A DNA stretch of 64,000 nt, from NCBI GenBank assembly GCA_951406725.2, contig OX597814.1, positions 140,306,001-140,370,000 on the forward strand. Direction: 5' to 3'. Positions 1 through 64,000 of the stretch are shown piece by piece. The DNA comes from Octopus vulgaris (taxonomy: Eukaryota). The notes under the pieces are model-generated. The model saw nothing but the letters and a program-made list of their open reading frames with translations, was not told the DNA's origin and did no database searches. Made by a program: the position numbers and the translations under genes. Positions within the stretch are counted from its first letter, which is position 1, and each line of letters opens with the position of its first letter.

Positions 1-754
1 TTCAAAAATGGAAAAATAGCATGTTACTACAAAAAGACAGTCACATAAATTAGTCATACAGTAATGAAGGCATTCAAAGAACTCAGCATGAATCACATAT
101 TCTATTCTACAAATAGCTGTTGGCATTAGGGACAATGATCATTATTTAATATCCTCTTTTCCAAGCTTGCATGGATCAGATGGAATTTGTTGAGGTTGAT
201 TTTCTATGGTCAGATGCCTTTCCTGTTGCCAACCCTCACCTATCTCCAGGCAAGGTAATATTTCCCCATGGCCTTACATGTTTTTGAGGAAGATTGGAAA
301 TAAGCAACATTGTTTTTACAGCCATACTGTCAAGACAAAGGTACACTCAAACATGCCCCCCCCCACATACACACACAGTGAGCTTCTTTCAGTTTCCATC
401 TACCATAATCCACTCCCATGGTTTAGGTCGGCTTAGGGCTGTAATAGAAGACACGTGACCAAAGTGCCATGCAGAGGGACCGAACCTGCAACCACTTGAT
501 TTGAGAGCAAGCTTCTTAACCACAATGCCATGCCTACACTTCACAGCCAAGCCTAATAACAGACAAAATCCGGTATATAGATATAAACTATGAACCAAAT
601 CTACTAAAACTACCATAATACAAATTCAATTAGTCAATAGATAAGCAATTAATCAACCTTGTTATATATTTCTTAAATTACTTCAAATACTTAACAAAAA
701 CTCAATATGTTTTTATCTACTTGGTGTCTGACTACGGAATGCTTTCTATTTCAG

Positions 755-961
755 CGCTATTAGAAACCAAGGGAAAAGTTATATTGGATCCACTTTTGAG
801 GACTGGTCGTCCGTTCGGAGGGCTCATAAATGACATAAAGCGCCGTTATCCATATTACCGAAGTGATATAACAGATTCATTGAATTTACAATGTCTAGCC
901 GCCTTTGTTTTTATATTCTTTGCATGTTTGTCACCATGTATTGCCTTTGGGGGGTTGTTAG
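755..961 (+). CDS. SLC4 AE-type anion exchanger, first exon in window (start of membrane domain, TM1); gene is 5'-incomplete
   Basis: ttcag|CG acceptor at 755 and G|gtaagt donor at 961. Encodes [58 protein letters not shown], closely resembling the band 3/AE2 DPL.RTG..FGGL..D..RRYP.Y.SD motif. Confidence 0.96.
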
Positions 962-1202
962 GTAAGTCTCACTTCTTTATATCTTTTTACGTCCTTCAAT
1001 TTGTCAACATATGTCATAAACAATAATTAGTTTTTGGACAAACAATTCACTATTGTTAAATGTTTCTGGTTCTTTGGTATACTCTATTTTTTTTATACAG
1101 AACTTTTATTACAAAAACTAACTGACACCATTATTTTTGTTATTATTATGCTTGGCTATGTGTGTGCTCATACGTTTATAAGTCTAAATAATAATAATAA
1201 TA

Positions 1203-1246
<44 letters not shown>

Positions 1247-1270
1247 TTTTATTATTATTATTATTATTAC

Positions 1271-1312
<42 letters not shown>

Positions 1313-1369
1313 ATTATTATTTATTATTATTATTATTATTATTAATAATATTTATTATTATTATTATTC

Positions 1370-1742
1370 TATGTTTGACTTTTGCTTTACATTTGTACAA
1401 GTTGGCTCCAAGTCTCACCCAGAGACTCAAGAGACAATAAGTTGGAAGTTCATGTTGGTGTTATGCCTAGGGTGCCATATATTTAGTTTTGTACTTAGTG
1501 TTGTACTAGTGAATGTTTAAGAAACCATAAGAAAATTATGTTTGTTTTAAAACTTGAGATTACATAGAAAGTATTTTGTGTAGGATATGAGCAGTTCCCA
1601 TGGGCACTATCTTTTGAATTTCTGCCATTTTGGGGTTTCCTGGTATCTGAGCTAGGTAGCAATCAGCCCCTTTTGCTATCATTCCCAGGGCACCTATAAC
1701 AACAGGTATTGTTTTAGTCTTCAGGTTCCACATTTTGCTAAT
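1370..1742 (-). mobile_element. 5'-truncated R4/Dong-like non-LTR retrotransposon within (TAA)n
   Basis: Minus strand encodes ISKMWNLKTKTIPVVIGALGMIAKG...EIQKIVPMGTAHILHKILSM*, the C-terminus of a restriction-like endonuclease. Flanked by ATT repeats on both sides. Confidence 0.8.
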
Positions 1743-2222
1743 ATTATTATTATTATTATTATTATTATTAAGGCAGAGTCATTAGCACACTGAACAAAAT
1801 GCTTAGCAGCATGTCATCCTGCGCTATATTCTGAGTTCAAATTCCACCAAGGTCGACTTTGCCTTTTGGGGTTGATGAAATAAATACCAGTCAAGTATTG
1901 CGTGGGGGAGGGGTCAATGTAATCAACTAGACTCCTCCCAACAAATTCCAGGCCTTTTACCTATAGTAGAAAGGATTATTATTATTATTATTATTATCAT
2001 CACCATTATTATTCATTTACTTGTTTCAGTCATTTGACTGCAGTCATGCTAGAACACCACCTTTAGTCAAGCAAATTGATCCCAAGTTTTATTCTTTGTG
2101 AGCCTAGTACTTATTCTATCAGTCTCTTTTGCCAAACCGCTAAGTTACAGAGACGTAAACACACCAGCATCGATTGTCAAGCGATGTTATGTTGGGGGGA
2201 CAAACAAAGACACACAAATAGA

Positions 2223-2278
<56 letters not shown>

Positions 2279-2500
2279 GATAGGCTTCTTTCAGTTACCA
2301 AATCCACTCACAAGGCTTTGGTCAGTCCGAGGCTATAGTAGAGATGCACATATCATCATCCACTAAGGGACATGCTCAGCTGCTTACAGTCAAACAACTG
2401 ACAAGCAAATTTGTGGTATTGAGCAGAATATTTGCTGTAGCCCATCTTTTATACCAAGACAAAACAATGTACACATAATACTTCCAGTCAGTTTTTATTA

Positions 2501-2534
<34 letters not shown>

Positions 2535-3113
2535 CATCATCAACAACAACAACCCAGACGTTTTCATAGCAGGCATCTTGATAAACATTTACTTATACTA
2601 ATTTATTATTATTTTTAACATTTACTATTGAAATTAACTCAAAAAAATTATATTTATGTGCATAATTATTTCCTGTTAGCTTTTTAATATTTCCTTCATT
2701 AAATATGTTTTTGGCACTAAATGTATCAGCTGTTTTGCATGCAAATGGTGTCTTTGAATTATGCCATTTCTAATCAAATTATGTTTATACAACAAATGTG
2801 TATGTATCTACTAATTCTTTCATAACTACTCTGGTAAGTACAAAAAAGGCTTTGCTGATGAAGTCTGAATAAACCTGATCTACTCTTGGAGTTGTTTCCT
2901 GTACTTGTCAGTAAAAGAAAAATAACATTAATTGTTGACTAATATTTTTTTCTTACCATTATTATTTATAGCTCAATTTTTAATGCTTATTGCATAAATT
3001 CTTTAACCACTTATGAAATTATATTTACATTTCATTACATCTATTTGCCACCATTGTCTTTTATTCTCCATAAAATAACCTGTAAATTAGTAAATATGTA
3101 ATAAAAATACGTA

Positions 3114-3293
3114 CCATATTTTAATGTGTATAAGGAACCCTTTTTTGTCAAAAATTAGGTTAAAAAAAATATGGGAGTTTCTTATACAAGGATAGTATTA
3201 TAATCCCTTACAAAACCTTTTTTCCAAATTTTAAGCCCCCAAAATTAAGGGGTTCCTTATACATGAGGGTTCTTTATATATGTTAAAATACAG
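3114..3293. mobile_element. TA-flanked Tc1/mariner/pogo-type MITE
   Basis: ta-ccatattttaa...ttaaaatacag-ta with inverted ataaggaaccc / gggttccttat. Confidence 0.6.
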
Positions 3294-3805
3294 TAATTTA
3301 CAAGAAGTAATAATGCAGCTCACATTTTCACATTTACATGCTTGTTTCCTTTACACTTCAAAGGAAGATGATCAACTGTCCATCCTGAACCATAGGTGGC
3401 TCATAAGACCAGTTTCCTGGATTTTATGGTGCATGTATTTTCCCCTGGGTGGAATGCTGGTCTGTTGCAGGATACTTATTTTTGCTAGCTGAGTGAAATG
3501 AAATGTTTTGCTCAAAATCACATTGCATCACCCTGACTACTAAACCACACACCTCCACCCTTTGCACTTAAATACCTGATATTCAGAAATCTCAGTACAA
3601 ATTCAAATAAAAATTCTGCTTTTATACATCTAAATGTAGATGTATATGTGAAAACATGAGCTGCATCTCTATATACTCATTGCACATCACACATCTTCAT
3701 TCAGTCACACACACACATACACACACACATAATTGATAAAATTATTTTAGATATCAAACATATTTATCTTAATTGAAATCATTCATTCTTTATTAGAGAT
3801 CTTAA

Positions 3806-3863
<58 letters not shown>

Positions 3864-3911
3864 ATTATATGTGTATATATATGTATATATATATGTATGT
3901 ATATATATATG

Positions 3912-3942
<31 letters not shown>

Positions 3943-4031
3943 GTATATATATATGTATATATATATATGTATATATATATGTATATATATATATGTATAT
4001 ATATATGTATGTATATATATATGTATATATA

Positions 4032-4092
<61 letters not shown>

Positions 4093-4432
4093 CCAGGATC
4101 CCTGGTCTGGTGGTACGTAAAAAGCACTATCCGACTCGTGGCCGATGCCAGCACCGCCTCGACTGGCTTCCGTGCCGGTGGCACATAAAATACACCAATC
4201 CGACCGTGGCCGTTGCCAGCCTCGCCTGGCACCTGTGCAGGTGGCACGTAAAAAGCACCCACTACACTCACGGAGTGGTTGGCGTTAGGAAGGGCATCCA
4301 GCTGTAGAAACATTGCCAGATTAGACTGGAGCCTGGTGCAGCCTTCTGGCTTCCCAGAACCCCGGTCGAACCGTCCAACCCATGCTAGCATGGAGAACGG
4401 ACGTTAAACGATGATGATGATGATGATGATGA
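4093..4432 (+). mobile_element. (GAT)n-tailed retroposon 3' end (family C, probably RTE-related)
   Basis: gtggttggcgttaggaagggcatccagctgtagaaac...aacccatgctagcatgga...gacgttaaacgatgatgat. Also at 11095, 12720-13085, 17600, 22630 and 44435 (+), and 24090-24750 and 57920-58080 (-). Confidence 0.8.
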
Positions 4433-4718
4433 TATATATATATACTTCTAAATTGCTACAATAATTGCAATAATTAATTAGTTTGATATCCTGATGAATA
4501 TACACCAAAAGATGTCAAAAAGGCATTCACTTCGATTCTATCAATGATGTGTCTTTTGTTTCCTCTTCATTGATTCAAATATCCTGAGTTCAATATTAGA
4601 TATTGTATTGAATATACACTTAGAGATATCAGATATTTGAAATTCTAATTTCTATTAATTATGTTTCATTATTGCATATGATTTACAAGTTTCTTGATAT
4701 GAACTTGTGTATTGAAAC

Positions 4719-5006
4719 ATATTTTGTTGTATTTTTGGTGGTTCATTATGCCAATAATAAACACATGCACTGGTTTTGTTTCACTTCTTTATTTTTATCT
4801 ATCAATTTGTTCAACCTTTAACTAATTAACTAATTGATTGTCTGATAGCTGATTGATTGAGTGATTGACTGAACAATTAATCAAACAATCAATTAGTTAA
4901 TGTTTAAATGGTTAATCAATTAGTTAATAAAAATAAAGAAGTGAAATAGAAACTGTGTATGTGTTTATTACTGTCATAATGACCCTCCCAAGATACTATA
5001 AAATAT
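4719..5006. repeat. Intronic palindrome (probably Penelope terminal-repeat derived)
   Basis: 4719-4797 is the reverse complement of 4928-5006; a single-arm copy is at about 17265-17340. Confidence 0.8.
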
Positions 5007-5589
5007 CAGTTGTGTGTTTTTCATTTCTTTACTATTGATTCAAATAATAATTTTTGGTAACATTTAAACATGCTATTTGAAAACTTTCTAAATTGTCTTT
5101 ACTATTATGTTCTTATTCTCTGCACTTTGCTGTCCTTTCTTTTATTTTTCTCTTTTTAAAATTAATGAATGCTATTATTACATTTTGTTACTTTTCCTTT
5201 GTATACACTTTCTGAATGAAACAGAATTTCGATGTTGATTTTTAAATTTTTTGCCTTTGCTGCAGTGACACTTATAACTCATGATATATAAATATATTTT
5301 CCAAAACACTTAAAAGCATTCTCTTCACATACATATTTACTTACTTAATTATTTATTTGTAACTATCCAAAGGGTTTTTTAACCTACTATTTGCACGCTT
5401 ATTTATAGCTTTACCTACTTCAAGTTTCACTTTTTAAAACAAATTATTTCACGTCTCTCAAATTTTCTAAACTCTAATATCATATACAATATTTACATCA
5501 AAGTATTTTTAGCAGTATTCATTTTTAAGTTTAATGTGTTATGCCATGCATTAATATCTAAACAGTGATGCAATATTTATAGTTGATTC

Positions 5590-5805
5590 AAGGCGGCGAG
5601 CTGGTAGAAACGTTAGCATGCTGGGCGAAATGCTCGGCAGTATTTCATTTGTTTTTATGTTCTGAGTTTGAATTCCACCAAGGTCAACTTTGCCTTTCAT
5701 CCTTTCAGGGTCAATAAATTAAGTACCAGTTGCATACTGGGACTGATCTAATTGACTGGCTCCCTTCCAAAAATTTCAGGCCTTGTGCCTAGAGTAGAAA
5801 AGAAT
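5590..5805 (+). mobile_element. tRNA-derived SINE family A
   Basis: A box (tggtagaaacgtt), B box (gagtttgaattcc), core gcctttcatcctttc...gtcaataaattaagtaccag; TSD aatattta(t/c)agttgatt. Confidence 0.85.
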
Positions 5806-5884
5806 ATTTACAGTTGATTTAATGATTCCAAATTAGCTCACAAAACAGTAAGCTAAATATCAACATTAGAAACTCAGAAGTTTT

Positions 5885-6275
5885 GTGTGGCTGTATGGTA
5901 AGAAGCTTGCTTCGCAACCACATGGTTCCGGGTTCAGTACCACTGCATTGCACCTTGAACAAATGTTTTCTACTATAGCCTCGGGCCGACCAAAGCCTTG
6001 TGAGTGGATTTGGTAGGCAGAAACTGAAAGAAGCCCATCGTATATATATATATATATATATATATTTGTGTGTGTGTCTGTGCTTGTCCCCCCATCATTG
6101 CTTGACAACTGCTGTCGGTGTGTATACATCCCCATAACTTAGCAGTTCGGCAAATGAGACCAATAGAATAAGTACTAGGCTTACAAAAATAAGTCCTGGG
6201 GTTGATTTGTTTGGCAAAAGTCGGTGCTCCAGCATGGTCACAGTCAAATGACTGAAACAAGTAAATGAATAAATG
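5885..6275 (+). mobile_element. SINE family B (internal (TA)n/(TG)n; tail gtgctccagcatgg..cagtcaaatgactgaaac)
   Basis: Near-identical copies at 16138, 25733, 40805 and 41211 (+), and at 2015-2345, 15780-16110, 18305-18680 and 25190-25510 (-). Confidence 0.85.
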
Positions 6276-6891
6276 AATCCAGACAGCTTTTGAAAGAATT
6301 TAGGAGACTAAGATTCTTTTGCTAATATTTTAGCAATAGAATTAAAGATAATTAAGCATAAAACTTGTTTTAAAAGAGAAAAGCTGACAGGTCACATTTG
6401 TAAGCCAATGTGACCCTTATCACTCATAGTTTTCCATCAGCAGGTTTGTCTCCTTTTTATAACAATTAAGCATATGACCAAGTGGTTAGGATATTGACCT
6501 CATAATAAGGTTGTTGATTCACTTCCTGGATTGAGTGGTTCATTGTGCTCTTGAGCAAGGCACTTCATTTCACATTTCTTCAGTTTACTCAGTTGAAAAA
6601 TTAGTACCAGTTTAATGTTGGTGCTTTCTCTCTCACCAGCTGTCACATCCTCAATATTTCACTTGAGTTCAGGATGGGAAGACCAAGGGAGCATCTGTGT
6701 CTGCCCACACAACTACACAAGACCTTAAAACATTAAAGAAAGCATGGTGCTTATTACTAAGTTACTTGTGAATGATGACTATGCATGCCTTGCATACTTT
6801 CTGTAACAATTAACAAGAACTCTGTTATTCTTGTCCTTTTGATGACATCTTGTACAACTTAATTCATTTCATTGGTAGCACTGTTTGCTCT

Positions 6892-7125
6892 TTAAGGCAG
6901 CAAGCTGGCAGAAACGTTAGCACGCCGGGCGAAATTCTTAGCAATATTTCGTCTGTCTTTATGTTCTGAGTTCAAATTCCACCAAGGTCAACTTTGCCTT
7001 TCATCTTTTTGGGGTCAATAAATTAAGTACCAGTTACGCACTGGGTCAATGTAATCGACTTAATCCCTTTGTCTGTCCTTGTTTGTTCCCTCTATGATTA
7101 GCCCCTTGTGGGCAATAAAGAAATA
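6892..7125 (+). mobile_element. SINE family A, tail-2 subfamily
   Basis: 15-bp TSD ag(c/t)actgtttgctct at 6877-6891 and 7126-7140. Confidence 0.88.
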
Positions 7126-7628
7126 AGTACTGTTTGCTCTGGAACTCTAAATATTCTTATCAAACAACAGAACATAATATCTTTGGAAATATATATCTAT
7201 GTAGCTATCTAATTACTTTCCTGACATTTAGAATGCCAATTGGTTAATGAAGTTTCTCTTTTATAAAAAAAAATTGTTGCTTGTCTGACTTGCTAATCTG
7301 TGGATGCTACATATGTTTGAATTTGTATGGCTTTTTCTTCTAATTTTGTTCTGGTTGACATTAATGTCTAACCTTGTCAGGTCACTAAAACAAATGCTAG
7401 TTACAAATCAAAGCTCCCTTCCTTTTTTCTCAGTACCACAGTCATGAAAACTTGTAAAAGAGACACCTACTATCTCCAGCTGATAGCATTTAGCCTCCTG
7501 CACTGATATTTCTGTTTAAGGATCATCAGTCTGGATTAATTTCCAAGGTTCTGTTGCTCTGTCATTATTACCTCTAAGGTCTCACTCAGAAACGTAAGTC
7601 ATGTTTGTTAATTTTTTTCCTGTTTCAG

Positions 7629-7777
7629 CGGAAAAAACCAATGGACTTATGGGGGTAACAGAAACTGTACTGAGTACGTCGCTGTGTGGACTTATATTTG
7701 GCCTGTTCAGTGGACAGCCCCTTATGATCCTAGGAGCCACAGGGCCTGTTCTAGTATATGAGCAGTCTTTATACAAG
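7629..7777 (+). CDS. SLC4 exon (TM2-TM3)
   Basis: tttcag|CG to AAG|gtaaac; phase 1 matches the previous exon. Encodes EKTNGLMGVTETVLSTSLCGLIFGLFSGQPLMILGATGPVLVYEQSLYK (GQPL/TGP signature). Confidence 0.96.
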
Positions 7778-8319
7778 GTAAACTACTTACAAAATATTTC
7801 AATATTTCTATTTAGTATTCTTAACATTTTTTCTGTAAATATTTGTTTCTGTTTTTTGTGCAGGCATGGCTGTGTGGTAAGATATTTGCTTCCCAACTAC
7901 ATGGTTTTGGATTCAGTTCCACTGCATGTTACCTTGGGCAAGTGTCTTCTACTATAGCCCTAGGCCAACCAAAGCCTTGTGAGTAGATTTGGGAGACAGA
8001 CTGAAAGAAGCCAATCATGTGTGTGTATGCCTGTGTCTATATGTATTTATATATACACACATGGAAAGCTTCTGTACAGTCTTTGTCTACTAGTTCTACT
8101 TGCAAAATATTGTTTAACCCAGGGCTATAGTACTGTGCTTATCAAAGTGGGTAGGATTACCGCCTGGGTTGGGAGAAATAGTAGAAAATTCTATATAGCT
8201 ACTGGGAACAAATGAAGGCAGTTAGGGATGACATATACACCTCCTAGTTGCCCTAGTTTTCAAAAATATTTTAAATTTCATTGTGTGCAAATCATCAGGT
8301 AATATTAGAAGTTGGTGAA

Positions 8320-8610
8320 ATAGCATGGCTCAGTGGTTAGAGCGTCGAGCTTACGATCGTGAGGTTGTGAGTTCGAACCCCAAACCGGGCTGTGTTGTGT
8401 TCTTGAGCAAGATACTTTGTTTCACATTGCTCCAGTTCACTCAGCTGCAGAAATGAGTTGCAACATCACAGGTGCCAAGCTGTATCAGCCCCTTTGCCTT
8501 TCCCTTGGATAACACCAGTGGTATGGAGAAGGGACACTGGTATGCCTGGAAGGGTAACTTTCTAGGTGCAATAATCCCATGGTCAGTCATGACCGAAGGG
8601 GGTCTCAGCA
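8320..8610 (+). mobile_element. tRNA-derived SINE family E
   Basis: tggctcagtggttagagcg...gagttcgaaccc A/B boxes, then ttcttgagcaagatactt; minus-strand relatives at about 58850-59075 and 60630-60925. Confidence 0.75.
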
Positions 8611-10203
8611 GCAGCTCAGCATTAGAGGTTGAAATTTTGTTCCAACATTCCATTATCATATTGATGAAATGACTTATGTGCAAGTGCTCTTAATGGAATC
8701 AACCTGTTAGCAACAGTTTTTTCTTTTGTTTTTGTTTTTTTGTGGTGTATTTTTTTGTGTTTTTTTGGCTGAAAGGTAGCACTGAGAGAAAGTCAGTAAA
8801 TGAAAGAGGGTGATAGTTAAAAAAAGGTTATGGCTGTGTGGTTAAGAAGTCCACCTTGTAGCCATGTGGTAATTAAAACAATTAATTAATGATGATACAT
8901 TGCTAATTTTAATGAAATACAAGCAAAACATTCTGGGCACCCTAAGTGTGTATGTTCTATTAATGATGGATGTTGAATGTGAACCCAGTTGTAAACCACA
9001 TTGATAAACACCAACTATGACCAATTTGTAGTAGTAGAAATATTTATGATACAGCTAGCATGGTAACAATGCCGGTAAATGGAGTTGGGACTGCCTTGTA
9101 TACAAATAAATACAATAAATGCTCATGCAGAGAAAAATCAAAATGTACTTTGATGAATCTCTGTGAGTACAAATTTTATATATAAATGTACCATGCACAC
9201 AAGGGGAGGGTCCTATGTTTACATTGGGCAGACAGCTGATTCATTTAAGAATCGTTACTGTAATCCTGTTGCCAGCTTTAAGACAATCAATAAGAGACAT
9301 TCAACATCTTTGGCAGATTTTGTATGGTGACTGACAGAGGATAAAGTGAAGTGCAACATTAACTGATCCATAGTAAGGTATGCAAAACCATACAATATAA
9401 TTTCCAGGAGATGCCATCTCTGCTCCAAGGAATCCCTGTCTATTCTGTAGACTAATGAGAAGATAATTAATAGTATTTCTGAATGATTTTCGAGATGCTG
9501 ACACACATATAAATGTACTTTCACACAATGCAGTGAGAATGAATTTTGAGTAACCGTTAACTTAATTTACTTTAAGGTATGGATGACTTAAGTTTAGTTT
9601 TAACCTCCCCATTCATATAACCACCAAGTAGATAACTAACTCGCTTTGTGATCATGAGTGCACCAAACCTCACATTTCTGTGGATGCTTGTATGAGCGAG
9701 TGTACTCAGCCATGCAGCTTGCCCGAGGGTGTTTACACATCCATATTTGTTAACAATTATTTTTAATACTTTTCTCGCTGGATTGCATGTCCTTTTTTTT
9801 TTTTTGCCACCTGTGATTTTATTTTTGATCTTCTATATAAATGAAGATATTTCCTCCGTCTGGCTACTTTTCTCTCAACAAAACGGTAAGTTACATTGCA
9901 GAACAGTCATTTTAACGAGTTGTATTTACTTATTACCCGACAAGATACATCTGCACTACCGGATGCTCCTGAACCAGTTGCTGAATGTCCCACCCAATAG
10001 GAATCGATGCTAGATGTGTTGAAACAATTTGTCACGATTAATAATAAATTCTCATATATTCCATCTTCCGTCTTTCATTTGCCATATATCTGTGTGTATG
10101 TATATATATATATATATATATGAGTTTGTATGGATGTGTATGGAAGAATATATTAATCAATGAAATTCTAACAGTCTGGTTTTCACTTTTTATTATTTTC
10201 AAT

Positions 10204-10357
10204 TTTACAGTATTGAAATAAATTTGTACTTTCATGCATTACGCACTCATCAGGTTTATGGAGTGACAACTATGTCAATTGTGGAACACAACTGTCACCA
10301 CATAAACCTGATGATTGCAAAATGCATGAAAGTACTAGTTTATTTCAATACTGTAAA
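10204..10357. repeat. Intronic palindrome with a minimal hammerhead motif in each arm
   Basis: Arms at about 10204-10268 and 10293-10357 are reverse complements. Confidence 0.9.
10302..10343 (+). ncRNA. Minimal type-I hammerhead ribozyme motif
   Basis: ATAAAC-CTGATGA-tTGCAaaaTGCAt-GAAA-GtaC-TA/GTTTAT: 6-bp stem I, all core bases present, palindromic AGTACT stem III; the 10.1-11.1 position is a U.U mismatch. Confidence 0.75.
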
Positions 10358-10539
10358 TATCAAAACACACACACACATATATATTACTTTTGATTCACCA
10401 GTTCTATAGTTCATGTATGGAAATATAATTTTAAAATTTATAATATATACGTCATGGTGTTTGTGTTGGTTTTAAATTTATATTGATATTTTCTATTTTT
10501 CCATCTCTGTCACACATTCTCTCTCTCTCTCTCTTTCAG

Positions 10540-10734
10540 TTCTGTGAAAGCAATGATTTAGAATTCCTGCCTATGCGTTGTTGGATTGGATTCTGGGTTA
10601 CTGTGATAGCCGCAGTAGTTGTGGCCTTAGAAGGCAGCTTTCTCGTGAAATTTGTTACCAGATTCACAGAGGAAATTTTTGCTATATTGATTTCTCTTAT
10701 CTTTATCTATGAAGTCATTAAAAAATTAACAGAT
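10540..10734 (+). CDS. SLC4 exon (TM4-TM5)
   Basis: tttcag|TTC to GAT|gtaatt. Encodes FCESNDLEFLPMRCWIGFW...EGSFLVKFVTRFTEEIFAILISLIFIYEVIKKLTD (RFTEEIF motif). Confidence 0.96.
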
Positions 10735-10853
10735 GTAATTATGTTTACTTATTCTTATTTCTTTCTTTTCTTCTTCTTGCATTCACATCAGTATCACCTA
10801 AGAATTTTATAATTCCTTAGCTTGCAACTTCATTACAGTTTAATAGTATATTA

Positions 10854-10902
<49 letters not shown>

Positions 10903-11378
10903 TAAATTAAATTAGAGATAAAACCACTATTAGGCAAATCAAACAATGAAAAACATAAACCAAAACATAAAAATAATTAATATAATATACAAAATATATA
11001 AAATTTAAATTATTTAAATTTAAAATTATTAATTTATATTTATAAATTTTTAAATTTTATATATTTTGTATATTATATTAATGTTTCATAACTGACACGT
11101 ATAAAGCACCCACTACACTCTTGGAGTTGTTGGCATTAGGAAGGGTACCATGCCAAATCAGATTGAAACCTGGTGCAGCTTACCAGTTTTGTGCCAAAAA
11201 TTGTCCAATCCATGCCAGCATGTAAAATGGACAATAAATGATGTTACCTCCTATTAAGCTGGCACTGTTTGCTTGCTTCCAAATGCTTTTATAGACTCAT
11301 TGTGGTTGCTTTCTAACAAATCTCTATTGGTATCAACATTCTTTCTGCTTATACCCTGTCATAGATATATCCTAATTA

Positions 11379-12290
11379 AGGTGCTGAGCTGGCAGAATTG
11401 TTAGCACACCATGAAGGTGGTGAGCTGGCAGAATCGTTAGCATGCCGAACGAAATGCTTAGCGGTATTTCATCTGCTGCTACGTTCTGAGTTCAAATTCC
11501 ACCGAGGTCGACTTTGCTTTTCATCCTTTCAGGGTCAATAAATTAAGTACCAGTTACACACTGGGGTCGATCTAATCAACTTAATCCCTTTGTCCATCCT
11601 TGTTTGTCCCCTCTATGTTTAGCCCCTTGTGGACAATAAAGAAATAAGAATTGTTGGCACACCAGGCAAAATGCTTAGTGGCATTTTGTCTGTCTTCACA
11701 TTCTGAGTTCAGATTCCACTATGGTCAACTTTGCCTTTCATCATTTCGGGCTCAATAAAATAAGTACCAGTTGTGTACTGGGGTTGATGTAATCAATTAT
11801 CTCCTCTCCTAAATTTCAGGCTTTGTGCCAGTAGTAGAAAGGATTATTATTGTTATTATTAAGGCAGCAAGCTGGCAGAATCGTTACCACACTGGACAAA
11901 ATGCTTAGTAATACTTCACCTGTCACTACATTCTGAGTTCAAATTCTGCCAAAGTCGACTTTGCCCTTCATCCTTTGTGGGAGGAGTTCGATAAATTAAG
12001 TACCAGTGAAACACTGAGGTCAATATAATTGATTAGTTCTCTCCCTCAAATTTCCAGGCCTTGTGCCATTAGTAGAAAGGCAGTGGGTTGGGAGAAGCAT
12101 TAGCATGCCTAGCAAAATTCTTGGCTCCATTTCATCCATTTTCACATTCTGCTTAAGTCAGCTTTGCCTTTTATCCTTTTAGGGTCAATAAAATAAGTAC
12201 CAGTTGAACACTGGTATCAATGTAATAAACTTAACCCCCCATCCACCAAACTTGCTGGCCTTGTGCCAAAATTTAAAATTATTATTATTA
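11379..12290 (+). mobile_element. Cluster of about 4 SINE A copies, tandem and nested
   Basis: The copy at 11412-11646 sits inside another copy with an 18-bp TSD agaattgtt(a/g)gcacacca. The cluster ends directly before the 12316 acceptor. Confidence 0.85.
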
Positions 12291-12315
12291 TTATTATTAT
12301 GTTTTATTTTTACAG

Positions 12316-12639
12316 ATTTATCAAAAATACCCATTGATAGCTGATTGTGAATCCTGTTGTCCAAATATTGTTCTTCCAAGCTTCAATAGCAGTAATTCTT
12401 TAGAACCAGTGTCTGAAATACCATACACTCTATTTAATTCCTCCATGGGTGCCACAGCGGACCAAGCTCACATGACAACTGAGTCTGGGGTTGAGGAGAA
12501 TTTAAAAGGTCAAAATCGTTACACAAAAAATTCTAATCAACCAAATACTGCACTGCTGTCAACAATTTTGGCTCTAGGAACATTTTTTATAGCATATTTC
12601 CTCAGAATATTCAGAAATAGCAAATTTCTTGGGAGAAGT
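12316..12639 (+). CDS. SLC4 exon (large extracellular loop 3 and TM6)
   Basis: tacag|ATT to AGT|gtaagt, 324 bp, phase 0. Encodes IYQKYPLIADCESCC...QPNTALLSTILALGTFFIAYFLRIFRNSKFLGRS. Confidence 0.95.
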
Positions 12640-13631
12640 GTAAGTAAAACATCTAATTCTTGTTAACTCTCACTCTCTTTTTCTGCCTCTCTGTCACACT
12701 CTAATCTTTCATCATCTGACACAAGATCACCTCCTCCAATGCCCCCTCCCCTCTCAAAGACTCTTTGTCTTGCAAAGTCACTTGGTGACCCCACTAGTGC
12801 AGGTGCCACTTAAAAAGTACCCAGTCTACACTTTAAAGTGGTTGGCATTTGGTAGGACATCCAGCTGTAAAAACCATGCCAAAACTGACCTCACCTGTGC
12901 AAATGCCATGTAAAAAACACTCAGCCCACTCTATGGACTGGTTGGTGTTAGGAAGGGCATCCAGATGTAAAAACCATGCCAAAACACACTCAGGAGCATG
13001 GTGCAGGCTGCCGCCTGGTCAGCTCCTGTCAAACCATCCAACCCATGCCATCTTGGAAGGAAAACATTAAACAATGATGATGATGAGTTGTTTTTGCATC
13101 CCCTCCTCCTGCACCATCTCAACCCTGATCCAGCAGATCTATGACTGAAGGTGTTCCAAACATGACCATCCTCTCATTTATCCTGACATTGCATATCTAG
13201 GGTACATCATGTAAAATCCCCCTTCTTATTTTAAGACAATATATATTGTCTCATTTTAAGACATTATGGATCTCAGTGTCATTAAGGTGCTGGACAGAAT
13301 ACTTTGCAGTATTTATTTGTTTAAAATCTCAGCTTTCTTTCTACATTGTCTCTAATGATTAAGAAAATGGCACTGTTGCAAGGTAAACATCCAATTTTAA
13401 ATAGGAGCAGGTATGAATGGTGTAATAGTTAGTTGCACAGCTGCTATAGTTATGATTTACAATCTGTTTCCATGTTCTGCTCTATATTGTTAATAAGACT
13501 TACATTTTCAATACCAGGTAATGCTAAAATGTTTGCTTCTAAATAGAAGCAAGTTTAGCTCTTGTCTTCAAATGAAAGATTATGACTGTAACCTACACCT
13601 ATGTAGAGCCAGCACCAGGGTATTCAGTGCT

Positions 13632-13849
13632 GGCAGAAACGTTAGCACACCGGGTGAAATACCTAGCGGTATTTTGTCTGCCACTATGTTCTGAGTTCAA
13701 ATTCTGCCGAGGTCGACTTTGCCTTTCATCCTTTCGGGGTCAACTAAATAAGCACCAGTTACGCACTGGGGTCGATATAATCGACTTAATCCGTTTGTCT
13801 GTCCTTGTTTGTCCTCTCTGTGTTTAGCTCCTTGTGGGTAGTAAAGAAA
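13632..13849 (+). mobile_element. SINE family A, tail-2 subfamily
   Basis: 15-bp TSD aggg(t/c)attcagtgct. Confidence 0.88.
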
Positions 13850-14353
13850 AGGGCATTCAGTGCTTTAGGTTAGCCCTACAATATACGCCTCTTTCTCCTA
13901 TCCCTCTAGTGTGTACCTCCAAACCCTACACTGTGTGACCCTTTCCCTGTTCCTACAATGTCTACTCCCTTCACCCAACACTACAAGGTACATCCATTTC
14001 TCTCAGCCCTATAATGAGCACTCTCTCATCCCAGTCCTACAACATACATCCTCTTCTCCCTGCTGTACAATGTGTACCCCTTCTCTCAGCCGTACGTTAT
14101 GCACTTCTATCACACAACCCTATAATATATGCCACTTCTACATTTTTTCTACAACTTTTTCCAGTTATCACCCTTTTTACTCCAGTTGAAAAATGCAATC
14201 AAAATATCATGAATATGATAATATATATTCTTGAATAAATCCATTATCTAACAAAATTTCAAATTTTCGCAACACCATACAACCCTCTTCTCACCTGCCC
14301 TCCATCCTTCACTGTACTTGGAGTGATCTCACCTGTTCTGTTTTGTGTTTATA

Positions 14354-14794
14354 CTGTATTTGACAGCATAATAAGATGCATTTTTTTCCAAAAAATATCT
14401 CAAAAACTTCATCCTAAAACCTATATGCAAAGTTGGGCCTACATATAACCCATGCCAGCATGAAAGTCATTAAATGATGATGTATATTACATGCTTTAAC
14501 CCTTTCGTTACCGTATTTATTTTGAGATGTTCTATAGTTCTTTCAATTACTTTAAATATAACAATGAATTTAGTAAAATAACTTAGTTATCATTCAGCTA
14601 GTGTTAGGAACATAAATTGTGACTGAGGTTTGGTGGCAGATTTTAATTCAGAACTTTTGAAAACAAGACATTTGTACTACAGAGTCAGAGGCGGTTTCAG
14701 CCAAGTTGGTATTGAAATGGTTAATGCACTAAAAACTTTTTCACCAGAATATGTAATGCCGAAATTAGGATGTCTTTTATACCATTAAATATAG
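14354..14794. mobile_element. TA-flanked MITE hosting the piggyBac MITE
   Basis: ta-ctgtattt...ataagatgc and gatgtcttttat...aaatatag-ta form imperfect TIRs. Confidence 0.5.
14500..14720 (+). mobile_element. piggyBac-type MITE
   Basis: TTAA on both sides; ends ccctttcgttacc / ggtattgaaatgg. Inverted copy at 26784-27005. Confidence 0.8.
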
Positions 14795-15186
14795 TAGTTC
14801 AATTTAGAAATTATGTATAAATTTTTCAGAATTTAATTGATATGCTAAAGTTTTAGCTCCCTAGGTGATCACTTTGTCTGTTGAGCATGTAGCACTAACC
14901 CTACACTAACATTAATATAATATTAAGAAAGTTAGGATCCTATGAGTTTAACCTGTCTGATTTAGGCCTTAAAGTTCCTAAACAGATGGATCTCTTTTTT
15001 ATGAAAAGAGATAAAAATGTCCCTGGGTGGTTGGTTCTATGCATATCTTTTTTTCTTTTCCTATTTTAGATTTTAAAGTGTCTTATTTAATTTAGTCTAA
15101 TGTTTATGAAGAAAAATCTCTTCTTTTACAACATATTCTGTGTTTATTTCTGAACAGTGGATGATTTTTACTTATTTTATTTACAG

Positions 15187-15276
15187 GCGCGGAGAGCACT
15201 TGGTGATTTTGGAATTCTAATAGCTCTTGTAGTTATGGTGCTGCTAGATGTGTTAATAAAAGACACCTGTACACAG
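15187..15276 (+). CDS. SLC4 exon (TM7), 90 bp, absent from the ORF track
   Basis: ttacag|GCG to CAG|gtaggt. Encodes ARRALGDFGILIALVVMVLLDVLIKDTCTQ (RR..GDFG motif). Confidence 0.95.
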
Positions 15277-15404
15277 GTAGGTATATTATAACAAATTAGC
15301 TTTTACAACTGTTTATAGCTAGCATGTTACAAGTCTTACCTTTTTCTCTTTTGTTTTTTTTTACTTTGTATTTAATTTTCTTTTTCTTTCTTTCATCTTT
15401 TCAG

Positions 15405-15571
15405 AAACTTGAGGTATCGGATGAATTTGCACCTACAGCACCAAGCAAACGTGGCTGGTTCATTAATCCAATGGGAATGAAAAAAACATTTGAAGTTTGG
15501 TTAATCTTTGCTTCAATTATTCCGGCTTTCCTTATATTTATACTTCTATTCATGGAAGTACAAATCACTGA
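15405..15571 (+). CDS. SLC4 exon (EL4 and TM8)
   Basis: ttcag|AAA to GA|gtaagt. Encodes KLEVSDEFAPTAPSKRGWFINPMG...LIFILLFMEVQIT; the Glu equivalent to AE1 E681 is present. Confidence 0.96.
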
Positions 15572-15779
15572 GTAAGTCTGAAACCTTTTTTTATGTTGTT
15601 GTTGTTATTGTTGTGATTGTTGTTCTTCTTCTTTTTCTAGTAGACATCCCTCGGTGAACTAGTTGGTATAAAAATCAATTCTAATTGTCAATAACTTGGC
15701 AAAGTTTACCTTTAAGTAATTATAAAACTCTGTTAATTCTTGAGCTAATTTAAGTTATTTATCTTTATCTTTTATCCTT

Positions 15780-16490
15780 CTACTGTTTTCAGTCATTGGG
15801 CTATGGCCATGCTGGGGCACTGCTTTGAAGGGCTTTGTCAAACAAATTGATCCCTGTTCTTCTTTTTAAGTCTGGTACTTGAACTGTTGGCCTCTTTTCC
15901 TGAACTGTTTAAGTAATTTAAAGAGATGTAAACAAACCATTGTTTTTGTTGAGTGACACACACACATGCACACACATATACACATGCACATACACAGTGG
16001 GCTTCCACTTAGTTTCCATCTATCAAGTTCACTCACAAGGCAGAAGACACTTCAGTAAGGTGCCACGCATCAGGACAAAACCAGAAACCACATGGTTTTA
16101 AAGTGAGCCTTTCCTAGACTGTGATATTGAATGGAAACGGCTATGTGGTAAGTAGCTTGTTTACTAACCAAATGCTTCTGGGTTCAGTCCCACTGCGTGG
16201 CATCTTGGGCAAGTGTCTTCTACTATAGCCTCGGGCTGACCAAAGCCTTGTGAGTGGATTTGGTAGACGGAAATTGAAAGAAGCCCAGTATGTGTGTGTT
16301 TGACGCCACCCCCTTCACTTGACAACTGATGTTGGTGTGTTTACATCCCCGTAACTTAGCGGTTCAGCAAGAGAGACCAATAGAATAAGTAGTAGGCTTA
16401 CAAAGAATAAGTCCTGGAGTCAATTTGTTCGACTAAAGGCAGTGCTCCAGCATGGCCACAGTCAAACGACTGAAACAAATAAAAGAATAA
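15780..16490. mobile_element. Head-to-head inverted pair of SINE B copies
   Basis: A minus copy at about 15780-16110 is followed directly by a plus copy at 16138-16490. Confidence 0.8.
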
Positions 16491-16549
16491 ATACTTGCAA
16501 TTCTTTTCATTTGTAGAACTAAATATTTGTTTTGTTTTTTTTTTTCCAG

Positions 16550-16794
16550 AACCATAATGGACAAAAAAATGAGGAAAGGTTCGGGTTACCATTTGGATAT
16601 GATGCTAGTTGGCGTACTGGTTAGTATTTGTGGATTACTTGGTTTACCATGGATGTGTGCTGCAACAGTACGGTCAGTGGCACATAAATCAGCCCTTAGT
16701 GTATTCAGCCGAACACATGCTCCAGGTGAAAAACCAAAATTATTATACGTCCAAGAGCAGCGTCTCACAAGTATATTGGTCAGTATTTTGATAG
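16550..16794 (+). CDS. SLC4 exon (TM9-TM11)
   Basis: ttccag|A to ATAG|gtatgt. Encodes TIMDKKMRKGSGYHLD...GLPWMCAATVRSVAH...VQEQRLT; the Arg equivalent to AE1 R730 is present. Confidence 0.95.
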
Positions 16795-16999
16795 GTATGT
16801 TTCAGTTTCTTATTTATATTTATTTGCTCCTCATCCTGTGTTTTATTTCATTCCTTTGTATTTTTTGGCTATTTAAACCCTCTTTTGTTTTTGTTGTTGT
16901 TGCTGCTGTTGTTGATATAGAACTTATGTCAGCATGTTGTTTATATTTCTGTACTTCGGTGTGTTGCATGTCTTTGAATAATAACTGTTTTTGTTTTCC

Positions 17000-17188
<189 letters not shown>

Positions 17189-17992
17189 CATGGTTTAGTT
17201 CTGAATACTAATTTCTGTTTCTGTTATGTTAAAATCTATTTTACCCCCATTTGGCATGTTTCTTGCTTTGTTGTACTTTAGGAGGGTCATTATGCCAATA
17301 ATAAACATCTGCACTGGTTCTGTTTCACTTCTTTGTTTCATATTTTTATACATTATTGACATTACATCTCATCTTTTCCTTTTCTGTCCAGCACTATTAT
17401 CACAAGAGGGGACTTCATTTCCTTTTGGATTTTATTATTTTTTTTTACTTGAATAAAACACATGCAAGGGAAAACTGAAAAGCACAAAGCAATTATATAT
17501 TTTTTTATAAATTCTGTATCAGTGCTAATAGCTTTGATATATATATGTATGTGTGTATATATGTATGCATGAATATGTGTATGTTTAAATGTGTGTATGG
17601 CATGTAAAAAGCACCCACTACACTCTCAGAGTGGTTGGCGTTAGGAAGGGCATCCAGCTGTAGAAACTCTGCCAAATCAAGATTGGAGCCTGGTGCAGCC
17701 ATCTGGCTTGCCAGCCCTCAGTCAAAATCGTCCAACCCATGCTAGCATGGAAAGCAGACATTAAACGATGATGATGATGATATATATACATATATATATA
17801 TATATATGAAATAAAGTGTCTTGCTCAAGGACACAACACAGCTGATCCTGGAATGAAACTCACTACCTCATGATTGTGAGCCATGGACACTACCTATAAT
17901 AAACCACAAAATAGAATAGCATGTATTCCTTGCTTAGGGGTCAAAGATGAACTTGGCCAACAAAGTGTAGTTTCAAATACAATGCTCTAATG

Positions 17993-18207
17993 TTAACATT
18001 TTTGATTCTCCTGAGACCACTCCTGGTTCTATGATATAAATACCCTGTTTTAAAGTGATCTAAATTTAAATTTTCCATCAAAATTTTGTGTTAATTTATG
18101 TTCTCAACGCCAATGCAATAATGACAGTTATTAACTAAATTCTTAAGTATTTTTAAAATTGAAACAAAGGAAGTGTATTTCAATGGAAATAAGGTAACAT
18201 GGGTTAA
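17993..18207. mobile_element. Diverged TTAA-flanked MITE related to the two above
   Basis: ttaac...gggttaa ends, similar length and internal similarity (actaaattctt, aattgaaacaaa). Confidence 0.5.
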
Positions 18208-18897
18208 GAGAACATAACCACACAAGAGGAAAACCTGTGTGATTAAATATTCCCTTATTCAGAGCAATAACTGTCGTGTCAAAGTATCTTTTATCCTCTG
18301 TTTTACTTTTATGCAGTCATTTGACTGTGGCCATACTGGGTTATCACCTTCAAGGTTTAGTCAAAGAAATCAACTCCGGGACTTACTTTTCAAGTCTGGT
18401 ACCTAATTTATTATTCCCTTATGCCAAATTTCTAAGTTACATGGATATAAACAAACCAACACCAGTTGTAAAGTGTGAAAGGGAATAGACACAAAGACAC
18501 ATGCTCGCACACACATATACAATGGGCTTCAACACAGTTTCTATCAGATCCTCTCATAGGGCATTGATCAGCCTGTGGTTATATTTGAAGATACTTGCTT
18601 AAGGTGCCACACAGAGGGACTGAACCCAAGACCATATGGCTGCAAAGCATTCTTCTTTTCCACATAGCTGTGCCTGGACCTATGTTCACTTTTAGTAGAC
18701 AGTTTACACTGGTCATTACAAAAATGCATGGTAATTAAATGGGATTTGTGTGTTGAGTTAAAGGTGTATTATCAACTCATTAAGGCACATGGTTTAGTGG
18801 TCAGGGTATTCAGCTCATGACTCTAAGGTCTTGTGTTCAATTTCCAGTGGCGTGTTGTATCCTTGACCAAGACACTTTATTTCATGTTGCTCTAGTC

Positions 18898-19410
18898 CAG
18901 AGGTGGGGAAACATTTTAGTGTGGTGAGCAAATATTTACAAAGAAAAAAGTCTGTGGGTGGATCACAAGTTCTAACTCTGTGTAGATCTTGTATATATCT
19001 ATGTATAATTCGATATACATTAATAAAGATAAGTTTAGCACATTAAATTAATGCGTAACATCCTCATTAACACCACCACTGAATTTAGGACATCTATATT
19101 ACCTATGAGGTTTCTATATTTTTCAGCTAGAGTGCTATTGGGTCTCAAGGGGGTGGTACAAACCTAGCATTATATGTTTTATAGTGAAAACAAAATTTCC
19201 ATTCAAATGGCTGTTACCGGACAAGTTTCTGTTCTAGTTTAATTGTTTTATGTCGTAGTGGAAACATGACCTATGTCACAAATAGGCATATGAATACTGT
19301 ATAAATTTTATAATTGCAAAATTTACTATATTTTGTACATTACAAGTATATCAGCCTGTGGGCAAAATAAAATGGGCAATCGTGCCCATAGGTGGGGGTC
19401 CCCACCCCTG
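18898..19410. mobile_element. Non-autonomous hAT-type DNA transposon (MITE)
   Basis: TIRs CAGAGGTGGGGAA and GTCCCCACCCCTG; 8-bp TSD ctctagtc (18890-18897) / ctcaagtc (19411-19418). Confidence 0.85.
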
Positions 19411-19513
19411 CTCAAGTCACTTAGCTGGCAAAAATGAGTTGTACCTGTATTTCAAAGGGCCAGCCTTGTCATACTCTGTCACACTGAATCTCCCTGAGAA
19501 CTATGTTAAGGGT

Positions 19514-19585
19514 ATACGTGTGGTCTAGTGGTTAGGATTCCTGGCTTTCACCCAGGCGGCCCGGGTTCGATTCCCGGCATGGGAA
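19514..19585 (+). pseudogene. tRNA-Glu(TTC) retrocopy with a broken 5' acceptor stem
   Basis: tggtctagtggttaggattcctggcTTCacccaggcggcccgggttcgattcccggcatgggaa has intact D, anticodon (19547-19549) and T arms. Bases 1-3 read ATA instead of TCC. It is fused to a retroposon tail. Confidence 0.88.
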
Positions 19586-21065
19586 CGGCATTTCTGTTTA
19601 ATTGCGGTGCCCCAGCATGGCCGCAGCTCGTGAACTGAAACTAGATAAAATGATAAAATGATGTCTGTGGAGTGCTCGACCACTTGCATGTTAATTTCAC
19701 AAGCAGGCTGTTCCATTGACCAGATCAACTGGAACACTCATTGTCATAACCAACGGAGTGCTTATAATTATCAACACATGCACTCAAGTGTTAGAATTGG
19801 CAGCAGTTAAATTTTCTTTGTAGTTTCGGTTCAAATCCAGTCAAGGTCAATTTTGCCTTTCATCTTTACAGAGACAGTAAAATAATAGTTAAATAGCAGA
19901 GTGGCTAAGGGAATATAATCAACTATAGACACACAAAAACATGCACATGCACACACATTCATACACACATAAAAATATGTGGCCTTGTCCCTATATTAAG
20001 AATCAAAGGGAAAATCTGCCTAAGAATAGAGACCACATTGTAATTTTTTCCCCCATCAATACCAGATAAACCACTTATATATAGATGTGTTTCTCATGCT
20101 ACCACCATTTGTGCCTTCGGCAATGGAAATTAACTATACTTTCATTAACATTCACTAATTATGTTATGTACAGTCTGAGCTGCTAAGTGAGACTTTTTGA
20201 AAGTGTGTTGTCTATTCAAGAAAACACACACACACAAATTATGTACTGATATAATGAAAGAAAGAACTTTAAGATAATCCTTAGGAGATGGAAATAGCTA
20301 GCAAGATATGCAGAAATGTTATAAAATAACAATTCTTTTGAAATGTGAAAAGAAAAGTAAAACATTTTAGACTACATAATAAAATATAGATGAAAAATCT
20401 CAGAAGAAAATCATAAATTTTATAAAGAGAAATATTGAAAAAGATATTAATTGGCGGCTAAATGCAGTGATTTTGTTCTCAAAGTGACTAGGATTTATTC
20501 AAATAGCTCAGAAATAGCTGTGTAATTAAGAAATATGCTTCCCAACCATGTGGTTTTGAGTTCAGCCCCACTCTGCAATACCTTGGAAAACTGTCTTCTA
20601 TAGCCCATGGCTGACTAAAGCCTTGTAAGTGGATTAATAGATGGAAACTGAAAGAACCTTGCCATGTGTGTGTGTTTATTTCTACTCTAAAAATTTCTGA
20701 GCTACAAATAGTGATGTTACTATCAGTTGCCCTTTCAACAAATCATCTGCCCTTCAACAACTTACAAAATAAGAGATCCCTTACTGTAAAAAGAAAGGCA
20801 ACAGTTAGCAATAGATAGAGTATCTGGCTATAAAACAATCCCTCAATAATATATTCATCTAACTTGTGCTAGCTTTGAAAAACAGATGTAAAAGCAAATG
20901 AATTTACCTAGCAGAATTTAAACCAGTAGAGGAAGAAAATAAATTTTTATTATAATTGCAGAAATTGGTGTTAATATTTGTATTTTACTAAATCTTATTA
21001 TTACATTTCGTTTTTGTATTTGGTTTGCAAGAATCTTTATGTGAATTTGTGTGTTGAAGCATATT

Positions 21066-21275
21066 TTATTGTGTCTGAGGAGAGTCATTCTCTTTTAGTG
21101 CCTTATTAATTTAGCACACTCACCAGTTTGATTTCCACTTGTTTACTTATTTATTTATTTTTACTAAATAAGTGAAAATAAAGTAATAAATAAATAAATG
21201 TGTGGAAATCAGACTGGCAAGTGTGTTAAATTAATAAGGCACTAAAAGAGAATGGCTCTCCCCAGACACAATAAA
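21066..21275. repeat. Intronic palindrome
   Basis: ttattgtgtctgaggagagtcattctcttttagtgccttattaatt pairs with aattaataaggcactaaaagagaatggctctccccagacacaataa; related sequence at 63625-63685. Confidence 0.85.
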
Positions 21276-22167
21276 CTTATTACTACATATTTTGGAGATG
21301 TACTTTATCCATTTATCAATTTAAAACTACCTGCTCCTGGCCCTCGAGAGCTTTTAGCAGAGTTCATTCTAGTAGCAGCTTTCAGGCCATATCTCTTGTC
21401 TGAAGATTATGTTCTCTTTTCATCTTACCAGTTTTTAAAGCCCTGAAAAGGGGGCATGAGTGAAGCCCTTCTTCTGCTGATTTAGCCATAACCCAAAAAT
21501 ATAATTAACAAAAAACAAAGTGGGCTCTGTATAAAGCACTTGGGTGATAATACTAAACCAGGATGCAAATTAGGTCTTCCATCTATGATAGAGTTTATTC
21601 ATTTTTTTGGTTGTTCGTTTCACCATAGATTGATGGGTTTGGATGGAGAATTATTTGAGGCAGGCTTTTACAGCTGGGTGCTCTTACTGTTGCCAACTGT
21701 TACTTCAAGTAAGGGGTTCCTTTATTGCACACAACATTGAAAACACAGAGGGAGCAGTCATAATGTCAACAAGGAATGTCAACATTAGCATTGCTTCATT
21801 CACACAATAGCAAAGAATTGAATATAACTATTTACATACACACACACATGCACACATACACATGTAGACTTCTTGAAATTTCTGTCTACCAACACCTTTA
21901 CATGGTATCGGTTAGCCCTGGGCTATACCAGAAGACACTTGCCCAAAATGCCATGCAGTGGAACTGAACACCTGAAACCCCTGGTAACAAGGTGAATCCT
22001 TAAACCACACAGCCATACCTGCACCTAACCCTAACCCTAATTCACAGCTCTTAATTTTCTTCTTTTTCAGGCAGTATTTTTTTTTAAAAGACTCTCTTTG
22101 TGAACTTGCCTTTCAACATTGAATATTCTGTATTTTTACTAACTGAATTTTTTTTGTGTTTTGATAG

Positions 22168-22337
22168 GTTCATCTTTATCATGGGGTCCACTATTTCGAG
22201 AGATCCCTCTTACTGTTTTGTTTGGTGTCTTTCTTTATCTTGGTGTGTCTTCTATGAGTGGGGTGCAAATGTATGAAAGAACTAAACTGCTACTAATGCC
22301 AGTGAAACACCATCCATCTGTTGGCTATGTGCGACGG
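22168..22337 (+). CDS. SLC4 exon (TM12)
   Basis: gatag|GT to CGG|gtaagt. Encodes SSLSWGPLFREIPLTVLFGVFLYLGVSSMSGVQMYERTKLLLMPVKHHPSVGYVRR. Confidence 0.95.
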
Positions 22338-23083
22338 GTAAGTTCTCTTTATATTATGTCCATTTATTAATATGAATCCAGCTTTGAATAACAGTACATG
22401 AAAGATATTGCTATCAATTCTTTCATGGAATCGAACTTGGTGTCTTTTGGTTGAGAAGTGATCTTATTCACTATATAGTTCTATGAAAAGATATGCCCCT
22501 GGCCACTTTGAGTAATTTCTTTTAGCGCATTTTTGCTTCAGTTATACATATTAGCTAAGCCATAAATGTTTTCTAAGGGACTGAGAGTTGTGGCGATTTG
22601 CTATACTTGAGAAGACATATCAAGCTAAGTAAAACTGTTGTCGTCCATACATTCAGGCTTGTCCATTACAGGTGCGGGTGCCACATAAAATGCATTCGTG
22701 CTGGTGCTGCATAAATGCACCCATGCCAGTGGCACATAAAATGCACCTAGCACACTCTGTAAAGTGGCTGGTGTTAGGAAGGACATCCAACCGTAGAAAC
22801 CATGCCACAACAAACAACTGGAGTTTGGACAGCACCCTCCTAACTAGCTCCTGTCAAACCATCCAACTCATGCCAGCATGGAAAATGGACATTAACCCTT
22901 CTGTTACCATATTTCTGTTGAGAAGACACTTGCCCAAGGTGCCACACAGTCGGACTGAATGCCAAACCTTGTGGTTGGGAAGCAAGCTTCTTTAGTTTAT
23001 CAAATTGGTCATGAAGGCCTTACAGAGAAGCAATGTGGGCTGGACATATACATTACTGAGATGAAAATGACAAATACGAATGA

Positions 23084-23485
23084 TGTAAATGGGAAGGGTA
23101 TTTGGCGCCTGCAGACCGAACACCCTTCGAAATCACAGGTTCTTTTATTACATAAAAATCAAAAAGTCAATCAAACATCAAAAGTACACTACCGCTTTTC
23201 CCTTCCTCCTCCTTCCGGAGCCCCAGTCAAATATCTAATCGCCTGCAAAGCAGACTGTGTTGACAGCCGGGAGTTTAGAAAGAAGGCGAAGTGCCTTTTA
23301 TCAAATGTTTGTGTCACACAGTGCCACAATTTATAACTCACCACCTCCGCAGGTAACTGCGGAGGCCACCTTGGACTGCTTGAGCACACCGAGAACACCC
23401 ATTCTCAGTAGCCCAAGTATTCATCAACAGCCACGCTTGCACCTATCTCCACTTCTCAAGTGGAACTGATCTTATGTCACCTACA
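23084..23485 (-). mobile_element. Putative solo LTR
   Basis: GC/CpG-richer block of about 400 bp bounded by TGTA...TACA. The minus strand has TATAAA (about 23330) then AATAAA (about 23145). No TSD seen. Confidence 0.4.
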
Positions 23486-24936
23486 GTCAGAGATAGTTCT
23501 AATAAATAAAAAATTTATGTTATATGGTATTTAATATACCCGCATTTGTCTATGCTGTACAACTAATTATTTTAGAGGAGCAGAGGGCATTTTTTGCATA
23601 GATAAAAAGAAGGCAGAGAGAGAAAATGCAAATTACATAATTGTCTTAATATCTGTATTAATTTACGTTTGTTTTTCATAAGAACATAAATTCATCATAT
23701 CTTCAGTAGTGAGGAGGTAGTTTGAATGATGTCTAAAATGTTCCATGAAAGACAAAACTAACTGGACAATCCTCATGTTTGTGCTCAGCTACCAAACCTC
23801 CTGCTGAAAAGACATGATTGGTGGTGGTCAGTAGAATGCCACTTGGACACAGACTAAGGCATGGTCAGTCGTAACTGGATGAGAGTGCACATTGCAAGAC
23901 CTGAAACAGGCAATGGCTCCCAGATATAATGCTGATGATGTGTCCAAATATTGCATTTAGATATATGATTAACATATGTATGGAGGTGGGGACATCCACC
24001 CATAGAAATCATGCCAGAACAGACATTGAAGTTTGAAGCAGCCCTCCAGTTCATTAGATCTTATCAAACTGTCCAATCCATGCAAGCATCATCATCATCA
24101 TTTAACATCCGTTTTCCATGCTAGCAGGGGTTGGACGGTCTGGGAAGCCAGGAGGCTGCACCAGGCTCCAGTCTGATCTGGCAGTGTTTCTACAGCTGGA
24201 TGCCCTTCCTAACGCCAACCACTCCCATGAGTGTAGTGGGTGTTTTTTATGTGCCACCGGCACAGGGGCCAGAGGGGGCTGGCAAACAGCCACTATCGGT
24301 TGGTGCTTTTATGTGTCACCGATACAGACGTCAGTCAGGCAGCGCTGGCATCTGTCACATTCGGACGGTGCTTTTTACGTGTCACTGGCACAGGTATTTT
24401 AACGGTTTGATTTTTATTTTGATGTTGGTGTTGACGTACTTGACTCAATAGGTCTCAAGAACAGCGGATCACTCTACGATCCAAGGTTAGCACAGCAGGC
24501 CGTCCTGCGAGCCATGAACTCACTTCACAGTCACAGCATATCTCAGAGGTCTCGGTCTTCATCATTTCCTCTGTGAGGCCCTACGTGCCACTGGCACAGG
24601 TATCACAACTACAATAACAATACGATTTTTATTTTGATGTTGATGTACTTGACACAATAGGTATTCTCAAGCACAGCAGGCCATCCTACAAGCCATGAAC
24701 TCACTTCATTTGTCGGGTCTTCAAAGACACAGCATATCTCCAGAGGTCTCAGGAAGACAAAAATTAAATGACAGTGGCAGCAGTGGCAGGGAGGAAAAGG
24801 AGGAGTTCTGACCATTATATTATAAACAAACTGAGTCATGTTTTTGTTATTGATGTTTCAGGGTTTTTTGTCTTTTCGTTTTTCTTTTCTATTTTTCATA
24901 CATTTTTTACTCTCTCTCTCTCTCTCTCTAATGCAG

Positions 24937-25110
24937 GTGCGAACAGTCCGAATGCATCTTTACACATTAACCCAGCTGTCTTTATTGGTGGTCCTATGGG
25001 TAGTCAAGTCAACAGAAGCAGCCTTAGCTTTCCCTTTTCTTCTCATCCTCCTTGTACCACTTCGGTTAAAACTGCTCACATTTATTTTTACTGAGAAAGA
25101 GCTTCATGAG
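24937..25110 (+). CDS. SLC4 exon (TM13-TM14)
   Basis: atgcag|GTG to GAG|gtaaat. Encodes [43 protein letters not shown]...FTEKELHE. Confidence 0.96.
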
Positions 25111-25189
25111 GTAAATATATTTTCATTCCTACAGACTTTTTTGCATCAAAACATTTCAACTCATCACATAAACTGATGGAAACTTTTAT

Positions 25190-26135
25190 TCTTTTTCTGG
25201 TTTCAGTCATTTGACTGTGGCCATGCTGGAGCACTGCCTTAAAGGGTTTTAGATGAAGAAATCGACCCGCGGGGCTTATTCTTTTCTAAGCCTAGTACCT
25301 ATTCTGTCAGTCACTTTTGCTGAACTGCTAAGTTATGGGGACATAAACACACCAAGCAATGGCGGGGTGGGGGACAAACACACACACACACACACACATT
25401 GGTCAGCCTGATGCTATGGTGGAAGTCACTTGCCCAAGGTGCTATGCAATAGGACTGAAACTAGAACCATGTAATTGGGAAGCAAGCATCTTAACCACAC
25501 AGCCACGCCCAATATATTTATGTATATATGTCTGTGTGTATGCATAAGCATCATTGATTTAACATCTGGTTTTTAATGTTATCTTCTCCAGTGCCTTGAA
25601 CCTGTGTTATCTGTCTTAAATTCAATTGTATAGATTATATGTCAGAACAAAACCCTTTACATACCCTTTTGAATATTTTGCTTCAATTTCTATCTCACAG
25701 TTAATATTGAATAATAATTATCTCTACACTTAAGGCATAGGAGTGGCTGTATGGTAAGTAGCTTGCTTACCAACCACATGGTTCTGGGTTCAGTCCCACT
25801 GCATGGCACCTTGGGCAAGTGTCTTCTACTATAGCCTCGGGCCGACCAAAGCCTTGTGAATGGATTTGGTAGACAGAAACTGAAAGAAATCCATATATAT
25901 ATGTGTGTGTGTGTGTGTATGTGTTTGTGTGTCTGTGTTTGTCCCCCCAAGATCACTTGACAACCGATGCTGGTGTGTTTACGTCCCCGTAACTTAGTGG
26001 TTCTGCAAAAGAGAACAATAGAATAAGTACTAGGCTTACAAAGAATAAGTCCTGGGGTCGATTTGCTCAACTAAAGGTGGTGCTCCAGCATGGCCACAAT
26101 CAAATAACTGAAAGAAGTAAAAGAGTAAAAAGACC
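25190..26135. mobile_element. Second inverted pair of SINE B copies
   Basis: Minus copy at about 25190-25510 and plus copy at 25733-26135. Confidence 0.8.
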
Positions 26136-26783
26136 TAACCCTTAGAAATAAAATTTAGAAATGTCATATAGTAAGTAGAAAAACTGCAATCAACTGAGAT
26201 AAGATTTTCTTCAGAGTCATGTTAATCTTGGCTCCTTCAACAGCAGAAAATACACTGCTCATATCAAGGTACTATCATTGCATCTTACCCTATTCCATGA
26301 AAAAGTGGACATTAAAACGATGATGAGGTGATTATACTGTTAAATAAAATATCGTTACGGTTTGCTCTTTTCTGTGTATGATTTTGTAAGTCAGTCTTCT
26401 TCATAATCTTTGAGCTAATATTATGAGACATTTTGACAAAGCTATTTTGGCATCAATGATTCAATGCTGACTTGTTTGACATCAGATGTTTTAATGTTTC
26501 TCTGATTCCCCTCCTTCTCTCACCCTCTCTCTCTCCCTCCCTTCCCTCTATGTGTGTAAGAATATTTCTCTGTGTATGAAGAAAGGGAATGTGTTTATGT
26601 CAATCATGTTCAATCAATAAATGTTTCACTCTCCCCCTCCCCTTCTCTATATATGTATGTGTCTATTTCTGTTTGCACATGTGTGTGCCTCTGGTGCCAA
26701 AAAGTACTGTCGACAAATCAGTCAACCATAGCAAATCATTAGTATCCAAACAGTTGCACTAAATTGTTTCATTCCATCTTTAA

Positions 26784-27005
26784 CCCTTTCATTACCAACC
26801 TGGCTGAAACCAGCTCTGGCTCTGTTATACAAATGTCTTATTTTCTTAAGTTTTGAATTAAAATCTTCCACTGAACTTTAGTCACAATTTACGTTCTTAA
26901 CACTAGCTTAATGATAACTAAATTATTTTACTAAATTTTTTGTTTATATTTAAAGCAATTGAAAGAAACACAGAGCATCTCAAAATAAATACAGTAATGA
27001 AAGGG
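26784..27005 (-). mobile_element. piggyBac-type MITE (same family, opposite orientation)
   Basis: TTAA-ccctttcattac...gtaatgaaaggg-TTAA, ending about 100 nt before the last exon. Confidence 0.85.
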
Positions 27006-27104
27006 TTAAGCTTCCTAAATTGTTGGTTAGAGTTCTTACAAAGAAAATTGTTGTCTAAATGTGATTCAATGTATTTCTTTTTTTTTTTGCCATTTATTTT
27101 TCAG

Positions 27105-27182
27105 TTGGACAAAGAGGAAGAAGATACTGAAGAGGAAGAAGATGAACCTGATTTCTATCAGTTAGCTCATATGCCAATATAA
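27105..27182 (+). CDS. SLC4 terminal coding exon
   Basis: ttcag|TTG to TAA. Encodes LDKEEEDTEEEEDEPDFYQLAHMPI*, resembling the acidic AE1/AE2 tail ending Y....MPV. Confidence 0.95.
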   Translation: MDKEEEDTEEEEDEPDFYQLAHMPI

Positions 27183-29497
27183 GTCTTTAAAAAAACAATC
27201 TATTGTTCCACATGTGTTACTCAGAGAATCCCCTCAGTCTATCTGCTAACTGTTTTTGAAAGGTACTAATGTACAACCCAAGGCAGTTTAAGAATAATGC
27301 AGAGATTTTTTTTTCTTTTTTCAAATTCTGTAATAGAATTTTTTTTTAAAAACACATGTCTGATATGATTTTGTTTTTGTTTTTGTTGGGTTTTTGAAAC
27401 TTTATTTTTTATGTGAAACTGTCTAAAAACAACAGCAAAAAAAAAGATATAAAAATAAATAAATGAAAGCAAGTAGTATTCTAGAAGTGAAACTAAAAAT
27501 AAAGGAATACTAAATGAATGTTTTGTTATTCAGCAAAAGAGTAAAAGACTACAGTAAAGACGAGAAAACTTTATTTCTTAAATCTGTAAAGACAAGAGCA
27601 AACTTGTTTTGTTTTGAGTGAAAGTATATGTTCTTCCATAAATATGAATAATTAATTGAAAAAAAAAATTAAATTGAAGATTATAATTTAGTTATTTAGT
27701 GATATTATATTTTCCCGGTTAATTGGAAAATTCTGTGATGCTGAAATGTTGGAAAATTCTTGTCACCAAGCAGCAAAAGACTTTAGTCGCATAATGAAAA
27801 AAAAAGAAAAAGAAAAAATGATTTTTATAATGTATAGTTGTAGAAATTTTGATATGTTGACTAAATTGTTTATCCGGCTCTTGTCTTAACGAAGAATAAT
27901 TCGGTACAATTAAGAAAATAAAATTAATAATAATAGTAATAATAATAATAATAATAATAATATTGATATGATGATGATGATGATAATAATAATAATCAAC
28001 AGAAAACTAATAAAGAATGAAGTACTTTTTACCTTTACACTGATTTCCTGAAAATATATAAAAGAAAAAAAAGAAAAAAGAAAGAATGGCTGGAAGAAAG
28101 CGGAAAAAAGACAAACAAGCAAAAAAAAAGAACAAGGAAAGAAAGGAAGAAAGAAAGCAAGAAAGAATGAACAAATGACAATTTTTGGGTTTTTTTTTTT
28201 TTTTAATTAAAACTTCTCTGGATCCTTCCAAAAATAAAACATGTATTCCTCAGTTGAAATTATGAATTTTACTGAAAAATCTCACCTGCCAACTCTCAGG
28301 TGTAAAACCATTAACAGTTAGCTCTGTTAATGTTGAATGCTGTAAACAGCGTAACCTGACGGTTAATAATTTGCACATTTTTTTTGCTTTTGCACTGCTG
28401 AGTAATTTTGTTCTTAATTTCAACTTGTGTGTGTGTGTATGTGTGTGCAGATGCATATACACAGTGTGTCAAAAGAAGCACTCAATTCCTGCTTTAGGGT
28501 TATGCTTGACTTCTCAATTGGGGGATACTTTTTGACTCCTTCTTGTTTTATGGGTTTGGGATATCAAAGAGTATTTACAATATGATACATGGTCCCAGGT
28601 TCAGTAACCTTCAAAACTGTCAGTAATAACCTTTAAAACAACAAAGGCATGACTTCCCAGAAACTGGGCACTACTTTTGATTCACCCTGTATATGGGTAT
28701 GGGTGTATGCGTGTTATTTTATTTGTTTATTTTTCTTACCCTTTGTTTTGTTTTGTTTCTTAAATTTTTTTTTTACAATTCTCTTCATCTCAAAATCATT
28801 TCTTTTCTTCACTTTTTTTCTCTCCTCTTCTCTTGGTTCTTTGCTTCTTCTCCTCCACCTCCTCTCCCATGTTCCACTCTCTTCTGACTTAACCTTCAAA
28901 AGTAAGTCATTCGTTAATTATGAAAACAAGCCAAAGAAGTGATGGTCATAATGGCTATTGCTGTGGTGGTGGTCATGGTGGGTTAGCTTGCCAAGGGGAT
29001 ATCACTGAAAGAAAAATCACTAATTGTATGATTTTGAGAATTACCAACCCCACTCCCTCTTTTATATGTTATTTCCATTCTTACCTTCTTTTCCTCCCCT
29101 CTCTCTCCCTTTTTCTCCAAACTTATCCCTTCTGTTGCTGATTTTCCTAAATTCCATCACCACCACTATACCACCTCTCTGCTTCTATTGATTCCCACCT
29201 CCCTCTTTCCCCTATTTGACCACCACTGTTGATTTAACTTTTCTTAACATTGACTCTTTTGTGATGCAATGTATCTGTATGTATGTATATGTGTGGGTAT
29301 AATATCTATGTATATATGTGTGTATATATATATATATTCTTATATATGTATGTGCATGTGTGTGTGTGTATGTCTGTGTCTCTATATGTATGTATCTATA
29401 TATACCTATATATATATATATATATGGCTCTGATTTTAGCAAGTGGTATTATATACCCTACAGTATCTTATATATATATATATCATCATCATATGTA

Positions 29498-29528
<31 letters not shown>

Positions 29529-30116
29529 ATATGTATGTATATATGTATGCATGTATGTATGTATATATATTTGCATATATATAGAGAAAGAGATTGTGTA
29601 TATATGTATCTACACATGTGTATATATATACATACATACAAACACACATACAATCAAATTTAAAACTAGCCCCCCTCTCCTCTCCTCTTCCATCATCTTG
29701 AGTTCTTTGTTGTTTGGATTTATTGAATATTTTTTTTATTTTGTTATCTTTTCCATAATTGCTTTTTTTCCTTTTTTTTATACTTTTTCTTTTTACCAAC
29801 TTTAATCCTTGAGAACCACATGTTATTGTACTCAGTACGATGTGACCTCCACTCTTGAAAACTCTATGGTATTGTGCTTGATGCCACAGAAACCAATTTG
29901 CACTTTTTGATATGCACAACATTTTGATAGCAAAAAAAAAAAACATAAAATAATAATATTTTCCTCCCATGTTGTTATTGTTATTATCATAAATACCTGG
30001 TCGTTAACATGACCTAATTATCATCTTAATTAATCATTGTCATTATCTTCGCCATCCTCATCATTCTCCTCAGCTTCAACATTGTCATAATCATCATCAT
30101 CATCTGTCATCATTTC

Positions 30117-30151
<35 letters not shown>

Positions 30152-30232
30152 ATTACTACTATTGTTTTGTTTCTTTGTTATGAGTGATATAAAAAATATA
30201 CATGTTCTACTTTTACTGGCTAGATACTAACC

Positions 30233-30269
<37 letters not shown>

Positions 30270-30704
30270 ATTTCTCTTTACTTTTTTCTTTTTTTTTTCT
30301 TAGTCTTTCATCTCTCTCAATCTTGATCTGTTGTTAGTTATGTATGTGTATGCAACAACATCATCAATAACAACAACAATATCAACAACAAAACAAGTGA
30401 ATTTGTAAAAAAAAAAAAAAAAAAACATGAAAAATATCAAAGAAAAAATTAAAAAAAGACACTTTGAAAGGTTTTATGTTGGAATTATGTTGAAATACAA
30501 ATTTGGCTTTTGCATTTTAGAATATTTCTTGCAACTAATGCCTTCCCTACTCCTTCCCCTGCACACACACACACGCATACACCGTTAGAGTTTCTTTCAG
30601 AATCTTATAAACCTTTCTATATTTGCCTTTTTATTAATATTATTATTAATAATAATAATATTGTTATTATCGTTGTTGTTTTTATTATTATTATTATTAT
30701 TATT

Positions 30705-31280
30705 TCTGCTGAGGTCAGCTATGCCTTTCATTTATTTGGGGTTGAGAAATTAAGTACCAGTGAAATACTGGGGTTGATGTGATCGGCTATCCCCACAAAT
30801 TCCCAGCCTTGTGCCTATAGTAGAAAGGATTGTTATTATTATAAAGGTGGCAAGCTGGCAGAATCATGAGCACGCTGGGCAAAATGCTTAACAGCATTTC
30901 ATCCGTCTTTACATTCAGGGTTCAAGTTCTGCGAAGGTCGACATTGCCTTTCATCCTTTTGCACTGGGGTTGATGTAATCAACTTAATCCCTTCCCCAAA
31001 ATTTGAGGCCTTCTGCCTTTAGTAGAAAGGATTATTATTATTATTATTAAGGTGGTGAACTGGCTGGATCGTTAGCACATCAGGCAAAATACTTAGCGGC
31101 ATTTTGTCAATCTTCACACTCTGAGTTCAAATTCCACCAAGATCGACTTTGCTGTTCATCCTTTTGAGGTTGATAAATTAAGTACCAGTGAAACACTGGA
31201 GTCGATGTAATTGATTTGACTCCTCCCCAAAAATTTCAGGCCTTGTGCCTTTAGTAGAAAGGATTATTATTATTATTATT
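30705..31280 (+). mobile_element. Three tandem SINE A copies separated by (ATT)n
   Basis: Repeated head aaggtgg...gctgg and tail gtagaaaggattatt. Confidence 0.85.
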
Positions 31281-31580
31281 ATTTCTGATCTTTTTTAATG
31301 CCTTGTCAAGGGAGAAAGGGGCAAGCTCCATAGTGTGACTAGTGGTGGGAGGAAAGAATCACTCCAAAAGCAGTGGGTTGGCTTCAATGCTTGTAATGGA
31401 GTTGGTTTTCTTCAAGGACCCACAACTACTACGATGAACCAGATGGTCATATTGGACAGGGTGACAGATTAAGTCTACCCAACTCAGAAAAGAAAATGAA
31501 ATGGTCCTTCCAACAGACTTGCACACATTTTCCTGCTACCAAATCTCACTTACTATATGGATTTTGTTACTTTAACCACT

Positions 31581-31634
<54 letters not shown>

Positions 31635-34600
31635 GTGTATTTTCTTCCCTGCTTCTGTTTCCAGTCTTTCTTAAAATAATTTGTTAATTTGTTTTTGTTT
31701 TTTATAAAATTAAATCATAGAAATAATAATAATAATACTTACATTTTTATATTTTGTCACTTTTTTAATGTATGCGTGTGTACACTTAACACTGTGAGTG
31801 TGTGTGTGTGTGTGTGCTCCATTTCTTGAAATAAAATTTTTAAATTAACCGTTTCCTTTGAGGTTAGATTATTCTTCTACGTTATTCCACATTATTCCAT
31901 GATAGTTGGGAGAGAGAATTTAGAATTATTTACATTTCCTGAAAAAGAACAGCATCTAACTTTTCTCTGTTTTTTCTGTCTTTCTTTCTATCTCTCTTCC
32001 CTCCCTTTACAAAATTTTCTCAACATTTATTGTTGGTCTTCTCTTTGTCTCTTTGTCCATCTGTCTCTCTGTTTGTTTCTCCAGTTAATCAATGGCTGTC
32101 TAAAGTTTTGAGTTAATGTCACATGGCAAATCAAGGAAAACAAGTTTTTTTTATTTTTTATTTTATCAATCAAATGGCTGTGAACATTGCTGGCTATGGA
32201 TTAATATACCAAAACAATTTCAAGATGGAAGACATTAAGGTTTCTTCTCAGGTTATTCAATGTGTTATGGTTGGATTTTGATGCAATGGCTAATGTAAAT
32301 GACATGACATAAATATTTTCTCTATAATAAACATATAATATTTCTCACTCTCTCCCACTCTCTCTTTTCCCTTCTCTCTCATGTTTTTGTCTTAAGCAAG
32401 AATTTTTTTTTTTCTTCATGACAGACTGCAGTAAAAAGCCTTTTACATAGTTCAAATATCTTTCAAATGTATTTGAACTAGTCTTAAGTTTGTTTACTCT
32501 TAATCATTGCTTCAAGTATCTACTCATGGGTGTATATATGTGTGTGTGTGTTAGAGGCACACTAAACAGTTTACAGTCATATTCAACAGGTTCTTGTACA
32601 TTTTGACATAGAAAGACAATAAATACACTGTAAATTGTCTCTCAAGACAACTTGAAGTATATTGTCTTCCCATGTTCGAATATGCACAAACATATTAGAT
32701 ATGATTGTACATCACTAATATACGTATAATATATTCTCTCCCTCCTATCTATCTTCCTATCTACTTGTCTTAATATCTCTAGTGATGTTACCTGAAATCG
32801 TCAATTGTCTGTATCAGGACCTCCCTGAACCCTATCCATAGAAAAATTAATATTAATACAATACTTCCTTATTTTATGCCTCTCCTGTTTTTTTACCACC
32901 AAAGCCTGAAGTTTTTTTTCTTTCTTTTCCACATAAGAGATCATCTAATTTCACCTATTATTGGCAATATTTATTCACTAACATTATTGGGCTGTAAACA
33001 ATGAAAATTATTTTTAAAGTATATGGATTAAAATAGGATTTGTTTTCTTTGTTCTTTCCAGTTACATCTAAAGTTATCTGATTTACATTCAGGAGTAACC
33101 TCACTTGTTTGGAATCTCAAAGGATGGTTTATCATTCTGAGAAGCTGTGGAATTCTATTATTCTGTCTAAAGTATTTCAGATTTGAAAACAATATTTCTT
33201 CTGTTTTAATTTATCAATTTAGTTAGCCTTATCAGTTCATGTGGCAGTTTAAGTAAACAGCATATGTATCATTATCATGTATATATAAAACAAGTATCAA
33301 ATTCACAGAACAAAAGGACATGTACAAACATAAACATCATCATCATCATCATCATCAGAATGAACAGAATATGATAAAATCTCATTGTCTGTTCTCCTTA
33401 TATCCTACATATCCTACAAATACTAAACTATGGAATGAGATGGTTAGGTGCAGCTGTTTGAATGCTGATGATTTAGCATGGCTGACTGGACATTCAGTCT
33501 GTTTTGGTGACCATACTTTTTGGCACTGGAGGCAAGCACACTCACACACACGCATGTACACGCAGAAATATACAGATAGGAAAAAAGAGCAAGGGAAGGG
33601 AGAATTACAATTTATTAATTGAACACCATTGACATAAGCTCATTCCCGCTCCTCATACACATAAAAAAAGAAATATACTCACACATATAAACAGAGAGAG
33701 AGATGGTGAATAAGAGAAACATTAAAATATCTGGCATCATATCAGCAATGCCAAATGAACAGAGACAAACAGCTGTGCCAAAACTGCACCCTATTTCTCA
33801 CTCCATCATTATCAATGATTATAGAGTTGTTGAACAAACAAGAAATACAATGATGTGGTTGCTAAAGATTGTATCTAAAGATGTAAAATTTATTTAAATA
33901 AAGGAGAATAATTTTTTCTTTTTTTTTTTTTTGCATCCTTATAATTAACCAATTCAATGCTTTGCTCATTTTCTGCTTTTTGTAGCATATAACTTTACAA
34001 TAATAATAACTATTATTAGCAATGATTTGTTGCTATAATATTATAAAGCAAGGATTTGAAAGCATGATTTGAAACTGGCATGTCAATATTCCAGCTACAG
34101 AACTGAGTTGCCGTCCTTACTAAGCACAAATGATATTGTTTCCTACACAAGCATAAAGCTAGATTTTTGTTGATTTGGAAGCTTTTCCCAAGAGCATTAG
34201 TGACATAACAAAAGGGACATGGTTTTAAATAAGAGCCAAAAACAAGTTTTAGACTTGTTTCATTCACCAAGGGCTTCACATCTCATTTCCAATTCCAACA
34301 CTTAAAAGAAATATTGCTTATTTCCTCTTTATTTCTTTGGTCTTGTTAAATCCGCATGTGATCATCGGGTTCTATCTCATTACAGCAAAGTATGAAAAAG
34401 TTTGAATTTAAAACATCTGATACACACTATTCACTTCATTTGAGTATCTATGTGTTGCTCTCTTCCACTCTCACAGTATCTTTTTACAACATCTTTATAA
34501 ATGACATCCATGCCACTGATAAAAATTTACAATCTTTCTTTCTTTTATTGTTTTTATTAAAATTTCTGGAAACAAGATTAAGCATCCTTTCATCATAAAA

Positions 34601-35218
34601 ACATTAGCCATAAGCTCTTTCATTCCCCTTTAGTTGTTGTTGGTGCTGTTGCTGTTGTTGTTGTTTCTACTGCTTTATGCAGTTGAATAATATGTTGTGA
34701 AGAAGTTGAACTTTTGTGTCTCCTGTTAATTTCAGGATCTCTTAAGGAGAATATACTAATATTGTTTCCTATTGCCTGCTTCTGATCAAAGGGTAGGCTT
34801 GAACTCAGCATGGCAAATATTTGAAATATTTGGTTTTTATATACAGTAATCTCGCTATTCAGTGCAATGAGTTGCACTTACCTATGGTATCTATTTATGG
34901 CTAGATATATGGAGCTAGCAGTAGCTAGTGTCTTGACCTGTAACAAGATAATAACTGTTCGTTCTTCAGCTGGTAGTCCTACGTGCTCTCTATTCAGCCA
35001 GCTACAGTTCTTCTCTCTTTATAGTATGTCTGAAAAATAACTTATTTTTATACTTAACAATAGCTTGGATATTTTAAAACTAGTACATCAAACACTTAAA
35101 ATATCAGTCCTGGTTCTGTACATCCACAAACTGCAGACTAGAACCTGTGTTTATGCAGTCTTCATCTGTTGTTGCTGTTTATTCTAACCAATGAATTCCT
35201 ACTATATAACAGAATTAA

Positions 35219-35253
<35 letters not shown>

Positions 35254-37049
35254 TGCATGTGTGTATGTGCATGCACTTGCCTCCATTGAGAAGATGAATG
35301 TAACCTCTTAAAGGCCTCACAGTGTATTTCACTCAGAACACAATTCTGAAACATTAACTATAGCCTCATTTATATATTTTTACTATAATTCAGCTCTCTT
35401 TCAATTAATTAATGAAGGCCAAAGCTAAAACTGTAACCACAAACTGAGACTGCATCTGCCTTCTCTTGTTTATAACATGATTAGTTTGCCATCTAGACAT
35501 CTGCCTGCATGACAATAGCTTTGTCAGAAGAGAAACTTAGTTGCAATTGACAATTTTTTCTGTCCTACTCCCTTAAAAAAATGAAAGAAAACAGCCACTA
35601 AAAGTAGATTCTAGCTAGTTAAAGTTGTACGCATTTTGTTTATCCCAAGTTGGTTTTAATGATGGAAATTTTTTGCTTGAAGATTCATACTAGTGTATAA
35701 ATGCTACTCAGAAAAAATACATATTTCTTGTAAATATAGCAGTTTACAAAAATAATTAACTGTAAGAGTTTTTTGCATTTCTTCCCCCCTCCTCTTTTTT
35801 TTTATCAGTCCAAAGTAGAATATGAAGTATATACTAAGCACTTAAAAATTTATCATACATTCCCTTTTAATGTTTCAAAATTCATTAAACACATAGCTCT
35901 CAACTGAATTTCTTTGTTTAAATTTCAATATCTTGTAAGCAATTATTTTCTTCTTGAAAAATTAGAAATTAAAATTAATGGAACATAATTGGAAATTCTC
36001 TCATCATTTTGTAGAATTAATTTAGACCGACAAAGAAATACAGTCTTCATTACAACATCTCTTCTTCATTGAAGTGACAATGAGTAAATTTCAAAATCTT
36101 GCAAAGTAGTGCCATATCTTGTTTTGTCATTATCATAACACAGACATCGGTATCCTAAATCAGAATAAATCAAGATGCATATAAAGAAAAATTGATTGCA
36201 GAAATTATTGTAAATAGCAAAAGTCAATATGAATACTATTTTATTGTCCTTATATGTTTTTTTAGTTTTTATATACACATATGTAACTGTTTCTTACAGC
36301 CTGGTCATAGTACTGTTAACAACCAAATAAGTATAAAATAACAAAGAGAAAAATTATATATTTCTTTTTCCTCTTGTGTGTGTGTGCGTTAACATATCCA
36401 ATGTTAAGTAAATTTATCATTCAAAAAACCTTTATTTCTACTGCTTTTGTGTGAATTTTTCATTCCATTTTCTTATTAATAGCTTTTTTGGATTTTTTTC
36501 TATTATATTAAAGAACATTTAAATAAACAATTCCATTGTTTTTAATATTTTGATGTAAAAAAAAAAATCTGTAGTTACCCTTTTTTAATAACTGGTGTAA
36601 CTAGATCAACATACATGTACAATACACAAACACACAATTTTATTATATTTTTTCTTTCTTTTTTAAGTATGCTATATCAGTAGTTATTGTGTATATATAT
36701 CATAAGATTTTTTTTGTTATTTTTTTCTTAATATTTTTCTCTTTTTCAGTAATAAAATCCTTCCTTTTAAACTGCCAAATAAACACCAAGTTCTTACAAG
36801 GATCCCATTAAAAATGTAACATCTCCCTCCAATTTCACTGGTTCCCATCTGTATCCACTGTTGCAAATTCTTCAGCAAGGACCAGTAGATTACAGATACA
36901 CTTGCACTAATCTTTCTCTGATCTTTAATACAAAAAGAATATTGCATAGTAACTGATATGCCATGAAAACTAGGCAGAAACACACATCAGAATGGTGTCT
37001 CAGAGCATCATTCAAATTTGGGTTTTGTGTGTGTGTGTGTATGTATGTA

Positions 37050-37097
<48 letters not shown>

Positions 37098-37167
37098 TAT
37101 ATATATATACATATAGCTTTGCATATATATATATAAGTTAAAATTACAGTGTTTGTATGTATGTATA

Positions 37168-38452
37168 CAGGGTGCAATGAATAAATTATCATCTAAATTA
37201 CACAAAAGTGAAAATAACACCAACATTGCATTTTAACAGATATATTTACCAAAATTACATAAAAATATCCTGAAATACTAAAGAGTAAATTTATTCAATA
37301 AAATCGCCATTGGCTTCAACCAAGGCCTCCAGACGACTTCGGAATCTGCAACTCTTCTGGGCTGTCTCCTTGTTAAAATTGGTGAATGCTGCCATATTCC
37401 TTGCCTTCAGTTCATCTTTGGTGTTATAAGGTGTTTTGTTGATCTCTTGCTCAACTGCACCCCACACATAATAATCAAGGGAGTTGCACTCTGGGAAGTT
37501 AGGTGGCCAGATGTTAGGAGTGATGTGGTCGCAGAAATTGTCTGACAATCATGACTATGTTATCCTACTTGTGTGGCATGGTGCAGAGTCCCGGTGCCAG
37601 ACATAGGGTCCTCCAGCAGCCACTCTCTTGACCCAGGGCTGCACTATCTCCTCCAGGCATTTGATGTAAGCCTCTGCGTTTAGTCTGAGGCTGTGTGGGA
37701 AGATGAATGGAGGCATAACAGCACCATCATTTGTGATCACTCCAAACACCATGATGTTGACTGGATGTTTGACTTTTATCACTCTCTGTACATGTTTTGG
37801 GGACACGACAAGCCAACGGTTGTTTTGTGTGTTCACTATCTGATCCAGGCAGAAATTTTTCTTGTCTGAGAAAAACTGAAGCATGTTCAGTTGGAGGGGG
37901 TGTTTGAGTTTGCTCAAAAGCTTTGTAGCATGGTCTTTCCTCTTGTCCATGGTGACTTGGGATAAAAATTAGGCCTTTTCTCATTTTGTTTGAGGAATAC
38001 TGAATGTCTTCATGCACTACCTGCCTGATAAGAATCTCGGACACTCCCATGTCCCTGGCGATGGACCTAGTTGACTTGGAGAGATCATTGTCAATCATGG
38101 CCTGGATCTCACCAACAAATTCAGGAGTTCTTTTCTTATCAGTGTGAGTTTTCTGAGCTGCCATACTTTTGTAATCACCGTTAGACTTATCCAACTCTTT
38201 CCGAATCCTCTGCACTCTTCTCAGACTGATGCCCAAACACTCTGAAATGTTCGTATTGGAGCTTCCAGCACAAATGCCAAGCTGTAGAGCATGTCATTTG
38301 CAAATTTCTGGCAGAGTGAATTGCCTCATGATGCAGTTTGTCTTGGATGATGCCCAACTGTCCCTACTATACTGTGTAGTCAACAAAAATCAAAATCAAA
38401 CCATGTGTGAAATTAAAATATAAAATGGCAACAATTTACCCATTGCATCCTG
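37168..38452 (-). mobile_element. Full-length but inactivated Tc1/mariner-superfamily transposon, DD37D (maT) type
   Basis: TA flanks on both sides; imperfect TIRs cagggtgcaatgaataaatt / aatttacccattgcatcctg. Transposase runs from about ATG 38329 to 37291 with HTH (RSIARDMGVS), FSD, WHRDSAPCH and WPPNFPECNSLDYYVW. There are 37 codons between the 2nd and 3rd Asp. One frameshift and at least 3 stops. Confidence 0.93.
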
Positions 38453-40804
38453 TATATATAATTATCTACATGTGTGTGTGTGTGTATTTATATATATATT
38501 GTGTAATTTTAACTTTGTATTTAAATCTTCAGACTCTTATAACCAAAGCTCATTTTTTTTATCAGATAACAGTATACTATGAAGGTGAAATTTAATTATA
38601 TAAAAATTTAGACATATCGGATTGTGGGAGTTAAAAATATAGCACTAACCAACTAGTTTCTGTTACTGACTATTTTTGAGTCGTTTCTAACCATTAATTA
38701 ATAAACAGAATTAAAGTTAGATTAGTGTCTACAAATTTTCACTCATATACCATGTGGCTTATTGTACCGCCACCATATAGCATCTACCTCAGTTTTAAGT
38801 GTATACATTCAAGAAATATACTCTCCTCAGACAATCGCACCCCAGTAGTAGTGGACTTCCCAAACATATATATATATATATATATATAATCTTTCTTATT
38901 TGCTTTCCAAATTCTTATTGTTTAGTTCACTACTCAAGTATTTCTGATTATTGATTGTAGAGTAGCAGCAATAGTAAAGTTAGTAGAGAGCTATGTTGGA
39001 TGTTTCACAGTACCTTTAGTTCGGTGCCTCGGGGTTCTGAGTTCATATCTCGCCAAGGTCAAATTTACCATTCATTCTTCTGGTATCTGTAAAATAGGTG
39101 TCAGAAAGAAAGACATTCGATTCAATCCACTACAGACTACTCCAATTTTCTCAACATATTTGGCTTTCGGCCTAGTCGAAATCATTGATCACAAGTTGCC
39201 TCCCTTGAGTTGTTAAACCTATTTCAATACGTCAGCTTTTTGTAATAAAGTTACGTGAAAAGTGAAGTGCAAATGTTTTCTGTTCAGATTTTTTCCCCTT
39301 TGACACAGGGAAAAGAAAACTTGCTTTCTTTTTATATATATATATATATATTACACATACACATACACACATATATATTCTTTTTATTTAATCAGTTATG
39401 TTATTGCTATTGTATACTTTGTTAACTGTTGCTTCGAAAACATTATTATTATTACTATCACTATTATTATTATTATTTGGCATATAACAAAAAGAAACCC
39501 TCTATCCAATACAAAAGCCTATCAATGCAAACCAACACGGCAGACCTAGAGCGCAAGCAATGTCATACAACAAAATAACAACTGGTAGCCGATAAGAGAT
39601 GTTAATGGCACATTTAGGGTATTGTATTTGCAAAACAAAGCAACTTTATAATGAGACATAAAATCTAAAAGCTCTCTTTTTATACAATGAATTAACAAAT
39701 ATCCTCTTGCCACAACTACAAAAACATTGATTAACTATAACATTCCTTTGTATATTTCAAATGAAACAGAGTTGTGTCCCATTAAAGTTATTTGATATGT
39801 GTGTATGTATATATATATGTATATGTATATATATATATGTGTATGTATATATATATATATATAACACAAATGCACGCACACATTACAATCTTTAGATGAT
39901 CAATTTCCTTGAAACAGCTGCAGAATTAGGATTATAAAATTGGTTATTTATATATCAAAATTTTGATTTTATTCACCTTTGAGTTGTATGGATAATACCA
40001 CACTGACTTGGTGCTTCAACTTAAGTACCTAATTCAAATGAATCTCAATTATTTCTTTTATATATATAAATATATGTGTGTGTTTCATTTTTTTTTATTA
40101 TTGACATAATGACTTTCTCAAGTTGCTCCAATATATATATGAAATAGGGCAAGATTCAAGTAAGAAATTTTTTCTGGACATATATGGTTTTCGTGATAAT
40201 CCTATGAAACAGACACACGTGTGCTGTGTTACTATTTCGTTGTTTTTTGTGAGGTTTTTTGTGGGTTGGGGCATTATTTTAATTGAAACCCAGGATTACT
40301 CTAGAAATTTCTTAAGTTTTAAATTTAGGATGAACTAAACATATTCTGGTACATGGACTGAGTTTGCAAAAAATTGTTGGAAAATTCAGTACAATGACAT
40401 ATGTGTATATATATATATATATATACACACACACTCACACACATACACATATATACTTATATATATATATACACAGACACACACTAAATCTCATATACAT
40501 AAATGCACACACAATGCATGCTTGTTTAATAAGTCTGTACAGTACTTTCACCAAATAAGCATTGAATGAATGAATGAAAGTCTTATATACTATTTGTAGA
40601 ATAAAAGTATTTATGAAACTTAATAGCATTAATGTACATAGACATACATACAGCATGTATGTTTATTGTTTAGTATGTTTTGTAAAAAGAAAGAAAACCA
40701 TCAAACACTTGCTATATTCTGCTGTTGAAGGTATGTCCTGTCTGATGTATGTTTGTGAAATAAATGTGAATATCAAGAAAGTGGGGAGAATTTTCTTGAC
40801 AACA

Positions 40805-41620
40805 CAGGGGTGGCTGTGTGATAAGAAGCTTGCTTTCCAACCACTAGGTTACAGGTTCAGTCCCACTGAGTCTTCTACTATAGCCTCAAGTCGACCAAAG
40901 CATTGTAAGTGGATTTGGTAGCCAGACTGAAAGAAGTCCGTTGTGTGTGTGTCTATGTTTGTCCCTGCTTGACAACTGGTGTTGGTGAGTTTATGTCTCA
41001 GTAACTTAGCAATGCAGCAAAGGAAACAGAATAAATACCAGGCTTTAAAGAAAAAAGAAAGGGAAAAGCACTGGGATTCATTCAGCTAAAATTCTTCAGG
41101 GTGGTGCCCCAGCGTGGTTGCCGTCTGATGACTGGGACAAGTATACAATAAAAGCTAAAGAATTCTATGTAAAAATCAACCAAAAGGTCTATAGAAAGAA
41201 GTTTTGATTCACAGGCGCAGGCATGGCTGTGTGGCAAGAAGCTTGGTTCCTAGCCATATAGTTCTGGGCTCAGTCCCACTGTGTGACACTTTGGGAAAGT
41301 GCCTTCTACTATAGCCTTGACCCAACTGAAGCCTTCTGAGTGGATTTGGTAGACAGAAACTGTAAGAAATTCATCATATGTGTATGTGTGTGTGTATGTT
41401 TATATGTATGTATGTGTGTCTCTGTTTGTTCCCCCACTATCGCTTGACAACTGATGTTGGTATGTTTGCATCCCTGTAACTTAGCACTTTGGCAAAAGAG
41501 ACAAATAGAATAAGTACTAGGCTTATAAAGAATAAGTCCTGGGGTTGATTTGTTTGACACAAAATAGTGCTCCAGTATGGCCACAGTCAAGTGACTGAAA
41601 CAAGTATAAGAGTAAAGATA
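40805..41620 (+). mobile_element. Two tandem SINE B copies
   Basis: Heads tggctgtgtg at about 40811 and 41224, each with the shared tail. Confidence 0.8.
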
Positions 41621-41904
41621 TGTAATAATGTTCACTAAATACTTGATAAATGCATATATATATTATATGTATGTAAATGTGTGTGTGTATATATATATAT
41701 GTATATATAAATGCATATATATATATATATATATATATTATGTATATATAGTATATGTATATATAGTATACGTATATATATATATGTATATATATTATAT
41801 ATGTATATATAGTATATGTATATGCATATATATATATGTATATATATTATATGTATATATATATGCATATATATATGTATATCTATTATATATATATATT
41901 ATAT

Positions 41905-42485
41905 GTAGGTTATGAGAGGTAATGGTGTCAGTGAGACCCAAAGGTGTCAGGTAATGTTGAATAAGTCCTATGGATAGACCATAGTTAAGTTCCAGGTTCG
42001 GTGATTATGCGAATAAGGGGTCCAACGTAGGTCGTATATCAGCGTGTGTATATAAAATTTTTTTCGTAATGAGATAAAAAACCAAGGCTGTGTAGATTTT
42101 AGAACATTTATAGATATATGGTCTTAAAGCTGTTTCCAGGATATTTATTATATCCCTGAGAGGATGGTTAAGTAATAGTTAATTTAGATAAGATATGAAA
42201 TAGAGAGTGAGGTGGAGGAATGAAAATAGATGTGAGATATGTAGGGATATCGTATTTGTAGATCCATTATTTAGGCAGAATGGTATATACATAAGATTCC
42301 AATACCTTATGAGTAAAGTCCAATAGTATTTAAAATTGGTCATTCCAAGTATAGAGTTTATACACAGTGTTATTGAATCAGGGGTTTTATTTAAATTGAC
42401 CTAAAAGTAGGAAATGTATTAGTAGGGTCAAATGTTGTAGGCATTCTTCAAAATTTCTGATTTCAAGACCTTTGCCACCAAATAT
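41905..42485. mobile_element. Penelope-like terminal repeat remnant (-) joined to a short copy of the Penelope ORF end (+)
   Basis: 42430-42484 is nearly identical to 49021-49075. The minus strand carries a hammerhead remnant agggatat-aataa-atatcctg-GAAACagct. Confidence 0.6.
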
Positions 42486-42506
42486 ATATATATATATCCA
42501 AAAAAA

Positions 42507-42580
<74 letters not shown>

Positions 42581-42601
42581 CATACATACATATATATATA
42601 C

Positions 42602-42658
<57 letters not shown>

Positions 42659-43385
42659 TACATGCTTGGCTGTGTGATTCAAACGGATTATACTGCAGAG
42701 CAACTTGGGCATATATCTTCTATTATGTCTCCAAGTCAGCCAAAGCCTTTGTTAGATGGTGACTGAAAGAATCACATTGTGTGTATGTATATGTATGAAC
42801 ATGTGTCTGTTTATGTCTTCTTGTCTTGATGTTGGACAGTGGCTGTAAATGAACTTACCCATTATCCAAATGATGTTTGTTTCCAATCTTCCATGAAAAC
42901 ATGTTAGGCCATGGGGAAATATTATTTGCTTGGAAACTGGTGAGGGTTGGCAACAGCAAGGGCATTTGTTACTTAAAAATCTGTCTCAACAAATTTCATC
43001 TGACCTATTCAAGCATGCAGAAATTAACATTAAAATAATGATGTGTATGTATATTTAGATGTGTATGTGTGTGTTTATATATCTATATACACATACATAT
43101 AGGCACAGAAGTGACTGTGCAGTAAATAGATTTCTTACCAACCACATGGTTCTGGGTTCAGTCCCACTGCATGGCACCTTGGGCAAATGTTATCAGCAGT
43201 AGCCTTGGGCCGACCAAAGCCTTGTGAGTGGATTTGATACTTGGTTGTTAATTATCATGGGAGACATTCAACATCCAATCTCAAAATCTTAGCTGTCCCC
43301 AACGGAGCAGTTTGGGGGGGGGCTTGCTTTACTCTCATGTCAATCTCGATTTCTTAAACTTGGTTATTAGTGCTCTGAGTGCCCT

Positions 43386-43416
<31 letters not shown>

Positions 43417-43571
43417 AGGTGTCACACAGTATACAATATCATGAGGTTGTTGATTGAAGATATTGTGTCTACTGTTTGTATTGTTTGTCAAGTCAGAAGG
43501 ACCTCAGACAGAGTACTTTATGCAATATGCATGCAGTTCCAAGTAATGCCAACATTATTATTATTATTATT

Positions 43572-45060
43572 AAGGTAATGAGCTGGCAGAATCATTAGCA
43601 TACCAGGCACACTCCTTAGCAGCACTGCATCTGTTTTTATGATGAGTTTTAATTTTACCAATGTAGAACCATTAGCATACCAGGCAAAATATTTAGCAAC
43701 ATTTTGTCCAGCTTTACATTTTGAATTCAAACTCTACCAAAGTCGACCTTGTCTTTTTTTTTATCAGAATTAATGAAATAAGTACCAGTTCAGCACTGGG
43801 GTCATTGGAATCAACTAGCTCCTTCCCCCCAAATTTCAGGCTTTGTGCTTGTAGTAGAAAGGATTATTATTATTGTTATTGCTTTGGCCCAAGTTTGATC
43901 TTATTCTTGGTAGGATTTATGTAGGTAGCGGGTTACTACCTATAACCTTAGGTATCCATAAGTTTTCAGCAGTCTTTCAAGTGCTTAGAACGCTCCTAAT
44001 AAACATTGCTGTCCTAAGTGATGAACTTTCTGTAGGAGCTCAACAGGGCATTCTACTTCAGTTTCCTTCAGCCATTTGTCTATATTTTTGCTTACTGTTC
44101 TTCATTCACCAATTATTATAGGCACGACCTTTACTGTTCACATGCTCCAAATTCTTCCTATTTCAAATTTTAAGGGATTGTATTGATGGGGGGGGGGTCC
44201 TCTCTCTTTACAATCCTGGAATCAAACAGGCATGTTGGGTCAATTAGTAAGCAACTTCACTTTTCTTTATCTACAATTGTTATTAATTTTGCCGAGGTCA
44301 ACTTTGCCTTTCATCCTATCAGGGTCAATTAAATAAGTAGATTACTCACTGAGGTCAATGTAATCCACTTATCCCCAGCCCCTAAATTTCAGGCTTTGTG
44401 CCTGTAGTAGAAAGGATTTTTATTATTATTATTGGTACGTAAAAAGCACCCACAACACTCTCAGAGTGGTTGGCATTAGGAAGGGCACCCAGCTGTAGAA
44501 ACTCTGCCAGATCAAGATTGGAGCCTGGTGCAGCCATCTGGTTTGCCAGCCCTCAGTCAAAATCGTCCAACCCATGCTAGCATGGAAAGCGGACAGTAAA
44601 CGATAATGATGACGATGATGATTATTATTATTATTATTCAGATGGCATACTGGCAGAATTATCAACACTTCAGACAAAATGCTTAGTTTTTGTATATTCT
44701 AGGTTCTATTCCTGCCGGAGTCATTTTTGTCTTTCATTCTTTCAGAGTCAATAAAAATGAATTACCAATCAAATACTGAGGTCAATGAAATTGACTAAAC
44801 CCCACTCCCTGTTACTAAAATTACTAGCCTGGAGCCAACATTTGAAACAATCAGGTGGTGAGATGGCAGAATCGTAAATGTGTCAGACAAAATGCTTCAT
44901 GGCATTTCTTTGCGATTTTTATACGTTGAGGTAAACTTTGACTTTCATCCTTTCAAGGACTGATAAAATAAGTACCAGTTACTGGGGTAGTAGGTCAATG
45001 TAATCAATTTCCTCATCCCTTCAAAATTGCAGGCTTTGTGTCAAAATTCAAAACCATCAT
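43572..45060 (+). mobile_element. Cluster of SINE A copies mixed with LINE ends
   Basis: SINE A cores near 43740, 44290, 44720 and 44930; a (GAT)n-tailed repeat at 44435-44620. Confidence 0.7.
43880..44282 (-). mobile_element. Second R4/Dong-like LINE 3' fragment (different family)
   Basis: Minus strand reads TIVDKEK*SCLLIDPTC..., YNPLKFEIGRIWSM*TVKVVPIIIG..., ELLQK, with stops and frameshifts. Confidence 0.7.
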
Positions 45061-45898
45061 TATACATGTATACCTGCATATGTATATATGTATATGTCTA
45101 TATATATATGTGTGTGTATGTGTTTTGTGCCAAAATTTGAAATTAGTATTTTTATTTTTTTTGTATGGATTTTTTTTATTCTTGAGTTAGGTATCTGCAT
45201 ACAACACCTTTGTAATTCAAAACAAAAAACTAAATAATATTAGAGGTTTATGAAACATATGATGTATACTTTTATTTTCTAAAGAAAATTTAATCCTTCA
45301 TGTCACTATATGATATCAACTTCAACCTTTGTATCAAACTTTGCTGGTTTACAGCATCTTATTCACAGTTGTTGACTCTTCCTGCCAAAAAAAAACATGT
45401 AATCATTGATTTTTTTTTTTTTGCTTGTACTTTTTTTTTTAAATCTTTTTTCAAAATCAGCAGATAATTGAAAACTCTAACACAACTTTAAGACTCTAAA
45501 TTTCTAAATTTCAGTTATGTCTTTTTCCAACAATAGATTATTGTTTTTATTTTCCAATATGTGCTACAAACTTTAAATCCTCATGAATTCTCAAATCCGT
45601 TTTTCACATGGAGTAAAAAAACAGATCTTATTAAAATGTGTATGGGTGGTTTATTGGACACGTGTGTTTGTGTGTGTTTGTTTTGACTGTTCAGTTAACT
45701 AAATTGCTATAAGTTTTATAATTTACTCCAAGACATGTCAGTAAACATTTTTGGAAGAATATATTCTCTCATAGAACAATTTATCTCCTTACTCTTCAAA
45801 AAGAAACAGTACTAAAATTTTACAAATATCAGATTGTTTCTGTCTATAACTATATGTGTGTGTGTATGTAGACATGTTCATTATATATATACTTTACC

Positions 45899-46047
45899 TG
45901 TAGGTTAACAAGGCTACAAATAGTTTCATATAAAGAAATCTTCACAACTGTTCAAGCTTGTCAAATGGAAGCGTTAGTACTCAGCACGCTTGAACAATTG
46001 TAAAGATTCCTTCACATGAAACCTTTGGTAGCCTTGTTAACCCACAA
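45899..46047. repeat. Palindrome
   Basis: ggttaacaaggctac...ttcaagc pairs with gcttgaa...gtagccttgttaacc. Confidence 0.8.
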
Positions 46048-46113
46048 ATAAAGAATATTTACCTACCAATGCAGGGCTGAACACTCATCCTCACTGCTTG
46101 ATATTAGCCTTTA

Positions 46114-46152
<39 letters not shown>

Positions 46153-46546
46153 AGAAAGAGAGAGAGTATTTTTTGTGTATGCAGTGAGGTGTACAACTAC
46201 TACTGGTGAATTTAGAGTTCCACGTGGAATAAAGTGGTGTGGTTACTATTGTACTTGGTAGTATTACTGATTATGATATACAGAACAAATGTAGAGAAAA
46301 ATATATGGGAAACACAAGTTGCAGTTTACATCATTTTGTTTTTCCCTGGACATTTTACCGTTGTGTTTACTTGCATCCTCAGCAGTGGATGTTCCAAGTG
46401 CAAATGGATGCTAAACCACAACAGTTCATCAGGGAAACACTTTACTGCATTTTGTTTACACAGATCAAATGCTTATAAACTGCATCTTTTGTTTATCATA
46501 ATATTTTATTTATATGTATAGTACATTTTATATATATATATATATA

Positions 46547-46932
46547 CTAGCAGTATTGCCCGGCGTTGCTCGGGTTTGTTTCGACCCTTTAGAATTGGAA
46601 TTTTTGAAAAGTAAAAATTTTGCATTATGTAGCTAGTTATTCTCTTTAAGTAAGCATTTTTCTGGTTGAAATACACTAAAAAATGGCGACACAGCAGTAA
46701 AAAAATCGTAAAATATAGGGATTTTCATAGAAAAAAAGTACCTTTTTGATGTAAATAATTTTTGGTGTTATCATGGTCCGATTTGAATTTTTTCTTCTAT
46801 GGAAGGAAGAGCAAGCCTTCTTCTATCATACTCTCAATTTTGGTCAACTTGCACTGCTGGGTCTCGGAGGAGATAGTGTTAGTTGAAGGCTACCAAACCT
46901 GCCATACACAGACAACTTCAGCTTTATATAGA
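46547..46932 (-). mobile_element. Non-autonomous Helitron-like element
   Basis: Minus strand starts TC(tatataaagctgaagttgtc) and ends with the hairpin cccgagcaacgccggg followed by CTAG|T. No TSD. Confidence 0.75.
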
Positions 46933-47039
46933 GAGAGACATAGTGTACTGTTCCATGATGGGCCGATCAACAAAAAAAGTACTCCATTTGGTGGGAGATA
47001 AATATTATTTAATAAACACAGTATATTTTTTTTTATGAG

Positions 47040-47167
47040 CATGCGGTGAAAACAACTCAGACAACATTCTTTAACATGTTTGGTGTCTTCACACTCCTCA
47101 GAGCCCGAGGATCACATGAAAGCACCAGACATGTTATAAAATGTTATCTGAGTTGTTTTTATTGCAT
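47040..47167. repeat. Palindrome with a hammerhead remnant on the minus strand
   Basis: aaaacaactcagacaacatt...taacatgtttggtg pairs with caccagacatgtta...aatgttatctgagttgtttt. Confidence 0.75.
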
Positions 47168-47289
47168 GAAACTATTAGTAGCTCATAAAATATATATACT
47201 GTGTTATAAGTGTTTATCTGCTTACATGCAAGCATTTAGATGCAAAACAAGGTGTAGAAAATGGCACTTAAATACCAAGAATAGAGTAA

Positions 47290-50100
47290 AATAGTGTTTT
47301 ATTGATGCTGAAAATATTTTACAAATTGTTACTCAGAGTTTCATAAAACCATGATTTTTTTAAACAATAAAATTGTTTGTAAATCTTTATAAACAACACT
47401 GTGATAATTATTTAGTAATTCATCAAATACACATTTATAGCTGATTGGACAGGGTGTTATTACTTTTGAAAATAACAGGAATCACTTAGATGAAAACAAC
47501 TGAACATTGACAAAAAACATAAACATGAGCCTTTTATTTCCTTTAAGGGGCACAAGGTTAGTTTTAGTAGCAACCCTAAGTGTAGGCTTATAAACCTGGT
47601 GATGACTGAAATAAATATATTTAGCAAAAATATTTTAGATTTTGCCTTATTTAGGAATAGAAAACGTTATAGAACTCTCCTTATGTGGAAAAAACATGTC
47701 TGTTATAAACTAGTTTAAGAACATTAAATATGGGAACAATAAACAGAATTGTAGATTTACTTAATTTGATATGATGAACTTTTACCTGTCTACTACAATA
47801 AGACCTCTGTTATTAAAAGTCCCAAATTTTACTAAAAGCATGCGTACCCATCAGTGACCCAGACATTGATATCATCCTGCTTGCCAGGAAATCATTGCTA
47901 TTTTTGCTCTACCTGGGTTACAAAAAATGGCAATGAATTGTTCAATGGATGCATATGATGGATCGAAATTATGTATGCTTAAAGCGACATATATTCTGGA
48001 TTGTTTACATACAGAGTTTCCATATTTAAGTGTGAGTGTATAAAGGGATGATGGCCTTATTATAAGCAGCAATATGAATGGGTATTAGCTTGGTAGACTC
48101 AGGAAGAATCTTTTTGCATTTTTCCAGCATATGGGCTTAAGGAACTCATTTGACACAGACATTGGTTGTGTCAACTTTTTAGATATCACTTTACATCTAC
48201 AATCTCACAGTTTTAGACCTTATCACAAGCTAAATAAAAGGTTGTTTCATATTAAGAATCCTGAGCACCCACCCTGTATGCTTTAAAAATATAGTTCGTA
48301 ATAAAGCTGATTGGATCTTCCATTTGTCATCTGATGAGGTGGGTTTCAACATAGTCTCTTCTTCCTACGTTGATGCTTTTAGGAATTGCAAATTCTCCAA
48401 GCAGATCCTTAACATTGGCATTAAAAATAATCCCAAGAGATCCTACAGAACTAGAACTAGAATGGCTCAGCCCAACATTTAGTATGAATGTCAAAACTAA
48501 TGTAGCAAGAGAATTTCAAAATTTATTATCTAGGCATTTCTCCAGGGGACCACGAAGATCAAGTATTCTTGCCGTAAAAATTTTGCCATGTTTGTTAACC
48601 AGCATGATGTGAGTAGACTTGATAAATCTAATGGATGTGATGACAACCCTAAGTGCAATTATAAAGATCTTAATAACTGACCAATCAAGGAATTTGTATA
48701 TAGGGTTAAGATCCAGGTTGGTAATAGCCCTGTATAAAAAAACTTACACTGGAATCACAGAAAACAGCTTCTAGATGAGATTTTATCTACACAAAAATTC
48801 CTTTAAATACCAGAAAAAAGGTTATCAATATGTTTATCAAAATGCATGGCAATTGAAAGAAATTGGCTTTGCTCCTTTCAAAATTCAATGGTTTGAAAGA
48901 GAAAGCCCATACAGGCATGGTTCCTACCGCCACTCTATGAAATGCCCATTATACTAAGCAAAAAATATTTCAGTCTATTTCAAGACAAAATTAGCCTTGA
49001 ACTATAAATCTAAACTATTGAATTGTTGTAGACATTCTTCAAAATTTCTGATTTCAAGACCTTTGCCACCAAATACATTGCCATTTCTCATTATTGTATA
49101 TGTTTCACTCTTTTTTTCTCCGAATATGTTGGAAGTGTTTTTCGTAGTTTTGAACTTGATGTTTTCTTCTGACTGTCGCATTCAATCTTTTTTTATAATT
49201 TTATAAGTTTTTTTGATTTTGTCTAATTTTTTATAAACCAGAATATAGGCTATGCACACATTTATCATATATTATTGTATTTTATATTATTTTGTTGCTC
49301 ATTTTTAAAAAATTATACTCCTACCTTGAATTAATTAGATTGATTCTTACCATGTCCTTACATATTTCAGAATTAGATTTCATGTTTTATTTTGATCAGC
49401 CATTTTTCTGTATGTGTCCATTTTTTCTGTTTGTTTTTTAGGGTGTTTTTTTTTTGTTCCACCTTCACATACTTCAGTAATAAGGTCTCTATCTATCTAA
49501 TTTCTCTAGCTAATGTATACTTTCTTCAGCTAATGTGTACTTTCTTCAGCTAATGTGTACTTTCTTCTTCCGCTATTTGTTTTTCCATATTTGATACAAA
49601 TTGTCAATTGTGACTGCCCTGTCATCCTCTTTACCTTTTCTCCTCTACTCCCCTTTTTCTATTTTTTTTCCTACCTGTCATAAACAACCCTCCACATCCC
49701 TACTTCTTTAGGGCAAGCTTACTTATTTATTATTTACATTGCTACTCATTGTCCTTGTCTTAATTTTGATTTTTTTTCTTTAATATACATTTACTCACTC
49801 TTGATATCTGAAGGTGCTTTTTTTCCCCCATTGCCTATTATATCTATTTCCTTGTTTGTAGGCAATTCATGTGCTTCTGTTCTTTCTTTTTTCATCGAAA
49901 GTCAATCATTTTCATCTAACAGATTCCTGTTATTTCGAAAAGTAATAACAGTAACACGCTGTTTTTCAAATGTTTATTTGATGAGTAACTAAATTATTAT
50001 CAGTGTTGTTTATAAACATTTACAAACTAACATATTGTACAAAGCACACATGCCTGCTTGATTATCAGTTCTGTGAAACTCTGAGTAACAGTAAATTGTT
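47290..50100 (+). mobile_element. Decayed Penelope-like retroelement (RT plus GIY-YIG) with inverted terminal repeats
   Basis: MDAYDGSKLC...V*RDDGLII (from 47945), VNFLDITL...FRPYHK (48170), WLSPTFSMNVKTNV, VYRVK...TYTGITEN, LNYKSKLLNCCRH. 47320-47510 is an inverted copy of 49900-50095. Confidence 0.85.
49508..49567. repeat. 20-bp tandem repeat, three copies
   Basis: agctaatgt(a/g)tactttcttc repeated three times. Confidence 0.85.
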
Positions 50101-50109
50101 ATATATGTA

Positions 50110-50325
50110 AGGCAGCAAGCAGGCAGAAACATTAGCATGCCAGGCAAAATGCTTAGCGGTATTTCGTCTGTCTTTACGTTCTGAGTTCAAATTCTGCTGA
50201 GGTCAGCTTTGCCTTTCATCCTTTCAGAGTCAATAAATTGAGTACTAGTTACGTACTGGGGTTGATCTAATCGACTGGTTCCCTCCCCAAAAATTTCGGA
50301 CCTTGTGCCTAGAGTAGGGAAAATA
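50110..50325 (+). mobile_element. SINE family A
   Basis: TSD aaattgttatatatgta on both sides. Confidence 0.88.
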
Positions 50326-50482
50326 AATTGTTATATATGTATAAGCATATGATCATACATGTGTGTATGTATATATATATATATATATACACACACAAAA
50401 TATATCTGTATGTTTATGTATATAATATATTTATATATATACACACACCCACACTTACATAATATATATGTATATTTATATA

Positions 50483-50513
<31 letters not shown>

Positions 50514-50724
50514 GTACACACACACAAATCACAAACACACAACTTTATATATGGTAGTATAGCTTCTAAACAGAGAAAGACATGTTCAATAGAAATTGAA
50601 TTTGTGACATTTTTTGTTTTTCAAAACCATAGTCTCCAGTAATTAAAACCAGGAAATTCACAGAAATTTTCCAATAATAATGGTGGTGTTGATCATAATA
50701 ATGATAATAATAATAATAATAATA

Positions 50725-51312
50725 AATGTCCTGATGCAGTACCAGACAGTGGCTATGCTCTGATGCACTACCAGGCAATGGCTGTCATGGCTTCTGATCT
50801 TAACTGACTGGAAGTATTATCATATATATTGTTTTGTCTTGGTGTAAAAAATGGGCTACAGCAAATATTCTGCTCAATACCACAGATTTGCATGTCGGTT
50901 GTTTGACCATAACCAGTTAAGCATGTCCCTTAGTGGCTGAAGATATGTGCATCTCTGATCACGAGCAGAGGTAATGGGGGAGCATCATAGCTATGTGTTG
51001 AGAGGAATTATTTGGGGTTTGGATAATTCATCTCTGGAAACATGGGTGTTTCATTCAATATCCTTAAACAACCCTTATTCAGGGACCTTCTGAGTAGGAT
51101 GGGCTACATGACCTGAAGAAAATTCTAACTGGGCCCCACTTGCAAGGTCATGTGCTGTTTATCTTGGTATGAGATCACCATGTTGTACACATACGGTTGT
51201 GATGCATGTACCTGGTGTATAATTATCAGACAGGCAGTCATGATGAGTATACTAGGCTTCATATATTTTACCCCAGTGTCACTTTGATGGCATGCACTGC
51301 CCTCTCACTCAA
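50725..51312. repeat. Dispersed repeat (family D) flanked by (AAT)n
   Basis: 50800-50955 is the reverse complement of 2343-2492. Confidence 0.65.
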
Positions 51313-51340
51313 TAATAATAATAACAATAACAATAATAAT

Positions 51341-51618
51341 GATCCCTGGCTTACCATCCCTGCAAGAAGTGCAAAAGATTGTCTTAACTGGTACATCACA
51401 CGTATTGAGAAGAGCATTGTCGATGTGAGAACTATTACTACCCATGTATTTTAATTTAACTTTATTTCTATCAAAAAAAAAAACAAAAAAAAGTGAACGA
51501 ACTAGTGATTTTAGTTTAATGGCCTACCAATGTATACTATGAGTTTCTTTGCCCTAGGAGTCGGGAAGACACTCGGCAAGAAATGGAAGCAAATTTGAAA
51601 GAAGAAGAAAAACCTATA

Positions 51619-51620
<2 letters not shown>
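51341..51620 (+). mobile_element. Third R4/Dong-like LINE 3' fragment
   Basis: Encodes IPGLPSLQEVQKIVLTGTSHVL, then a 3' UTR; (AAT)n on both sides. Confidence 0.7.
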
Positions 51621-51649
<29 letters not shown>

Positions 51650-52029
51650 GTTTAGATGTGATCAAGATACAGGGACTATATCTGGAGCAACTCTACCTGG
51701 CTTCTTATTGAAATGATGGTTTAGAATTAGAGGAAATGTTCAGTTTGAAGAAACAAAAAAATATTCTACACACACACACACACACACATATGTATATACA
51801 TATTTATATCTACACACATATACATACTAAATCATAATATGAAAGTTCTACAATGCAAGCTTAATTTAATGTCCAGTAGTAGTATGCTATATACATGTGC
51901 AAATATATATATGCACAAACACACACACCCTGTCATTTGTATGAATTTAGAAAAAGACACATAGCTCATCAAAGAAAAGCTATATTTGAAAACAAACTGG
52001 TACAAATTATCTAGAGAATCCTTTTATCA

Positions 52030-52225
52030 CAACTATTCAATAAATCCACTGTTAGCACCAATGGCTGTTTCTAAAGGGGTCAAAAGTGTTGACAAGCCTG
52101 AATCAGGTGATCTTTATTTAGTTTTAGTTATGGAGACTTGAAAAATTGTATGGTGTGACTGAGGTGTTGCTTGACCTCTCTCTCAATTACACCCCACACA
52201 TGACAGTCAAATGGATTGTGCTTCC
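52030..52225 (-). mobile_element. Fragment of a second mariner/DD37D-like transposase (C-terminus)
   Basis: Encodes NPFDCHVWGVIEREV; its 3' end tattcaataaatcc resembles 37291-37310. Confidence 0.65.
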
Positions 52226-52265
52226 TCTTGTCATTAAATAATTCATATATATTTGTGTATGTATA

Positions 52266-52302
<37 letters not shown>

Positions 52303-52504
52303 GTAGGTAGGTATACATAAATGTCAAACAATGAAAATGTGTGCTCAACACCACATTCTTGGGTAGAATTTCTTTATTTGTGCATTAAGGCTACCATTGG
52401 TTTCATGTTAAGAAAAATATTTTAACAATTTTTCAAGCTGATCACATGGAGCAATGCTGTTTTACTCCATTTTGGACAAAAACACGAAGTCTCATTTATA
52501 TTTA

Positions 52505-52855
52505 TATACTCGTATATAAGCATTTTTAGAGATGTAAAGTATAATAGCCATCTCAATATGGCTAACCACAAAGGGGGGGGGTGTTACTGTAGCTTTTTAC
52601 GTTCTGAGATTTAATAATACATTTTTAGAGAGTTACTTCCCTTATATAATAGCAAAAAAATGCATTAAAAATGGGGAAAAATGATGGTAAAATTTTTTTT
52701 TAAAATCGTAGACGTGCGCTAATATCCAGAAGGGCTCGATATGAATCACGACTATAAGATACCCGTTTTGGTTACACTGCACCGCAAAATGTGGGAGTAG
52801 TTAGGAATCTAAATTGTAGGAGACAGACACACAACTTCACTTTTATATATAAAGA
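52505..52855 (-). mobile_element. Related Helitron-like element lacking the 3' hairpin
   Basis: Minus-strand 5' end TCtttatatataaaagtgaagttgtgtgtctg resembles that of the 46547-46932 element. Confidence 0.55.
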
Positions 52856-55202
52856 TATATATATATATATATGATTTAAATTCGCTTTGTGTATATATTT
52901 GTGTGTGGTGCATGCTGATATATAAAATTCTGTGTATGGTTTTTCTAGAATTCGGGATGTACTTACAATTATCCTTATGAGGTTGAGTGGCGTGTTTTCA
53001 ATCGTGGTTGTTACACATAGTAACACAAAAATTTACGACAAGGAGACACACAATTATTTTCTTTTTATGCTTATGATTACACATATATATGCGCATATGC
53101 ATATAACTATATATAGATAGAGAGATTGATATGCTCATTTGTATATTGTCATTGTCAAGTATCAAACGATTTTTACAGTGCGTTGGTAACACTACAACAA
53201 AAGTCTTCCTAATTTAGCTTGAGTTCTCCCATCAGATGAAGCAGCTATAGCATTACCTCATTCTGACTTTTGGTTTGCCATTTCCTTCCCTAACTAGATG
53301 GTATTTGACCCACAATGAACTCATCCATCCTTTTTTTGTCCTGATAGGTGACCAGATACCTACTTCACAATAGTAGCACACTACTCAGGTGGGGAGGCCA
53401 GTTTAGTCAACCATGGAACAAATAGTACATGGTGCCACCAGTGGCAGTTCTCTTCAGTCTGTGATGAGAGCCCTGATTTGACTTTGACATTTGTATATAT
53501 ATATATAAAGGCGGTGAGCAGGCTAAATAGTTAGCACACCATTCAAAATGCTTAGCAGTATTTCATCCATCTTCACGTTCTGAGTTCAAGTTCTGCCAAG
53601 GTCAACTTTGCCTTTCAACCTTTCAGGGTCAATAAAATAAGTACCAGTTGAACACCAGGGTTAATGTAATTGACTAACCCTTCACTCAAAATGCTGGCCT
53701 TGTGCCAGAATGTGAAACCAATGTATATAATATATGTATGTTTATATGTATAGATTGTATAATGTTCATGTATAATATATAGATCATAAGTAAATATGTG
53801 TGGTGTGTTAGCATGAGTGTATATGTATGTGTGTGTGTATATTCTTTTATTAGTTCCAGCCCAAGCTTCACCTATAGGAAACACTACCTCTACTATTTCT
53901 ACTGCTTCTAAAGACCTCCAGTAGACAATAGATTCAGTGTAGCTATCATAGTTGCATATCTCTATGACATGAGGCTTAGACAAGTAATTCAGTCAGATTG
54001 CATGCAGAAATGCCAATCCAGTCTTAATGGGGTAACACCACTGTGCTACACACAAGAAATACACATTTCCTCTTCCTTGCATAAATCAGCTTTATACTCA
54101 TAGACATTTCCATATAGATAAATGTATATATGAATATGTGTATTGGTATGTATACTAGTAGTTACAACCGTAAGGTTATATTTATATATATGTGTGTGTG
54201 TATGCATACACATACATATAATGGCAGTGAGCTCACAGAATCATTAGCATGGTAGATAAAATGCTTAGCAGTATTTCGTTCATTCTTGCATTCTGAATTC
54301 AAATTTCGCCGAGGTCGACTTTGCTTTTCATCCTTTCAGGGTTGATAAAATAAGTACCAGTTGAGCACTGGAGTCAATGTAATCAACTTCCCACTCCTCC
54401 AAAATTGCTAGCCTTGTGCCCTAATTTGAAACCAATGTATATATATGTATGTATATATATATACATACATACATACATATATATATGTGTGTGTATATGT
54501 ATATGTATGTATATATATATGTGTGTGTATATGTATATATATGTGTATGTATATGTATGTATATATATATATGTATATGTATGTATATATATATATATAT
54601 ATGGTAGGCTCTCCTGTAAGACAAAAAAATAAGGGTTCTACAATTCCTTGTTGAACAACCTGTACAGCTGATTCGAATTTTTGTGCTGTACATTGGAACA
54701 CTCCTTCCATCAAATTGACATTGCCTATACAGGCGCATGTGTATCAGATATCAAAGTGATCTTAGAGGAATCTAAGATGAAGTATTTTGTTTGAGAGCAC
54801 AACTTGGTTCAGGAATTGAAATCACAACTTTGCAATCATAAGTGCAATACTCTAACCACTAGACCATGCATGCTCATATTATATATATGCTTGCTCCCAA
54901 CCATATGGCTCTGGGTTCAGTCCCACTGCATGACACCTTGGGCACATGTCTTCTACTATAGTCTCAGGCTGACCCAAAATATTGTGAGTGGATTTGGTAG
55001 GCAGAAATTGAAAAGAGCCTGTTGTATATATATATACACACACTCACACACACACATTGCAACATATTTGTATGTATATACATATGTCTTCACTGTCACA
55101 TGTTTATATATATGCATATATATAAACAGACGTATGTATATGTGTATATGGATATGGGCTTGATGTGTAGATACATATATTATATATATATATATATGTG
55201 TG

Positions 55203-55420
55203 TGTTGTGTGAACGCCCCCGAATGATAAGTAGGCTAGCCCAATACATATAAATAATGGACATGATAGCTAGTTGTAGAAATGTCGCATAGAGCGAGCCG
55301 GAGCCATCAGTAGACTAGATGTTAAGTTCTGTTGAGTCGAGTCGTCAGAAGTGAGAGTTCGGTAGTTGAGTAGGGGTACGTTATTGGCAAAGACACACCA
55401 TCTGAATGTGTGATATAACA
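55203..55420. mobile_element. Putative short solo LTR or unknown CpG-rich insert
   Basis: TGTTGT...ATAACA termini; CpG-rich among microsatellites; no TSD. Confidence 0.3.
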
Positions 55421-55441
55421 ATATATATATATATATATATA

Positions 55442-56022
55442 AATTAGAGAAAAACCACAATTATGCAATTCAATGATAGACATAAACCAAATCATAAATA
55501 AAATATATTTTAAAACATATAACTAGATCACCAAAAATGCAAAAGTGAATAAACAATATATAATATGTAAAAAGACTATGTACATTTCATGGCTATAATT
55601 TAAATTTGAATTTAATTTAAATTTAATCAAAAAACAATTCAATTTAAAATTATAGTCACTCCTCAGGTCAACAATAATAGTTAAATAAATAAGCAAATAG
55701 AATTAAACAATCATGATTTTATTTCTTTAAGAAATATTGTTTAATTCTATTTGCTTATTTATTTAACTATTACTGTTGACCTGAGGAGTGACTATAATTT
55801 TAAATTGAATTGTTTTTCGATTAAATTTAAATTTAATTGCAATTCGAATTTAAATTATAGCCATGAAACGTATGTAGTCTTTTTACATATTATATATTGT
55901 TTATTCATTTTTGTATTTTTTGTGATCTAGTTATATGTTTTAAAATATATTTTATTTTTTATTTATGATTTGGTTTATGTCTATCATTGTTTGAATTGCA
56001 TAAGAGTGGCTTTTCTCTAATT
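55442..56022. repeat. Large palindrome (arms about 270 bp) of Penelope-type terminal repeats
   Basis: About 55442-55711 versus about 55736-56022. Further AT-rich inverted repeats extend to about 56450. A related partial copy is at 10905-11085. Confidence 0.9.
55778..55879 (+). ncRNA. Type-I hammerhead motif with elongated stem II
   Basis: GAC-CTGAGGA-GTGACTATAATTT...AAATTATAGCCAT-GAAAC-gtat-GTA/GTC; mirror copy on minus at 55574-55669. Confidence 0.7.
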
Positions 56023-56128
56023 TATATATATTATATATTTATATTGTGAAATTTGATTTAATACTAAATTGAATTTTTCCCTGTAAATTTTGAGTTATAC
56101 TCCCTATTATTATTATTATTAATATTAC

Positions 56129-56177
<49 letters not shown>

Positions 56178-56889
56178 GTAGGGAATATAAAATTCCAAAC
56201 TAATTGAGAAAAATTCAGTTTAGCAATGCTAAATCAAATTTCACAAAATATAATATATATATATAATTAAGAGAAATAGCCTCTATTGAGTAATTCAATT
56301 GAGAATGAAAGATATATATATTAAATCATATAGAAAAAATTTTAATATATTATAATAAATATTATTCTAAAAATCACTAATTTAAATAAACTTTAGAATG
56401 ATATTTATTATAATATTTTAAAATTTTTCCTATATGATTTAATATATATGTCTGATAGAGAGACTGAAATAGGTGTCTTGCTGAAGAGGAGATACATGAT
56501 GTCCCCAGCAGGAAAGAGAGAAAAGAGATGGTGAGGACACACCCTCAAGATACAAGGTGAATCTAAGAGAGAGAATGGAGATTGAAGATCATAAAGGGTG
56601 GTTTGGTAGGTAAATTCACAAGAGAATGTTCAGAGAGTGACAGAGATGGATGTGAATAGGGTACCTGGATGAAGGAGTTGTCAATGGTACATATTAATTT
56701 GAAGGGAAAAGTGTAGGACATAGGAGTAGGAGGTGGTAGATGAAAATTATAGGGAGATGATATGAATTGTAAGGGAAGAGTAGTGTTATAGTTAGAAGAG
56801 TGATTGAAGGATGGGTGTAAGAAGAGGATTTATGGTGAAAGGTTTGGCAGGACCTCGTTATTGCTGAGATGGACAAGCCTTTTCAAATG

Positions 56890-57250
56890 GATCATGAATC
56901 ATTTTGATCCTTTGTCATCTCCATAGTGAAGCTCAACATCTGAAGGTCAGTCTTCTCTACTTCGTCCCATGTCTTCCTGGGTTTCCCTCTTCTGCAAGTT
57001 CTGTCCACATTTAGCAATTGCCACTTCTTTATGCAGCTATCTGCATCATGCCCAGTTCTTCTCTCAACACATTTGTACTTTGTTGTTCATACACATTAAC
57101 ATCCTGCATCCAGTGGAACATGCCAGCTTTATGTCTATCTAGTCTACACATTACCTCTGCATTTGTGGCTTGAGTTTCACTACCATGCAGCATTGCTGTT
57201 TGTACACAAGCACCATGCAGTCTACCGTTCATTCTGAGACAGACCTTGTT
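56890..57250 (-). mobile_element. RTE-clade LINE fragment (region after the RT)
   Basis: Encodes GRLHGACVQTAMLHGSET...MFHWM...LREELG, then RRGKPRKTWDEV. Confidence 0.8.
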
Positions 57251-57597
57251 TGTGTATGTATGTGTGTATATGTACATATATATATATGCATGCACACACA
57301 CACACATATAAATAAATGTTAGGTTTGTTAAGTGATAAATCACAATAAATGATTCTTGATGAATGAACTCAATACAGATAGCTGGGTAAACTTTATTGTA
57401 TATCAAGTTTGACTATAATTTCAGGTTTCACTTCTTACCTTCAACTCTCTCATCAAGTTCTGAAAATATTCAGTAGCTGCTCTCTCTCTCTCTTCCTCCC
57501 TTTCTCTCTCTCTCTCTCTCTATCTATCTCTATCCATGTATACATCATGTTATATATATATATACATATGTATATATATATATACACACACACACAC

Positions 57598-57665
<68 letters not shown>

Positions 57666-58095
57666 TGTTTACCATTTCTAAAAGTGATTTAGGCAATCCT
57701 TTTTTCTTTTGTCTGATTAATTATTCACCAGCCATAAGTGCTTACTAACATTAATTATAAACAAAAACTAGGGTCATAATTAATGATTAGTAAAGGAAAC
57801 TAAAATACAGGTTGTGTTTCAGAATTGAGAATGTATGGAATTATAAATATGCAAGATAGATTTTCTTATTCTTTGTCACTTCTTTGATATGTGTGTTAAC
57901 TATTCTTGGAATCATTATCATCCAGTAAAATCCTTCTTCCATGCTGTGTGGGTTGACCAGCTGGTGAGCCTGAAGACTGTACCAAGCTCCAGTGTCTGCT
58001 TTGGTATGGTTTCTATTTGTTGATGCCCTTCCTAACACTGATTGCTTTACAGAGTATACTTGGCACTTTTTATGTAGTACTGGTATTTGTGAGGT

Positions 58096-58328
58096 AAGGC
58101 GGTGAGCTGGCAGAATCGTTTGCACGCTGGGCGAAATGCTTCACGGTATTTTATCTGCTGCTACATTTTGAGTTCAAATTCTGCTGAGGTCGACTTTGCC
58201 TTTCATCCTTTCGGGGTCAATTAAATAAGTACCAGTTATGCACTGGGGTCGATATAATCGACTTAATCCATTTGTCAGTCCTTGTTTGTCCTCTCTGTGT
58301 TTAGCCCCTTGTGGGTAGTAAAGAAATA
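58096..58328 (+). mobile_element. SINE family A, tail-2 subfamily
   Basis: Perfect 14-bp TSD ggtatttgtgaggt at 58082-58095 and 58329-58342. Confidence 0.9.
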
Positions 58329-59689
58329 GGTATTTGTGAGGTCACCTAGTAGATCACAAAGCAAGACCTCTACTGAAAGAGTATTGTATTGAGGGAGGTG
58401 GTTAAAGTATGATAGACAGACACAGGTGTCATGCTATAGAGAAAATACATGGTAACCCCAGTTAGAAAGAGAATATGGTGAAGATGTGTCAAGCAAGTTA
58501 ATTCTGAATATTTAAAGGATTTCTTTTCAAAATTGCCAAAATCTGCTATTTCTTAAATTGCCAAATGAAAGAGTATCAAATATATTTTGAAGATTTACAT
58601 TTTTCATTTAAATAGTTTTAAGTCTAGCATAATATTAATAATTTTTTTAGAAATATTATTGCTAGTTGTTAACTTGAGTACCAGTTATGCAGCTATATTC
58701 AGCTCTTCAAATATCAATCATGCTTACTCGAAATACTTCATAACTTAGGTTGTGATTTTGAAATTTCAACCTTGTTGACCTCTGCCAGTAACATTACTGA
58801 TATAATCTGTATCAAGCCTACAGGCTCTTGAGTCTTGATCTTATCCAGGTTTTCAGGATGTTTAAGTTGAAGATAGGAAACTCCCTCCCACCTGAATGAG
58901 ATGCCAGGTCATGACAGTTAACCCCACTAGGTGTCACTGGTATGCACATTTCTAGCTGAGTGTACTAGAGCAATGTGAAACGAAGTGCCTTGCTCAAAGA
59001 CACAATAAGCCTCCCAGTCCAGAAATTGAACCAACAACCTAATACTCATGAGCTCAACACACAAACCACTAAGGCCACGTGATTTGATTATAAGTTAAAT
59101 GAAACTTTAATATAAATGAACATATCAACTTCTATCAAATGTACATTGTAAAGTGATTCCACTTTACTCAGCATGTTTAATAAAAGATAGTAATTAACAA
59201 TATGGTCCTATAATTTGCATATTGTATCCTTTCTTCCAATAAGTCCTGAGAATAATTTCAAAGAATCTGTATTGGCAGAACTGATGCAGACACCAGTATT
59301 TAGTTTGTTTTGTCCTTCTGTGAATGGAATTCAAATCCTACTGATGTCGACTTTATCTTTCATTCCTTCAGGGATTGGTAAAATAAGTACAGCCAATAAT
59401 ATACTGCAGTCATTTCAATCAGTTATTCAAATGAAATTTATAATCTCCAATAACATATCAATGTTTCAGGATCCATGAGTGAAACAAATTTTTCTGCCAC
59501 TAGCTTTAGATTTCAACTGGGCAAGAAATTTTCAAGTGATATGGCTATACACACACACACACATATATATATAGTCACAGTGAGGATATTTAAACATAGG
59601 GATATTTTTATCCAAGATACACTGGTTTAATATATTGTATTTTGAAGAGATATTTCTACAATGAATACATTATATAAAATATCAAATAT

Positions 59690-59960
59690 TATTATTAAGT
59701 TTGAAAATAGAGAGATCTAATGGATAAAATCAATTTATTAATCATCAGGGTGTACAAAGAACAATACAAGGATTACACATATTCTGAGTATTCCAACGGA
59801 TCATAATGTAATCCTTGTCCTTTGTACACCCTGATGATGCAAAATTATATATTTATATATGTTTTGTAGCTATAATTTTGTTTGTGAAATGAAACAATTG
59901 TATGTGAATTAATTAATTTGTATCCATTAGATCTCTCTGTTTTCAAATTTAATAATATAT
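59690..59960. repeat. Palindrome with a degenerate hammerhead (59827-59906, +)
   Basis: tttgaaaatagagagatctaatggata pairs with tatccattagatctctctgttttcaaa, and atcatcagggtgtacaaag pairs with ctttgtacaccctgatgat. Core reads CTGATGA...GAAACaattGTA. Confidence 0.75.
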
Positions 59961-60569
59961 ATATGTTACACAATTCTTTACAAGTTTGGCACAGGGCAAG
60001 CAGTTCTAATGGGGGATATAAGTTGATGACACTCATTTTGCTGTTTTATCTTTGTGGATACAACTAATTAGTATGATGCCCAGACAGGTAAAATCATTAA
60101 AGCTGCACAAGGCATCTCTATTAAATTTATATTAAGTATTTAAATGCATCAAATAACATTCTTTTGTTTCTAGAAATAAATATTTCAAAAATGATAATGT
60201 CCATTTACTTTCGAGATGTATTTATATATATAAATATCAGTATTCTGTTCTAACACTACATCCATGTTAAGTTGGAGGTCAACGTTGGCTGTTTTCTGTC
60301 ACTATTAATTATCATATATATATATATATATGGTTCAAAACAGTTTGATTGAAACTTCTTGGTAGTCTGAGTTTCAAGTGTGATGCTAATCTTTGGCTGT
60401 TGGAGTTTGAATGAGAGGACAGTTGAAGAGAGTCAATGTTTATTACAGATGTTAGCCTGCGATTGGTCAAGAAAAGTCGTATGGTATCACAGTTTGATGT
60501 TGGTATTTCAGTGACTACAGTTGAGTGCCCTTCTTTCATTTGTTTATTCACTCCTATATATATACATAT

Positions 60570-60600
<31 letters not shown>

Positions 60601-61692
60601 ACATAGAGACTAGTATAAAATATTTCACTCTGGTTAACAGGTAAAAGGGTGAAGACCACCAAGGCACAAGTCTGGGCAAAGTTGTTTATGGAAGACCAGC
60701 AGTCACCCATGCATACTAGTCTCCCCTCTCCTTGCCAACAAGGTGAGGCAAAGGCTGATACAGCTTGGCACCAGTGATGTTGCAACTAATTTCTACAGCT
60801 GAGTGAACTGGAGCAATGTGAAATAAAGTGTTTTGCTCAAGAACACATGCAGCCTGGTCCAGGGATCAAACTCACTACCTCATGACTGTGAGCCTGACAA
60901 TCTAACCATTGAGCCATGAGCCTTAAGAGATAAAGTTGGCCTAAAGCTAGGTAGAACCAGTGTGGTACTAGCGGGAAAAATAAAAATGCAAATTGGAAAT
61001 TTAGCTAACAAAATAAAATTAACAGATAATTTTTGATCACTCTCATAGTATCGATCACTGCAGTATGTTGTTTTGTCTTTCATAAGTATTATAATGAACA
61101 TCCCGCAACCTATGAAAGCAACTAAATTTTTCATCTTTGGGGGCTTATTTTAGTTCAGCTCAGAAAATGTCCATTACTTCTACAGTTTTTTTTTTGCTGG
61201 CAATAGTGAATTCTACATATTTATAGTATATGTGTAGAAATAGGTGATAGATTGAGCAGTTCATAGACAATTATTTGCCTAAGAAAACACAGCACATATA
61301 CAGCTTCAGTATAGGAACCTTCATGGCTAAAGCTGGTTGCTTGTCACATTATCAATTCTACTACTGCTTTAGCCACTGATTGTAATGTTAATTTTAAAAT
61401 CAGAAATTCTTCCTTTTTCTTGCGTTCTTGTTTTTCTCTTCTTATTTGTTTTCTTTTTTGTTTATATTTATGGATGGTCATTACAAAAAAAAACAGACTT
61501 TGCTTTTTTTCTATTCTTCTGTGTACAGATTGTTATGTGACCTCTCTTTCTGGTCACCTCAGTGGACCTTGAACTGGTATTGCAATAAACATTTGGTATG
61601 CCACATTAAATGCTGTATTCTTCTGGTTCAAATATTATTTGTATTGTTTTTGTTATGACTACTAGTCTCATGCCTATGTTAGAACCCATCAC

Positions 61693-61792
<100 letters not shown>

Positions 61793-63456
61793 ACCACCAC
61801 TACTTTTCATTAATATGTTTCCTACATCATCAGTAGAATCTGACAGAATCTGAAATAGCAAAGACCGTTAAATTCCAGTTATGGGATTAATTTCTCTGAG
61901 AAAGGGACTCAAAGAAGATCTCAAAGAGTACATAAGTTTGATTGTTAAATTTTCTAACCACATTTCTGTATAATTCTATGTTAACACAATTTTGTTTTTA
62001 TGTTGATAATAGGTTTTTTTTTTCTTTACATCAAAGATCAAAATGCTAAATCATTATCATCATCTTCCTTCTTTATATATATTCTGAAATTAAGGCCGCA
62101 AGCTGGCAGAATTCTTAGCATGCCAGGTAAGATGCCTAGTGGCATTTTGTCCATTTTTACATTCTGGGTTCAAATTCTACTAAGGTTGACATTGCCTTTT
62201 ATTTGAGCACTGGGGTCAATGTAATCAACTTAGCCCCTCCCCAGTGCCAAAATTTGAAACCAATAAATATTCTGAAATTGGACAATATTAGTACAAGACT
62301 TTTTTTTCTAAAGTCCTAGCTGGGAGATACAGAAAAAGAGAGAGAATGTAGTGCGAGTAATATTAATTTCTCTGAAATGATTACAATATATATTACTGAT
62401 TACTTTGACTATTTACTCCTCTCTCTCTCCCCCCTATTATATCACAGTTATTTATTTTACTGATTCCCTGATGATGTATGAAATATTTACTGTGAAAGAA
62501 ACTCTAACTGAAAATCAAAAGGTTTTTTTTTTCCAGTGTGGTTTAACCCAAATATCCAGGTTTTATCTAGATATTTAGCAATCTAAGAAAATTATGAAGG
62601 GTTTAATTTTGAAATACATGGGCTGGAATTATTTTCAAATTTAGAAAATTTTTAGTGGATAGAAATGGAATTTTTATTCATTTTATTTGTAATTTTTAAA
62701 AAATATATCTTGTAACAATTATTATTAAAACTTAACTATTTTTCTTATGCATAATAGTTTTGATTGTTTCTTTGGGTTTTGTTTTTCCCCCCTTGTAAAA
62801 ACATTTGAAAAATTTGATAATGTTCAAAGCTTGGTCATCTTACTAATCACTATTCATACCTCTGAATAGAATTCTCTAGATTCTGAATTTTTCTGGCAAA
62901 TTATATGTAAAACAATGAAATCACTTAAGAAAATAAGATTCAATTTGTTTTCCCAGCTAAGAACTACACACTAGAAGCAAGCACATTCTAGAATCACATT
63001 GTTATATTCCATATTACGACAGTAAATTGATTTTCACAAACTATGAATAAATGAAATCGCTAACAAACACAGACAAACATGAAAAAATGAAATTTTTGTT
63101 TTCTATAAGATTCTTATATATTTCTAAATAAAAATATTAATTCTTTTTAAATTCAAATTGTGACCTTGAAAACAGAAATGTTAAAAATTTTAATTTAATT
63201 TTTTAAAGATTTTAACGAGATGCGTTAAACATTTTAATGATAACATTAAACAAAGTGTTTATTGTCAAACATTGATCCTTACAAAAATTACACTCTTTAG
63301 CAGAAGCCAGTAAGGTGAACTAAATTTTATTCTATTCATGCTAAACAAACAGAATAACAATCCAATATTTAATGCGTATTATTAATGCTTTGATAATATT
63401 ACAATCATTTATTTTCTCAGCAAAAATACATAAAATAATAGTAATAATAATAAAAG

Positions 63457-63507
<51 letters not shown>

Positions 63508-63707
63508 CATATATATGTATATATGAATATAAATATATACATATATGAATATCAATATATCTATATATAAAGGTAAATATATGTATCTATATATATTTAT
63601 ATTTATATGAATATAAATATATATTTCGTTTTTTGGATTTGGTTTGCAAGATTCTTTATATGACTCTCCCCAGACACAACAAAATATATATGAATATATA
63701 TATATGA

Positions 63708-63789
<82 letters not shown>

Positions 63790-64000
63790 CAAATATGTAT
63801 ATTTATAATTATATATGTATGTATACATATAAATATATATATATAAATCCTTAAATACTTGAAAATGCTTTAGCCTGAAGGCGCGGCCATGCTGGGGCAC
63901 CACCATATATATATATATGAATATAAATATATATACACAGATATATGTATATATACAAATATTTATATATAGATATATATACAGATATTTATATATATAT

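Follow-up and report, generated by a model that had tools for sequence, protein, structure and literature searches.

We conclude that the palindrome in an SLC4 intron of Octopus vulgaris is very probably an old insertion of a Penelope-like element (PLE), in which two hammerhead-bearing ends of the element lie head to head, and that the hairpin they would form in the SLC4 pre-mRNA would hold the ribozyme closed and is a likely target of ADAR. The window, i.e., the whole 64-kb stretch of DNA that was analysed, contains the following features of interest:

10097–10121, no strand: (TA)n tract in which the element probably inserted; a second PLE-like copy has its 3' end here
10122–10268, minus: antisense pLTR stub, about −45 to +120 from the cut site, by alignment to the long copy L136
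10122–10150, minus: terminal tail of about 30 nt of the antisense stub, a tail seen in many family copies
10204–10357, plus: predicted pre-mRNA hairpin, from folding and A>G changes in one RNA contig
10218–10259, minus: antisense-arm hammerhead, inactivated, with U16.1 and G1.1 changed to A and a private G at 10.1
10269–10272, no strand: head-to-head junction (−45/−65) within the element's self-complementary 5' end
10273–10357, plus: tailless pLTR stub in sense that lacks its 3' part, −65 to +20
10302–10307/10338–10343, plus: stem I, 6 bp
10308–10314, plus: core CUGAUGA
10315 and 10327, plus: U.U at 10.1–11.1, closing stem II
10316–10319/10323–10326, plus: stem II, 4 bp, with a 3-nt loop
10328–10331, plus: GAAA, then GUAC
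10336, plus: U16.1, in the palindromic stem III/loop AGUACU
10337, plus: A17, next to the predicted cut
10540–10734, plus: SLC4 (bicarbonate transporter) coding exon (HCO3_cotransp PF00955, E 4.9e-25)

The arms at 10204–10265 and 10296–10357 differ at 7 of 62 positions, and the hairpin of the inverted repeat has a folding energy of −83.2 kcal/mol (z −14.9), with 0 of 200 shuffles equally good. The sequence-only reading had placed the limits of the palindrome at 10204–10357; the palindrome is real, but these limits are too narrow, and alignment to a long copy carries the left arm to about 10122. Judged by such alignments, the true insertion spans 10122–10357: two pLTR stubs, both 5'-truncated, meet head to head, and the pair sits in a (TA)n tract. 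Many family copies likewise have (TA)n at their ends. On checking for a target-site duplication, both ends of the insertion were found to abut simple repeats and the right end to be short; a tail is present at one end only.

The sense arm carries a minimal type-I hammerhead with an intact core on the plus strand at 10302–10343, the only match of our own type-I descriptor on both strands of the whole window. All required core positions (C3 U4 G5 A6 N7 G8 A9, G12 A13 A14, A15.1-U16.1 and H17) are present, while the usual 10.1–11.1 pair, mostly G-C, is absent and is replaced by U.U, as it is family-wide. The cut is predicted between 10337 and 10338, 202 nt 5' of the exon start at 10540. Further CTGATGA words in the window were rejected as hammerheads by the descriptor. 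An Rfam scan of 9000–11500 gave no hammerhead family at E ≤ 10 and only miRNA-type hairpin matches below the gathering threshold; minimal PLE hammerheads often slip past Rfam. Most of what had been read from the letters about this motif was borne out by sequence and descriptor alike: the complete type-I core with a 6-bp stem I, a minimal hammerhead of the Penelope kind with the palindromic stem III AGTACT, a predicted cleavage after 10337 and about 200 nt before 10540, and an antisense arm whose cleavage site is dead, with A at 16.1 and 1.1, and which has G at 10.1. The sense orientation, which had also been pointed out, is true of one arm and uninformative, because whichever way a palindrome inserts, one of its arms will lie in sense; the hammerhead of the other arm runs against the sense of the SLC4 transcript.

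The insertion belongs to a dispersed family in the octopus genome. A search of the animal's own genome gave 493 first-look candidates, and most of the 40 that were scored are full palindromes with 73–95% identity. The exact core pattern matched 186 times in the genome versus 0 for the reversed control, and a looser core pattern 388 times versus 72. About 600 nt further 5' were common to three of nine single-arm loci, and when this shared 5' sequence was followed, a GIY-YIG C-terminus came up first, and after it copies that have RT motifs, the linker and GIY-YIG together. The parent ORF has the motifs GTAMG and YLDD, a CX4CxxC linker and GIY-YIG at its C-terminus; in Pfam, GIY-YIG (PF01541) scored above the cut-off (E 1.1e-5) and RVT_1 below it (E 4e-4). 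The hammerhead lies about 430 nt past the stop codon of this ORF, in the pLTR. RT plus GIY-YIG homologs of the parent numbered 48 (770–850 aa, identity up to 51%), and no full-length intact parent was found among the 14 genomic stretches examined. The parent is a canonical EN+ PLE. Its clade, assigned by the linker alone (CNDSRCGTC in L130 and other copies), is likely Neptune-type; in PMC8557442, as far as its relevant sections go, Neptune/Nematis elements have a CX2-5CxxC linker between RT and EN and a (TA)n bias, and both traits are present here. A younger subfamily (L130–L135, L141–L143) has long open frames, the real ORF reaching about 440 aa, and its hammerhead shows a covaried stem I and a longer stem II. 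Our search of the literature gave no account of this octopus PLE family, which supplements and Repbase, outside its coverage, may list.

The ribozyme has been kept as a structure in this family. Among subfamilies, stem I occurs as ATAAAC/GTTTAT, TGAAC/GTTCA, TTTAC/GTAAA and TTCAC/GTGAA, and stem II as TGCG/CGCA, TGCA/TGCA and TGTT/AACA. Both stems change in pairs across subfamilies and metagenomic PLEs, with the core, the U.U and the palindromic stem III constant, as judged by inspection, without a formal statistic, on 20 hand-picked variants, several of which are decayed with 0–2 stem pairs. A sense hammerhead was found in 20 of 80 related metagenomic PLE loci versus 0 of 400 shuffles, and two of the metagenomic elements (L209 and L213, 56–57% protein identity over the best segment) have wholly different stems and the same U.U at 10.1–11.1. 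By these comparisons, the hammerhead appears genuine for the element. In another metagenomic PLE, L241, a U3-A8 core variant was seen in both pLTRs.

In 57 arms chosen without regard to the ribozyme, position 10.1 was T in 45, C in 10, A in 2 and G in none. Because 10.1 was never G in these arms and the U.U is kept across subfamilies and a distant PLE, the sense arm represents the family form; as the alignments read, U.U at 10.1–11.1 is the ancestral state and the left-arm G a private change. It had been proposed that only the consensus of the two arms is fully intact, which did not hold, U.U being the family norm and the left-arm G being found in 0 of 57 arms; the two-arm consensus was rejected as the ancestral ribozyme on the same count. 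U10.1-U11.1 is a natural hammerhead variant described in the relevant part of PMC3088659.

The copies have decayed. Differences from the majority amount to 31% at CpG, 9.7% in the flank, 7–10% in the stems and 7.0% in the core. The lower decay of the core than of the flank (7.0% versus 9.7%, Fisher p = 0.035) counted against reading the ribozyme as a passenger, in a test whose 57 arms are not independent and in which alignment-score and base-composition bias remain. The core is intact in 26 of 51 copies, and core plus stems in 12 of 51. The sense arm in the window likewise keeps the whole core and all stem pairs, its stem II being preserved through two CpG changes that chance to pair, and by sequence it is not set apart from its sibling copies.

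The extents of the copies bear on how the palindrome arose. With 70 of 94 matches examined, 26 of the 70 copies have their 5' end between −60 and −69 relative to the cut site and at most one has it within 9 nt of that site, and the same hot spot appeared in two other samples (15/30 and 10/30). Locus L123 had hinted that 5' ends accumulate where the ribozyme cuts, an idea rejected on this count of at most 1/70. Since the 5' ends lie about 69 nt before the cut site and not at the cut, the templates would have been uncleaved. A TATA-like box and TCACT lie just upstream of the hot spot in long copies, as in the pLTRs of A. vaga, so transcription likely starts at this hot spot, about −69. An inverted partner arm adjoins the 5' end in 9/30 and 12/30 loci, the latter sample including the SLC4 copy itself and one palindrome with each of its two arms. 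The 25 short palindromes compared show 22 distinct junction signatures, three of which occur twice; the longer arm reaches −62 to −72 in 22 of the 25, and many junctions overlap by a few bases. The 3' ends of copies lie near +95 or at +115 to +126, and the two arms of a palindrome usually differ in this respect. Arm identity is 0.878 within versus 0.855 between palindromes (at least 0.95 in 4/25), values so slightly apart that they do not separate fold-back from two templates. Two palindromes, L005 and L075 (G000:C3:173654371; C16:12717401 locus), have identical arms, private changes included, and in L075 both arms share a one-base loss in the core; arm-to-arm conversion and a defective source copy are possible readings of these.

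If the palindrome were instead a non-autonomous element, MITE-like or a retrozyme, that moves as a unit, the many palindromes of similar size and the three recurring signatures would fit. We consider this improbable: 22 different junctions among 25 palindromes, a majority of copies that are single stubs with the same 5' hot spot, and arms co-linear with the end of an ORF-bearing PLE all speak against it, as do the unlike ends, with a tail on one side. The tandem units that retrozymes have (bioRxiv 10.64898/2026.07.22.740005 and PMC6765202, in their relevant parts) are likewise missing, and in contrast to a non-LTR retrozyme, with its tandem hammerhead units, there is a single inverted pair here.

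For a PLE insertion made anew at each site, we infer the following course. The RT/GIY-YIG protein of the element would have nicked a (TA)n tract, and reverse transcription would have been primed on an element RNA that was still uncleaved, within its 5' part, some 95 or 120 nt beyond the hammerhead. The cDNA would have run off where transcription begins, roughly 69 nt ahead of the cut site, and, its 5' end being self-complementary, may have folded back or annealed to a second cDNA via microhomology, giving a palindrome with a tail at one end. Self-priming was proposed earlier for such inverted junctions in PMC3846280, in the part that treats them. The hammerhead itself would have served the retroelement, assisted by a dimer or a protein; at the SLC4 locus it is very probably a passenger that likely never cuts.

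The architecture, the ribozyme type and the editing have each already been described, and the locus is an ordinary one, an insertion of a known kind. The closest counterparts in the papers, as far as their relevant sections go, are the EN+ PLEs Pen2 and Pen2a of Adineta vaga, with an inverted 5'-truncated pLTR, a junction palindrome and a one-sided tail (PMC3846280; scheme in PMC8557442). They share with the octopus family the head-to-head inverted ends, the overlap or palindrome at the junction, a tail of about 30 nt at one end, the TATA plus TCACT initiator, the (TA)n targets and the hammerhead in the pLTR, whereas the octopus arms are reduced to the transcribed part of the pLTR, with no ORF and a hot spot at about −69. 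A one-sided tail of PLEs is given there as optional and 30–40 bp long (PMC8557442). Minimal type-I PLE hammerheads with a small palindromic helix III were described in metazoans by Cervera and de la Pena (2014; PMC4209133), whose relevant part agrees with our data in the type-I form, the short palindromic stem III, the hundreds of dispersed truncated copies and, in some cases, dual motifs on opposite strands 100–700 bp apart; the octopus motif differs in having U.U where G10.1-C11.1 is usual and in lacking the additional nucleotide on the 5' side of stem II. In Poseidon of Anolis (PAc), two internal RT start sites on uncleaved RNA define the tail, according to the relevant part of Frangieh et al. 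(2024; PMC11167929). AT-rich targets, two RT starts that define the tail, an uncleaved RNA template and the priming of both strands are common to PAc and the octopus family, but PAc is of another clade, and the octopus parent has a Neptune-type linker and is known from sequence only.

The family provides data on how inverted ends arise in PLEs, a question still open. The 5' ends at the probable start site and none clearly at the cut, the short-repeat junctions and the one-sided tail fit run-off cDNA from uncleaved RNA, and the octopus family extends the in vitro results on Anolis to a genome census. With the U.U hammerhead, which a distant PLE also has, the list of known variants grows slightly.

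The intronic hammerheads of amniotes, canonical in form, occur in single copy and show deep conservation, whereas the octopus motif is one copy of a repeat in decay, shut within its predicted hairpin. An intronic position in sense is common to the octopus motif and the ultraconserved amniote hammerheads named in PMC6765202. At the octopus locus, exon 10540–10734 is joined to an exon at 12316 in RNA contigs, and spliced contigs occur in 4/4 runs labelled as RNA, the labels being guesses. In the folding model, segment 10296–10350 alone forms stems I and II with P of 0.76 and 0.87, while in full context the hammerhead has P = 0 and forcing stems I/II costs 47.4 kcal/mol; the masking of the ribozyme by the hairpin, as suggested from the sequence, is thus upheld in the model. 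The hammerhead fold stays at P~0 with the observed edits treated as G or unpaired, or with all left-arm A unpaired. Release of the ribozyme through editing was consequently set aside as unsupported by folding, with inosine modelled as G or unpaired. In a dimer co-fold of 10296–10350 the dimeric hammerhead was not the minimum-energy fold, by a method that is weak for a three-way junction. Dimer cleavage is reportedly the subject of a paper by Lunse et al.

The idea that editing or folding gates cleavage of the intron found no support, given P~0 after the modelled edits, a motif that needs a dimer or a protein, and a copy unlike its siblings in nothing. One could still suppose a switch co-opted by the host: the hairpin would now and then be opened by editing, by helicases or by folding during transcription, and the intact sense hammerhead would then cleave the SLC4 pre-mRNA and adjust its expression. 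The intact core with all stem pairs, stems I and II forming in isolation, the likely editing of the hairpin and the presence of the insertion in two other organisms (98.6–99.5%) may be cited for it. We nevertheless regard it as most improbable: the antisense arm is transcribed first, forming the hammerhead would cost 47.4 kcal/mol and stays at P~0 when the edits are modelled, an equally intact state is seen in 12 of 51 siblings, and the edits at 10319–10321 fall in stem II/loop II. Splicing across the intron is normal in the four RNA runs, and cutting an intron need not disturb splicing. Metazoan PLE hammerheads showed no cutting as monomers in vitro and poor cutting as dimers (PMC4209133), and that of the Anolis PLE needed the PLE protein to cut (PMC11167929), as stated in the relevant parts of these papers. 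Only the faintest chance can be given to a version in which editing or unwinding frees the hammerhead and sibling RNA, through stem III, or PLE protein aids the cut in the SLC4 pre-mRNA; if it were true, the stubs of this kind in cephalopod introns, hundreds in number, would amount to a layer of ribozymes gated by editing.

Contigs of two other organisms carry the right arm at the SLC4 site (10328–10740 with 1 difference, and 10307–10740 with 6 differences). The orthologous contigs are 98.6–99.7% identical, from relatives too close to gauge selection, and the motif is not single-copy in the genome. A contig of organism D, considered as a possible empty site, matches only from 10461 on, the letters before 10461 not being shown, and so is uninformative.

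The hairpin is probably A-to-I edited. In the RNA-labelled run X1, one contig (264 nt, depth 2) spans 10136–10354 across the unique junction and has A>G at 10220, 10221, 10228, 10238, 10241, 10319, 10320 and 10321; these are 8 of 12 differences, assigned by depth and cover and read without DNA of the same animal, the other 4 not being listed. The contig keeps the locus-private letters at 10223, 10246 and 10261, and a DNA contig of the locus, 10149–10332, has 1 difference only. None of the eight sites has a 5' G, as ADAR prefers; the ADAR motif avoids a 5' G (PMC5625713, relevant part). Two of them (10238 and 10319) equal the family's ancestral G. Editing is likely because the A>G changes are clustered, the private letters are kept, a 5' G is absent and the DNA contig of the locus is nearly unchanged. 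That the hairpin would be an ADAR substrate had been anticipated, and the eight clustered changes agree with this in one contig, from one of four RNA runs; a check for A-to-G changes in RNA was thus positive in X1, and X8, X9 and X11 gave the exon only, with no locus-specific intronic contig, an absence that is no evidence.

An allele, a paralog or an assembly chimera could also produce such a cluster, and depth 2 in one contig with no matched DNA, the same A>G at 10220, 10221 and 10228 in single DNA contigs of X16/X15 (likely paralogs) and the three other RNA runs without a locus-specific intronic contig leave some room for it. We hold it unlikely, as the contig crosses the unique junction and keeps its three private letters, all eight listed assignable changes are A>G on the strand of the gene with none preceded by G, and the DNA contig differs at a single position. 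With editing as the preferred explanation, it would seem by comparison to be the ordinary fate of such hairpins. Self-folding palindromic repeats are described as ADAR hyper-editing substrates for Xenopus Harbinger and lizard Penelope (PMC5625713, relevant part), where the repeat likewise folds on itself in the pre-mRNA and is A-to-I edited, whereas the octopus palindrome is made anew per insertion and has no palindromic consensus.

Each such insertion makes ready double-stranded RNA and is a likely source of intronic hyper-editing. Cephalopods are an animal group known for heavy editing.

Other repeats were noted in the window and the genome. At 9000–10085 on the plus strand lies a copy, truncated at its 5' end, from another PLE-like family that is more abundant (88–92% identity, 2884 first-look candidates), with a GIY-YIG remnant at 9157–9327; it ends in the same (TA)n tract as the hammerhead insertion. 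Its end has CGAAAC-AATT-GTC, which includes a GUC triplet and a stem III that is palindromic, without a contiguous CUGANGA; upstream of it come CCTGA and GAGG, separated by about 25 nt. This is possibly a split or variant hammerhead core. In the next intron, an AT-only inverted repeat with 53-nt arms, 85% complementary, lies at 10976–11082. At 59742–59837 there is a short palindrome with CATCAGGGTGTACAAAG / CTTTGTACACCCTGATG arms and no hammerhead by the descriptor. Another hammerhead-like family, seen at L292 and L293 (G000:C3:95667324, C3:123003194), has the same AGTACT palindrome with G10.1-C11.1 and stem I GACCA/TGGTC.

Follow-up and report, generated by a model that had tools for sequence, protein, structure and literature searches.

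How a tRNA head comes to carry a LINE tail is usually deduced from SINEs that are old and diverged. The closest precedent for the octopus elements described here is provided by the U6-L2 chimeras of platypus which, in the portion of PMC4476161 considered here, have a truncated head, a short LINE piece and duplications of 1-9 bp; the same portion cites template switching as a proposed route by which SINEs gain LINE tails. Like these chimeras, and like the U6/Mon-1 chimeras of platypus and the U6/LINE and U6/SINE chimeras of Anolis in that report, the octopus copies begin with a small-RNA head in sense orientation, in many cases lacking its 5' part, which is attached to a SINE or to a short stretch of LINE 3' end; they have small target duplications, and template switching is invoked for them. 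Unlike the platypus and Anolis chimeras, as far as that portion describes them, the octopus heads include 5S RNA and unprocessed tRNAs (with trailers, leaders and an apparent intron) that are traceable to single genes, the joint to the LINE is fixed within a few bases and the host is an invertebrate. Human U6/L1 chimeras of the RtcB type also join the 3' oligo-U of U6 to a 5'-truncated LINE, but in the passages of PMC6789731 drawn on here that truncation is variable, whereas in octopus the join falls at a fixed point, often with extra bases, and the partner is frequently a pre-tRNA. Human tRNA/L1 chimeras likewise insert tRNA sequence along with a LINE; the 21 loci in the relevant part of PMC11838501 are, however, mostly antisense tRNA halves and are ascribed to twin priming, while the octopus heads are in sense and have their 3' end and trailer intact. 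The bivalve SINE Vhc_1 (PMC4758252, in part) and octopus OR1/OR2 (as cited in parts of PMC4824008 and PMC4758252) share the combination of a Pol III head and a LINE 3' tail, yet unlike them the copy studied here has neither a body domain nor a shared master sequence, and no daughters were found among the loci inspected. By the distinction between a SINE family and a sum of independent chimeras, criteria for which appear in the part of PMC4494074 used here, the octopus tRNA/tail copies are the latter. An existing octopus repeat annotation lists, in the sections considered, recently active CR1 families and small U, U-L1 and 5S SINE classes (PMC13282606), and its repeat library may already hold some of these copies. 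In the literature searched, from which most subscription journals fell outside the scope, we found no account of LINE chimeras that combine a pre-tRNA in sense, a trailer specific to one gene and a fixed joint, and the octopus SINE and LINE literature within that search held no description of a pre-tRNA/LINE chimera system. U6/LINE chimeras are already known; what appears new in the literature searched is the fixed joint with gene-traceable pre-tRNAs.

The locus lies in a 64,000-nt stretch of the Octopus vulgaris genome (the window), where an inserted unit spans approximately positions 19519-19662 of the forward strand. Its head, at 19519-19585, is a tRNA-Glu(TTC) that is called by ARAGORN, scores 48.2 bits with Rfam, includes the discriminator but no CCA, and is identical over bases 6-72 to a tRNA-Glu gene (L122, C1:77562264). 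A 14-nt pre-tRNA 3' trailer follows at 19586-19599; it closes with three T, where a T4 terminator would have one more. At 19600, with no extra bases at the joint, begins a retroposon tail running to 19662 that corresponds to the last ~60 nt of a two-ORF LINE; it consists of the LINE 3' end (19600-19646), which starts at a 5'-end hotspot of that family and contains two predicted hairpins, and of the short terminal tandem repeat (19644-19662), related forms of which occur in LINE copies. Compared with one LINE copy (L302), the tail carries substitutions at 19603 and 19634 and is identical at 45 of 47 nt. The unit thus places a small-RNA copy 5' of a 5'-truncated LINE in matching orientation. The sequence-only reading had recognised an essentially unmutated, CCA-less tRNA-Glu(TTC), a trailer-like stretch, a retroposon tail and an interrupted host repeat, all of which are borne out, and among its alternatives was a one-off chimeric retrocopy of a pre-tRNA and a retroposon tail made by a template switch, which is the reading we also find most likely for this locus. 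It had counted only tRNA bases 1-3 as lost; the tRNA-Glu genes of this genome start TCCCATG, placing the loss at bases 1-5. With these bases missing and the first downstream T4 at 19812, the copy has neither the full acceptor stem nor the nearby T4+ of a functional tRNA gene. A Pol III transcript of the locus would be ~295 nt long and stop at 19812. We favour the interpretation, at a probability of roughly 0.72, that a single retrocopying event gave rise to the locus, a chimera of a pre-tRNA-Glu with the final ~60 nt of a LINE, for which a reverse transcriptase jumping between two RNAs during insertion is the likely cause.

The parent LINE is abundant. An internal 33-nt pattern from the tail has 2789 exact matches in the genome, and ten of the first 30 share upstream sequence that codes for the C-terminal region of a reverse transcriptase. 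Most of 16 long copies that we fetched have an ORF2 of ~1040 aa, five also have an ORF1 of 260-308 aa, and in all 16 the tail ends the element, ~25 nt past the ORF2 stop position. Pfam identifies Exo_endo_phos_2 and RVT_1 in ORF2 (1039 aa) and a CCCH finger in ORF1 (~300 aa). A separate ORF1, an ORF2 with apurinic-type endonuclease and reverse transcriptase, a short 3' UTR and a terminal tandem repeat are features of the CR1 group, to which, by motif resemblance, this LINE probably belongs; the best-scoring named homologue comes from Argonauta (62%). An RTE origin of the tail was dropped, as full-length LINE copies have two ORFs. A ribozyme in the tail was considered by eye and set aside; Rfam at E<=0.1 on positions 19000-20200 returned the tRNA and one sub-threshold chance match.

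The trailers connect dispersed tRNA-Glu copies to individual genes. A 48-nt tRNA pattern occurs at 90 exact places, which divide into 45 in a cluster on C10, seven dispersed loci classed as genes by eye, and 38 dispersed copies that are followed by repeat-like pieces and were selected on the tRNA alone. The C10 cluster (C10:81.83-81.97 Mb, L211-L230) holds 63 tRNA-Glu genes by ARAGORN (59 TTC and 4 CTC), whose bodies are nearly identical, whose short trailers and leaders are diverse and nearly all of which have a T-run. Among 59 dispersed tRNA-Glu copies, meaning those caught by the anchor (which missed L035), 23 reproduce the trailer of a gene without mismatch as far as its T-run (7 nt or longer), and 36 do so with at most one mismatch. 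A control with shuffled trailers, which holds only the first trailer base fixed and uses a gene set that includes the seven eye-picked dispersed genes, gave a mean of 0.8 exact matches and a maximum of five in 1000 shuffles. Each of the eight exactly matched trailer types seen at least twice has at least two classes of partner, and the full-length copies L134, L139, L140 and L002 have 4-6 leader bases in common with the matching gene. The heads were copied from primary transcripts, as the trailer matches up to the T-run, the leaders, the read-through of one chimera (L038) and the apparent intron of another (L083) document, and the trailers record tRNA genes that are likely transcribed in the germ line.

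For the window copy, the source gene itself is missing. Its trailer occurs at nine places genome-wide by pattern search, the window and eight others, and the check for a tRNA-Glu gene bearing it came back empty: no gene in the assembly has the exact trailer (0 of 9 places), and all nine are chimeras. Their partners are a short tail (three), one SINE (three), a second SINE (one), another repeat (one) and a read-through followed by a SINE (one), and the three short-tail copies differ in joint and tail subfamily. The nearest gene, L122, has a trailer that differs from the window's at three of 13 positions; the assembly thus lacks the allele or paralogue that was the exact source. The 30 kb surrounding L122 contain one gene and one local chimera. 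The ~70-nt read-through in L038 matches DNA downstream of L122, and the read-through pattern, with one mismatch allowed, has L038 itself as its sole match. At a distance of 1.4 kb from L122 stands a truncated tRNA-Glu chimera (L249, C1:77560886), which has a long read-through and carries a third variant of the window trailer.

Heads other than tRNA-Glu are found next to the same tail. In 20 loci picked by eye from 120, Rfam identified beside the tail U6 (L045 and L071), 5S RNA (L052 and L055) and tRNA (L056, L058, L083 and, weakly, L171), and no such Pol III RNA match in the other 12. The tRNA match in L083 is 113 nt long and, by eye, is an intron-containing, unspliced pre-tRNA. The U6-plus-tail pattern occurs at 18 exact places, some with truncated U6. 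Extra bases present in neither the T-run nor the LINE stand at 15 of these 18 joints, three being clean; in eight of the 15 they are the same CT, which a U6 gene could template. Several tRNA/tail joints also have extra bases, and tRNA-Glu trailers are joined as well to the apparent 5' starts of whole SINEs. The copies have independent origins, and the parent LINE is present and more numerous. The window locus is one among many separate chimera events with tRNA, U6, 5S and SINE partners, and the suggestion that it captures a unique birth of a SINE is not supported, given four kinds of partner for its trailer alone. At two further loci (L171 500-570 and L176), one tRNA-like RNA ending in a T-run joins the tail; the Rfam tRNA score at L171 is a weak 32 bits, and the shared head is either a Pol III transcript of another kind or a chimera that has copied itself. 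An ORF that starts shortly after the tail of another chimera (L033) may resemble a Penelope-like element.

The joint on the LINE side is fixed to within a few bases. A baseline was drawn from the 2789 exact matches by taking the first 90, which all lie on one chromosome arm of C1 and include two near-duplicate pairs; of these tails, 38 have their 5' end inside one 5-nt interval, 58 end at most 24 nt from the anchor and 32 are longer. The rate of stopping is 0.18 per nt at an AAA, versus 0.0045 per nt in the stretch that lies 17-100 nt upstream of the anchor, and A-runs farther upstream in the LINE show no peak of ends. For the tail variant found in the window, an eye count of 30 of its 31 copies gave 14 that end at the hotspot, 15 long and one shorter. 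Stand-alone tails truncated at the hotspot are common among the LINE copies. Many of the targets are (TA)n, and for non-chimeric copies microhomology with them may add to the peak. A direct join to the tail occurs in 15 of the 38 dispersed tRNA-Glu copies; all 15 lie at most 6 nt from the hotspot, and none of the 38 joins a longer piece of the parent LINE. By hand arithmetic, the chance of this for the 11 direct joins of the window's own tail family is ~0.42^11 = 7e-5, or 0.008 with the looser 58/90. In the four copies that we folded, the prediction leaves the hotspot unpaired, as a linker that separates an upstream stem from the two tail hairpins. Other types of short tail also occur on tRNA-Glu trailers (L138, L139 and L247; L024 and L027; L018, L022 and L028; L026; L233), and in each of these groups the tail begins at a similar distance from its own end; the similar starts suggest that other LINE families have a hotspot too. 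One stand-alone short tail of the L024/L027 type lies elsewhere in the window (63883-63901, minus strand) and adjoins a (TA)n run.

A template jump could account for these features as follows. The LINE protein would nick the target and prime on the terminal repeat; the reverse transcriptase would copy the two tail hairpins and lose its template at the unpaired AAA linker, either at an RNA end or by stopping there. Untemplated bases would then be added, of which an A could pair with the oligo-U 3' end of a nuclear pre-tRNA, and the enzyme would go on to copy trailer and tRNA, halt at base 6 and join the target through TGT. Template jumping by the R2 reverse transcriptase requires untemplated addition, according to the relevant part of PMC8857657. 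The main rival of the template jump is ligation at the RNA level, in which cleavage of the LINE RNA at the unpaired linker leaves a ~60-nt tail with a 5'-OH, an RtcB-type ligase attaches the 3' end of the small RNA there, and retrotransposition of the fused molecule follows. A nuclease cut suits a fixed joint at a site predicted to be unpaired, the joints in the window and in three of the 18 U6 cases are clean, and in human cells RtcB joins the 2',3'-cyclic phosphate of U6 to 5'-OH L1 RNA, as described in the portion of PMC6789731 drawn on here. Ligation sits poorly, however, with the extra bases seen in 15 of the 18 U6 joints and in several tRNA joints, and with the joining of the same trailers to apparent SINE 5' starts. 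As a Pol III product, a SINE 5' start should bear a triphosphate, and pre-tRNA trailers end in a 3'-OH, both of which count against a ligase of this kind. We regard ligation as improbable; the extra junction bases favour the template jump, although the window's clean joint alone cannot separate the two.

The surroundings of the unit indicate that head and tail arrived together. An older host repeat flanks the insertion, its left half at 19409-19518 (the 5' limit is approximate, matches in other copies beginning at 19409-19439) and its right half at 19662-19762, where the best other copies are 89-93% identical. In 19 other copies, examined from 40 scored among 2949 candidates, the left half is matched upstream of the right half in 18, and the match continues across the junction in 13, with a 3-nt overlap, TGT. 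This triplet, common to the host and to tRNA bases 6-8, stands at 19519-19521 and is repeated at 19662-19664; it takes the place of the CGTG microhomology proposed earlier for the 5' junction and is either a 3-bp target duplication or microhomology. Because the host halves are contiguous in other copies and TGT stands at both ends, the tRNA, trailer and tail form one insertion, and in a sister chimera (L037) a 16-bp duplication encloses head and partner together. The insertion shows two differences in ~128 nt while the closest copies of the host differ by 7-11%, and it is thus younger than the host repeat. Part of the locus is present in sequencing runs from several related organisms, and RNA runs matched small shares of its sequence words. 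The names given in the sequence-only reading to the host repeat ('family E') and to the SINE resembling the tail ('SINE B') are its own labels and are equated with no named families.

Two separate events could in principle produce a similar arrangement, either by a truncated LINE tail inserting first and a pre-tRNA retrocopy landing later at its 5' edge, or by a tail inserting into the terminator of a tRNA gene whose read-through RNA was then copied. Hotspot-truncated tails do commonly stand alone, two full-length tRNA copies (L233 and L234) could be genes with a downstream insertion, and nests of repeats of the L039 type occur. Against this, the parts in the window abut, with no host or LINE sequence between or before them, the trailers end at the terminator, and the L037 duplication surrounds head and partner together. 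Where genes share such trailers, their T-runs are intact and they carry no LINE tail, so that the earlier idea of a read-through chimera is not supported either. A two-step origin is accordingly very unlikely, and a single chimeric insertion remains the interpretation that we carry forward.

The window copy does have some attributes of a SINE. Its LINE-derived 3' tail (45 of 47 nt as in L302) and its tRNA-derived head, gene-identical over bases 6-72 and with an internal Pol III promoter, make the product, in which the promoter is kept, the terminator lost and a LINE recognition tail present, a would-be SINE. What the loci inspected do not show is amplification from a master, with the whole sequence and diagnostic changes shared. 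A 181-nt query yielded 1168 candidates, of which 40 were scored and the best 30 fetched; in these, head and tail align and the middle differs, the look-alike copies bearing varied gene-specific trailers and tails of differing LINE subfamilies. Neither these fetched loci nor 30 of the 31 copies of the window's tail variant include a daughter of the window copy, and the other 29 copies inspected of that variant (of 31) have neither a tRNA head nor the two private substitutions. The least probable reading, that one or a few masters gave rise by amplification to a very young SINE family, can draw on the likeness of head and tail in 28 of the 30 best loci fetched and on an intact internal promoter, but is largely refuted by a middle that varies among copies and tracks separate tRNA genes, by the disagreement in joint and tail subfamily of the three short-tail copies with the window trailer, and by the lack of daughters in 30 of 31 copies of the window's tail variant, so that gene-tracking trailers, differing tails and missing daughters together speak against it.

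The tail is closer to the LINE than to SINE B. The likeness noted earlier stands, the SINE-B-like tails in the window being 74-79% identical to the insertion's tail over its full length, and SINE B was rejected as the source of the tail, given that the LINE is far closer (45 of 47 nt). The similarity of SINE-B-type tails to the LINE may start at about the same AAA. In local alignments of SINE B with the LINE it begins at the hotspot in two of five cases and runs upstream through weak gapped matches in the other three, and the coincidence of the SINE-B tail boundary with the LINE hotspot is suggestive only. A second LINE type whose end is similar occurs at four exact places. As a tentative extension, we consider it possible that the parent LINE yields a defined ~60-nt RNA from its 3' end, whether the unpaired linker is cut site-specifically or imposes a programmed stop; this RNA would be mobilised alone and act as a launch pad onto Pol III oligo-U ends; the genome might then be a running SINE factory of terminator-less elements barcoded by their source genes, with the abundant SINE-B-type family as a past winner.

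The single locus in the window is ordinary within its genome, and it is the class with a fixed joint and gene barcodes that deserves attention. For one tRNA type, the genome offers dozens of independent, nearly unmutated head-plus-tail products that are traceable by their trailers and share one LINE joint, which makes it testable whether they arise by jump or ligation, which of them are transcribed and why almost none amplify. Such chimeras are also called as tRNA genes, as the window copy is by ARAGORN, and can be mistaken for a SINE family. Inverted arrangements occur at several loci. One truncated tRNA-trailer-tail chimera (L035, C16:49485931) has its tail and trailer repeated upstream in inverted form, which makes the locus a fold-back structure; at L085 (C1:11291843) an inverted repeat of the LINE's 3' region comes after its 3' end, and L075/L076 also form an inverted pair. 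On C28, reverse transcriptase copies of the parent LINE recur at a spacing of ~5.7 kb at 9.33-9.47 Mb and 22.74-22.77 Mb, as either a tandem array or a repeat-targeted cluster.
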